Positions 1-64,000 of a stretch of DNA of 64,000 bases are shown here, in pieces (within the stretch, counting starts at the first letter, position 1; every line of letters begins with the position of its first letter). The position numbers and the translations under genes were made by a program. The stretch is from NCBI GenBank assembly GCA_004022145.1, contig RCNU01000003.1; one strand, 5' to 3'. The notes under the pieces were generated by a model, which worked only from the letters and a program-made list of their open reading frames with translations, ran no database searches and was not told the DNA's origin. This DNA is from Paecilomyces variotii (taxonomy: Eukaryota).

Positions 1-3000
1 GCTAAGTCTTCTACTATAATTATTTCTTAGATTAAGATATATAGAGCTATCTTAAAGTATTAGTCTATAACTACTAATATTATATTATATTTAACTCTCT
101 ATTAAGTTAATAATAGTAGGCTAATAATAAAGTTTATTAATATATTCTGTTAGGGTCTTTTTACTATAGATAGTAAGCTTAACTGCTTATATAGCTTATA
201 TTTAAGAACTCTATTCCTTTTATAAATATTATAGGTCTTTATATATTCCTATATATTATTTTATATACCTAGCTAGTAGAATTTTTACTTAAATAGTTTT
301 TTTATAGTTTTAACTTCTTAATAGCTAATATATAGATTATTATAATAAATTTGTAGTAATTCTTACTTTAGTAAATATTTATTTAGGATATAAATCTAAT
401 CCTATCTTTATAGCAGACCCTTATTATTTATAGTCTATTTAGAGCTTCTAGATTAATTAGTCTCTAAATTACTAATCTTCTTTAGTATAAAGATATCTCT
501 CTATTAAAGCTACCTAAGTAATTTTAGAAGATTAAGCTTCAGAGAATCCTAGATTATCTTTTTATTAATAACCTTTAATATTAATAGTCTTAGTAATAAG
601 TATTTGCAATTACTTATACTATCTTTTTTATTTAAAGCATATAGTTTTAGTTTCTTCTATAGGGTAAGTAATAATCTAATCTCCTACTCCTTCTCTAAGA
701 ATTTATAGTCTAATCTCTAAGATAGTATATTAGCTGTATTTAAATAATCTAGCTTATATTTAATATAAAAGTTATAGCCTGCTAGTAACTTCGCCTATCT
801 TACCTGCCTATTATTTAAAGTCTTTATTATAAAGAAGTAGCATAGGTTTATATAGTTAGTCTATACCTAAGCAGGGTATTTATTACTATCTAAATAATAT
901 CTCTAATACTTAAAAGCTTTAATTATTATTAATAATTCCTGGTTATATACTTTATATTAATATTTAATTTTAGTAAATTTCTTTAAAAAGTATATGACTA
1001 GGTGCTATTACCCTATTACCTTACTTATAAGCTACAGTAGAATAATAGCTAAAGTAAATCCTAAGGCATTTATAGCTATTATAATTAGCTTCTTTAAATT
1101 ATAATACTATAATATTAGCAGTTTAATAAATATAGTTTTTAAATCTTTAAATATTTTCTATACTTTAGGTATTTATTTTAATAGGCCTGTCTTCTTATTA
1201 TTCTTACTACTCTTAAGTAAGTCTATTAATAGTATTATAATAGAAAAGTAATTATAAATAAATCTCCTAAAAAAACTTATAAATCTTAGAAAGACTTAAA
1301 TATTATAAAAGGTCTTTAATATAGGCTAATTATAAATTATTTTAATCCTAGAGAAATCTATCTTAATCCTATTATATCCTATAATAAATTTAAGGAAGGA
1401 AATTTCCTTCTTATAGAATTTGTATTTACTTAGCTTTATATATAAATTATACTTACAGAGTCTTTTTAGCACTTTAGAGATATATTATTTATATTCTTTT
1501 TTATCTATTAAGAAGATTAAGATATTGTCTAAGTATATAATACAGCAGATATTTAATAGGCCCCTTAGTACTATATTAATATAGGCTTAAAATATAGCTA
1601 GAGTATTATATAGTCTAAACAATATAATAAGATATTTAAAATAGCTGTATCTAGTTCTAAATACTGTCTTTTATTTATCTCCCCTTTATATATAGATTCT
1701 ATAATAGGCTTCTTAAAGGTTAAGTTTTATAAAGAATCTTATATCTATTAATTAATCTAGTATCTTATTTATTTATAGCAGTAAATAATAATTCTTAATT
1801 ATTTAGATATTTAGTCCTTAATAATTAATATATAAGTATAGTTTATTATCTTTCTTAGGAATAAAAATAATTAATAATCTGGCTGGGCTAATTAAAGCCT
1901 AGATTTAACCTTATTATTATATATCTTTTAGATACCTTTATAATATATCTAGTTTTTTAGTAAAATATAAATATAGAAGCCTCTATAGCAGCAACTTATT
2001 ATTAATTAGATTAATTATATAGGTCTTAGTATCTTCTAATAGGGGTAATATTTTAGCTCTCTTTTTTAAAAAGATATCTTAGAATTATATATAGTATAGG
2101 GGAAGTTAAATTTCTTCTATATCTATTTTAATATATTCCCCTTATATATAATAGATTGGTTAATTTTACGCTATCTTTATAAATGCTTATAGGGTTTAAA
2201 TCTTAATTTAGGGTAAAGCCTCTTATTAGTATTTCTAAGTTAAATATCTCTAATCTATAATAAGATTATTATAGTATAGTTATAATAATCTTAGAATTAT
2301 ATTTTAATTCTTTCTAACTATATTAGATTCTTATATAAAAATAATCTAAAAGTTAATCTTATATTATTCTATCTTTCCTTTTAAGTTCTTTATCTTAATA
2401 ATAATTAGGAAGTAGCTATAAATTAGCATTATTTAGTCTCCTATCTATAAGGTATATCTAACTAGCTTTTATAAAAACCTCTTATATCTATAATATAATA
2501 AAAAGTTATAATTAATAAAATTAGTATATGCTTAGGAATTAAGAAGCGTATTTATTTTTATAATATAACCTTTAATTAATATACCTATTAAAGTTATAAA
2601 CTCTAGTTCTATACCTTTAAGGCGCTAGAATATATTAAGCTTAATATCTTTATTTTTAGGGGGTTCAGAGTCCTTTCTTATCTTATTAAGATATTATTTA
2701 TTAATATATCTGTTCTTCTTATAATTAAAGTATTGCCTTTCTTTCTTTAACTATTTTTATTCTTTTAAAGATTTAAACTTCTTTATTTTATATTTTAAAT
2801 AGGTTTTTATAGAGATTAACTAAGATAATTTATTCTTTTACTTGTCCTATATATATAGGTAAAATTAGTTTTTTCCCTTATATAAGGTTAGGATTATTCC
2901 TTCTTCTTAAAGTCCTTTAATTAAGATTTAATAAAGTTTTTAAGACTCTATTTAATAACTATAGCCTTAGAAGCTAATTAGTTTAAATTAATTAAAATAT

Positions 3001-4231
3001 ATATATACTTAAATAATTAGTTCTGTATATCTTTCTATAATATAGAGAAGAAGGTTTAGCTTTAAATATTATCCTCTAGGGCTAATTTAGCTCTGCAAAG
3101 CTTAAATTTATTATAAAATTCTTAAGCGGTCTGTCCTAGCTATTATTTTAGCCCCCAGAATTATATAGCAGCTATCTAGGGTTAATATTATAGATCTTTA
3201 AGATAATTTAACAGCTATTATTAAAATCCCTATTATAAAATTATAGCTAAAGCAGGGGATCTATAACTCTAAACTATTTTATAATTATCTAAAAGTAACA
3301 CAGCGGTATAGTTTACCTTACTTATTTTAGTTTAAAACATCGATATATTATAGATAAAATATTAATCTATATAACGGTATTAATAGTAGTAAGTATCTAG
3401 ATCTTTAACTTAATATTAATAAGGTTTAGGCAGTTTAGCAATAGACTCAGATTTAAGGGCTATATTTATTTATTTTATTAGCTCTATAACTGCAGCTATA
3501 TTTATCTTTTCTAATAATCCCTAAGTTATGTTTTATAGAGCTCCTATCGCTACATTATTAACTTAATATTAAGAATCTGGTAAGGTAGTAGATTTAGCAC
3601 CAGTAGTATTTAATTCCTGCTAAATTTTAGGTTCTATAATATTTCTTAAATTTATTAGATTTCCTAGGCCTATAATAGTTATTTATTTAGGCTAATTAGG
3701 ACTAGTACTACTTACTAATCTTAATTGCTTAGAATTAGTAATATTTATTAGTTTAGGTTAAGTGCCAGGCTTTAGGCTATATTTAGATTCTTTATACTGA
3801 TCTTTAGTACTACTTCTTAATATCTTTTCTTTTCCTAATATATTATTGGTTAAGCGATTTAAACTATAAAGAGCTAAAGTGAGGAAGTTCTTTATCAGAG
3901 ATAATTAGTCGGACTAGTTAAATAGAATATGAGATAAGAGGTAAAGATATAGGCGAGTAGCTGTTTATATATAGTAGAATTAAAGGTTAGATTTAATAGT
4001 AATTAAAATAAATTACTAATTCCTCTAACTTTTATTTTTTTAGAGGTTATTTATCTATCTATCTGTTTTATTAGGTTATCTAGATAATTTAATCTTAATA
4101 GCTCTATCTATAATTAGCTGATCTAACTATTATATATAGATCTAGTTATCTTATTATCCTTTATTATCTATCCTAGGTCTTAGCAGGTCTGGATTAAGTA
4201 TTGTAGCCCTAGTTTATAATATACTGTTATA
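1..4231 (-). mobile_element. RIP-inactivated Ty3/Gypsy LTR retrotransposon (gag-pol), 3' part runs off the window start
   Basis: Minus-strand translation ~1740-1510 reads FFIKLNL*EAYYRIYI*RGDK*KTVFRTRYSYFKYLIILFRLYNTLAIF*AYINIVLRGLLNICCIIYLDNILIF, a Gypsy RT after C>T/G>A mutation (TKLDL..AY...GDEWKTAFRTRYGHFEY.VMPFGL.NAPATFQ...YLDD; the YLDN codons are at 1535-1524). RNase H remnant INALGFTLAIIL...*HLVIYFLKKF...YNQELL at ~1075-930. Integrase-like remnant at ~290-40. The RT-RH-IN order is Gypsy-type. The region is very AT-rich and TpA-rich. Confidence 0.93.
3865..4231 (-). repeat. Putative 5' LTR of the Gypsy element (RIP-mutated termini)
   Basis: Segment starts TATAAAG and ends CTGTTATA, which restore to TGT...ACA LTR termini after reversing RIP. 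It lies upstream of gag on the minus strand. The second LTR is not in the window for comparison. Confidence 0.45.
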
Positions 4232-4821
4232 TTAAATTTTATATTTTTTAAAACTTAAATAAATATTTTTTAAATAACTTTTATAAAAAAATTTATATAT
4301 AAAAATTAAATATTTAGTCTTATTTTATAAATACAATTAATAAAATCTTATATATTATATATAATTTTATTGAGAAAAACTTAATTAAAAAGGTTAAGTT
4401 TTCTATATTTTAGCTATTTTTACTACTTTTTTTATAAAAGTAGCTAATTTTAAATGGATTTTATTTAATAAATTTATATATAAAGCCTATTATATTATTA
4501 AATATATAGAAAATATAAGATAAAAGCTTTAATTTTTATATATAAAATTTTTTGAAAAAAGTTTATATTTATATAATAGGTAAGGGCTAAAATATATATA
4601 ATTATACTTTTTTTAAGGATAAACTTTAAACTTATATAATATAAGAACCTCTTAATTTAAAAAATTTAAAAAAATATATTATATACTTAGATCAATATAT
4701 TTTAATATAATACTATTTTACAGGAGATTTTATTTAATTTATTCTGGTTAGTAAGGTTTAAAAACATCGAGATTTTTAGTAGGGCGAAAAAAAGTGTCGA
4801 AAACTTTTGGACGCGACTGTA
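4232..4821. mobile_element. Terminal fragment of a RIP-degenerated Tc1/mariner (impala-like) DNA transposon with TIR and TA target site
   Basis: Minus strand from 4821 reads TA|CAGTCGCGTCCAAAAGTTTTCGACAC, resembling Tc1/impala CAGT..G..CAAAAGT ends. It sits exactly at the transition from AT-rich to normal GC content. Confidence 0.65.
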
Positions 4822-5641
4822 ACTAGTCAAAGGAACACGCAGGTCCTTGGTATTGCGCCATCTGCGGACCTCTGGATTGGTCGCAATGGCGCGAAATAAT
4901 GAGCAGCCGTCTTACTTATTCGGCCGAAGCGGGATCTGTTGTACGAGTACGTTCTCTATACCATCCATCGGACCCCACTATAAGGGCAAAGAAGGGGAGT
5001 TGATCAACTTGAAATCAATAGTCGTAGTAATATTGCTGGAGAGATTTTTATTTATTTATTTATTTATTTTTTTAATCGTAATATCCCTGATATTAAGTGG
5101 GATGTGGTGATGAGGGGAAATCAATGAGGCCGCGAGCGATGTCGGATGTGCTGAAGCTGGAAAAGAGCTAATTATCTGCATAACCAGACGGCCGATTATT
5201 GTCATCGCTGGCATGCCTCAATAATAATAATATTATTCACTGGTTTGCAGCGGACTGGAGCCAAAATGCAATAGCTCCCCTAATTCACCTCATCTCTCTG
5301 CTTCCCAAACAGCAGACATATGGACAATAATGGAGGCGCTCGACCGCACTAAACAGCCCACTATGGATGGCCTCACCGGGGACCAATCAGATGCCTTATT
5401 TCCAGGGCGGCAGCGGATTGCGTGATTGCGAACGAGGGGATGAACGGACGGAGAAGCTCAATTGCTGGATGTTTGGGCTTGTGGAGTTGGGGAGAGGGGT
5501 TGCCAGCTGCTTTTTATCTTGAGCCTTCTCCCGCTGCTACTACTACGGAACTATCGTCTTCTCTTTCTTCTGCTTCACCAGCTCTCTCTCCCTTGTCTTC
5601 GTCCGTGGAACATATACCGGTACAGACGTCAATAATTCACA

Positions 5642-6662
5642 ATGGCTCAGGAACAGCGTGCTGCCCCGTAAGGACATCCTGGCGGTTCCCCTCACCGCGA
5701 AAGGCCTCAATTACTGACCAAAACGGTCGTACAGTCTCCGTCTCGGCTCCATCGCCCCCAACTTCGACGCTGAGACCACCGGCGGAAAGATCAACTTCCA
5801 CGAGTTCATCGGTGACAACTGGGTCGTCCTCTTCTCCCATCCTGTAAGTATACACAGCGGCCTATTTGGAACCTCGTTCGCGCAACCCCCCGCGTCTGTC
5901 GAGGAGAAGAAAGGACATTGCTGACCTGGCGCTTTTCATACTAGGATGACTTCACCCCCATCTGTACCACCGAGCTCGGTGCCTTCGCCAAGCTCGAGCC
6001 TGAGTTCGCTGCTCGTGGTGTCAAGCTCATCGGTCTGGTGAGTTAAATCGTGAATAGGAACTCTCAGCGGACAGGACTGATTGTCACCTAGAGCGCCAAC
6101 AACATCGACTCCCACAAGGAGTGGATCAAGGACATTGACGAGGTTACCGGCTCCAACCTCAAGTTCCCCATCATCTCCGACCCCGAGCGCAAGGTCGCCC
6201 ACCTCTACGACATGGTTGACTACGATGACACCACCAACGTCGACCAGAAGGGTATGTATCCCTATCCACTGTGCCATTGCTAAGAATGGGCCGCTGACGT
6301 TGAATAGGCATTGCCCTCACCATCCGTTCCGTCTTCGTTATCGACCCCAAGAAGAAGATCCGTCTGATCATCAGCTACCCCGCCTCCACTGGCCGTAACA
6401 CCGCCGAGGTCCTCCGTGTCGTTGATGCTCTCCAGACCACCGACAAGAACGGTGTCACCACTCCCATCAACTGGCTTCCCGGTGATGACGTCGTCATCCC
6501 TCCTACCGTCTCCACTGAGGACGCCCAGAAGAAGTTCGGTGATGTCCGCGTTGTCAAGCCGTAAGTTCATTGTCCCAGTAGTCTCACAACTGTTCAAGCG
6601 AAGGCATTGCTAACGTATTCATCTATAGTTACCTCCGATACACCACCCTGAAGAAGGAGTAA
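5642..6662 (+). CDS. prx1: 1-Cys peroxiredoxin (Prx6/Prx1 family), 6 exons
   Basis: Spliced product MAQEQRAAPLRLGSIAPNF...VLFSHPDDFTPICTTELG...TIRSVFVIDPKKKIRL..SYPASTGRN...TPINW.PGDDV...YLRYTTLKKE*, with peroxidatic motif FTPICTTE. GT-AG introns with branch sites. Confidence 0.95.
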
Positions 6663-8038
6663 ATATCGAGCCAAGAGCGTTGAATAAAAGACAGGCGGAA
6701 CAGGGGAGGATGAAAAGAGGAGGAATAATAACTTTTGATACCTTATGATAGCCTTCTGATGCCCACATGTTGTTTGGCATTATTATCAATTTAAAAATTT
6801 GCGTGCAGTCCGCGGAAATACCCTTCTGTATGTATATGCGGTATTCTTAGAACTATGAACTATACTTAGGAAGTCACGCTTTCTAGTTATAACACTGGAA
6901 TGCCTATCGTCGTAGCAGTCTTAGCAGTAGTAGATGCCATTCGGTCTGGAAAATACGTGTTTCAGCATGTATATTTCGCAGTCTTGCAGCCCAATTGTTA
7001 AGTACGGAGTAGAAAACCACAAAGAAACCAACGTAGCGACAGTGTAACTGTGTATTCACCTATCCAAGACCAGTAGATTCGAACTTTCACGAGAACAATT
7101 TATAAAGCCCCATGTATATAACTAATTATCTAGTGGGGCATGGCTCTGCCTAGAGTGTTATTGCAGAATGTAGAGAGACTGACATTTAAACTCGCCGAAT
7201 TGTATCTATTGGAGAATCCCGCCAGCGCCGGCTAGACTACTTAAGTACACTAAGTACACTTTGGCGGTCAAGGAAGGGAGGAGGCTGAGAGAAACCCCAT
7301 CCGTGTCCACACCTCATCGCAAACCATCGCTTTTCTTTATTTTGGCTCGGATTTCGTCTTTGTCATCTCTGGAGAATGTTGCTCCACGAGCTCTGACTTC
7401 TCTTTCCCCTCTGTTATACCCGGGCTCATTGGCGAAATACCAGCCTCACGGACGAAGCCCCTGTCTCCAACTCCCACTCTCGGCTGCCTGATGTGTCCCT
7501 AGCGCGCGATGCGTTGAACGAGTTATTTCCTATCCCCGACCACAAGATAACGATTGAATCCGCGACGATCTGGACCATCTTCGCCTCTTTATACCGTGCT
7601 CGTCGGGTTACGGAATTGATTGCATGATATCGAAGCTCTTGGGCTTCTGGATCCGGGGTCTCGTCGACGATTGAGGACCCCGAAGGCCAGTTGTATGCGG
7701 GGCAGTCGAATAATTACATCTGTTCGATTACTCTCGCTGGGATCGCTACCGGTTGGTATCTGAATAGGCCCTTTCGAAACGGACCGGTATCGAACGCATA
7801 TCGTCGATTATTCTCCTCGGGGCTGGTGCTGCGGCGCCGAGATCGAGGGCGGAAGCAACATCGCATCGCACATCTTTATCACGTTTCTGGAGTGTCACGA
7901 AGAATATAATCGATAACGATCGCGACATCGGTTTCCTCTCCGCGACTCGAATACTACTAGTTTTCTAGTATCAGGGAACAAAAAACGATCCTGTTACTCA
8001 CTCAGCGACCCGCGGACTTCACCTGTTAGGATATCACA

Positions 8039-10702
8039 ATGTCTCGAAGTCAGTCTAGTCTGAGCAGCGCAGACGCCGGAAAGGATGATGGGCTGGCGAC
8101 GCACGCTTCTGCAGCTGCCGCTGGAGCGTCTTCTGCGGCAACTCAGCAGAACCCGGTGGCCGGCCCTATCAATCTGTCTGGGTTAGTCTGCAACGTACGC
8201 AGGACGACAGGCAGAGAGCCTCACGCTCTTGTCGGGGCTACAACAACTATTCTGGGCGACAAGCTATACGTTTTTGGTGGCCGTATGCTATCGAGGACTC
8301 GTCCGCAGCTGACATCCGATCTATATGAGCTTGATCTGATTCGACGGCATTGGACGAAGGTAGAAGCCACAGGAGACATTCCTCCACCCCGTTATTTTCA
8401 CAGCATGTGCGCTTTGGGTGACACTAAGCTCGTCTGCTACGGAGGCATGTCTCCGGCGCCTACCTCCAAGGATAGTCCTGGCGGCACTTCTGCAGGCGCG
8501 GAACCGCAGGCTGAGAAAGTTACGGTCATGTCAGATATACATATATTTGATGTCCTGACGAGGGCGTGGACTCTGGTCCCGACAAATGGTTCGCCGCAAG
8601 GTCGCTATGCACACTGTGCCACCATATTGCCATCGAGTGCATATTTCACGTCCGCAAACGCTCCTCTATCTGCGATTCATCACAATCCTTCGTCGTCGGC
8701 TCCGCACCAGGGCTCAATTGGCGTGGACATTGATGGCCAGGGCGGAGCAGAGATGATAGTCGTCGGGGGCCAAGACGCTTCCAACCACTATATCGAGCAG
8801 ATCAGTGTCTTTAACCTCCGGAACCTGCAGTGGACTGCCACATCCAGTCTTGGGAGAAGCTGTGGTGCGTATCGGAGTGTTGTAGCACCACTGACAGGAA
8901 TGGACGCCTCCGAAGTGGGGGCCGAGTCTACCGACCAGGAAGCATCCCGGACGCCAGTTGATACTGATGGTAAAGGGTCGCCAATGCTTATATACTCAAA
9001 TTACAATTTCTTGGATGTGAAGCTGGAGCTTCAGATACGCCTTCCAGATGGCCGGTTGGTTGAGAAGCCAATGCAGAGTCAAGCCTCCCCTCCTGGTCTG
9101 AGGTTTCCCAATGGCGGCGTGATCAACGGACATTTCGTTGTCAGCGGCACCTACCTTACATCCTCCAAACAGGAGTACGCTCTATGGGCGCTCGATCTGA
9201 AGACCCTCACGTGGTCCCGGATTGACGCTGGGGGCACAATTTTTGGCCACGGAAGTTGGAACCGTGGTGTCTTGTGGGAACGCAGGAACATGTTCGTGAT
9301 CCTTGGGCACCGCAAGAGGAGTCTAGTTGAGGACTACAATCACCGGAGGATCAATTTCTCTCACGTCTGTATGGTCGAGCTGGAGGCGTTCGGACTGTAC
9401 AATAACCCTTGCAGGACAGCACCGACATCCGGATACGTCTCCGTAAGCGCGCCGCCTGTTCCTGCGTCCCTTCAGCCAAAGCTGGCACAGTTGACGTCTG
9501 GAGGAAGGCCCTTCTCTTCTGCTTCGGATGCTTTGGGCAAACTTGCCATGTCCTTCATTGAGGTTGCAGATATGGAAATCCAGGCCGTGGGCGGAGAACG
9601 GATACCCGTCAGTTCGCGCATCCTGAGCCGCAGATGGGGTCCCTTTTTCATTCAGCTCGTGAGGGAATCCTCCGACAGTGGGATCTCGGATTCTGAGACT
9701 CTGCGGCCTACCACTGGAATGTATCCCAGTCGCAATTCTGTCGTCACGATCACTCCTCCAGTCCGCAAGAACAGCGCTTATTCCGTCGCTACCACTCTCG
9801 TCAACGATCAAGCTTCCAGTATCAAAAGCCCGCCGTCTTTTATGTCTAACCTTGAGATACCCTCTGCGCATGGCTTGGCTCCTACATCTCGTCCCCGCGT
9901 TCTCTACCTACCTCACACGTACCTGACCATCCAACTTCTTGTTTACTATCTCTATACGTCTTCACTTCCTCCGATCTCCTCTCCGCTGTGCACGCCGCAA
10001 ATCCTATGTTCACTTCTTCAACTTGCGCGTCCCTACCAGGTCGATGGTCTTTTGGAAGCCACCGTGGAAAGGCTTCACCAAGTACTTGACGGAAGGAATG
10101 CGGCCGCTGTCTTCAATGCGGCCGCCATGGCTGCTGGAGGAGGCCGCGGAACAGGCTTTGTCAGTGGGCCAAGTGGTACGCTTGAAGCTCTCAACGGAGT
10201 ACACGCTGCGCATGAGTACAGCCGGCAGAATTCCGTCGCCACTGGTCAACAGAGTGTCCTAACATCGGACTCTTCGGACACCGAGCCGGGCGGCCTAGGA
10301 GGAGGTAGGGCAGACCCAACGAGTTCTCGAGAACTGCCGCTTCGTTTCAACACTGGCTTTCGCAAAAAGCAGCCGCGAAGAATGCCTTCCTCGGATCGGG
10401 ACCGCGAGGACTCTATCAGCAATGCCAGTACTGCCACTTCAGCGTCGACGGGGACGAGCCATAGTCAGGCGGAGTCCGATATCATCGGTGAAAACGCTCG
10501 TCCAGGCCTTCGAAGCCGACGTCACACAGATGCCGATGGACAGTTTGAGGAGATCTGGTCTGGAGATGTTAGCAGTGTCATTGGTCTCCAGAAACGTGGA
10601 CTGCGTGGTCTGATGGAGGGCCGGAGGCTGAGGGAACGCAGTGCCAAACCCATGGGCAGTGGAGCTGGGGGCGCGCCTATGGATGGACATACGAACATTT
10701 AA
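8039..10702 (+). CDS. ral2: Kelch-repeat/BTB-like regulator, Ral2/Mds3/Pmd1 family
   Basis: 887-aa single-exon ORF with kelch repeats (LYVFGG, PPPRYFHS, PQGRYAH), SNYNFLDVK and LVEDYNHRRINF motifs, and a BTB-like C-terminal region (ILSRRWGPFF...LYLPH). Confidence 0.85.
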   Translation: MSRSQSSLSSADAGKDDGLATHASAAAAGASSAATQQNPVAGPINLSGLVCNVRRTTGREPHALVGATTTILGDKLYVFGGRMLSRTRPQLTSDLYELDLIRRHWTKVEATGDIPPPRYFHSMCALGDTKLVCYGGMSPAPTSKDSPGGTSAGAEPQAEKVTVMSDIHIFDVLTRAWTLVPTNGSPQGRYAHCATILPSSAYFTSANAPLSAIHHNPSSSAPHQGSIGVDIDGQGGAEMIVVGGQDASNHYIEQISVFNLRNLQWTATSSLGRSCGAYRSVVAPLTGMDASEVGAESTDQEASRTPVDTDGKGSPMLIYSNYNFLDVKLELQIRLPDGRLVEKPMQSQASPPGLRFPNGGVINGHFVVSGTYLTSSKQEYALWALDLKTLTWSRIDAGGTIFGHGSWNRGVLWERRNMFVILGHRKRSLVEDYNHRRINFSHVCMVELEAFGLYNNPCRTAPTSGYVSVSAPPVPASLQPKLAQLTSGGRPFSSASDALGKLAMSFIEVADMEIQAVGGERIPVSSRILSRRWGPFFIQLVRESSDSGISDSETLRPTTGMYPSRNSVVTITPPVRKNSAYSVATTLVNDQASSIKSPPSFMSNLEIPSAHGLAPTSRPRVLYLPHTYLTIQLLVYYLYTSSLPPISSPLCTPQILCSLLQLARPYQVDGLLEATVERLHQVLDGRNAAAVFNAAAMAAGGGRGTGFVSGPSGTLEALNGVHAAHEYSRQNSVATGQQSVLTSDSSDTEPGGLGGGRADPTSSRELPLRFNTGFRKKQPRRMPSSDRDREDSISNASTATSASTGTSHSQAESDIIGENARPGLRSRRHTDADGQFEEIWSGDVSSVIGLQKRGLRGLMEGRRLRERSAKPMGSGAGGAPMDGHTNI

Positions 10703-10910
10703 TAATATATATATCTTGACATGCTTTCCAGGTTGATAGAGGAGCTATGGTTGAATGTCTTGTCTTCTTTACGCAGAATATATTTTGGTCCGGGAGATCA
10801 TACACATATGTTGTGGCGTGCATTTGTATATATCGTCTGGTAATATCTCCAACAATGGAAATTAGATTCTTTGTTGGGACCTGATTGATTGATTCTATCC
10901 TATCGATATA

Positions 10911-10959
10911 AATATAATGATATAATACTATAATGATAATGATAATAATAATAATAATA
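10911..10959. repeat. (ATA/ATG)n trinucleotide microsatellite in the ral2 3' region
   Basis: ataatgataatgataataataataataata. Confidence 0.8.
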
Positions 10960-11761
10960 CAGACGAACACCACGTGACCGCAGCCGTAACGGTCGACTTC
11001 CGGATTCGTCGTAGCCTGCCTGATGGGGCAGAGACGATCAACGCCTCGACCTTCGTCCATTCTCCATCTCCATCTCCATTCTATCTATCCTCTAACTAGA
11101 CGATCTAGAGCATGCCAGTCACCGTGATGCGCGCAGTATGAGTCTGTCTCTTCTCCGTCTTGTTTTCAGTTAACTAACTAACTAGCTATCCTGCTGCTTA
11201 CTGATACTTATCAACGCTTAGGCCGGTTAATTGCCGAGTCTCCACCAAGAGAGCAGAAGAAAAAAAAAAGCTTATGTGCTCGGCCAGACCCGTCGCCAGC
11301 ATAACCTTGGGGCATTAATTCACCCCCTTATTATCGACTCCTCCTGTCTAGAGTCCAAACAGGTATCGCGAACTCACTAGCTCATCTGCGAATTCAACGA
11401 CCCCCCCCCTATTTCCTCTATCTTCTTGGCTCTCCTCTTCTGCCCCGTTACTGGCTGCGGGCCTTTGCGGCGCTACAGGTTGGCGGGACCCCCTGAGCTT
11501 CAGCACTGCACGCTCGTTCCCCCCGACACATCAAGGTCCAAGGCCCGTGGGTTCTGGCAGTCTGGCTAACCGCGATCGCTGTGCGCTCCGTGGACCGTGT
11601 GCTTCAATCCGTGCTTCGACGCTCTCCCGTGCTGTCCATCATTATTCGCCGGCCTGCAGAAGTATTATCATTCCTCTCTCCTGGCGTTTCATCCTGTTCC
11701 TGTGTCTTGTCGTCTCCCCGCTTGCAGATGCTGGTCAGAGGATCTGGTCTGCGAACGAGCT

Positions 11762-14700
11762 ATGTCGCAGGTGCGGCGACAAGACTATGATGACGACCTC
11801 CAAGTCTCGTCTCCGAAGCTCCCCTATTCTCCAACCACGCGCAAGGACTATGCCACCCTACATTCTCCATCTAGTAATAGGAATCTCCTCTCTCGTGATT
11901 ACCTGAACGAGCGCCTGGACGGACAGGTCTCCAATCCGATCAACGTGACTGTCGCAGCTCTGCGCCGACCGAGTCTGTCCCCTCTTAACACCAATCCTCG
12001 ATCCGAACCACCTGCAAAAGTAAAATCGCCGGAGACTTCCCCTCGGAGCCCTGGCTCGCTGCCGTCTGTTGCTGACCACTTGCGGCTCGATCCCCAATCA
12101 CCGAGGGACCCCATATCTTCTCATTATCCGAGCTTTCCAGTCCCTCCGTCGCGATCACCGCAGCAGACTCTGGCCCTCAGGAAGCCCGAACATGGTGGAA
12201 ATATGACTGAACAGACCGTCCACGATCAATCGCAAAAGGGGTCAGACGTCGCGAGCCCGGTGCAGTCGCAGACGTCCGCGCCAACGTCGCCTGCGAATTC
12301 CTCCACGGGGCCAGGGGATCGGCCGCGCGTGATGCCCCGGACATCATCGATAGATTCCGCCATATCCTCTTTGTCCTTGCCCTCCCACTCGCAGAAATCT
12401 TCGTCGGACACGAATGCGGTCAGTACGGCGGACATTAACAACCTTATAACGGCCGCCGGTTCGGCCGAGGCATTGATCGTGCATCTTCTGAAAGAAAAGC
12501 ATCATGCCGCTTCTCAGAATTCGCAGCTCTGGAAGTTGGTGGACAAACAAAGGGCGCTCCTCCTGGGTCTGAACAAGGACCTGGAACGCGCACTCAAGGA
12601 CAAGGACAGATATCGCAAAAAGCTCAAGGAGTTGCAGTGTCAGGTACCGCCCCTGCCGCCAGGTGTAGTCTCGCAGACATCCGATGGACAGACTAGCCCG
12701 CGTGATGTTCTTCCAGCGCACGAAGCCGGTCCAGAAGAGCACTTCAACAAGCACGATCAAATGACCCGGAGCAATCCTACGCTATATGTTGAGCAGACGT
12801 CGCCGCCACTTGAAGATGGACGTATGACGGCCGGATTTCCCGCTCCGCCACAATCAGAGGCCGGCAGGTCACATACTTCGTTTGCCAACAACGGATCCCC
12901 TGTGTTGGATACAACCACCTCCACTTCTGCAGCTCCCGCCTCATCTAGCAAACGCGATGATGGCAATTTGCAGCAGGAAGCGGGTTTCTTAGCTGGTTCT
13001 ACTGTGATACAACATGGTGCTGTCGCCAGCGAAACATTATCAGAGAATAGTATACCATCAACTCTACCTCCACCAAATAGAAAGCCCCCGCCTGCACCCC
13101 TCAATCTGGGTGGAGATGAACATACCGACATGCATCGAACCCAGGATCTTCTGGACGCTTCCGACTCGGACTATGACAATGATGTACTGGAGGTTGACGA
13201 AATTCCGACAGCACAGAGAGGTCGCAGGCCAACAAGGGAAGACGACGATAGAGAACGCGAGGCTGCTTTCATGAGAGAACAAGATGCTCGCAGCCGGTCG
13301 AATAAGAATAAATCGCAGATGTCTCAGCGAAGTCTAACGGTTTCAGATGGAATTTCGCCTACGACCCAAGCCCCTCAAGCAAATCTGCCCTCTAGTCCGC
13401 GCCGGATGCTCGCCCAACCTCCGCCCTTCGCAGGTGCAGGGTATCTATCTCCGCTGGAATCGCTGGCGTCTGTTCTTTCTCCTGATAACAACCGATCCAC
13501 GGCAGCATCTCCCGAACTTCGCCGTGTAGCGTCTCCTCCAATGAGCCCCGGATTACCTGTGAGCCCAAGGCCGAGTGATCGCCCTATAGGATCACCGCTA
13601 CCACGGACACCAAGGGACGCTTCAGGTATGGCCTCGCCGCCCATGTCGCCCAGGAACGATACAGCAGGACGCCCTGCTCCAATTGCTTCTCCGACAATGC
13701 GAAAGCCCAATGGCAGCCAGCCCTTGTCACCTGTTACTGCATCCCCCGAGATGACAATACCCACCATTGACGCGAATATCAAGATCGACAGTCCACGGGA
13801 TATGCCAGATATAAAAAAGGGCATCTATCAGGGTTTAATATCTGAGGAATACCCAGGTCTTCTCTTGCCGCCGAATGCGCTCCCCTCTATAGAAGTGAAG
13901 GTTGCGTCGTCTCGGTTGCGACCCTCGAGGAACAGTTATCTGGGGCTGAAATCAACGGAGGAGGAGCCTGTTTTCACATTGAGTGTGTTCTCCAGGTCCA
14001 GTAGGTCTGAGCTCTGGCGGGTAGAAAAGGTCATCATGGCTCTTCCTCAGCTAGATCATCAGATCAGACAAGTGTCGGGTTTTGCCGGAAAGCTGCCGGA
14101 TCGTTCCACCTTCAGTGGACATTCTCCTGCGAAGGTGGACGCTAGACGCGCTGCACTGAACGAGTATTTCGAGTCTCTTCTTGACACTCCCATGGATGAA
14201 ACAGCAGCCCTGGTGATCTGTCGCTTCCTCACCAGCGATGCCATCGAGCCTCGCGATGATGAGACTACCTTGCTTAAGAACAATGGCAAGGCAAGCCCTG
14301 AGATCCTACGCGGCCCCGACGGAAAACCAAGGAAGGAAGGCTATCTCACCAAGCGAGGAAAGAATTTTGGCGGATGGAAGGCCAGATATTTTGTGCTGCA
14401 CGGACCAGAACTAAAGTACTTCGAGTCGCCGGGCGGCCCGCATCTGGGAACTATCAAAATATACAATGCCCAAATTGGGAAGCAGTCACAACATACTGGC
14501 CCTCAGAATGGCCAAGGAGAGGACGACTCAGATAATCAGTACCGTCATGCATTCCTTATCCTGGAGCCGAAAAAGAAAGATTCATCCGCTCTCGTTCGCC
14601 ACGTACTCTGTGCTGAGAGTGACGAGGAGCGAGACGAATGGGTCGAAGCGCTGTTGCAATACGTTGAGTCGCAATCCTCCGGCGAAGATGCAGCGAACAG

Positions 14701-16308
14701 CACCTCGAAGGGGCATGCTGGACACTCTGGGCATGCACAGACCAAGCAACCGCCCAACTCTGGCCCAACGCGGCAGAGGTCGTTCCATAGCGGTTCAAAG
14801 AAGGGCAGCAGCAAAGGAACGACCAGTCCTGAAAACGATTTCATTGATAATACAGTTCATAATGCTGTCCAGGGTTTTAGTTATGACGATGCTGTTCCTG
14901 CGGAACCGCCCATCTATGGCCCGCCCTATGACAAAGATGTGTCTAGACCCTCTCAAAGTCAACTGGCGCCATTGAATGAACATGCAGATTTTGATCCCGC
15001 CCGCCAGCAGAGTCCGGATCAAGGATCCTTGAACTCGAACACCTCGAAGGTGATATCGGGCCCGAGGAACGGTGCTGTCATTCAGGATGTAGGGGCCTGG
15101 GGAAATAAACCCTCTCTTACGACAAAGGAGAAAAAGCGCAGTATCTGGGGCTTCCGCACGAGGTCGTCATCGGACCTAGCCACGCAAATTCAGGCGAGCT
15201 ACGAGACGCAGACAAGTTTCGGTCATGGAAGCAATTCAAGTGAGCGAAAGGGGCCTGTCAGGGCAGTTTTCGGTATCCCCTTGGCGGAAGCTGTTGAATT
15301 TTGTGGACCCAGGGGACTGGATGTCGGCCTTCCGGCAGTGGTGTATCGATGCATCGAATATCTTCAGGCCAAGGGGGCAGAATCCGAGGAAGGTATCTTC
15401 CGACTTAGCGGGTCTAACCTTGTGGTCAAAGCACTCAAGGAACGGTTTAATGCGGAGGGTGATGTGGATTTCCTGGAAGGAGACCATTACTACGACGTCC
15501 ATGCTGTGGCATCTCTATTCAAGCAATATCTGCGAGAGCTGCCTACAACGGTATTGACACGCGAGCTTCATCTGGAATTTTTGCGTGTGCTCGGTGAGTG
15601 ATCCCCACCTGTTATAGTTGTGTTTCCGTACTAATAACTTCGCAGAGCTGAATGAGAAACCCAAGAAGATCGCTGCATTCAATATTCTTGTGCACAGACT
15701 TCCAAAAGCAAACCTGTCTTTGCTGCAAGCTCTATCGCAATTCTTGATCAGAATTATCAATAACTCCGATGTCAACAAGATGACTGTGAGAAACGTCGGT
15801 ATTGTCTTTGCGCCAACACTGAACATCCCGGCGCCTGTTTTCTCTATGTTTTTGACCGACTATGATGAAATTTTTGGCGATGCGCCGGCAGTCAGTGAGA
15901 AAACGGTTGAGATCACCGTGGATCATTCCACGGATGAGGCGCGGTCTCCTCGCCATCACGCGTTCTCTGACCCCGCGCCTGGTTACGACCAGCGATATGG
16001 TGATACAGCAGGTACTCCGAGAGGGCATTATAATGGTATCCAGCCAGCGTACGATCAGTACTCATACAACACTCAGCCTCATGACTCGGCCCAGCAATGG
16101 AATCAGATGTTAGCCCCCAATGTCGGCAATCCCGCCACGAGTAAAGCGAAGAGAAGGGAGAGCTCCATGCTCTTTATGGATATTGGCCACAGAAAGCACC
16201 CGATGACGGATCTACGCGGCGACCCTGGTAGGCGTCATTCATCCTGACTAGGCATTAAACACCGGCTAACACTAGGGTTTAGTCGCAGAAGAGACTGCAT
16301 TCGAATAG
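11762..16308 (+). CDS. bem3: Rho GTPase-activating protein with PX, PH and RhoGAP domains (Bem3/Rga2-like); introns ~15594-15646 and ~16228-16282
   Basis: PX-like (KLPDRSTFSGHSPAKVDARRAALNEYF), PH (KEGYLTKRGKNFGGWKARYFVL...CAESDEERDEWVEAL) and RhoGAP (VFGIPL...EEGIFRLSGS...ASLFKQYLRELP...NKMTVRNVGIVFAPTL). Start codon and last micro-exon (VAEETAFE*) are inferred. Confidence 0.88.
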
Positions 16309-16989
16309 TCGAGAGCGGACAGAAGCCATGTGAGCTCATGTTTGCTTTCATCATTGGCCTCGTCCCGACATTGTATCTCAGCTGCTCCCCGGTAGCGAGA
16401 CGAAACTCACGAGTTGTATGACGCGAATCAGCACCGTTCGGAGCCTGGCTGCATCTGAACCAAAGGCACAGATATATGTATAATCTAATGGTTAATATGG
16501 GAGTACGCAGGTAGCGTAGCCTGTGCTACTATTGGCGCCTTGGAGTTGAGACTTGATTTCACCGACTTCGTTTCATCGACATGCTACTTTTTTTTTTATC
16601 TATTTTGTGTCTACCCCCGACCCTCCTCTTTTAGCGTCTTCCATTCTCCAGATTCCATTGAGCATTGGGTCGGGCAGTATACCCGCCCTATCCCCTTTCT
16701 TTTCTCTTTCAAGGACTCCATGTGGCCTGTGCTGGAAAACACTTCGGCCGGGTTGAAGTATGCAACAAAAGCAAGTCCCCAGTTTCTTTCCTACTACATC
16801 CAAGGTGTCCTATAGGGTCGAATGACATGGTGTGCTATCTTCGACAATCATAGCCAAAATTTGGAATTCCATCTCTTTCCTGGACGATAGACTAGCCGGT
16901 CTAGCCGGTACCAGCTACTAGGAGACGGCAAGTAGAGTAACTCATTTCGCATTGCGAAGGAACTATACATAATTTGAATCATAACCCTC

Positions 16990-17808
16990 TTAAAACCTAG
17001 ACCGATCGCCCGCCCAAAACCCCATAACTGCTCCGTTTTCAGCAACCCACGCGCGGGCACCATCAACCAGAGCCTTGGCCAAGCCTTTATTTTTATTCTT
17101 GCCATCCCCCGAGTCCGCGCTGCCAGCCAACCCACCAGCAGTAGAAGAGGAGACATGCTGACCGGTCGCATACTCCGAACCCATACTAGGCAAGACATTA
17201 TCCCCAGCACTCAAACTCACAAACAGCGCAAAGGGAACCAGCCAAACACACAATCCGAAATACGACGCAATCTCCGTAAAAGTAGGCATATCCTCCACCA
17301 CGTGCTGCTGATAATACGGCTGTCTCCACGACCCCGGTCCCCTAGCTGGAGGAACTATCGGTTTCGAAAAATGCCTGAACCAAAGCCAATGATTCAACCC
17401 GACCAACGCGCAAGAGAGGATGAAGAGTGAATCGGACAGCTTAACGATCGGGAAGCGTCGGAGGTTGCTGGCGTAGACGAGATGGGATATAATGCTGAGG
17501 AGGGATAGGAGGAATGGGAAGCCATCGAAGAGCCAGAGGAGGGATTGGATGATGATTATCGAGTATATTAACCGGGAGAGGAGACGGCGCGTGAGGACGG
17601 TGTGTTCTTCGACTAGTTCGGAGAGGTAGTATAGGCCGGAGGCTGGAAGAATGTATCATGTATTGTTAGATAGATTCTATTATTTTTCTTTTGATTTGCT
17701 TGTCTTTCGCTGGTAGGGTTCATTCAGAGTCTTCATACCTATGGCTAGAGTAAGGAAGGCGAAGCCGACTATGACGCCTAGGTAGCCTAGGAGAGGAAGA
17801 ATCCACAT
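16990..17808 (-). CDS. svp26: ER-Golgi cargo adaptor Svp26/Erv26 (TEX261 family), 2 exons
   Basis: MWILPLLGYLGVIVGFAFLTLAI|ASGLYYLSELVEEHTV...NHWLWFRHFS...FTEIASYFGLCVWLVPFALFVSLSAGDNVLP. Confidence 0.92.
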
Positions 17809-18554
17809 GGTGTTGGATTGTTATGAGTGTTTCAAATATAGAGGAACGGGTATGCGGTGCCTTAATGGCGCGGGATAGGTGGTCTTTTCTCCTACTCCGT
17901 GGAGAGTTGCTTTCAAGGCGATTGACAGACGCGGAGAATGAATGAGTGTATTCTAGATATGGATGCAGATCAGACGAATTGCGCTGCCATTGCGCGGAGG
18001 GGAGGCCGGAATGACCGGGATAGTCTCGATGATGGATGCGTCTAGCAGAGCGTATGCACTCGCGATTCTCCTGGAGTTGAACTATACTCGTACGGACACG
18101 AGTAGTAAGTAGTTGTAGTAGTAGATAGATAGTACTGTAGTTTCGAATGAATCCGGACAAGCAAGACCGAAGCGGAAGTTCCATGCTGTCATCTACTTGA
18201 TGCCTGAGGTTTCCACAAAATGCCTGAGGCATCAACAAAGAATGATTCCTCCAGAGAAAAAAGTTCGCCCCACTTTTCACCGCAATCGCTCCGATAATAA
18301 TTAATGAATTAATCAATTATTATTTTGTTGCTACTGATTGATGAACAGTGCCCATTCTAAACAGTCTCTTGACACGAAAGAAAAGTGCTTCTTTTGATGA
18401 TTGTTTGAGACCATAATCTCCTTATCCCGGCCAACGTTCGCGATCTCTTTCATCCTTTGTCTCTTGCACGAGCGCCGCCGTATCGCTTCATTATCAGCAG
18501 CAGCTTTTTTTCCCGATCGAATCGAGCGCGAAGCTCACTGCATATTAGCCCAGG

Positions 18555-19512
18555 ATGTCGCGCCCTGAAGATATTCTGTACGTTTGGCATTGATTTTTCA
18601 AGAGGCGATTGTTATTATATATATTGGGCTATCATTCCTCCATGACAACTCAAACAGAAAGACTGATTGCTTTGCTACAATTATAGACCACCAGACCTTT
18701 TCTACAACGATGACGAATCGCGAAAATACACCACATCCTCCCGTATCCGCAACATCCAGTCGGACATGACACATCGAGCGCTCGAGCTCCTCGATCTCAA
18801 ATCACCTTCTCTGATTCTCGACGTCGGCTGCGGCTCCGGTCTATCAGGAGAAATACTCTCAGAAGTACCACCAGAGGAAGGCGGACCGCACACTTGGATC
18901 GGAATGGACATCTCGCCCAGCATGCTGGACGTCGCACTCCGACGAGACGTAGAGGGCGATCTTCTCCTCGCTGATATCGGACAAGGCGTTCCCTTCCGAC
19001 CTGGCTCATTCGACGCGGCCATCAGCATCAGTGCGATCCAGTGGCTTTGCAACGCGGAAACAAGCGACGTCAGTCCCGAAGGACGACTACGCAGATTTTT
19101 CGAGGGTCTCTACGCCAGTCTCCGTCGGGGTGGTCGTGCCGTCTGCCAATTCTACCCGAAGAATGATCTCCAAAGAAACATGATCAGTGCCGCTGCCATG
19201 CGGGCCGGTTTCGGCGCTGGTATTCTGGAAGATGACCCGGGTACGAAGAACAGTAAGCTCTATCTTGTGCTTACAGTCGGCGGAGGCGGTCTTCAAGGTG
19301 ATATTACAAATGTTGTTGATGGAATGGATGATGTCGATATCTTGGACGCTAGGAGAAAAGCAGCAAAGGAGTCCAGACGGTCACAAGCGGCAGCAGATAA
19401 GAAAGGTAGTAAGGCGTGGATCTTAAGGAAAAAGGAGCAAATGACGAGAAAGGGAAAGATTGTTAAAGCCAACTCGAAATATACAGGCAGGAAGAGAGGT
19501 CCTGTTTTTTGA
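18555..19512 (+). CDS. bud23: 18S rRNA m7G methyltransferase Bud23/WBSCR22, 2 exons
   Basis: MSRPEDIL|PPDLFYNDDESRKYT.SSRI..IQ..MT.RALELL; SAM motif LDVGCGSGLSG; C-terminal KYTGRKR. Confidence 0.95.
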
Positions 19513-20368
19513 GTTGTGCTTTTTCTTTTTTCTTTTTTTTTGTTTATTTTATTTTTTTTTATGAAGATTCCCAAAAAGCAAAAAGCATAGAAGCTTCTTT
19601 TTTTAACGAAGTAATGATAATGGTATAACTACAACCTACTAATCTCACCTTTGGACCCCCATTAATCTGGTTGTTCTCTCGACCTTCTTAACATCCCCTG
19701 TATCTAACACGCCCAAGATTCTGTACGAGACAGTCTACCCTGCTGTTTCACAGGACCGGAATACGTTTGTCGCTACGTTTGAACCAAACTGGTCCAGGAT
19801 CCAATACATAAAGGACGGCAACATCCGCCTAGAGATACGATTAACTAGCTTGAGTAAGACCAGGATATAACTAAATCAAGGAGACAAGCTCACTGGCTGA
19901 CGATGTAAATTAGTCATGAAAACCAGCTTATTATCCAGCGGCGAGTAGCAGGCAAAGCATAAAAACATGTCAACTGTGTGTGTATTTAGAGGGAACGATT
20001 GTGATTATCCAAAATCTTACTCGTAACTAGTTAATATTAGTTAGTTAGTTGACCTGGTATTTCTTACATCACAGAGTCATGTGAGATTGACTTTAATACC
20101 TTCCACCTCATTATATTGTCTGAATTGAATGTATACCGACAGCTAAAAATACTTCGATTTTGCAGCTGCACGGAGCTAAATGTCTAAAAGAGCCCGGATT
20201 CTTCCATTCTAGTCTAGAGATGCTTGAGTTTTTTGACGGTGAATCTCTATATAACCAGCAAGAGGGACTTCCTACCTATCCATTAGGCACCGCTCCTTCC
20301 AAATTGAGGAATTTAAATACCTAGCACCCATTTCCAATTTCTCCCACGATCTTCACCACAAAGACAAG

Positions 20369-21388
20369 ATGGTTCTTCCCAGCGAACAACAACCTCTCCA
20401 AGGAGACAACTCTCTTTCCTATACGCCCCAACGCTTCTTCTCAACAGCAGACTTCACCTCCGAAGAGGAGTTTTGTAACCACGCACTGGAGGCAGTTACT
20501 TCTGCGAGACACCACCAAGAGGTTGTATACACCCAGGTTCCACTGGCCTGGGGAGAGGCTGCTTTCAAGTATCTCGACGAGAAAGCTTCTTCTAGGTAAG
20601 ATGAATCCTTCTACGGTCTTGGGGGGGCTTCATAATGCTTACTCCTCAGAAAACATTACAACGTAGTCACCCGCACTTTCTGGATTAGGATCATGCCTAC
20701 TGAACTTCACGATTGTCACCAGATATGGGTGAGAGACGAGATGGTTCAGTGGCTACTTTGGGGTCTCTTGACCCCTAACGAAATCCTTTACCAGCGAACC
20801 CGTGTCGGAACTAGTAAGTAAATCACCATCATTTCAGCACACACACACACACACACACCTCTATCCCCTGGAATTGTGAGACATGCAATGGAGTTGCGCT
20901 AATAGTTCTAATAATCTACAGCAATCGAGTTTCAGTATGCCCCTTATGCCGGTTCTCGCAAAGAACCAGATCTTCTGCTGCGTCCCGATAATCAGAGACT
21001 TCCTGTTCTTGTTATCGAGTCAGGATGGTCCGAATCTATTCCTCGGCTTATGGATGACATGAATCTTTGGCTGGTTGGGGGGAATGGAACAGTGAAGATG
21101 GCCATTATTCTCAAGTGGGAAACTATCAGCAACACCAATCAGGTCCGTGGATTCGCCGAGGTCTACACTCTCGATTCCAACGGGATTCCCATCATGAGCC
21201 AGAGGGAGTCGATCTTCCCAGTTCCCCCTAACGCGCAAGCGCAGGAGATCAGACTGACCAAGCGTATGCTTTTTGGTAACGCGGCCTCTCCTGGCATGAA
21301 CCCCAACATCAATTTGCCTCTGAAATTGGATCGCCTCAGGGTGGTAGCAAGGGATGCGTTATCCTTGATGGGTCTTGTGCCGGCGTGA
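20369..21388 (+). CDS. Hypothetical protein, Uma2-like / PD-(D/E)XK restriction-endonuclease-fold candidate, 3 exons
   Basis: Exons join in frame through GTAAG...CAG introns (~20596-20649, ~20814-20921), giving MPTELHD...GSRKEPDLLLRP...LPVLVIESGWSES..RLMDDMNLWL. Confidence 0.6.
20838..20858. repeat. (CA)10 microsatellite within an intron
   Basis: cacacacacacacacacacac. Confidence 0.9.
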
Positions 21389-21725
21389 TCTACGGCCGGG
21401 TCGTTGCGCATTTGGGGCAGGTGTGGAATATTTAGCTATATTATTAATTAGAATGAATCAACTATAGATATAGTAGCCCAGAATATACTCGGAGGAGCCG
21501 AGACGGGCGATATATTCCTTGAAAGGGTAAAGCTAACCATACGAGGGGATTTACAGAGTCGCTTTACATATTTTAATCATGAATGAATCATTTAGCTTTC
21601 TGAAAGCAATGGCCAGTCAGAAAAGAAATGGGGTCTAAAGCAGACTATGTAGAATTGACTGAGTGGATATCACTATGTGCTGCGGAGAGGGTTTTGTTCG
21701 TATCGAGTTTCTCATCGTTAATGCT

Positions 21726-23619
21726 TCATGCCTCTTGAGGCTCGCACTCTTCCGGAATCAATCTCTCCCGTTCTTCTTCCGCTTCTTCCTCCAGCTGCCT
21801 ACGTCTTATACGGTAGCCTTCAACGTGCACAAATGTTACTAGGATCACTCCAATGACAAAGCCGCCGACAACCAGACCGATGTTGATGGGAATCGGATCG
21901 CCGTGGAAAGTTTTGTAGGTCAGGGCGTTCAATCCATATTGCGAAAAGTTGACTATCCCCGAAAGACAGATAATTGTTCCGTAGATACGACCAAAGGTAG
22001 CGAAGCCGAACACCTTGGCAGCGTAGTCGCTATGAATAAAAGTTAGCCTGACGAACAGGTGCCAGCGAAAACTAGAACAAGGGTGGTACTTACGACATGG
22101 CCGAGTAATAAAGTGGCCTCAACAGGACAAATATTATAACTGTGGCATATCCAGCCCCGATGGACGGGACGCAATTTAATGCTCCAACAAGTGTGGTGAG
22201 AACAACAATGACTGCCAGCATCGTCGGGACACTGAAGCTATCCAAAAGAATGCCAATGAAGGGAGTAGATGCGACACCACCCACAGGGAGAGCGACGTCG
22301 AAGAAATGGTTGATCCGCACAGCCTGACGCTCAGAGCGGAGCATATATTCGTACTGCTGCCTAACGGTTGCAATGAAATAATTCATTCTGAGCATCTGTA
22401 GCACTGTCATCAAGTTGATCAGGATGAACCATGGAGATAGCATCTGTTTGCGGGCGGGCTGGCCGTGGAGGACTCCCCAGACGCCACTAACTGCCTGCTT
22501 CTCCTCTTCTCGTTCCACCCGCTGCTGTCGAACCTCCTCATCTCCCAGAAGCTGGTCGAGCTGGTCCTTTTTCTGCTGTCTACGCTCGGCGCGTCTGCTG
22601 CGGACACGCCACAACTCTGTCTCACTCTCGATCTCGTCGTCCGAATCATGTACATCACGGGTGGCATCTTGAGCTTGCTCGATCTTAACCTCGAGTTGCT
22701 GCACACTTTGATAGCCGTGGGCGGGCATGATAGTCTGTACAAGGAGTATCAATCCTGGAATGATAAGGTAGCCCCCGAAGAATTTCTTCAGGCCGATCGC
22801 ACCACCCGTTGCTTGGTATGCCAGACGATAGAAAAGAAAGACCGCAGCTGAGGCATCAAAGGCTCCCGTCACCAATGCTACTATGGTCCCAGCATATCGT
22901 GGGAACGCATTAGCGATCTGAAACGAGGGCACAAACACAAACGTGCCTCCCAAGGATAGAAAGAGGTTGCCAATGATGTAATTGTCAACCTTGGGCAGCG
23001 GGAAGGCCATGAAGATGCTACCGATGGCTAACAAAATTGAGCCCACGATGTTACAGAGCCGGGGTCCATAGCGATCCAGGATAGTACCAACAGGCAGAGC
23101 AGATATGTTTGTTGTTGTCGAAGCTACAGCAAAGAAGAGATCGAGCCTGGTGGGTTCGCATAAGCATGTGTTCCGGGGAAACTATATTGGTGTGGAGGTT
23201 TAGTACTCACCTCATCTCTTGCCCGTAGCAGACCTCCACATCTTCTCGCAACTCATCTTCCGTACATAAGTCTCGATAGACACCTTCAGAAATCAGAACC
23301 GGCTTCAGAGCAGCGAAGCCAAAAACGATTCCTGCAGCGAACCAACAGGCCAAAATGGTAGCCGTAACCTGGGCTGCGAGAAAGCAAAGGTTAGTAAAAA
23401 GCACCGATCACGTTGATCTCCAGAGATATTATTACCAACTCTCTTTGCTACCGATACTTTGTAGGCAGGAATTCCCACTTGGTCGTCCTTTGGGTTTGTC
23501 TTCCGTGGAAAAGCATCATAGCTCAGTTGGCGCCGGATCGAGCCCGCTGGCTCTTGGCTCGACGGTACATGCTCGCGGTCGACTCCATCTATTGAGGAGA
23601 CGTGCTGAACCAGCGACAT
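21726..23619 (-). CDS. fmp42: MFS transporter, Fmp42/SLC43(LAT3)-like, 4 exons
   Basis: AGIVFGFAALKPVLISEGVY, GTILDRYGPR, GAFDASAAVF, LQMLRMNYFIATV and RPLYYSAMSDY.AKVFGFATFGRIYG motifs; about 12 hydrophobic segments. Confidence 0.85.
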
Positions 23620-23997
23620 CGGGCGACGGACATCGGATTGATTCCAATACAAACAAAACCTGTCCTTAATTTCTCGACAGGAAGAAAGAGACGAGTGCAA
23701 GGGAAACTTGCAAGATATCCAGGCCGGTCAGGTGAGTCTGGAACTTTCCGTGAGCCGAGAATGGAAATCGCACCTGGTTCTTCCCGCAAACAAACGTCAC
23801 CGCCAGCAAGGCTAGTGGTTAGTAGTAACTACTGCTATCTACCTAGGTAGGTACCTAGATACTACAAGAATAATCATGCGCGCTTAGGGGATTGATCTTG
23901 TACTGGTAATTACCGGTTGTGTACAGCCAAGTCACACTGTCGCGGAGTTGTGGAATAATCATATAGCACATATCAGGACGAGACACGAGTTCCGCGA

Positions 23998-24801
23998 TCA
24001 TACCGTTTCCTCCGCGATGGCCACAATGGAGAACCCATATTCTCCGTTTGCTTTATCGAGAATAGTCCTCATGCCCATGCTTAATGCGCCTTCACTTAAG
24101 ACGTCCTCGCTTTCTGTCAGGGTTCCGCGATCAACAGGGCCCTTCATACCGCCATTCAATTCCCACAGGTGGCTATCAGAGCCTTTGACAAATGCAATGA
24201 AATGGTGGAAGTCCTGGTTCAAATTCGTTGGAGCCTCGGTGTCGCCTTTCCTAGCTGCTTCGGCGTGAGCCAGTGCTAGCGACGGGGAATTATACAAAAG
24301 AGCCGCCCGGTCATCCGGCTGGAGTGTAATAGCCTGGCAAAGCAGGCCATCTAAAAGAGACCCAGGCATGATGTACTTCCTGTTAGGTCCATTGCATATG
24401 GAGTGTAGCAGTGCTATGAGACCACAAGCGTGTCCGATTGTCTGCCGGAACCAGATCACGGCCTCTTCTTCGCCGCACCCCGTGTATGCAGGCATTGAGG
24501 AATTTTCCGCTTCTCGAGAACGAGTATATACGGTACCTGGACAGACAAACAGGAGTGCATTGACAGGTCGCGGTATCTGCGCGAGCAAGTCATTATCATC
24601 AAGGGAGTAGATGTCGTGAAAGGTCAATGATGGCGAAACACCTAGGAGTGATGCGAGATGGGACATCACTTCAGGGTTGTTTTCTAGTAGGCATATCATA
24701 CGTTAGTAGAGCTTATTAGCGTACTAGAAAAGGAGCTGCGTACCGAGAGGAATGAACGTCTTGACCCCATCTTTGTTGACAGTTGCATGCTCAGAAGCCA
24801 T
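23998..24801 (-). CDS. Ubiquitin C-terminal hydrolase (peptidase C12, Yuh1/UCH-L3-like), 2 exons
   Basis: MASEH...KTFIPL|ENNPEVM...FRQTIGHACGLIALLH...HHFIAFVK...LWELNGGMKGP. Confidence 0.9.
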
Positions 24802-25568
24802 ACTCGCAAAATACTATCTGCCTTGTCTCGTGAGTGATATGAAGGTCCTCGGACATCGTTCACTATACTTGCACGGAGTGGTAGTTATATCCCGTGTTAT
24901 CGAGTACCTATAGAATAGGTAGGCAGGCGTCGGCCGCGTGTTGCAAGATCAAGCTTATCTCAGCCACGTGAAACTGCGAAAGGCCTGCAGTATCATCGGT
25001 CTCATTCAAGGCATATACATATAGGCTGAGATGAAAATATTACCAGGTGCGCTACGGCTAGGAGGGGCCGTAGCAAATAATCATTGAGCGTAGTGACCAA
25101 GCTGGCTGCTCTGACTAAGCTGGCTGCTGGCGCTGGCGCGCTGGCGCGCTGGCAGATAGTTAGTTAGGTTGATTGCTTAATCAGGTAATTTGTCAGGTTC
25201 TTTTAGTGTAGTAACTTTGGATGATAAATATTGTAAAGAACTACCTAATAGATAAAGCTAGCTAGTAATTGCTAGATAGTATGAGAAGCCGAAGTCTATA
25301 TAGGATAGGTAGGTAGGCAGAAGGGGGATAGGTAGGAGGGATTTAGCTGATATAATCGATATTTCAGACGGACTAATAAGAAGCCAGTATTTAGATAGAA
25401 GAAAATGCTTTAAAAATGAGCTTTAATAGGCAAAAGAAAGCAGGAGATAAGGACTGCGAAGGGTGTAAACTAATTAATATAGACGCGAACCTATATAGGA
25501 GTTGTTTTAATTTCCCGAATTAGAAGGCGGTAATACTGAGCAGTTTAAAACATCTGACAAATCAATAA

Positions 25569-25639
25569 TCACGTGCGGTTTACTCGAGATAGACCAATTA
25601 AATCAGGGGTCACGTGCGGTTTACTCAAAATAGACCAAT
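25569..25639. repeat. Two 30-bp direct repeats (41-bp period), each with CACGTG and CCAAT
   Basis: tcacgtgcggtttactcGaGatagaccaat (25569-25598) vs tcacgtgcggtttactcAaAatagaccaat (25610-25639). Confidence 0.85.
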
Positions 25640-26557
25640 CAGAGAGGTTAAAAAAAGTGGGGGAAAAGTGGAGCACTTTTGCAGCCAGTATATTGAAACA
25701 TTTCGCTAGCGCTCAATGATAAGATGTAATCCAACTTTGTGAAAGCAAGCGTTCTCTGCTTGGTCACTTGGTCTGAAGAACATGATCGAGTAGAATTATT
25801 GGGTGCTTTCCGAAATCTTAACATGTCCAATAAGTAATTCTGCATCTAAGGAACCCAACAAAGGCACCGCCAGTCATCTAACAAGTACTAAGTCTAACTT
25901 AACCATGGAAGAATACCCGTTTGTTCCAAAATATGTAACGGATATAGCCGTTCCATCTCACTTAATGATCGACTCTAGAACTCGGCCATCAAAAGTCATA
26001 TATTGCATAGCATTTCAGAGAGTTAGGTCCAAGAATTGAGTACTAAGCCATCTTGTTTCCATGGCTCGTGGTAGGCCCCAGAAAGGCAGACCATTCAAGA
26101 GAGGAGTGCAACCAAGGATCGATGGACTTCCCAGAGACCGGCATTCCGTCTCTCTCACGAAGTCGGTTTGGATAGAACCTGTTGTGTTGCGCCATCGGAG
26201 GAATTTCTCGTGGTGATTGCTAAGTTTAGTGGCCTGTCATATCTCGATCGCCTGGTTGATCTCCGCAACATGATGAAAGCCCCGACGTCATCGCCCTCTA
26301 TACCCAGCACAACTGACGTACAGGCCATTACAGACAACGCTTTTAATACTAACGCCATGGAGTTATTGTCTACTTTTTCTCTTTTCCTGAGAATGAACCA
26401 TATTGATATCTATTTCCGGCCACCGTTTGGTGAACAAGATTTCCCGTATCGGTCCCGCGTGTCAATGCTGGGAAAATAAACTTCATCGATCCGGTATAGA
26501 TCTACTTCGACTTCATAGTTCACCCCCAACGAAGAAATTGCTCGAATTCGACGAAAA

Positions 26558-28065
26558 ATGGCTAGCATTAGCATCAATGCCCCGGGTACCGGGTTCATCT
26601 CGAATAGCTTCAACCTAGACAACGCAGGCCCAGCGCGGATTTGCATCACTGCGGAAACGGAAGATTTCGATACGCAGACGCTGCGCGATTGGCAGCATGA
26701 AGGGTTTGATGTTGTCTATGTGGCTTATGGGAATGGAGGGAAGGAGTACATAAGCAGGCTGAACGGGGTAAAGGAAGGTCTAGGTGTTGGAGAGCAATAC
26801 GCTGTTATTGGTATGCTTGCTTCAATCTTCATTATCAGTTACTATGGATAAAAGTTTATTGACGTTAAAATGTATAGCATACGGTGATGCTGCATCTGCT
26901 TGTCTGGACCACTATCGAAAGCCTACCTCCTGCAGCAAACTGGCAGCCTTAATTGCTTATTACCCGACGAATATCCCCGACACTCGTACGCGTTTCCCAC
27001 ACGGACTGCGGGTCCTTGTCCATCTAGCTGGCGACAGCGTAGATGTGACAACGACTCCTCAGGCTCTTGGGCTCCAGGGTAAGCGTCGGAGGAGCACGAG
27101 GCGCATCTACCCTGGCGTTGGCACAGGCGAGCGTCTCAACATCGCGTACCCAACGTACACATACGAATATTCCCAGCCAGGATTCGCGGAGCACGACCTG
27201 GAGGAATACGATCGAGTCTCTGCGGAGGTCGCATTCACTCGAACACTTGATGTTCTTCGGAAGGCTTTCAGAAAGTACCCTGATTTGGAGAAAATATGGG
27301 ATGACAACCAGGAGTGTAAGTCACTAATACATCGGCTGCAATCTGTGTACCCCATTGCTAATAGAGTTTCCAGATGTCTACTTCTCATCTAAAGCGAACG
27401 AAGCTATGGAGACGTTCGTAACTCACAAGAAGCCCTCCGTCACGTTCGCTCCCACTTTGACGGGTGGCAATGGTGCCCAGCACCTGCGACACTTCTACGA
27501 GAACCACTTTCTGCAAAACAAGCCACCGTCTATGCGACTGAGGCTAATTTCTCGCACGATCGGAGCTGACAGGATTGTTGATGAGCTCTATACCACGTTT
27601 GAACACACTCAAGAGATGCCCTGGATGCTCCCTGGAGTGCCACCAACCAACAAGCGAGTCGAGATCATTATGGTCAGCATCGTTGGCTTTAAGGCTGGTA
27701 AACTCTACTCTGAGCACATTTACTGGGATCAGGCCAGTGTGCTCGTCCAGATTGGTCTATTAGACCCCAAGCTCCTGCCTGAAGGAGTCCAGGGCGTCAA
27801 GCGACTCCCCGTCGTGGGCAACGAAGCCGCTAGACGTATCCTCCTCGACAACCCCAGCTCTGGCAAAAACTACCACAACAAACTCATCACTGGCGAGCCG
27901 GAGAAGGACAGCGAAAAGCCCAAGCTGGACAAGAAGCCCACTAAGGATAAAGGCAAAGGCAAAGCCGTTGAGAACGGCACAAACAGTGAGAACGGAACTT
28001 CCAAAACTGCAAACGGAGATGATGGCATCGAAGCCACGCACGAGGCAGACGGCAACGAAGCGTAA
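26558..28065 (+). CDS. Dienelactone-hydrolase-like / SnoaL(NTF2)-like domain protein, 3 exons
   Basis: N-terminal alpha/beta-hydrolase-like part (IAYYP...YTYE..QPGFAEHDL). C-terminal SnoaL-like part (PTLTGG.G...L..FY..HF...RLISRTIGADRIVDE...H..EMPWMLPGVPPTNKRVEI...EHIYWDQASVLVQIGLL). Confidence 0.75.
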
Positions 28066-28759
28066 AAAGCTCTTCCAAGAAGAAATCAACCAGAACATTC
28101 AGGACCATGAACATTACCCGGATCTATCAAATTTACGATGTAACAATACTCCTTCTACAACGACTGTGTTTGTTGAATATTCCCTTTTCACTTACCCTCC
28201 TTCTTCTTCTCCTTGCTCAGTTGAGCCAGGTTCGCCTCCGACCCATATGACTATTAATCGTTCTTATTTGTTTTGCACTGGAACTACTATCTGTAATATA
28301 TTTGATCCGTTTCTTTCTGGATAGCCATTGGTGTTTTTGCTTTTCTTATCTTTCTGTGGTTTTGTATATTATACAATTCGATACTGTTTTCCTGGCCGGT
28401 TATCTCCATGTTGAGCGGTGCCGATGAAACGTTAAGTATGTACTCATGGCTATTTAGTGGGATCTATATTTTAAGGTATGGTCTCAACGTTTGTAGTAAG
28501 CAGTATTGGGGTGGGCTTCAAGGCCACGTCAAAAGACTATAGTAGTCATTACAAAATAATACCCATGCGGCAGTCGAGCAACAAAATAAGCACTGCTAGA
28601 AGAGAGAATGGAGGTAATAGTTTAGACTTCACTACGTATGCAGAATGGATTGGCTCAGTATTCTTTCTTAACCAAATGTCTCATAAAACACATATCAGGC
28701 AAAACATATCTATGTAGTCATGCTTTTAAATCATAACGAGGCGCCATAGACAGGCAGGT

Positions 28760-30265
28760 CTAAACAAGGATCTTGACTTCTCCATCCTTCAACTTGCCTT
28801 CGGCAACCAGTCTCTTAGCCTCATCGGCATAGGCAGCCTTGACAGCGGCGGCGTCCTTGCCAGCGCTGGTCAAGCGGGCAGCCAAAGCAGCGAGCTGCTC
28901 GTTGTCAATCTTGCTCTGGATGAGCTCGACATCGGTCAGGACACCATCGATCTGAGCAGCAGATGGTTCACCGGACTCGGCGAAGTAGTTGACATCCTTG
29001 ACACTACCCTTGAGCACACGCTTGTTCTTCTTGGCAGCGTTCTTAGCAGCCTCCTTGGCCTTCTTGTTGGCCTCACGCTCGACCTTGGCAGCCTCCTCGG
29101 CCTCCTTCTTCTTGCGCTCCTCCTCAAGACGGGCGCGCTCCTTCTCCTCGGCGAGACGCTTAGCTTCAGCCTCCTTCTCGAGACGACGCTTGTCCTTTCC
29201 GGCACGCTCCTGCTGGCGGAACTTCTTGATACGCTCATCCATGGCCAGGCAGTCGTCGACGAGATGACGCAGGCGAGCAGAGTCCTCAGTCTTCTTCTTG
29301 CGGCGAGCATTGGCGTTCTTCTTTTCAATGTGACGCTTCTGGTCACGGCTCTCGTTGTCATCGGGGACATCCTCGTCCTGGTACTCGAAGGAGCGCCAGC
29401 TGTCGAAGTTGTACCAGAAGTTGTAGAACTCTTCGACTTCTTCTTTGGTGCTATTCTCGTCTCCTAGCAGAGGGACGGGCTGCTTCTTAGAGAAACGAGC
29501 CTCAGATTCGAAAACGGGTCCCCACAGCTTGTAGAAGTTGCCCTTTGCCACCTCCTTCTTGGTAGGAGGGTCAACATCAGCAGCCTCATCGACGGAGTCG
29601 AACTGCCTGCGCTTGATGGGGTCGAGCAAAATCTCAGTTGCCTTCTGGATGCACTTGAAGAAACTGTCGTTCTCATCGGTGGCACCGGCGGCGGTCTTCT
29701 TGTCGGGGTGGTGACGGAGGACCTTCTTGCGGTGGGCACGCTTGATCTGCTCGGGAGTCGCACGCCAGCGGTACTTGCTGAGACCGAGGACAGCGTAGTG
29801 ATCTTGACCCTAGAAGTTGTCAGATATCATAGCTGTGCATACACTCGCAGTTTCAACGTACCTTCCAGTCCTTAGCATCTCTGGAGAGCATGAGGGGATC
29901 TTCGGGCTCCGAAATCTCATCATCCTCAGCGTCCTCGACCTTCTTAACGTTCTCCTGAGCGGTGATGCGCTCATCTTCGGAGAAGGTACGGTTGTGGCGC
30001 TTCTGGAGGGTTGTTAGCAGATGTTCCTATACAACGATTTTGCGACAATTTTCTGGGGCGTTTTCTGCATATGTATATAGACAACAGTATGAGACTATAG
30101 AGAGGAACGTACCCGTCTAGCATGAGCGAGGAAGTGCGGTCCCACGGGCTCAACGTTACGCTGGACAGCGCTGGAGAGGGTGCCGACGGCCTTGAAGTCC
30201 TTGTCGGCGCTCCAGCCCGCAGGCAGAGCGGGGAGAGGGAGATTGACCGTCTGAATAGTGGCCAT
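28760..30265 (-). CDS. zuo1: Zuotin, ribosome-associated J-domain chaperone, 3 exons
   Basis: VEPVGPHFLAHARR, QDHYAVLGL, HHPDK J-domain motif, FYNFWYNFDSWRSFEY, and a charged C-terminus. Confidence 0.97.
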
Positions 30266-30788
30266 TTTGAATTGCAGAGACCAGAAATGATCCGGTTCTC
30301 AGTCGATGTATTCAGAGGAAACGATTGATATTGAGGCAAAAGAGAGGGCGGAGCATCCTGTGCGGTCCGCTGCCTCGACCGCCCGCGGCGCAAAATTTAT
30401 TTTTCTGCCGATATATTCCGCCCGCGTCTCCGTCCAATCAATGCCGGCAAGTTTCGGGATGTAATCGGAGTCTGGAGCTTTCGATCGATAAAACTGGCAG
30501 TCTTGACAGAACATCAAGAGGCCAAAAGAAGAAGCATTGTCTTTCTCTCCTTCATAATATACGCCTTAAAAGGGCCGCTACCACCTCTCACTTGTTTAGA
30601 CCGCATTCCGGCGACTATCCTACAGCTCAACGCGAAGACTTCATAAGCAACCTTCGACATAACTGAACTGTCTACATTGTACTCCGCGCTCGAACGCCAC
30701 CATCAAAAGGGGCCCCTGTCGCTGATTCTTCCATTAACATATCAAGAAAGGGAGCTATCCAACTCCGGTTCAGTTCCTGTTAGCAATC

Positions 30789-31280
30789 ATGACTGTATCC
30801 CCTCTCAGCGCCTACCGGCAACTCCTCCGTGCCACCCGCATTGCATTCCAAGGTTCGTCTCCATTCATTCTGACTTGCGACCCCTCGTTGATCTATAGAA
30901 ATACTGACTTGTTCTACCACGACTCAGATGACTATCACATGCTCTACGCTGCCCGCGCAGAGGCTCGACGACGTTTTGATGAACACCGCCGCACAGGTGT
31001 TGACACACCCATGCACATCCAACACGCAATAGAAACTGCGAACATTCTCAGACATAACATCGTCCAGGGAGTGAGGGACGCCGAAAAGGAAGATGCTCAG
31101 TGGCGTAGGTTCCCTCTTATTTTTCTATACTTATCCCGTTCAGCTAGAGAAAGACGATAACTGACTAGTTGCGCTTGTCCAGAACTCCGCATCCACGATG
31201 ACATTGAGCGCGGCGACAATGATTCCGTCAAGTCTCCTAGCGGAAAGAATGTGAAGGTTGAGAAGTGCTGCTCGTCGTAG
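30789..31280 (+). CDS. mzm1: Mitochondrial LYR-motif Rieske chaperone Mzm1/LYRM7, 3 exons
   Basis: [17 protein letters not shown]...ILRHNIVQG...[18 protein letters not shown]. Confidence 0.9.
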
Positions 31281-31712
31281 TAATGGTTCAAGAGGATGTG
31301 TTTGTTTATATGCTGTACGATATATAGAGAAGTGACGAGTTATTCTCGGAAAGACGGGATGAATCAAATCAGAAAGCATCAAGGACATTGCGACCAGCGC
31401 GCCGAGGATGTACCAGGCAGGGCTTCTTGGTGATCGAATCACATGTGTTATATGGCTACAGAGCCTACGCGTTTCAAGGGGATCAAGATCGTTTGAATGT
31501 GACTATTAGATCGGTATTTGCGGCTGTATCATAATAAATATACCCCAATCTTTTCTTCTCGACTTCCCCATGTCAAGGATATTGGTTCAGAGTGTGTCAT
31601 TAAAGTAACAAAAAAGGAACGCCAAAGCCATCAAGTACATTTTGTCCCCAGCATCGGTCAAACATGTCTCTTGAGAGAAAAGAAAAACAAGGAAATATGG
31701 TCATAATAATGT

Positions 31713-32922
31713 TTATTCACCGGCCATACTGGCGTATTGCACCTCACTGCTTCCCGGAGGCGGAGCAACTGCGTAGGAAGGCTGTTCGGGCTCTTGCACA
31801 GCTGCTTGAGTAGCGGAAGCGATGGCTTTGGCAGCAGCAGCACCGGCAATCTTCGTAGCTGCAGCCGTCTGGCGCCCTTCTCTGGCATACTTCATCCGCT
31901 CTTCTCGGTCCATATTGTCAAGTGGTCGAGGCTTGCCCCAGCGCACTCGCAGAGGACAACCTTGAATGACAGCTTTTCCTTTACAGTGCTGAGCAGCAGC
32001 TTCTGCGCTGGCGCGGTCCGCATAGTTCACAAATGCGCAGTGTGAACGGTGCGAGCAGATCAAAGACCTAATCTGGCCAAACTGAGTGAAGAACTCTCGA
32101 ATAAGGTGCTCAGGGAGATCATCTTCAACTCCCGTCACAAAGAGAGAAGTAATCTTGGGATCCGCAGGTGGCATGTAGTCCTCGGGGCCAGGAGGCAGCT
32201 GAGCTGTACCGGGGAATGGTCGTCCGCCGCGAGCAGCCCGTCCACCCCGACCGGGAAGACTACCGCCTCTTCTGCTTTCGCTTGTCCTTATAGGCCCAGG
32301 GCCGTTTCCATACGCAGGGGCATTTCCATATCCAATTCGCTTCTGACCCGACTCGGACGGTTCACCTTCATCAGTCCCCTCCAGTCGCCGTTGCTTCTTA
32401 TAGTAGGGCTCGCTGTTCGCCAGTCGCTTGAGCAGCTCTCGAGCTTTCTCATCTGTCTTTTCATATGCCTCAACAGCTCCGCGGCCCTCCTCGATCTCCT
32501 TTTCGTGCTCCTGCGCGTAGTATTCGCGGTTAATACTGCTCTGTGGTCCCGGTGCAACCATTTTCAGCGCTGCATCGCGCACAACAATGGGCAGCCCGAA
32601 GGACAAATCCAGCATGCAGCATTGGCAGCAGTTTTTTAAGCGGGCACATGTCAAGCAGATGTTGGTACGTTTCGTGCGCGCAGTGCGATCGGCTTTCCAG
32701 CGAAAGATTGTAAACGGCCGCGTGCACTACAATATGTTAGCTCCAGCTCCGTAGGGCACAAATGTGAGGGATAAAGCAACTTACAATCTTGCATTCCGCG
32801 CCATAGTCTTCCTTGAGCATCTGCACATAAGGATTGTCTGGAAGGCAGCTCTCGCAGACGGAAGGGAAGTCAGTACTTTCCCAACCTGACCGATTGAGAT
32901 CCTGCTTAATCTGTGGAGGCAT
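31713..32922 (-). CDS. slt11: Pre-mRNA splicing factor Slt11/Ecm2/Cwf5 (RBM22), 2 exons
   Basis: WESTDFPSVCESCLPDNPYVQM...ECKI|CTRPFTIFRW...CARLKNCCQCCMLDL, followed by an RRM (SLFVTGV...CAFVNY). Confidence 0.95.
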
Positions 32923-33943
32923 GTTATTTGATTGTCCGAGTTATGATGCGACTATATCGAAGATGTGTCTCCACTTCGTGGAGGAGATCCAGCGTCGTTG
33001 GATAGTCGTCGCCACTGATTCTGACGCTCATGAAGTAGCGCAAGTCGATTATCGATATCGCTCTTTCTGTGGCGGTGCTGCTGACATAATACAGGTGGCT
33101 AGTGTATAACTACGAGATCACCCATTCGCTAAGTTACTTACCGTACAAGTAAATTCGAAGAGCAAATGAGACGAGTATTATGAGTGATTATTCCTTATCT
33201 TCATTTGCATGCAGGTGATTATCTGCTTCGCAAATATTCACATGATCTATTTTCCCACTGATTCGCGCCTACCCATAACCTTGCTGCTGAATTATTCGCA
33301 AAATGATGGCCGTCAACCAAAACTCCATGGTTGCCAGGTCGTGATCTGACAGTAGTCACAGTACCGACACGGAGACCGAGTACCCCGGGTCCGTCCAAGT
33401 CAATATGCGTTTGTCTCACAGCAGTACCATTGGGTTGCGGCCTATTGTCAGCGGTAAGACTAGTGAGCCGCGGATCTACCTGGCACACAATAATAATGTT
33501 GGCTTATCATAAGATGGGAGACAGGAGATAGATAGAGTACTTGGCTATAACAACAATACAGTCTTCCCCGGCCGGACTCCGAGGACTCCTGGCTCAGCTT
33601 GCGCCCCCACAACTCCATGCAGCTTCGCGGACCGGATTCTCTTTGTTCCTGCAGCGGGCGCGTCGCTCTGGCTTGATTGGCTGCGCTAAGACCGCTCGAC
33701 GCTCTCCTTTCTCACGCTGCGGTCTCCCCCAGCGCTCGCTCATATTAAGCCTGCCGCCTACTCTGTTATTTCCAACGGTTCGTGGCCTTTTCTTTTCATT
33801 CAGCGCACTTCAATTGACCCAGATACTCCTTGCAGAGAGGTCTGGTAGTTGCTTGATTGCCTTTTGTTCAAGAGACACTAGTCTGTTATAATTTATTTCT
33901 TTTCACATCGCGAGCCCCTTAATCTCTCGCCATCTCCTTCACA

Positions 33944-35216
33944 ATGGCCCCAGCAAAGTTGGAAGAGGAGAACCACCAGCGCGATGCTGAGTTCAACCGC
34001 GCGATGCATGGCAAGTCTGCTGAGAGCCGTGGAGGTCTCGCAGCCATGCGCAGCAAGGATTCTAAAGCGCAGAAGGCTGCTGTTGATGAGTACTTTAAGC
34101 ACTGGGACAACAAGTCCGCGGAGGAAGAGACTGAAGAGATCAGAGAGGTAAGTCGAAAGAGAAGTGTTGAACCTTCGTGGTTAGCCATAACAATGCTGAT
34201 GCTTTGCTGCGGGAATAGGCGCGACGAGCTGAATACGCCACGTTGACGAGACAGTACGTATATCCTGTTGCTTGCCGTTTGGCCTTTGAGAAGGATACCT
34301 TGGATACTAATATGATCATAGCTATTACAATCTTGCTACGGATTTCTACGAGTATGGATGGGGAAGCTCATTCCATTTCTGTCGATTCAACCGTGGCGAG
34401 CCATTCCTCCAGGCTATCGCTCGTCACGAGCACTATCTGGCTCTTCAGATGGGTCTGAAGGAAAACATGAAGGTGCTGGATGTTGGCTGTGGTGTTGGCG
34501 GTCCTGCTCGTGAGATGGTCAAGTTCTCCGGTGTCAATGTTGTCGGTCTGAACAACAACGACTACCAGATTCAGCGAGCTACGAACTACGCTGCCCGCGA
34601 AGGCCTCTCCGACAAGTTGAGCTTCAAGAAGGGCGACTTCATGCAGATGTCCTTCCCCGACAACACCTTCGATGCTGTCTATGCGATCGAGGCTACCGTG
34701 CATGCGCCCAGCCTGGAGGGCGTCTACAGCCAGATCTTCCGTGTCCTGAAGCCTGGTGGTGTGTTTGGTGTCTACGAATGGCTTATGACTGACGAGTACG
34801 ATAACAACAACCCCGAACACCGCAAGATTCGACTAGGGATCGAGCAGGGTGACGGTATCTCAAATATGGTCACGGTCTCTGAAGGTCTCGCCGCTTTCAA
34901 GGCTGCAGGATTCGAGCTTATCCACGCTGAGGACCTCGCAGAACGCCCTGATGAAATCCCGTGGTACTACCCCCTTGCCGGCTCGTGGAAGCATTTGACC
35001 TCGCCGTGGGATGTCCTTACCATCGCCCGTATGACCTGGTGGGGACGTGGTATTGCCCATCGCTTCGTTGGTGCTATGGAAAAGATTGGGCTCTTCCCCA
35101 AGGGGTCTCAGAAGACGGCTGACAGTCTGGCCTTGGCGGGTGACTGCCTGGTCGCTGGTGGTGAAAAGAAGCTGTTCACTCCTATGTACTTGATGGTCGG
35201 ACGAAAACCGGAGTGA
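33944..35216 (+). CDS. erg6: Sterol 24-C-methyltransferase, 3 exons
   Basis: YYNLATDFYEYGWGSSFHF, VLDVGCGVGGPARE, YAIEATVHAP, IEQGDGI, LFTPMYL. Confidence 0.97.
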
Positions 35217-35664
35217 ACGTTGACGAGGTTCTGAATTGCCTTCCTTCTATTCTTTTCCGGCACGGGTCTTACTTCTAGCGGACATCAGAATCGGTGTCTG
35301 CGATTCTGTTTCATGCATTGCCTTCTTCCCCGGATACTCAAAATTACTGTAATATTTCTTTTAGTTGTTCTCTTTTCGATTGCACCTTTCCCTGCAACTG
35401 GACGGGCGAACAGGTCGACCTGTGCATTATGTTACTATAGCGCTTCAAGATTCACTGTGTCCTGAACTCATGTATGTATATGGTAGTAAAGCCAGTGGCA
35501 GAATGAACCAAGATAATCATGTCTTAATCTGAACTGTTCCTTCTATTTCAAATATCCTTGCCATGTTATTAAAGTCCGTTTTATTTCGTTGAAAGGATGG
35601 CTGTCCAATTATTCTTTCCAGCATCTTACTCTTAAGGATCTGGGGACATCCAAATCTGTTTTTA

Positions 35665-35742
35665 TCACGTGATGTCGATAAGGGTTGCGCAGGCGAAACC
35701 CTAACCGGGCGCACCAGGCTCGAGCTCAACACCAAAGCCTAA
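35665..35742. promoter_or_regulatory. Ribosomal-protein promoter module: Cbf1-type TCACGTGA plus Tbf1/telobox-like sites
   Basis: TCACGTGA at 35665-35672, inverted AGGGTT...AACCCTAA at 35681-35704, and AGCCTAA at ~35736, all just upstream of a pyrimidine-rich leader of rps22. Confidence 0.55.
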
Positions 35743-35814
35743 CGCATCCCGGTCCTTCTTTTCTTCACCACGACAAGCAGCTGTTTCCCGCCTCTCACCA
35801 CAGCATCCCTCGAG

Positions 35815-36090
35815 GTATGTATTCGTCACATCCTCCCTTCTACCTGCAGCCCCTCAGCTAGCCTGAGAGGAGCAATCATCGCGACCGTTTGAATCGATCG
35901 TGTTACGATGTTCCTCGACGAAGGCACGCTACCGATCGCCGGTCGAGATGATACGCTTCTCTCCTCGCGGCACGGGCTAAAGAACCCTTCCATGAAGGGC
36001 ACTCTTTTCGGCTCGAAGGCTACTGATGGCTGACTCCTTTCGTCCTTGCCCATCATTTCCAATGGTGGGTATCGGGCAGTGAATTTTTAG
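35815..36090 (+). other. 5'-UTR intron of rps22
   Basis: AG|GTATGT donor at 35815, GCTGAC branch site at ~36029-36034, TTTTTAG acceptor at 36090, 50 nt before the ATG. Confidence 0.7.
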
Positions 36091-36140
36091 ATACCTCATT
36101 TCCCGATTCGATTTGAGAATCTCATTCCAACACCGCCAAA

Positions 36141-36903
36141 ATGGTCCGCACTTCCGTCCTCAACGATGCGCTCAACGCCATCAACAACGCCGAGAAGGCT
36201 GGCCGTCGCCAGGTCATGATCCGTCCTTCTTCCAAGGTCATTGGTAAGCTCCCCTGACCGCCACGATGAGAAGAGAGATTTGATACTAACAATTTTCTAG
36301 TCAAGTTCCTCCGCGTCATGCAGAAGCACGGTATGCTAGCACCACTTTGAACAAACACTGTTCCGGCATAGAAGAGGATCCAAGAAGCTGTTTGATCTTC
36401 GCCAGATATTAGACCACATTCGGGATGATAACTAGGCGGCGATTTCGATCTTAACCCACACCACGACGTCCGCCCTTTAAGTTCCCGATATATTGATATC
36501 TTCTGGCGAAGATCTTACAAGCTTCCTGGATCTTAATCTATTCCGGGCAGATTTTAATTCGTCGCCACATTTCTAACTTTCATATCCTTCAGGCTACATT
36601 GGCGAGTTCGAGGAGGTTGACGACCACCGCTCCGGCAAGATCGTCATCCAGCTTAACGGCCGGTAAGTTTCTGCAAGGATTTTGCCATTGAGCTATTTCT
36701 GACGAATTCACAGCCTGAACAAGACCGGTGTCATCAACCCCCGTTACAACGTTCAGCTCCGTGACCTCGAGAAGTGGGTTGTCCAGCTGCTCCCCTCTCG
36801 TCAGTTCGGTTTCATCGTCCTGACTACCTCCGCCGGTATCATGGACCACGAGGAGGCTCGTCGCAAGCACGTTGCTGGCAAGATCCTCGGCTTCTTCTAC
36901 TAG
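36141..36903 (+). CDS. rps22: 40S ribosomal protein S22/S15a (uS8); introns 36244-36300, 36331-36592, 36663-36713
   Basis: [78 protein letters not shown]...LLPSRQFG...GKILGFFY*. Confidence 0.98.
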
Positions 36904-37271
36904 ATATCCCCAAAAAAGTGCTTTTTTTTTCTGTACCGGGAATGCGTGTGGTCATGACATGAGAGCGGGTTACAAGGCTTGTATGACGGCGCGTGGCGAA
37001 ATGTTTTGAGCATCTCCTGGAAAGCTTGAAGAGTCATTTACTCGTTCATACGACCTAGTCAAATGTCAAATGCATCTCGTGCAAATCGCTTCATTCCGAA
37101 AGTAGAATTTTCTGCCGAAGGCGGACCGAGTATTGTAAACCGACTCACCGCTCGTAGATTCTGCCGGCCGATGCATCCATCTGCTCGCAGTTGCTTTCGA
37201 TATCTCTTTCATTAAGTAGTTCTTTGTACATTTTTTGCAGCGGATGACCGATTGGTCAATGAGGTATTAAT

Positions 37272-38572
37272 ATGCCCTTAGAAAGGATCTACTTGACCCG
37301 TCACGGTGTACGTGATGTTCCCTCCATAACGGCCCCAAATCCTGATAACTGATTCGCATTCCCCGCATTCATACAGCACCGCCTCAACTGGACCATAGAC
37401 TTGAAGACAGGAACATACCATGCACAATTTCCGACTCCAACTGGAAATCCGGCAGATCCAACCTTGACTTCTCACGGTGTACAACAATCCCGCGAACTTG
37501 CTGCACATTTGGTGAGTCCGCAATTCGAGCCAAAGCCATGTCGGGTCTACTGCAGCCCTTTCTATAGGTGCTTGCAGACAATACAACCTGGTGTGCAGGC
37601 TTTGAAAGAGTATTATAAGAACCAAGGTGGTGAGAATGATGTGGACTTGGATGTCAGAATCGAGAATGGTTTAGGGTGAGTATACTCCTTTTTCTTCGAT
37701 CTCATTACTACGCTCCGAAGTCACTAAAAGACCGCCGTCTGGATATGCATGAAAAGGCCCCGATCAATCATTCTAACAGCTAATAATATCCAGAGAATGG
37801 TTCGGAGCAAGTACATTCTTCGACCATCCATCCCCTGCCTCACCCTTGGCTCTTCGTTCTCATTTCCCGACTATCATGCATCCTAACCCAGACGAGCATT
37901 ACACCGCAACCGTCATCCCCTCAGGAAAAGGGGAGACGATTACTCAATTGCATGATCGCGTCGCAACCACATTGGCAGCTATAATCTCTGATCTTGACAA
38001 TGAGATCAATACCCTCGAAGCAAATCAACCGCCTGAGGCGCGGTCCAGCAAAGCTATCTTAATATGCTCTCATGCTGCACCACTTATTGCAATGGGACGG
38101 GCTTTGACTGGAAACATGCCAGAGGATCCCAATGAGGAGGATTTCAACGTATTCACTTCTTGCTTGAGTACTTTCGTAAGGAGGCAACAAAGTCCTTCCG
38201 ATATCTCGCAGCAAAATGAACGTCTTGCGCCGGGGACTAAAATAACACGACCCGAAGTCAAAGTCCCTGACTGGAGAGGAGGACGAGGAGTTGGTGGCGG
38301 ATGGGACTGTGTCTCGAATGGCGACTGCAGTTTTCTAAGCAATGGTGCAGAGAGAGGCTGGTCAGTATACCCCCCTTTCTATTTTCTCGTCTCTTTCCTG
38401 ATGTTCATCTTGTCATATAAACCCCTCGCATGTATAAGCAGACTATTTTAACAATCTACGCAGGCACTTCAACGGCGATGAATCGTTTGACACCGGCCCA
38501 ATGGCACCACCGACTGAACCACCTACCTTAAGTAACCAATACGCGGCGCCGCCACCATCCACAAAGCTATGA
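37272..38572 (+). CDS. Histidine phosphatase/phosphoglycerate-mutase family protein (Tfc7/tau55-like), 4 exons
   Basis: MPLERIYLTRHG|HRLNW (RHG motif), DPTLTSHGVQQS, YCSPFYRCLQT, ENGLG|EWF, CSHAAPLIA, NGDCSFLSNGAERGW|HF. Confidence 0.88.
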
Positions 38573-39301
38573 TAGGTTCATGGAGCTTCTACGGTCAGAA
38601 CGCAAGTATTGATTGAGTCTAATACTCTTTTGGGTCTCTTGTATCTAGCATTACCATTTTCGATGATCTTCTGACTGTTCTGCTACGATTATTTATATCT
38701 ATTCAATCCGACTTCAGAACGTAGAGGATTGCGAAACGATCACAGATACCTGAATGGCTTGTCAGATGGAATAAATCAGTGCTGTACCTTGGTGACACAG
38801 CGCTTTCACGTAGGAGACAGATTTCGTCGATTAGAACTACAGACACTGGTAGAACATCGATTATGATGCTTTCTGAGTTTAGGCGCTATTTCAGGAGCTG
38901 GTCAAGGAAGGACAATGGGTTTGAAGTTCTTTATTACGGTGTGTTGGCTGTTTGTGAGTAAAGCAGACCTGAAGTCAGGAAATACAGATATTGGTAAAAA
39001 GTAGAATCGAAACAAGGCTTCTGCGAAAGACAGCGTTGTTTATCTTTGGGGCGCATTAATGGCGAGAAACCTTTTACTATTGAGCATGTCCGCATTAATA
39101 TGATAGGATTACTATCAGCTTTCATGTTCAGTAACGAGTCAGACATGCTATAATCAGGTCCTATACAGAGGAATTGTCTTCCTGCCCAGCAACGCCGCAT
39201 CGTGATAAAGAGTCCTCGAAGTGAATATGTCGAAGGAAGAGAAAAAGAGACATCCCAACATGGGTTTTGTGAAAGTTTAAAGCAGTACAGACGCTAATGC
39301 C

Positions 39302-41381
39302 TCAGTGCACTTCGTCACCTTCATTGACGGGTATCCTTGTACGTTCATCGCTTGCATCGTTTGCCTCCAACTCAGGAGGATGCTGTTGGTTTTCTGGCTG
39401 GGGATCACCACCGGTCCCATCAGCCTCGGCATTCTCGAGACGCCTCTGCTCCTCTTCCCGCGCTCGTACCGCATTCAATGCAGCCTGAGCTTGGGCTGCA
39501 TTGCTCGCCTCAACCTGTCTCTCTCCAACGCCTGGAACCAAGCTCGCGAAGAACAGAGCTAAATACCTCTCTACCCTCCTTAATCGCTGTTGCATCCCAA
39601 CCGGCGGCACTCCAGGTGGGATTATTCCAGGTTCTGCCCCTGCGGCAGTAACATCATGCGCGCCTTCTGTCTGTATGCCTTGACTCTGCACTGGCGCATT
39701 GTCGCCATCCTGGCGTGGGGGTACAATGGGTTGGATCTGCGCATCACCTCCAACGTGAACTAGGCCTTCTAGATGTCTTTGAACTGGGGCGACCACGGCT
39801 TGCTGGAATTGTTGCGGAAGGCTCGTCTCCGAAAGAATAGAGATCAGAACAGCAAGGGTGACAAAGATGATGCGCGACCAGGTACCCGACTCGCTAAAGA
39901 GGTAGCAAAAGAAGTATAACCGGATGAACAGCCATGCACGCCTGGCATTTCGAGCGAGAGCGGCCTGTCGGTTTTGCTGTGCACGTTGTTGATTCAGTAG
40001 AGCATGTCGAACAGCGTTCTCCATCATGACTGCGCCCGGATTTCTCTGTGGCCTTCGACCTCGGGCCTGTCCCTGCACAGCCGATGGTCCTGACCTGGAC
40101 GTTTGAGACACACGGCGCGCAGCTAGCCAAGACTCTATTGTGGCTGCTCCGGCAGGAGAAGCTACCAATGAATGATGACCTGCGGGTGATGAAAGCAGAT
40201 AAAGCGGAGCCTGGCCCGTGTTCTGGGTTGTTGATATATTCACATCATTGCTCCTTGACTGCGAAACTCGAATACGATCGGCGCGCATGTATATGTTCAA
40301 CACGCGGGCAAGCAATGCTTCAATATGGCCATCTCTGGGAGCGACAGGATTCCGGAACTGATCATCTAGCAGGCCATACAACTCGGTCCTGGTCCTAGCT
40401 ATCAGGTCAACGGGCGGCGCCAGCCCTAAACCCAGCTGGCTTTCCATGTACGTAACTTGTTGCTGCAACCTCTGAAGCCTTGTTTGCATTGCTCCATTGG
40501 CTTGTGGTGATTGGACTTCGTTCGCTGCTGAAAGAGATGGATTGGCAGTTCCTTGTGGGGACCGGGTGTTTACCCCATAGGACTGTGTTGTGGTTGCTCC
40601 TGCGGCTGGGGCCGGTCGATGCAAGAGATTCGGATATTGTGGTGGCGGATGGAATGGTTGAGTAGTAAGCGGGTTGGCGAACTGGTAAGAGCGTCCTGTA
40701 GCAGTAGCTACATGGGGATTCTGCTGTCGTGGTTGCCACCTACTTTGCTCCTGCAATTCGATCTGTCGGCGCAGGGCCTCAATGTTCCGTCTTAGGGCCA
40801 CTTCTATATCTGACTCCTGTTGTGGAGATGGAGGGGAAAAGGGTCCTCGGAATCGAATATCTTGGGCTTGTTGCGCCTGAGCTTGAGACGTATAAGCTGT
40901 GGGGGACTGCAAAGGATTGGCATGACTTGAGGCGCTATATGGTTCTGGTACCGTGGAACTAGGGCCGGTGGGAAGAGTCGCAGTCGCAGAACTAATATCG
41001 GTCGGGGGAAGGACAAGATGTATTGAATGAATTGCAGCCTTGACTCGAAATAATCAGTTCACAGTTCGATGCAATGCAGAGACCGCAGGAAAATGGACTC
41101 ACCTCAGACGATTCTAGTATATCTTGCAAAACAGCATGATCATCGGAAAGAGGCTTGCCTCGATATATAAGCCTCTGCTTGTCAGCGCTAGGTCTATCCG
41201 GTATGCGCTCTGCGATGCGGGACTTGAGATCCGCGACGGTGATGGTCAGGGGAAGGCTCTCGAACGTGATGCGATTTGGCGGGTTCAGCGAAGGCGACAA
41301 TACTTGCAGCGCAATCGTCCGTGCAGGCTGCAAGGGCTCCACGGAAGTAGAGCCCTCAAGAGGGGCTCCCTCAGACGCCAT
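39302..41381 (-). CDS. N-terminal ubiquitin-like domain membrane protein (Usa1/HERP-like, possible ERAD factor), 2 exons
   Basis: UBL (LQVLSPS...TVADLKSRI...QRLIYRGKPL), Q/P-rich middle, TM pair (WLFIRLYFFCYLF...IIFVTLAVLISIL), and LFFASLVPGVGER. Confidence 0.7.
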
Positions 41382-42038
41382 TATTTGATGGGTTATCACA
41401 GCAGATTAGGTTGCTGGAGATGGCGGTTAGCGATTCAACAACTCATAGTTATGCGGCCGAAGAGGCAAGTTAACCGCACTCCGGAGAATCGGCAGTTCAA
41501 AGCTAAATGAGATTGCACCGTAGGTAACTGGTGGTATTAAAAAGATCGACACCCCAGGATATACTTGAAGACCTGCAGTGCACTCCGGAGGACAGCGCAA
41601 TAGATAGATAGGTAGTTATGTGGTGGTTAAGAGTGACGGTGGCCTCTCGGAGGCAATGGGCATCGAGAGCTGGCCAACCCCACCACTTGTATGACAAGCA
41701 CTGCACCGCAGCAAACACTCTCCAGTACCGCCCTTCTAGATGTGTCAAGACGCCATCAGCGTCTGTCAGCAATCATTTTGCTTGTATCACCAAGAGAAGA
41801 GATGCAGCTTCCATTGATGTCGCGCTCTCTCACGCGGATCAACAATGTTCCGGGCCTCCGATCACGGGTTGATCTGCCGGGCGGTGAGCGGTGACTTCAC
41901 TGCGCGTGCGGCCAAAAAGATCCAAGATTCTCAGATTCTCCAAACAACTTGTCCAGAGATTCACGGTAATCTGCCCTCTGTACAGCGGCTAATTGAGACA
42001 ATACACTGAAGTAGGAGCGGATGGAGTAGAGTGGCATC

Positions 42039-43661
42039 ATGGCCTTGCGCCTCTCCACCCATTCTGCCCTGTTCTACAGGCATGCTGTATCCCGTCGGGG
42101 TCTGGCGGCAACAGTGGTGCTGAGGAGCTCGCAGTACACGTTCAACCGCAGACAACTCTCTTCATCCAGGGCCCGAAATAACACCCAGCAGGAAAACCAG
42201 AAAGATGACCGCAAGGAGGGTGGCCAACCCGGTGGTAAAGAGTCGTTTAGCTCTAGATTGAGAACCGCTTGGGGGAACACCAAGATAGAATGGCGCCCCA
42301 TTCCAATCGCACTGGGCGTGGTCTTTCTGGGCCTTTTCCAATTCTACAAGATGAAACGAGCCGAAAGCGACAGGCAAGCAATCCAAGATCTCGAGGACGA
42401 GGAAAATAGAGTGATACCTCATCGCAAAAGGATCCGCCCAAGCGGGCCATGGCAGGTTCAAATCATGTCAACTTTGCCGCTCAAAGCTTTGTCACGTCTC
42501 TGGGGCCAGTTTAATGAGCTAGAGATACCATATCCTCTACGCGTTCCGGGCTTCAAATTATACTCCTGGATCTTTGGAGTCAATCTCGACGAGGTAGCGG
42601 AGTCAGATCTACACGCCTACCCAAATCTCGCTGCCTTCTTCTATCGCACACTAAAGCCAGGTGTGCGACCTATTGACAATGATCCTCGCGCTATCGTATC
42701 ACCTTCAGATGGCCGGGTGCTACAGTTCGGCTTGATCGAAAGAGGTGAGGTTGAGCAGGTCAAGGGCATGACGTATCGTTTGGAGGCTTTGTTGGGAGAC
42801 ACAACTCCCTCTGCAGTCGACTCGGACGCGAAACTCGATAACCAGGAGCCAGACCCTACAAATGTGGCAGCTGATGAAGAATTTGCGCGGATGAACGGTA
42901 TATCCTACACGTTGCCCACTCTGCTGTCGGGCGACAAGAAAGCGGAAGGCAAAAAGGAGCCATCCCTCGATGCTTCGACGACATCGAAAGAGAGTACGGG
43001 AGTGGAGGTCAAAAAGCAGCTTGATCTGGGTGATGGTACTCCATGGTACTCTCCGAAGCCCGCATCAGATACCGCTCTTCACTACGTCGTGATTTATCTC
43101 GCCCCCGGTGATTACCATCGCTTCCACTCACCCGTTTCCTGGGTTGTGGAAAGGCGTCGTCACTTCGCAGGGGAACTCTATTCCGTCTCACCATACCTTC
43201 AACGCACGCTTCCAGGACTCTTTACTTTGAATGAGCGCGTCGTGCTCCTCGGTCGCTGGCGCTGGGGTTTCTTCAGCTATACCCCTGTCGGTGCCACAAA
43301 TGTTGGCTCGATCAAGATTAACTTCGACTCTGAGCTGCGGACCAACAGTCTCACGACCGATACGGCTGCTGATCGTGCCGCTGCCGTCGCTGCAGAGCGT
43401 GGAGAGAGGTACTCTGGCTTCGCGGAAGCAACCTACAGGAACGCCAGCAAGATCCTGGGCGGCCATCCTTTGAAGCGGGGCGAGGAGATGGGCGGTTTCC
43501 AGCTGGGTAGCACCATCGTCCTCGTTTTTGAAGCACCGATCGGCGCGCGAAAGAGCTTCGATGCTGGCTGGACAGATGAACGGGAGGGAGGATGGACGTG
43601 GACCATCCAGCAGGGGCAGCGCGTGAAAGTCGGGGAGAAACTGGGATACGTTAATATCTAG
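42039..43661 (+). CDS. psd1: Mitochondrial phosphatidylserine decarboxylase proenzyme
   Basis: Presequence, VSPSDG, IYLAPGDYHRFHSP, GATNVGSI, and autocleavage motif FQLGSTIVL. Confidence 0.96.
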   Translation: MALRLSTHSALFYRHAVSRRGLAATVVLRSSQYTFNRRQLSSSRARNNTQQENQKDDRKEGGQPGGKESFSSRLRTAWGNTKIEWRPIPIALGVVFLGLFQFYKMKRAESDRQAIQDLEDEENRVIPHRKRIRPSGPWQVQIMSTLPLKALSRLWGQFNELEIPYPLRVPGFKLYSWIFGVNLDEVAESDLHAYPNLAAFFYRTLKPGVRPIDNDPRAIVSPSDGRVLQFGLIERGEVEQVKGMTYRLEALLGDTTPSAVDSDAKLDNQEPDPTNVAADEEFARMNGISYTLPTLLSGDKKAEGKKEPSLDASTTSKESTGVEVKKQLDLGDGTPWYSPKPASDTALHYVVIYLAPGDYHRFHSPVSWVVERRRHFAGELYSVSPYLQRTLPGLFTLNERVVLLGRWRWGFFSYTPVGATNVGSIKINFDSELRTNSLTTDTAADRAAAVAAERGERYSGFAEATYRNASKILGGHPLKRGEEMGGFQLGSTIVLVFEAPIGARKSFDAGWTDEREGGWTWTIQQGQRVKVGEKLGYVNI

Positions 43662-45210
43662 ACGAACTCTTCTCTTTCTATCTTTGACAAAATCTAGATT
43701 TGGCAAAAATATCGATCGACGGCTCGATAATGAAGGCTATGAAAGAAAAAAGGAACAAGAGGTCTTTTGCTTTTCATGTATCATCGTTATGCCTTTTTTA
43801 CATAATTTTTTAGACAGCCTTCAATGTACCATAGCATACGAGCAAGGCGTCGAGGCTTATTTCCTATAGTTTCCAGGAAAGACATCGGCTGTGACATCGG
43901 CTGTCCGCTTTACAAGGACACTTGAGAATACGATACCCGTTAATAAGCTTGGAATTATGCTAAGACGTAAGTTCTTTATTTACCCTTCTAAACAGCAGCT
44001 GTGGCGGCGTCATTTCGTTTCAGTTCGCTGTGAGAACGATCCCCGCAGGATGTCCTTTTGAAACCATTGATGTCCTTAACGAGCATCCCATGCTCATCTA
44101 CCAAGGGACATAATGTCGTTCTCTCATACAATCCGGGAGATTGAGGCTCAATATCGCCTTTTTCGTCCTTCTATTGCCCCGTCCTCATGCTTTTACTTTC
44201 CGGGAAGAAAACACTCGACCTTGTCGGACCCAATCAAGACAGCGAAGTTCTTGAAATACACATGTTTCTATCCCCAAGTCAATTTACATACGACGTATGG
44301 AGAAACCAGTTCCTTTTCTAGTCCTTCATAACTGTCTTCTCCATCTGTCCTATACATCACTGCGACCAACTACGTCGTCTTAAGACACGTCATTACCATA
44401 CACAAATCGGGAATTGTATTTATTCATGCGCTTCTATTTCTCCTAGGCGTTGAGTTGTGGAAGCTGGCAGAAGCGAGATGCAGAAGTTCACCAAGGTAGA
44501 CAGGTGAGATAGAGGCCTTTATAACACGCAATATATTTTCAATGATGGATAAAGAAGCCGAAGGAGTATATGCGTGGGTATCTAGTCCAATGGTATCGAG
44601 AGTTGCCAGGGGAGAGTAGATAAGCCTGTAGAGAACCCTGGAGTGATTGTTGGTACTTAGTCAGGTAGCAGAAATCACAAAGCATTTTAACTATAATATT
44701 TCGGTCATTTACATCCAAGTCTCAGACTTCGAGGTAACTATTGTACTGTACTTAGTTTGTCTGGCGGTCTGTCTGAGCAACCATACTAAATGTATGTATG
44801 TACAGTACATAGCTCCTAAACGCATGGATCTCTCATCCCTGTTTCAAAAGACCGATAGTGTTATTTAGGATCCAAAAGATCATGCAGCAGAGCTTTATAT
44901 AAATATCAAGCAGACCTTACCATAGAGATATCATCAACTGATTGTAGGGCACATATACCTCACGTGACGGTCCAGACTCTCTCCAACGCGGTGAGAGCTC
45001 AGAGCTAGTTAAGTATGCCGGAGTAAACATAAGATTGTAAAGCTACTACAGCAACAGCTTTTCCTTGTCATTGGGCAATATATCCACGAAACTACCCATT
45101 CAACCAATCTTCTGCTATGCTCTGATCTCAATTATATCTGGAATTGGATTGCCCAAGTCAAACCAAAAAAAGGTTAAATCCAGGGAAGGAATAAGAATAA
45201 CCGGACAATA

Positions 45211-46543
45211 ATGCCCCGCAATCCCATTCTGCGACGACCGCCTGATGGAAGATCACAACCGGCTCGGACACGATCTGATTTTCAGACGCCGTCTCCCAGA
45301 AATGCGGCGGATGTGATGCATACGCAGCTGGGCCAGTCACCGATTCCGTACGAAGCTGCCGCAGCTATGGATCCGCGTCGCGTTGCAGCTATGGCGCGAT
45401 TTCAGGCTGGTCAGGCGGAGGATACCGATCGGATAGAGGCGGAGGAAATGGAAGAGGAAGTTGATGAGGAGTTGGAAATGAATCCAGACGAACAGATGGG
45501 GCATGAAGTCGATCCAGATGGAGAGGGTGACATGGAAGGGGAGCGAGAGATCGGTGAGGAAGACGAGGATTTTGAAGGGCAAGAAGAGGATGAGGATGAG
45601 GAGATGCGGGATCGCAGTAAGTATTAATATGCAAACTCTCTGTCTGTGCAGGTCAATATCTCGTCGTGGGACTCGACGGTCTGGCCCTACATTACGAAGC
45701 TCCCGCTGACTGACTGACTGGCAACAAAAAGACCAGTCTCCCTCGCCATTACCACCCAATCTTCGCGAAATATCCTCTCTCGCTTCCTGGACCGTTTCAA
45801 CACATAAGCCCGGCTGCGGCGTCGCAGCACTACGGCATCCGTCTCCCTCACAATTCTGGCAATCAGACGGCCCACAACCACACACGTTGACATTACACTT
45901 CTTCAAACTTGTTGCCGTCGTCAAGATCAGAGTGTACCTAGACTTTGAACTCGATGAAAGTTACACACCGACGAAGATGGTATTTCTAGCGGGCATGGGA
46001 GGCAATGACTTAGTGGAGTTCGCTGCGTGGGAGGGCGAGGGACCCTGCGGCTGGGTTGATATTCCATTGGACGGTGTCGGAGGATCAACCGGTGGCTGGG
46101 GTGATGTTGCAAAGAAACGCAGACGGCGGAAGAACTTGCGCAGATCCAGAGGCCAGGATGACATTCTGAGCGACGGATCAGACGCAGGAGCAGGCGACGG
46201 CGACGACGACACTACAGAGTCAGACGATTCTGATGACCCCTCGTCGGGAAATATCCTCAAAGCTATGGTCCTCCAAGTCCGAATCTGCGAGAACCACCAA
46301 AACGGCAAAGACACACATGTTCGTGGTTTTCAGGTTTTCGCGCGTGACGAAGATCGGAGACGTGTGGCTGCAAGTGCAGCTGCTGCGGGTGCTCATTCAA
46401 GGAGACATAGCATGCGCAAGTCGCTCCGTGGCAGAAAGGACGCTGCGGATCATGACAGGCCGGAGAGCAGCCGCGGACTCGTTGGAGGGAAGGGGTTGGC
46501 TCTGGAAGATCCAGATTGGATGGGAGAGGCGGTTATTCGATAA
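45211..46543 (+). CDS. apc10: Anaphase-promoting complex subunit 10 (Doc1), 2 exons
   Basis: LREISSLASWTVSTHKPGCGV...FWQSDGPQPH...DESYTP...ENHQNGKDTHVRG and a C-terminal IR tail; acidic N-terminal exon. Confidence 0.93.
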
Positions 46544-46951
46544 AGCAACATGATCAAGGACGTTTATCCATTCTGCAGGGTATGGGCGTTTCGAATTATT
46601 TTCACTTTCACATGGTTATGAGCATCCTTTTAGCATTTGCATTTCATCCTTCGGGGCTTGAGGGGGCGCATGGTGCGAATCTGCGAAAGAAAAAAAACAG
46701 GGATGGACGGTTAAACGGCCGACTTTTATGGGATGGTTTATTTGCATATTTTTGTTTTGATACTTCTCTTTTGTTTTATGACGATACCCAGGTACTCCTA
46801 TACAATGTTTTATACAGATTTACGTTCCTTTTCTCCGTGTCAAATGGAGTATCTAAAATTGTGGATTTCGCATGTAGTAGTGCGTTGTGACCTTCATGTC
46901 ATTTATATTGGAAAGTATACACTTTGTCTGGAGGGGCGTATCACGGTTTCA

Positions 46952-46977
46952 TGCATATATATATATATATATATGCA
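46952..46977. repeat. (AT)n microsatellite forming a perfect palindrome between convergent 3' ends
   Basis: TGCA(TA)nTGCA. Confidence 0.85.
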
Positions 46978-47253
46978 CCTCGCAGAAATTCCTCCCTAGC
47001 CATCAGTTGATCCTCCGACACAGTCCAACGGAATATCAACCCAGCCTGCAGGGTTGCGCTGTTCGAATGAGAACATTCTAAATCAGAACTAGAAGTAGCG
47101 CATATCTTTGCTCCTGCCATCGACACGGCCTATTTGACGCATTGTAATTACTAGTTATTGCAGATCCATTTTTATCATCACATGGTATCTCTTTAATCTT
47201 TTTTTAATCGGTTAGGAGTATGGAATAGCCTTTCCAGTCTCGTTTGTTTTACT

Positions 47254-48758
47254 TCAGGAGCTTCTCCAACTCGGCAACGACGGCATCACCGACTTCCTGA
47301 GTGGTGGCCTTGCCTCCAATGTCGCCGGTGCGGACACCGGACTCGAGGACGTTGCGCACAGCTGTTTCAACGAGCTTGGCCTCAGCCTGGCGGCCGAGAG
47401 AGTACTGGAGGAGCATAGCGGTGGACAGGATGGCTGCGACGGGGTTGACAATGCCCTTGCCGGCGATGTCTGGGGCAGAGCCTGTGATTTCGTGTTAGTA
47501 TCTTGAAGGGCTTATAATATGGTAACGTTTGTGGGTACTTACCGTGGATAGGCTCGTAGATACCGTTGACCTTGCTCTTGCCGTCAGGGATACCGCTCAA
47601 ACTAGCGGAGGGCAGCAGACCCAGGGAGCCAGGGATGACGCTGGCCTCATCACTGATGATGTCTCCAAACAGGTTGCTCGTGACAATGATACCGTTCAGC
47701 TTACGGGGGTCCTTGATCATGAGCATGGCCGCGGAGTCGATCAGATGGTGTCCGTACTTCAGCTGAGGGAACTCCTTCTCCATGATTTCGGTCACAGTCT
47801 TGCGCCACAGACGGCTCGTAGCCAGGACGTTAGCCTTGTCCAAACTCCAGACAGGGAGAGGCGGGTCGTTCTGCAGGGCCAGGTGAGCAGCGAGACGGAC
47901 GATACGCTCGATCTCAGTGCGGGAGTACGGTTCAGTGTCCATAGCCTGACCGTCACCGTTGTCTTCTTTCCGGTCGCCGAAGTAGATACCACCGGTCAAT
48001 TCACGGATGATGTTGAAGTCGACGCCGCGGCAGACGTCAGCCTTGAGGGGAGAGATGTCGACGAGAGAGGGAGCAGCGAAGTTGCATGGTCGCAGGTTGC
48101 CGAAAGTGCCCATCTCCTTGCGCAGCTTAAGGATACCCTGCTCGGGGCGAACAGCACCAGTTCCCCATTTCTAACGTCGTCAGCTTTTGGTTACTTTGTT
48201 ACCAGATCCTGGGGCTAGTCCTCATAAGTAGATCTGAGCTAGAGAAGAGACAAGACATACCGGACCACCAACAGCACCCAGGAAGACAGCATCAGCGTTC
48301 TTCGCAGCGGTGAGAGCCTCATCCGTCAACGGAGAACCGGTCGCGTCAATTGAAGCCTATACGCGCAGATCATAAGAAATTGAGTCCTGTCCACATCCAC
48401 ATCGATAGGGGCTACTTACTCCACCGAGAAGGTGGTCTTGGAAGTTGAAGGTAATGTCCTCGCGGTGCTTCTCCACGGTACGGAGCACCTAATACACACG
48501 GCAGAAAGTTAGGAACTCGTTCTCGAACCACAGCTCGATTCCGTGAACTCATCGGAAGATATAGCCCATTAAAACCGTGTAAGAGATGATTCGACTGCAA
48601 TCTCACCTTCAGAGCCTCCGCAGTGACCTATGAGTTATGCGTTAGCCATTAACATACAGCTGATTACTCACGGGTCAGATAAAAGCTTGGAGAGGACAGA
48701 GACATACCTCAGGACCACAGTGGTCACCTGCAAACACGACAATGTTATAGGACGGCAT
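47254..48758 (-). CDS. leu2: 3-isopropylmalate dehydrogenase, 6 exons
   Basis: [24 protein letters not shown]|..., [55 protein letters not shown]. Confidence 0.97.
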
Positions 48759-48907
48759 TATGGATGAATATAGGACCTGGTCTATCTTTTCTTATAAGAA
48801 GACTCAAGGAGAAAAGCAGACTGAATAAGGACGTGAAATAATAAGATGGTCTCTCTCTTGCTGACGGGAAAGTTGCTGGCGGGGTCGGCACGCTGAGACC
48901 CCGCGCG

Positions 48908-48917
48908 CCGACACCGG
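48908..48917. promoter_or_regulatory. Putative Leu3/LeuB Zn2Cys6 binding site (CCG-N4-CGG)
   Basis: CCGACACCGG lies 150 bp upstream of the leu2 ATG. Confidence 0.55.
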
Positions 48918-49549
48918 AGCTCCAGGTTGCTGACCATTGACTTTGATCTCGGCTGGCCGCGGAGTTCAGGGGGTTTCATAGAATAACTAGTTAATGCGGT
49001 GGAAAGAGCTTGGAGATCATAATAATATAACTAACTAGCTGATGGCCTCTTCTATTATTACCGTCATGTTCAAGAAACAACCGGGAATTCTATATTTTGA
49101 CCACCACCAACCATGTACTACCTGCCGCCCTTATCCCGGCGTCCCAGCCCTGTCTACACAGAGACAAATATTACATACATTAGTGCAGAGAAAAAGACCA
49201 GATCGAAACTGCAACAAATCTGGTCCGCTGAAGAGAGGCAAAAAGCGCCGCTACTTGGACCATCGATGAAGGGGCCGTCACCTGAATCCACAGACGCTGT
49301 CCAAACGCCCACAACAAAGGAGTAAAAGAGAATGCAAGAACCAATGCGACCATGGTGAACCCCTTAACCAAGGCCTGTAACCCGAACTCCAGAGCTCGAG
49401 ATGTGATAGTCGGTTTTGCGTGGAGAAAGTCGCCGTGAGTGGAAGTTCCCACAAAGCGAAGAGTAGAACATGAAGTCAGACTCTTATGGCATCATCCTTA
49501 GCAGGGTCAATGGCTGGAGGACCTGTGTGCTCCGTGTCTGGAGACAGAC

Positions 49550-50574
49550 TTAAGTCGCCTTGACGGCGCGAGCAGCTTTCCGGTTGGCCAAATCGCCCTC
49601 CGCAAGCCACCTGCTAGCCTTGACCAACTGTACCACGTTGATAAATTGCTTAATAGCCATAACGGGTGCCGAGATACCAGTAATCACCCACGGCCAGAAG
49701 CTGTCCATCTTGTTGGCACGGGCCAACTCCAGAGCCCCAGCACTCCAAGGACTCGCGAACAGGCTGGTCGGGACCGGGTGCGCAGGATTTCCTGGCTGAG
49801 CAGACTGGCCCTGAGAAGCAGGAATTGGCTGCAGGAGAGATGGCGATAAGATGGGCGACGAAAAGGAAAGAAGATAGAGCCCGATGAAGAAGAGCTCGTT
49901 CAAGGCACAGCATATGAACAGTACAGTCTATACACATACAGTGTTAGCAAACCCCCCGGAGGACACCGGAGGCAACGAACATACCCTGCTGTGGTAATAT
50001 TGGTAAAGAATCCAGCTGCGGCTGGAATCAACCTTTTTGTGGCTTTGACCTGCGCCGCCCATGGACAAGGTAGCGTACATGTGCATGTAGTGACTGGCCA
50101 GATCCAAGCTAATCAGACCTTGGAACAGGATGGCCCATCGCGGCCAAGCGGAGCTCAGGAAGACGAGCAGACAGGCGGTCGTACAGCGATCCGTGACCAT
50201 ATCCAAGACCGCGCCGAATGTGGTGGACTGGTTGAAATGACGCGCCGCCACGCCATCCAGCGCGTCTAGTAGACACGATATACTGTATAGAAGGGAGCAG
50301 GTTCGGGGATGCAGGGGCATGTAGTAAAGTGAAGCTACGGCTAAAACGATTCGCGAGTAACCTAGTAGACAGTTAGGTCGCGTGTCAACAAAAGACCATA
50401 TTCTTTCCAGCACTTACCAATCACGTTCGGGTAGAAGAGGAAGACGTTCTCATCGGGCTCTTCTACAACGGTGGGGTCGTTCACCTCGTTGGAAATCAAT
50501 GCAGCATTACCACCGGGTGAGACGTCGATCTCGGCCGCAGCAGCAGCCTTCTGTCTTCTCGTGCGAGCGCTCAT
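49550..50574 (-). CDS. pis1: Phosphatidylinositol synthase (CDP-alcohol phosphotransferase), 3 exons
   Basis: NVFLFYPNVIG|YSRIV, LDALDGVAARHFNQSTTFGAVLDMVTDR, DLASHYMH, CALNELFF. Confidence 0.96.
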
Positions 50575-51687
50575 ATTGATTGTGAGATTGTGGTGCGGAG
50601 GAGGTTGATGTATGATCCGATGATGGCAGACACAAGAATCTGTGCGAGTGGCTTCCCCGATCGACTATCCAGAGGCGCAGGCCTAAGCAAGGTCCGCAAT
50701 CTGTCTGTCCTAGGAGCTTTCCGGAGACGTGTCAATCGTAAAAGGCACGGGCTGCTTAGCGATCACATCTGTCAGCAAGCAGATCTCCTCCAATAGTTAC
50801 CCAACAGACATACAAATACAAACGCGCCATCTTTGCATCATTGTGCGGATTTCAGCAGTGGGAAGCAGACTTACATTCTCAAGGCAAAAAGATGTCAAGG
50901 CGCACCCGCGATCTCTAAATGCCGGAGTTTCAATAGAAAAGAAAAGGAGAAATCAATGACGCAGAGAACCGGGCCCTGAAGCTCGATTGTTCAGATAACA
51001 AGGTGCGCAATAACTGCCGTCCAAGTACGAGTTTGTCCAGGAAAAGCCTGGTCGTGTGAGTGTTAGATAAGATGATAAGGACGTTTTCTCCTGCGTGGCA
51101 GGTGTTCTCGTTTAGCTTGGACCGGTTGGCGCAGGGAAAGGAGGAAATGGCTGCGGCTAGTCCGGGGGGATTGCTAGAGTGGGATCGGCGATCAAGGACT
51201 GTGCCCTCAGGCTTCACGTTACTAGGTACGGAGTACGGAGTAGTTAGTGAGAGATTTCCAAGCTAGGCAGAGACGCGGTTACTTACCTAGATGACGTCCA
51301 CTTCTAGAAAAGGGTGTTTAATGCCGTTAACTACCCGATGTATGCTTGTAATTGTATGTATCCCCTGCGGTTGAGGACGTTCCTAATCGGTCTGCGGCTC
51401 GTTTCACGTGACCACTGGAATTAGGCAGAGAAGCTTAATAACTAATCTAGTTAAAGAGCCTCTAGAAGATAGTTAAGGGGCCCTAAGACCTAGTTAAAGA
51501 CAACCCCTAAAATAGTTAAGCCATCGCGTGTAACTATGGGATAGCAGACTATCCGCATAACCGTTTAGACTTTAACTTCACTCATTGTCCTGTTGCCCGC
51601 GCATATTTCTTTTTCTTTATGCACTCATAGGAGGCTCTTTCTGCGGATAGTACTGGTATTGTATATCTTAGCATAGAGAAGCATATC

Positions 51688-53145
51688 TCACCCGCGACAA
51701 CGCTCAAACATGCGCGGCAAGTCGATGTTTTCAGGGCCCCATGATCTTCCTTCCCACACCTCTTCATTTGGCCTTTCCTCTTTTTGGATCCCTTGAGCTA
51801 CATCTTCAATCTTCCTCCACGCACGAAGTATATTTTCACCAGCCACCCCACGTGCTTGCGCATCTGTTGCACCGCGCGCTAGAAGAGCCGCGATAAGATT
51901 GGGATATTGAGAGGCGTCCTATTGAACAGTTTCAGTGGCATGTCAGTTTATGATTCCGTGCAAGAGAACAGTCAAAACAGACCTCTAATCCTTTCGGAAC
52001 ATTCGGCGTCCCATCAAAATCGGAGCCTATGCCCACATGATCCCACCCTGCTAATTCTGCAATTCTCATAATATGATCAACCACATCCTCGACGGTAGCA
52101 TTCTCCGGGTGCTCTATGTTGAGAAACCGAGTCACGAAAGGCACCATGATCACGCCGCCATTCTCCTTCATGCTTCTCAAAACGTCATCTGGTGCATGTC
52201 TCAGGTGTGGCTCGACGCTATATGCCCCAGAGTGCGAAAATATGACGGGTGCGCGTGTTATGGCTATTACATCTCGCATTGTATTGTGGGACACATGGGC
52301 AAGGTCGATCATCATCCCTAGTCTGTTCAGCTCTCTTACAAACTCTCGACCAAATGATGTCAGGCCCTTATCCTCCTTCCCTGAATCCACCGTAGTCCAG
52401 GCCGTACCGAAGGCGTTATCGCAATTATGAGTCAAAGTTATATAACGAGCTCCCATGTCGAACATTATTCGAATAGCCCCTAGCGAATTTCCCGTCTGGT
52501 GGCCGCCCTCAATACCAATCATACTAGCAATCTTTCCAGCATTAAATGCAGATCGAGCACAGCTAGGTGTTGTGCATAGTTGAAATGTATCGGAATATTC
52601 TGCCACGAAGCGCTTTGTTACGTCGATCTGTTCCAGAGTATCCCGAACTGCCCACTGTGATAGACAGATGTTTAGCTCCAGTATATTGCAGACCGAAAAG
52701 GTTCGAGGGAATATTCAATGTCGTCAACCGTACATACATTTGGATCATCTATTCCAGGCTCAACTGGTGCTGCCTCCGTTACGGTCACTGCTCCGGGACA
52801 TGGGACATAGACGCTCCAGAACTGCCCTCCCATCAGGCCCTTCTTCATTTTGGCAATATCGGTATGACTGAGCAGTCCATCTCTGAAGCTCGACCCGTAA
52901 ATCTTGTTTCTGAGCTGCTCCCGCATCAAATACGGTAGGTCGTTATGGCCATCGATCAATGGAGTGGTCGATAGAATATGTCGCGTGCGCGCCATGTAGT
53001 CATTAGGGTCAATTTCATTCTCGATGAAGGAGAGAAACGACCAGCTGAAAGGATTGACATATGCAAAAATTATAATTATCGAAGAAATAAAAAGATATAA
53101 CGTTGGAAATGATCTTTGTGAGCGTTGCGCGGATGCCCCGTCCAT
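51688..53145 (-). CDS. Membrane dipeptidase (peptidase M19), 3 exons
   Basis: N-terminal [56 protein letters not shown], and tail PNEEVWEGR. Confidence 0.92.
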
Positions 53146-54010
53146 TTTGAAATCGACGGCTGGGTGAAGCTCGTTTTTAGAAGGGTGAACGGTCGTTAAG
53201 TGATTAGTCTTATCCCTATAATTTATGGGTAACGATGCTCAGCACCAAGGCCATCTCAAGAGGATAGGAGATGGAATATTCGCCAGATCACAGTCCGCAT
53301 GCGATGTTTCGGCGGACTCCAACTCGGCTATCTTCTAATCTAATCGCAAATTGGAAGCGAGGAGATAAGCATGAGGATGCGCCCAGTTAAGTACAGTTGC
53401 GATGCAATCGGGCTAAATCCGCATCTATTGGTGGACGTTCCCATCCTCCATAGATTACCCCGTGGAATAAACCAAGACCCAACTCCGGAAGGAAACAGCA
53501 GTTACTAGTAGTCAGCATACATATATGGAGATAAATAATTTATGAGACCATGGATCAGAAGATAAATTAGGACGCAGGTACTTAAGCCGCTACCTAATGG
53601 GCAGGAGACTAGTACTACAACATAATAAACTACAATTTCATTGTAGTTTTAGGTTACAGGTCCATGTGAAGCAAATCTCTCTTGGCATGGTTTACGCTTC
53701 TCGACTTGTTGTGTCAAAAGTCACCTCCAATCTAACTAATACATACTTTATAACATGCGTAACTTTGATGTTGTAGAGAGACTTTGGGAGATGCGGTGAC
53801 ATCATTTCGTAAACCTTCCCTAGAAGCCGAAGCATAAGTACCTTGTACGTTTAAATACCGGTATATTGTCCAATCCTGGAGACTTATAAACCAGGTAGCA
53901 TAACCGGAACGATTTCTTTAGATTTCTCATGAATATAGGAGCACCCCGACTTCGGCTCCAGCTGCCTGCCACCACAAGCGGAGATTATCATATCCAGCAC
54001 TTCAGTCATC

Positions 54011-54886
54011 ATGGCAGTGACAGCAGGTAGGAAGAATAACTATCAACAGCTATTGCATGTCAGTCCTGCAACTAGTGAATACCAGTATTGCGGGGAACAG
54101 CACTTCCTTGAAGTCTTTGACAGTGAATATCATGCCTTTGAGAAAGACACGACTGGCCGTAGAAGCCAGTTCTTTATCATGTCTAACGTGGGCGAGAAAA
54201 CATTTTCAGAGACTTTCTCAAGCCCTGATCCGCAAAAGAGGATTTTCAGTAACTCTTCCTTCGAATACATTCCAGACCACAGTCTACTTCTCGTGAAGAT
54301 GAGGACTGCAGTCCATGAGCAAGCACATGAGGGCCTCAATACTCTGATTGTCGGCAAATTCACACTCATGAATGGGTTGGGCTTACAGCTGCAACAGATG
54401 GGACAAGTCTCGATTACATCGAACGGGCGCACGAAAGCAGCTGATAAGACGTACCGCCCCAAGGATCTCCCGCAAGGCCGCTCTCCCCTCTGGCCCACGG
54501 TGATTATCGAAGCCGGATACTCTGAAGAGAAAGTGAAGCTTGCGGATGACGCTCGCTGGTGGCTGTTGGAAGCAGATGGTGACCTGAAGACAGCTCTCAC
54601 CATTTCTATTCATACAAAAAGAAAAGAGAGCACCGTTGAAAAGTGGGAATTAATCCCACGGCCAACACGGCAGGACAAGAATAAGAAAGTTGCGGAAGTG
54701 ACTGGGCATATTGTTATGTCCCAGAAAGAAGATGACCCCATCGACGTGACAGGCCATCCCCTAACGCTTCCTTTCGAACACTTCTTCCTTCGTCCCGCTA
54801 ACCCTGGCGAAGGGGATATTATCCTGGATAAGTCGGAGATGGAAATCATCGCGGAACTGGTCTGGAATGTACATCCCAAGGTTTGA
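54011..54886 (+). CDS. Hypothetical protein, Uma2-like / PD-(D/E)XK nuclease-fold candidate
   Basis: 291-aa ORF: MRTAVHE...GRTKAADKTYRP...WPTVIIEAGYSEEKVKLADDARWWL...TALTISI. Start is uncertain (possible upstream exon from ATG 53929). Confidence 0.6.
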   Translation: MAVTAGRKNNYQQLLHVSPATSEYQYCGEQHFLEVFDSEYHAFEKDTTGRRSQFFIMSNVGEKTFSETFSSPDPQKRIFSNSSFEYIPDHSLLLVKMRTAVHEQAHEGLNTLIVGKFTLMNGLGLQLQQMGQVSITSNGRTKAADKTYRPKDLPQGRSPLWPTVIIEAGYSEEKVKLADDARWWLLEADGDLKTALTISIHTKRKESTVEKWELIPRPTRQDKNKKVAEVTGHIVMSQKEDDPIDVTGHPLTLPFEHFFLRPANPGEGDIILDKSEMEIIAELVWNVHPKV

Positions 54887-55339
54887 GATATCTGGGCTGG
54901 CACTCTGAATATTGCTACTTCTTGACTCAAAATAACATGTTTTAATCTCTAGACAATTCGATAACCGCTATATCCTCGTCTAAATATTTTAACAGACCTA
55001 GGGGCCACTCGGGACCTCTAAGGAGTTCCCCTTTTTGGTCTAGTCGTGCAGTCGACTTCCGTCATACTTCATATACGCTGCATCCAAATCTATCTCCAGA
55101 ATTATCGAAATCATTTTTTGCGATCGCCTCGGTCGCCTCGACGACCAAAATGCCAATAGGCATTTGAACTGGTTCCCTGAGATGCCAATCTTAATAGAAA
55201 GCAGCTCATTGGGGGAAAGAAAAATACAAGAAAGGTTGATCGGTGCCTTTCCCAGAGCAAAAGCTTAAGACAGAATTAGACACGATGCTAATCGTGCTAT
55301 ATGTCTTTTTTCTTAACATTCTGTATAATTTATTGTTAA

Positions 55340-55700
55340 CAGATTTCCTTTTAGGGAGGCTAAGAAGTTGGACACCACGAAAAGTGGCTTGCCACAGCTC
55401 ATAATCTATCTTGCTGCGGTTCAGGACAGCCGAAAGCAAACTGTAAAGCCGAACTACTCAGTTTTCGGAATTCTGTCCAATTCTGAGGACGTCATTTTCG
55501 AGCATCTATATTCACAAAAAAACCTCTTCGTCTCGAGGCCTTACATGTGGAACTGAGAGAAAGCTATCATTATTTAATAGATCAATAAGATCCTTTTAGA
55601 TGCAATTCATCCATCTCCGCATACAACGCCCGTCAAGACCGCAAATACCAGCCTAATGGCCCTATCAAAACTTGCTCAATCAAGGCTATCATTTTGGACC
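55340..55700 (+). pseudogene. Decayed PD-(D/E)XK-like (EAK motif) fungal hypothetical-protein gene fragment
   Basis: EAKKLDTTKSGLPQLIIYLAAVQDSR...VFGILSNSE...YMWN*EKAIII**INKILLDAIHPSPHTTPVKT: coding-like frame continues through 3 stops. Confidence 0.5.
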
Positions 55701-56354
55701 AGCGGGTGGAACAGTCGAGATCCTTGAGGATGATCGGATTCAACGTTATGCAATTGTTCATTCCCTTGAGAGTGGGCACTAGGTGCCCACTCCTGATTAC
55801 GCCAATGGATGATCCAGACAATGTTGGGGATGGAGAATAAGCGGAGATCACACATGGGCATCCGGATAACAGCTCGAAGTAAATCCTTTCTCTGCTGCGG
55901 GAGAACGCCACATCTAATCATTAACAGATAGATGAAATCCACTGTATATACTCAGTCCTTTTGAAGATAATATAGAATGCTGGTGCAACTAGAACAGCAG
56001 GAATGAGGCATAAGCTCTGGGATGGTTTGAACGGAGATCACTTCTGATAGAGAGAAACTCCAAAGGGAACAGCGTGGGAGAAAAGGATAAGTAAACATGC
56101 CACTTGGAACTAAATGATTAAGCTAGATGTTAGAACAGATTGTTTGTTCCCAAACAAAACTACCACCATTTTATTGCTGTTACTAGCAATTGCACCTGGC
56201 CATGTACAGAAATATCAAAGAATATGCACCAATTCTAGCACCCAGACTGTCCTATTGCTGGAATTTAAAGCCCCCGCAGCCGGAAAATGCAATGCAAACC
56301 TATATAGATATAAAAACTTCAAAATTCTACTACTGCTTCTCGAATCTGGCGTGT

Positions 56355-58199
56355 TCACGTCCGTGACCTGCGCGGATCCGTAGCCTCCTGTCTTCTCCAG
56401 TCCCGGGACTCTTTCGTACCCATGCTCCCCAATCCGCCTTCCAGCCGACGCTCCCATCCACCTAAGCGTACAACCAAGCAGGTCGCGTTATCGCCTACAT
56501 CACTCACCTCCGTAGCAAAGTTCACAACATCTTTGGCTCCTTGGTCGGGGGTTTTGGCCTCTTTGATAATATCTGCAACTTCCTGATCCGACAGAGCATC
56601 ACTCACTCCGTCTGACATGAGCACAAGAAACGAGTACTCTGCAGGTCCCATTTCAATCCGTCTGATCTCCGGTTCTGCAGAAACGCCGATCCGCTTTGAC
56701 CGAATGTCCCCAAAAGCCCGAGTGTTTGCTAATCCGCTCATGCGTTCTTCGCCGAAGGAATCGGTGACAAAAGTTGCCGCATATCTGCGCAATCGACTGC
56801 CCTCAATAGGTGAAGACGGGTGGTGAACAGAAGTAACCGGAATAGCCTCGCCACTGGCAGTGGAGCACAAGAGAATCCTCGTATCGCCAACGTGAGAGAT
56901 GAGGAGGGAGGACGGGGCAGAAGGGTGCCAAAAAGGTATCGGTGTGGGAGTTGAGATCATAGCAACGCTGCAGGTGCTTCCACCCTTGAACCTTTCACGC
57001 CCTCCAATCTGCGGCGTTCGCGTTCGACTAGGTTTCTCCAGGATCTCGTCTTCGTTCAGCGGTTTGTCTGCCTGGACAACGTCGCTGTCACGCTTCGAAG
57101 CTTGCGCAGAGACAAAGTCAAGGTCCGCACGAAGGAAAGCGTATTCCATGACTTCTTCAATGCTGACGCTGCTATTTGTCTCATTCTTATTCGCAGGTGT
57201 CGAGCTATCTGCACGGCTTCCGCACTCGTCTTCCCCGTAGTAAGTGAAGTGAGCGGGTCTAAATCGCCTGAAGTACCCTCCTACAAGGTATTTCCATTCG
57301 TCCAACATGCTCCTCTCCAGTTCTCCGATTCGTCGCCTATTGCCGTGCTGCATAATGGGCAGTGCGGCATCAGAGTCTTGTGCATCTTCGTACTGCTCCC
57401 CCAGTAACTCAGACGAAGCGGCGTCATCCCGTCTCCTCAAACTTGACTGCAACTCAAAATCTGCCGCTGTGTCTTCAATATATGTGTGCAGACTATCCCG
57501 CAGAAATTCGCTGCACTCAGAACCACCATGGCCATCAAATATCCCGAAGTAGAACACCTGGGGATCTCCGCTTGCACTTTCCGCTCCTCGAGTTTCATTC
57601 AGAGGTGCGTTCCGTCGCCGAATTGTTAAAGATCGCGGTACTCGCTTCGCAAATGCGGGGATCTCAATCACGCCAGCCTGGTACGTGTCTTCATTGTAAG
57701 GACGAGATCCTCTGGAGAAAGAAGCCCCAAAGTGATGCTTAGCACTGCGAAGCGGAATTCGGACAACGGTTGTTTCTCGTCCCGCCAAGGGCTGTAGTAC
57801 GGCGGGGGGCTGCGATATTTCCCCCGTATGAGGCGTAGAAGCTGCACGAGGAAGTTTGTGAAAGGATGGAGACGGCGCTCTCGAATCTGGATGCAGAGAC
57901 GACGATGGTAGGTGTGTCACGAAATAACTGTGGAAATGCCGCCGCCTAGGATTCCGGCTGCCATTGCGCAAGGATTCGGAAGAATGGCGGCGTGCGAACA
58001 ACGCGATGAAGCCTGTTTTACAAGATACGGTCAGAAAGATCTAATAATAGTACATTGGCAGAACAATCATGACATTGCCCTAGGGATCGACTGAGGGGAT
58101 CAAAGATCAGGGCAACGAAGAGGAAGGCGGCAACGCACTGTAACTGTCGGCCAGCGTCCAGACCGCGATGGTCGCTCGCTTTGTGGAATTCGCGATCAT
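56355..58199 (-). CDS. ptc6: Mitochondrial PP2C-family phosphatase (Ptc6/Aup1-like), 2 exons
   Basis: SRGSRPYNED, GIFDGHGG, GGSTCS, SHVGDTR, LANTRAFGD, LMSDGV, GDNAT. First exon MIANSTKRATIAVWTLADSY joins in phase via a GTGCGT...CTGAC...CAG intron. Confidence 0.9.
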
Positions 58200-59097
58200 G
58201 AAGATATGATCATTGAGCGCGTGAGGTTGATGATGCCGTAGTCTGAAAGAGGGAGTTTTCGGCTTTTCCAAAGCCTTGCGACGGGGGTTGAGCAGGTCGA
58301 ACTTGCGGACTGGCAATGGCCCGAGCGCTGTCTGCTCTCTGAGTAGTTATTCAAACTTGAGTAGCACAGAGGGAAAACGGAACAGTTGATAAGCGGAAGT
58401 CCTTTGTCTTCCAGTGTAACGAACTCGAGACCACACAGCACAGTGGGTGTTAAAGGGGAATATTCCAGATGTTGAGCCCAGCCACTTTTCGCTGGCCGGG
58501 AAGGTTGCCTTCCGCCAGGTTTGGTTCGTCCTTTTCCGTGATATTTGCCGTTCACCAAGTTATCCGAGGCCGTTGCGCAATGATACCATCCAACAGAACT
58601 AAAGATCATAGTGGAATTGTTCCTTTTTAATTGGCTCTGTTTGAATTGCAGAGCCAACCAGATCTGGGAAGTAGTAAGTTTCTGCCTATCGAAAGGTCCT
58701 CACATGCGCATTTGATACAATCTGCCAACAAGTCGCACCGCTGTAATGGAGTAATCATATTGATCTTTGTGAGAATGAAAATCCTACTAATATGTGATCT
58801 GGTGCCCTCTGCTTGCATAATACAGCAGTAACTAACTAATACCACAATACAAGTGAAACAACATGTAGTCTCGTCACGCTGCGATAGAGCAAAAAGGCAC
58901 AAAGGCCCGAGAAAGGAAATAGCACTTTTATCCCTCAAGCATCTATTCAGATGCATATGAAGGCCTTCAGAATGTTTGGCATAGGTTATGGGATATTCAG
59001 TTTACATTGTTATCATCTATCGGCCGAGATCTGACATTGAAGAAAAGAAAAGATAACTTGATTTAAACAACATCGTTCTTCTGTTAAACAAGTAAGC

Positions 59098-60519
59098 CTA
59101 GCTTTGTGGTCTAGGAGCTGGCTTCAGAAGAACATTGCCCAGGTGAATGAGCTGGATCTGCGATGAAGAACCAGAATTGTGCCGCATCTTTATTATGGGC
59201 GTGATCCCAAGCCTAACGCGCGCTCCATTTCTCATTAAAACAGCTGGATCTCCTTTCATGACTGTGTCCCGATTAACCATTGTTGTTTGGTCAAAAGTGT
59301 CGTTGTTCACTGGGAACTCCAGTTTATATTCAAACAGTGCCGAGAACATATCCAGCGACAGACCGTGGGCTTCTGACACAATATTGAAAAGGTCAGACCA
59401 GGCATTAGGACCTCCTTCGTAGGTAAGGGGTCCGATAAGCTGCCACAGCTTCTCAGTGCGCTCGTTGATGCGCCTTCGTGTAAACTCTGAGAACCCAGCC
59501 TTCCGTTTGACGTTATTCACCTGATTCGCTGTTGCAATATGCATCATGTTCCTCACGGTCACGGGGGTGTCTACAGATACCAGTCAGTCATCCTTCTCTA
59601 CTACCTCAAAGTATTGTCTGCTACCTGGGAACAGTTGCTTCTTGATCTGACCAATCTCGGAGTCGGTCACTGAATCGAACCCCTTCACGACGGTAATCTT
59701 GAGCACTTCACGCACGAGGTAGAAGTTGATTGCTTTAGCAACCAGGTGGAAGCGGGTGTCATCGGTACCTAGCAGGTTGAATGCACCGTGAGTGTCGGAA
59801 ATGACCATCAGATAGTTTTTGACCCTTTGATCAACTTTGCTGTCCTTTCTGACGTCCGGCAAGTTTGCATGAACTTGGCCGAAAACCTCAGATTTCCGCC
59901 AAAGTTCCTGAAATCTCGAGACAAATCCAGTAGAAATACGATTGTAATCGAGGTGCGGAAAGGAGTGAGTGCTCATGAACGAAGTTGCACCATCAGGTGC
60001 CGGTGAAAGCCTCAGTTGCTGATGTGCCGCTGAACCCGTACTCCCACCAGAGGTCGGAGCGTCCACTGGGAGTTCAAATTTCGGGGGAGTCTGGTCGAAA
60101 ATCGAAGGCTGTCCTCTAACATTCCCAAATGGGCTCTCTTGAGATCCATGACGAAGGGGGGTCATCGGAACACTTGCTGGACGCTTCGACTTTGGATCAG
60201 ATATAGTCTTGCTCTGATTGCTAATGGTGATCTTCTGTCTCTGGATGGTTTCCTCGAGCTCGGAGATCTGACTCTGGAGACGACGAATGGTGTCGTTGTT
60301 CCTTCTGATCGTTTTCCGAGCATCATCGAGTTCGATTTGTGCTTGTTCAAGCTGCCGCAGCGTTGCTTGATGTGTACCTTGCAGCTGTTCGTAGTCACGA
60401 ACCATCACACCGTACTGTCTGGGAGTTTGAGGAATAGTCGGACCAGGGCTTCCCAGAAACTGGTTCCGACTAGGTGTCAATGGAACCGGCAGGTGAGGAG
60501 AACCGCATGATGACTGCAT
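59098..60519 (-). CDS. Fungal hypothetical protein with N-terminal coiled coil, 2 exons
   Basis: Two long ORFs joined by a GTAGCA...CTGAC...TAG intron (~59573-59624). Heptad-rich segment YEQLQGTHQATLRQLEQAQIELDDARKTIRRNNDTIRRLQSQISELEETI. No family recognised. Confidence 0.7.
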
Positions 60520-63500
60520 CGTATACAGCGTATACCGATACTCTAAGACGATAGCTTAAGGTTGAAGGTTGAAGAACGAGGTGACGAAGAATTGCGATGA
60601 TATGTCAAGGAGAATCTTAAAAGCAGGGGATATTTTGAAGTCTGCGCTCACTTTTACGCTCTGGTACGCGTCCATTAGCGCCATTATACGCGTGCATTTG
60701 CACATCTAACTGACAAAGGAAGAGCTGGGCAGTGAGTTTACTCTAAAGCCTCGTGAGAAAGCTCGTAATGAGGCTTTATTGTGTTCCTACTCCACCTGGC
60801 CTTTATGCAGCAAACATTCCTTGTCTATGCTTCATGCGCAAGGTATACTGAGAAGTTTGTGTCACAGAATGCACGGCTCCTTCTTGGGGTTTGGTTGCAA
60901 TATGGGCTGCTCTACCTCTCGGTCCATAAAGAAGTCTGTATGTAAGTATTTAGACTCTTTATATTCAGGTTATTAGTATATCAGAAGGCTGGTTTCTCCT
61001 GCGAAAATGTTCACCAAATGCATGCTTGGATATCATGCTGATTATAATGATCTACTTTCATTTATACCTTCTTCCTGGTTCCATCGTGACGATATCTTGG
61101 TTTGAAGAGGATGGATTCCGTCAGTTGAAATGCAGCCGGAGGTGTCAAATGCACAGATATCAGATCCTCCTTGGAAACCACGCTCCATAGAGAAGAGCAA
61201 GGCTTAATATCTTCGAATGCCGTCGCACTGGATGTCGCCAGGCATGTTTTTGAACCTTGAGAGCTTTGCCGTTGAGCCTCTGGCGAATAAGCTGTGACCG
61301 AGTTGAGCTATCTCCAGTTCCAACTCATAATAAGGTGTGTATGCTGTGCAAGAATAAGCTTTCCCATGTTATATCTTGTTTCTGGAAAATATAGATACTT
61401 TTCTCTAACAGAAAAGACATTACTTAGGTTCCAAGATGAGAGATCATAAATGTCGAGACAGTTCCTGGCTCTGGATTCCGGATCCGCAGTGATAGACGTT
61501 CGGCCTTTTTTTTCTTCTTTACGAGACACTGGATTTCACGCACTATCTATCTTCCATCGTTCATGCATTGACCTTTATCCACCGGGGCACTTTGACCGAA
61601 GACTGAATAACCAACTTCTACCTGAGCCCAGCAACTTGTAGGTTAGGGATGCTAGACTACTGGCAGCCCTTAGTGGATGCAAGTATGTGGGATCCATACT
61701 GGAGGATAGATCGTCATCGTCTCAACTGGGTTCCCCTCCTTTGTCCATCGACTATTGATTGTCTTTATGTTTCAACAATTCGAGATACTTAGCCACGTCT
61801 GTTCACAATCCCAGTTGCGGCCTCGTTTCATTTTTCCATAAATGAATACAATATGATACATTTACGAGCCGATTTGCTAAACATATGTGGACCTGTCGGC
61901 CTTATCTATTCCAGTATGGTTCATAAATCGATATACCAAGGTTTCTGTTTCCGGCTCTCTGTCAGAATAGCTAGATATAAAGTGAAAAATTGCAATCTCT
62001 AGAATGCGGAGTAAAAGATCGGAAATTGGACTCTGCTGAACTCGTCGTACTAGATAATTGTGACATGAAGCGTTCCGCCAAACTCATGGTTTGCGTGCAT
62101 CTGGAGAGATCTTTCTCCATTTGTTGTATTTATATTTATCCAGCGCACTAGGATCTGGACGGCAATATTTGGAACTTGTCCTTCGGTAGCTATGCTCTGA
62201 TAGTATCCACGAAGCCTCTGACCCTTTGTTCGGCTCTGCTATCCTTTCCTGACGTTCGGGGAGTTTGCATGTACAGTGCTTGGCCGAACGCAACATCATA
62301 AGTACTGCCATTCATCATATCAGCTGGCGATGACTGTTCTCGGGACACTATACCTTCGTAATGCAAGTGATATTGGTGACCATAGAGCTTCCAAGTGGGT
62401 GAGAGAGGCACAGCCGCCGATCCAGGTAGTTGAAGATTCTGCCATTGTCTCGATGTAACAAATGGCTAGGCGTTGACACATCCAACTACTACCGGGGTCT
62501 TTGATGTGGAAGAGGCAGACCCCGAGAGACACACCCGGTCAATTCCATCGCTCTGATGGAAATCTAGCTTTGTGGTCTAGGAGAGCTCGGGTCCAGTAGG
62601 ATATTTCTCAGGTGAGAGAGTCGAGAAGTTGGATTTTGTCATCTAGCCTCGAATGTGGAATTGTTGTAATTGTGAGGAACGGGTCTCATAAATTTCCAAG
62701 CTCCTCTCGAGCCATTGGACATATTTATACTTCAAGAATGCCTCGACAGGATTCGTGACGATGGCCCAGAACTGTTCAAGAAGGGGATAGAATCAGGCCA
62801 ATGGATCGAAAGTTTCAGCTCAGAGACCCGACAAAGATCAACACCTGCGATAGATGTTGAGGCAGTGCGATTTCGGCTAGTTGTTCCCTATCGAATAACT
62901 TATGATTAGGAACCTTTTTTGCTATATGAAAAGCTCCCCATTCCGAGCGCAGTAGCTGGGAATGAATAAGGAGATAACTTACCCGGGTCTCTATGGTTCT
63001 GCTCCTGTTGATGGGTTTCGGCGATTTCGATCTTTGGGGTCAAGTCTAGGTACTTATGGATTGGATTGACGGACGCCAGTCCTGGTATTATTCTGCGAGA
63101 AAAGAGAACAATACGTTCTGCGTCATTGGCATGGGGAAGAGACAAAGTTCCTGTATATACGAGACAAGCAGCAACGATATATATTGAGGCGCGTGTTCAG
63201 CGAAGGTATATCGGAGTCCGAGCTAACCACCCATATCAGAGGAATAGTTGGTCGCTCGGTGGAGAGTGTAGTAGTTCGTGATGAATGGCTGCTACCAAAT
63301 CGCAACCGCACCAGGGAATGACCTTGAGAGCAACGAATCGATCTGCGTACTCAAATATTAGCGATTGTCAGAGTCGACGTGTACAAGTCAATACAGGCTA
63401 GGATGAAAACAGCGTTTCTCTAATTTCAAGAGTATGAACTTTCCAAGTATCATCCAATGGAATTCAAGAAGTTGACTCAAACTTAGCAAAATTCCTTGAG

Positions 63501-64000
63501 TCTGCTTGATAAAGTCGCGGACAATTTATACAAAATGTTCGTAGTTATATAACGCGTCTGGTCATTGGCAACGAAAACGGTTCCATGTCAGGAGGAATGA
63601 GAAAGGATAATAGAGTGTTAACTATACTATATAGGCTCACTCCTGGGCCGACGCATCCAAGGAAGGGGTCGATAATAACGCTCTGCAAGAACAAAAAGAA
63701 AGAGAGAAAAGTATCAAATCACACACAGATATATATAATCTCAACATGGCAGTGGAGACACAGAGAACAGAAATCCTATCTTCCAATGACAGATACCTCT
63801 CGTATTTAAGCTTAGTTCGAAAAGATGAGATCGTGTAGGGTACGTTTGTATCATCGCGGATTCCATCTTCTTCCAGTCGTGGCCATATGCAAGTAACCTC
63901 TACATAGGCCCGAATCTAGCAGACAAAGAAGCGAACAAATCTGGATATGCACATTGCCTCCACTCTCAAAGAGAAAGACGGGGACGATAAGCGGGCTTAT

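Follow-up and report, generated by a model that had tools for sequence, protein, structure and literature searches.

The H/ACA snoRNA snR44 resides in the RPS22B intron in Saccharomycotina and Pezizomycotina, as reported in PMC4937481. For N. crassa, Table 2 of PMC2780460 gives ACA1 as an intron-encoded snR44 homolog, and 18S-Psi105 and 26S-Psi1037 are named in that paper as the two rRNA target sites in N. crassa. SnR44 of F. graminearum is described as intronic and Dbr1-dependent (PMC9606315). The main text of 'The fungal snoRNAome' (PMC5824354) makes no mention of snR44. Human intronic snoRNAs are reported to pair with their own intron, upstream and downstream partners being about equally common (Bergeron et al. 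2023, PMC10324135), and SNORD2 regulates EIF4A2 splicing in this way (PMC10324135, PMC11028025). Another intronic regulatory RNA is described for the uS8 gene family itself: yeast Rps22 represses RPS22B by inhibiting splicing, and the Rps22 site is a stem with two bulge loops (Granas et al. 2026, PMC13232506; Hooks et al. 2016).

Here we describe a uS8 (RPS22/S15a) gene located in a 64-kb segment of DNA, which was analysed as a whole and is called the window below. The features of the locus are collected in Table 1. The joined exons translate into a uS8 protein of 130 amino acids, and a spliced RNA contig (X19 record 13) matches the gene with 0 other letters. Splicing of intron 2 is documented by an RNA joint at 36329/36592 in X19 and by loose ends of X17, which read into the neighbouring exons. 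Only the constitutive junction was present in the RNA contigs over intron 2, and no alternative exon was seen in them. An additional X17 joint at 36439/36590 (skipping 150 nt, CG..TT, depth 18, side 21) has no splice-site ends and is likely a library artefact. X11, which holds the whole stretch in one 23-kb record and may represent DNA in an RNA library or the source itself, was left out of the expression evidence. The coding introns beside intron 2 measure 57 and 51 nt. Thus, the observation of the first-pass annotation that intron 2 is far longer than its neighbours (262 nt vs about 55 nt) holds, and so does its idea that a structured RNA accounts for the abnormal length: the intron is about 200 nt longer because it hosts snR44. 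The 276-nt 5'UTR intron of the gene was not listed in that annotation.

Table 1. Features of the uS8 locus in the window (positions are those of the whole 64-kb segment)
Feature	Position	Strand	Remarks
uS8 (RPS22/S15a) gene	36141..36903	+	start to stop codon
uS8 exons	36141-36243, 36301-36330, 36593-36662, 36714-36903	+	
uS8 5'UTR intron	35815..36090	+	276 nt, GT..AG, RNA joint 35812/36089 in X17
Conserved structured element, 5'UTR intron	35965..36014	+	stem with A bulge and CAC bulge
uS8 coding intron 2, snoRNA host	36331..36592	+	262 nt, GT..AG, splits Gly45 codon
5' arm of long hairpin	36358..36406	+	49 nt, upstream of snoRNA, antisense to snoRNA 3' hairpin
snR44 H/ACA snoRNA, presumed mature form	36420..36572	+	RF01262 and RNA contig
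snoRNA 5' hairpin, tip of long hairpin	36420..36488	+	pocket strands TGATAACT 36426-36433 and TTTAAGT 36476-36482
H-box-like hinge motif ATATTGA	36490..36496	+	A at positions 1, 3 and 7
snoRNA 3' hairpin	36502..36566	+	pocket CTTACA 36514-36519 and TTTA 36553-36556
ACA box	36567..36569	+	3 nt before RNA 3' end; Rfam alignment ends at 36572
Branch-site motif CTAAC, intron 2	36573..36577	+	motif only; directly after snoRNA 3' end

The RNA in uS8 intron 2 is the conserved H/ACA snoRNA snR44. Rfam family RF01262 (snR44) matched positions 36418-36572 with 51.8 bits against a gathering score of 33, and the match extends over model positions 1-211 of 211. It was the sole Rfam family match in the window (E 3.5e-7 for the whole window). 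A search of Rfam had been suggested with the first-pass annotation, which itself missed the snoRNA identity. When folded in isolation, the snoRNA gives two hairpins. Each guide-pocket strand matches the family consensus letter for letter, and no pocket position varies among the distinct orthologs (32 of 32), which includes the pocket of the 5' hairpin. Invariant columns in all 32 sequences were also found for the hinge adenines A36490, A36492 and A36496, and the Rfam consensus AaAuucA is spaced alike. Compared to the strict H box ANANNA, the third A of ATATTGA stands at position 7 and not at position 6; some orthologs fit the strict 6-mer. RNAalifold analysis of the 32 orthologs yielded 19 consensus pairs, 13 of which carry changes on both sides and are still paired. 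In this consensus, the 5' hairpin, whose stems covary, was fully recovered, and of the 3' hairpin only the base of the upper stem was recovered. In the metagenome, uS8 exons lie next to the snoRNA 5'-hairpin motif at the Gly45 codon in all 42 loci that carry it, and in 40 of these loci they are present on both sides.

An RNA contig (X17 record 8) spans exactly 36420-36572 with 0 other letters. Another record has a loose end of 23 non-templated A residues after 36572, where the DNA reads C. Oligo-A tails on the 3' ends of pre-snoRNAs are a known step of the TRAMP/exosome route, as described in PMC10557570. This RNA evidence consists of assembled contigs from one study, and strict proof of RNA ends lies beyond such contigs. 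In X17, the snoRNA is covered and there is next to no contig cover of 36340-36419, the region of the 5' arm; the uncovered part is no evidence of absence.

Yeast snR44 and the RNA in the window have in common the host gene and intron, the hairpin-hinge-hairpin-ACA layout, the identical guide-pocket strands, and an intronic, splicing-linked biogenesis. The parallel to S. cerevisiae RPS22B drawn in the first-pass annotation is relevant. A second suggestion, that the intron is a mirtron-like small-RNA precursor, is half right: the intron is a precursor, and the RNA it yields is not mirtron-like but an H/ACA snoRNA. At 153 nt vs the 211-position model, the RNA in the window is shorter than the yeast RNA, with apical parts deleted. 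Unlike the described snR44 systems, the intron in the window also carries, upstream of the snoRNA, an arm that is antisense to the 3' hairpin. In the published passages on snR44 loci, we found no description of such an upstream antisense arm.

Together with the snoRNA, this arm produces the strong hairpin reported in the first-pass annotation. The intron (36331-36592) folds with -88.1 kcal/mol, compared to -52.9 ± 4.5 for 200 dinucleotide shuffles (z -7.9), none of which was as stable, and the hairpin is therefore far beyond chance. All previously named helices are present in the minimum-free-energy fold, including the perfect 13-bp helix 36394-36406/36502-36514. Two of them make up the snoRNA 5' hairpin, TCGGGA/TCCCGA as its lower stem and GGCGG/CCGCC as its upper stem. 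About 130 of the roughly 190 nt of the hairpin belong to snR44: the tip is the snoRNA 5' hairpin, the part 36502-36550 of the snoRNA 3' hairpin serves also as the 3' arm, and only the 5' arm falls outside the snoRNA. Thus, the large hairpin owes its formation to an upstream part of the intron that is antisense to one half of snR44. Since most of it is a long-known snoRNA in a long-known host intron, the hairpin is not to be counted as a new element. All folds described here are thermodynamic predictions.

Of the 46 pairs in the outer stem, 44 are Watson-Crick and 2 are G.U, and the minus strand of intron 2 is at least as stable as the plus strand (-96.2, z -6.7). Therefore, a structure at the RNA level cannot be told from an inverted repeat in the DNA by its pair types, and the G-U pairs invoked in the first-pass annotation do not serve as a sign of RNA-level selection. 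The asymmetry of G.U vs A.C and the plus vs minus energies revealed no consistent strand direction across the compared introns; the plus strand was more stable in the orthologous loci L011, L004 and L039, and the minus strand in the window, L017 and L008. The inverted-repeat architecture raises the question of a MITE or another mobile insertion, a multi-copy MITE having been the concern voiced in the first-pass annotation. However, the conserved snoRNA itself supplies the 3' arm and the spacer, and a blastn search of the 64-kb window for further copies of the intron or of either arm gave only chance 11-16-mers. We give a mobile insertion practically no credence.

The stem of about 46 bp is nearly perfect and might, as proposed in the first-pass annotation, be a substrate of an RNase specific for double strands, either Dicer or a homolog of Rnt1/RNase III, which would degrade unspliced pre-mRNA and lariat or yield small RNAs. 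Intronic hairpins of yeast RPS22B and RPL18A are reported to be Rnt1 targets, and Rnt1 is described as a splicing-independent route for some intronic snoRNAs (PMC4937481, PMC10557570, PMC13232506). The Rnt1 site of yeast RPS22B, however, is located in the 5'UTR intron and not in the snoRNA intron (PMC13232506). In addition, the stem in the window is capped by the snoRNA 5' hairpin with a 16-nt loop and has no AGNN tetraloop, which is the Rnt1 rule given in PMC10557570. A cut would also sever the snoRNA 3' hairpin, yet an intact RNA contig of snoRNA length exists. We consider an RNase substrate improbable.

Next to its snoRNA function, the 3' hairpin is a strong partner of the arm in silico. 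The duplex of arm and 3' hairpin has -66.2, compared to -26.4 ± 4.0 for shuffles (z -9.9). When the upstream part and the rest of the intron were folded apart, -53.4 was obtained, compared to -88.1 for the full intron. This ddG of -34.7 is the largest of 32 introns, the next being -15.3. Because the arm is antisense to the 3' hairpin, two mutually exclusive folds of the pre-mRNA result, the two-hairpin snoRNA and a more stable rod. The arm-based rod is predicted to outcompete the canonical snoRNA fold by about 35 kcal/mol, and in the rod the upstream arm would hold the snoRNA 3' hairpin open. In prefix folding, 13 arm pairs were formed by 36514 and 42 by 36550. No local pairs appeared in the snoRNA 3' half until 36572, and the 5' hairpin had 6 of 6 lower-stem pairs throughout.

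The arm was then compared across the ortholog set, which comprises 42 metagenome loci, with 32 distinct introns tested for arm pairing. By blastn, the arm was not alignable to any of 31 distinct orthologs, and ortholog matches start at intron position 84-91, which is the snoRNA start. A significant arm duplex (p <= 0.013) was also found in L011, L008, L017, L042, L025 and L018 of the 32 introns, and that in L004 was marginal (p 0.04). No significant complementarity between arm and 3' hairpin was detected in 24 of the 32 distinct orthologous introns, several of which had z > 0. Two members of the window's own clade are among the weak cases, the marginal L004 and also L039, in which the duplex was not significant (z -0.4). 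L025 was significant and its near-copies L005 and L010 were not, showing that some arm calls are fragile.

The window and L011 are sisters in a clade of five (support 95/89). In these two, 23 homologous columns of the 3' hairpin are paired to the upstream arm in a collinear manner; 16 of the pairs are the same, 3 differ on one side and 4 on both sides. When the upstream segment was shuffled, 0.6 ± 3.0 shared columns were obtained, and 0 of 100 shuffles reached 23. The identity between the two upstream segments is 0.52, where shuffles give 0.475 ± 0.026; differences are present at 21 of 61 fourfold-degenerate sites (34%). The distant L008 shares 20 paired columns with the window, a number that was also reached by 0 of 100 shuffles. 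For L017, L004 and L039, the window register was not shared beyond shuffles (12, 17 and 14 of 100, respectively, reached the observed count). The whole-intron energy of L011 had only z -1.3 vs shuffled upstream segments. The probability of the canonical 3' lower stem was left out of the comparison, since the true lower stem does not always hold the outermost pairs of an isolated fold; in L011, for instance, these pairs belong to a hinge hairpin. The predicted folds show that equivalent pairing recurs in L011 and L008 despite unalignable arm sequences, and there is support, in part of the clade only, for selection acting on this long-range pairing at the RNA level. The selection claimed in the first-pass annotation is thus upheld there by the compensated columns of the window and L011 and not by its G.U argument. 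Conservation of the structure in orthologs, also at issue in that annotation, applies to the covarying snoRNA stems and to the pairing in L011 and L008; it does not extend to the arm sequence or to the 24 introns without a duplex.

The arm might alternatively be a neutral by-product of a template switch or inverted duplication, by which part of the 3' hairpin was copied reverse-complemented upstream. The hairpin would then be functionless and tolerated, since exonucleases and helicases resolve structure. Reverse-complement copies are reported to arise by template switching, which is also described as maintaining RNA hairpins (10.1101/2021.04.15.439925). The nearly pure Watson-Crick pairing and the equally stable minus strand are as expected for a recent DNA-level copy, and the ddG in the window, far beyond that of any ortholog, and the 24 introns without significance are in line with it. 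However, the collinear columns of the window and L011 lie almost equally far from the 5' splice site and include the four two-sided changes, and the upstream identity is otherwise near random at a divergence of 34% of fourfold sites. An old neutral copy would be expected to have decayed, given that the arm region cannot otherwise be aligned. Moreover, independent recurrence in L008 and L017 would need repeated events at one place. A neutral copy is therefore a minority possibility, which we nevertheless take seriously.

We favour, with a probability of roughly 0.6, the reading that intron 2 hosts snR44 and that the arm-made rod, as a snoRNA-host-intron structure, has been maintained by selection in this clade, its function being putative. 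The order of snoRNP assembly and host-intron splicing could be studied here in a small fungal system: the arm is predicted to tie up one half of an H/ACA snoRNA, with an advantage of about 35 kcal/mol, and it recurs, in diverged sequence, in at least two further lineages. This order has so far been addressed mainly for human box C/D snoRNAs. The closest such case is SNORD2/EIF4A2 as described by Bergeron et al. 2023 (PMC10324135). In both systems, an intronic snoRNA pairs in cis with its host intron near the branch site, and the resulting stable fold is in competition with the canonical snoRNP fold. SNORD2 is a box C/D snoRNA. Its duplex extends over the branch point and causes skipping of an alternative exon and NMD, and its partner sequence is conserved. 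In contrast, the window has an H/ACA snoRNA, a branch site outside the duplex, no alternative exon seen, and a partner sequence that is not conserved. The window duplex ends at 36550 and does not reach the branch-site motif, which lies 23 nt beyond. SNORD2/EIF4A2 is a validated human case, whereas the duplex in the window is known from thermodynamic prediction. The intron-bridging stem of yeast RPS17B, by which 5' splice site and branch point are brought nearer to each other (Rogic et al. 2008, cited in PMC4937481), likewise consists of complementary segments near both ends of a long intron, the middle of which is folded out of the way. In RPS17B, the stem is described as otherwise functionless intron sequence, whereas one strand of the stem in the window is a functional snoRNA hairpin.

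As to the role of the rod, we propose the following mechanism. The rod would form during transcription, with the arm zipping onto the snoRNA 3' half, because the arm is made before the 3' half's own partner strand exists. It would draw the 5' splice site and the branch site to about 65 nt apart in an otherwise 240-nt interval, and, until the intron is spliced out, it would keep snoRNP proteins off the ACA-box end next to the branch site. Once the spliced intron has been debranched, the arm would be removed by 5'-to-3' exonucleases. The 3' half could then refold into its hairpin, and the snoRNP would be completed. A bolder reading, which we consider rather unlikely at present, is that the arm is a selected timing device that makes a splicing-competent intron fold and an assembly-competent 3' hairpin mutually exclusive. 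Splicing of the uS8 mRNA would then have to precede the completion of snR44, because the arm would be removed only by 5'-to-3' trimming of the debranched intron. If true, the output of a ribosomal protein and of an rRNA-modifying guide would be coupled from one transcript, and the arm would represent the first snoRNA-host-intron switch of this kind both among H/ACA snoRNAs and in fungi.

The distance between 5' splice site and branch point was analysed in minimum-energy folds of 25 introns with 60 upstream shuffles each. Eight near-duplicates (L003, L023, L010, L025, L036, L037, L016 and L038) were dropped for this test. The value was low only for the window (0.02) and L020 (0.08) and not significant for the others, and shuffles also close the intron ends. 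The ACA box adjoins the branch site in 26 of 32 orthologs, mostly without an arm. In L008, an arm is present, yet 84 nt lie between the snoRNA and the 3' splice site. Thus, masking of the ACA end is not a general necessity, and the idea that the arm exists to mask the ACA box beside the branch site is weakened by this distribution and by L008.

The first-pass annotation had placed a uS8-responsive switch in the long hairpin. According to this explanation, the hairpin would be a uS8-binding rRNA mimic, and excess uS8 would block splicing of its own pre-mRNA. Autoregulation of ribosomal proteins through introns is common, and the repression of RPS22B by Rps22 mentioned above is an example from yeast (PMC13232506). 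The responsive site in yeast, however, is reported to be the 5'UTR intron, which is sufficient alone, and deletion of the CDS intron did not abolish regulation (PMC13232506, PMC9068511). Furthermore, the sole part of the hairpin outside the snoRNA has no conserved sequence in any of the 31 distinct orthologs, unlike a protein-binding site. By contrast, an element in the 5'UTR intron has invariant loop residues in 19 of 19 aligned sequences. A uS8 switch in the long hairpin is thus very improbable. It is more likely that uS8 autoregulation sits in the 5'UTR intron, with this element (35965-36014) as the candidate site.

The 5'UTR intron folds with -104.3 (z -4.8). The element had no Rfam match, and it is unnamed in the main texts of two fungal structured-RNA screens. 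Its stem with two bulges (A and CAC) resembles the stem with two bulge loops of the yeast Rps22 site, an intronic regulatory RNA of the same gene family; this likeness is to the yeast site as described in PMC13232506, and it concerns the 5'UTR intron and not the long hairpin. The element was found in the ortholog search, is conserved in most sampled fungi, and is the better candidate for uS8 feedback. What is recognised by eukaryotic uS8, a point left open in PMC13232506, might be narrowed down with the help of its invariant loops. It also contains an invariant GGGCACUCU stretch and sits 16 nt before a branch-site motif (CTGAC, 36030-36034). A model of the element (R1) scored 57.8 bits in the window and matched upstream of the start codon in 34 of the 42 loci.

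The first-pass annotation had described a long hairpin filling an oversized coding intron of the uS8 gene. In our rebuilt gene model the coding introns measure 57, 262 and 51 nt, in agreement with its description of a 262-nt intron with neighbours of ~55 nt. Splicing of intron 2 is seen as an RNA contig joint (36329/36592), and two loose ends run into the flanking exons. The intron folded at −88.1 kcal/mol, compared with −52.9 ± 4.5 for 200 dinucleotide shuffles (z −7.9; 0/200 as stable), and all helices listed in the annotation were present in the fold, confirming the hairpin. Its argument that G-U pairs indicate selection at the RNA level did not hold: just 2 of the 46 outer pairs of the rod (the long hairpin, which pairs the 5′ and 3′ arms and is capped by the snoRNA 5′ hairpin) are G·U, and the minus strand of the intron folded at −96.2 (z −6.7).

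Scanned against Rfam 15, the region, and later the full window, gave a single match, the H/ACA snoRNA snR44. Both guide pockets equal the family consensus in the Rfam alignment, and the ACA box lies 3 bases short of the match end. A metatranscriptome run contains a 153-nt RNA contig that spans exactly 36420-36572 with no differences, and a second RNA record stops at 36572, followed by 23 A at a point where the DNA reads C. These ends agree with the ACA+3 rule and with oligo-adenylated 3′-processing intermediates, which are known for snoRNAs (PMC10557570). They strongly suggest that snR44 RNA ends at 36420 and 36572, short of proof because the evidence consists of assembled contigs from one study. 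In Saccharomycotina and Pezizomycotina, the coding intron of RPS22B is reported to host snR44 (PMC4937481). The intron-encoded Neurospora crassa homolog of snR44, ACA1, is described as guiding 18S-Ψ105 and 26S-Ψ1037 (PMC2780460), and Fusarium graminearum SnR44 as needing the debranching enzyme (PMC9606315). The snoRNA of the window and its host intron are both already known, and this RNA accounts for the intron length and about two-thirds of the hairpin.

The inner helices TCGGGA/TCCCGA and GGCGG/CCGCC are the snoRNA 5′ hairpin, and the 3′ arm is made of the 3′ hairpin's 5′ strand and apex together with some of its 3′ strand. The sole part outside the snoRNA is the 49-nt 5′ arm, which is antisense to the 3′ hairpin. 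That the rod is an RNase III or Dicer substrate, as first proposed, is quite improbable: a cut would wreck the snoRNA's own 3′ hairpin, and the rod apex is not an AGNN tetraloop.

Positions of the uS8 gene, its intronic RNAs and associated motifs (window coordinates unless a metagenome locus is named)
Feature	Position	Strand	Remark
uS8 (RPS22/S15a) exons	36141-36243, 36301-36330, 36593-36662, 36714-36903		joined translation = 130 aa
5′UTR intron	35815-36090		RNA joint
Structured element core	35965-36014		alignment of 19 distinct sequences
Branch-site motif, 5′UTR intron	36030-36034		CTGAC
Coding intron 1	36244-36300		after codon 34
Coding intron 2	36331-36592		
5′ arm	36358-36406		
3′ arm	36502-36550		
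snR44 (RF01262)	36418-36572	plus	51.8 bits vs gathering score 33; full model covered
ACA box	36567-36569		
Branch-site motif, intron 2	36573-36577		CTAAC
Example elements in other loci	L033:1257-1310; L005:4734-4791; L002:1586-1644		

Metagenomes were scanned with a pattern of 5′-hairpin positions common to yeast and the window, returning 42 loci (named by L and a number). The motif adjoins uS8 exons at the Gly45 codon in 42/42; exons flank it on both sides in 40, and L031 and L036 run off the locus end. The set of distinct introns, including the window's, comprised 32 with lengths of 191-372 nt. The snR44 pockets are invariant among orthologs, and changes on both sides preserve 13 of the 19 consensus pairs. 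The ACA box lies 0-3 nt ahead of the branch-site motif in 26 of the 32 introns (e.g., ACA-TAC-TGAC; 3 nt in the window), which places the mature 3′ end within or right next to the branch sequence. In six lineages, 42-84 nt separate the two.

In one clade (L002, L013, L016, L018 and L038) the host intron is shifted by 1 base within the Gly45 codon (GG/GT..AG/C instead of the usual G/GT..AG/GC). Coding intron 1 of the window is missing in L011 and most orthologous loci, and tblastn is unbroken across uS8 residues 1-45 in most loci. Intron 3 (after codon 68) is common only to the L011, L006, L024, L042 and L029 types. In a DNA contig of a related organism (X22 record 18), the exons differ from the window by 1-19 letters and 276 unlike letters replace 36335-36587 of intron 2; this relative's intron is thus also long and less than 80% alike.

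When the window intron was compared with its orthologs by blastn, every match began where the snoRNA starts (intron position 84-91), leaving the arm without detectable sequence conservation. The best duplex of each upstream segment with its own 3′ hairpin was set against 300 dinucleotide shuffles in 32 introns. The window scored z −9.9 (p 0.003), L011 −3.9 (0.003), L008 −3.3 (0.003), L017 −3.05 (0.003), L042 −2.9 (0.007), L018 −2.75 (0.013), L025 −2.6 (0.010) and L004 −2.07 (0.040). The L025 call is fragile because its near-copies L005 and L010 were not significant. When the 5′ hairpin served as the control target, z stayed at or above −2.7 in all introns.

A tree of exon and snoRNA sequence united the window with L011, L004, L017 and L039 (support 95/89), all five with long upstream segments (67-103 nt). 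In the window and L011, 23 homologous 3′-hairpin columns are paired to the upstream arms, with their order preserved and with similar 5′ splice site distances; 16 pairs are identical, 3 differ on one side and 4 on both sides. Shuffling the L011 upstream segment gave an expectation of 0.6 ± 3.0 shared columns, and 0/100 shuffles reached 23. The identity of the two upstream segments is 0.52 (0.475 ± 0.026 in shuffles), and 21 of 61 fourfold-degenerate sites differ between these loci. L008, from another clade, has 20 columns in common with the window (0/100 shuffles reach this count). For L017, L004 and L039, the register shared with the window was no better than in shuffles (12, 17 and 14 of 100 reach the count).

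We conclude that some lineages have kept arm pairing or gained it anew more than once, which points to selection on RNA structure. It is not general to snR44 host introns. Conserved pairing was found in L011 and L008, but 24 of the 32 introns have no significant duplex (300 shuffles each). The arm may be a variant of snoRNA–host-intron pairing, with partial comparative support. A neutral reverse-complement copy arising from template switching, a process described in 10.1101/2021.04.15.439925, would explain the near-perfect Watson-Crick stem and the rarity of the arm among orthologs; it does not fit the register that the window shares, in diverged sequence, with L011 and with L008, and we consider it rather unlikely. 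A MITE, which the first-pass annotation had also considered, is excluded as far as testable, since blastn found no second copy of the arm within the 64-kb window.

Folded apart, the upstream part and the rest of the intron sum to −53.4 kcal/mol, which is a difference of −34.7 from the intact intron. This is the largest among the 32 introns, followed by L040 (−15.3), L008 (−14.6), L017 (−12.8), L011 (−11.9) and L032 (−11.2). In prefix folding, the arm makes 13 pairs with the 3′ half by 36514 and 42 by 36550, the 3′ half has no local pairs before 36572, and the snoRNA 5′ hairpin forms independently at all stages. Thus, the rod, a predicted fold in which the snoRNA 3′ hairpin is unfolded, would be favoured over the canonical fold by thermodynamics and by order of synthesis.

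Intronic H/ACA snoRNAs are described as released by splicing, debranching, Rat1/Xrn1 5′-to-3′ trimming and exosome 3′ trimming, with proteins loading co-transcriptionally (PMC10557570). We infer that the rod could set the order of splicing and snoRNP completion. It would form first, place the 5′ splice site and branch site ~33 and 31 nt from the stem base, and keep the ACA end snoRNP-free until intron excision; once the arm is trimmed, the 3′ hairpin would fold and the snoRNP would be completed. Against such a general rule, most orthologs show ACA/branch adjacency without an arm, and L008 has an arm without this adjacency. A test of shortening of the distance from 5′ splice site to branch site had no discriminating power. 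The closest precedent comes from human intronic snoRNAs reported to pair with their own introns, as validated for SNORD2 in EIF4A2 (PMC10324135, PMC11028025). That case differs in being box C/D, in having the branch point inside the duplex, in involving an alternative exon and in its conserved partner sequence.

The hairpin had also been proposed to be a uS8-responsive switch. A uS8-binding mimic is disfavoured here: the arm has no conserved motif, and in yeast the reported Rps22-responsive site is the 5′UTR intron, where a stem carrying two bulge loops suffices for repression (PMC13232506, PMC9068511). The regulatory interpretation was misplaced by one intron. The window's 5′UTR intron folds at −104.3 (z −4.8) and contains a block that, unlike the arm, is sequence-conserved across loci. 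Its core consists of GAGC/GCUC, a 3-bp AGA/UCU step, an A bulge facing a CAC bulge, and a CCC/GGG stem whose top is variable and covaries; 19 columns, including GGGCACUCU, are invariant in the 19 sequences. In this structure, 96.3% of cells pair and 13 cells have both-side changes (0/500 shuffles for each). These changes are confined to 4 of 13 pairs, so the support is mostly conservation plus the apical stem.

The covariance model R1, built on this element, found it upstream of the start codon on the gene strand in the window and 25 of the 42 loci (E ≤ 6.5e-7), including L002 (41 bits), which lies outside the model-building set. Weaker matches in 9 more loci (E 0.014-0.082) bring the total to the window and 34/42 loci; the match is absent in 8, among them L008, L036 and L038, whose upstream sequence is too short for a verdict. 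The element ends 16 nt upstream of a branch-site motif. Rfam has no match at the core, and neither of two screens for structured RNAs in fungi (PMC5640933, PMC8216456) mentions 'RPS22' in its main text. The element is the better candidate for a uS8 autoregulatory or feedback site, by analogy with the RPS22B 5′UTR intron of yeast.

Two further observations come from the RNA run X17. Record 5 (35810-36118) is unspliced through the 5′UTR intron, at depth 48 versus 50 for the spliced joint, and has 4 differing letters (including 35889 T>G and 36041 C>T); it could be intron retention, another strain or library DNA. A joint at 36439/36590 (depth 18) skips 150 nt, starting inside the snoRNA 5′ hairpin and landing shortly ahead of the 3′ splice site; its CG..TT ends are not splice-site ends, and it is probably a library artefact.
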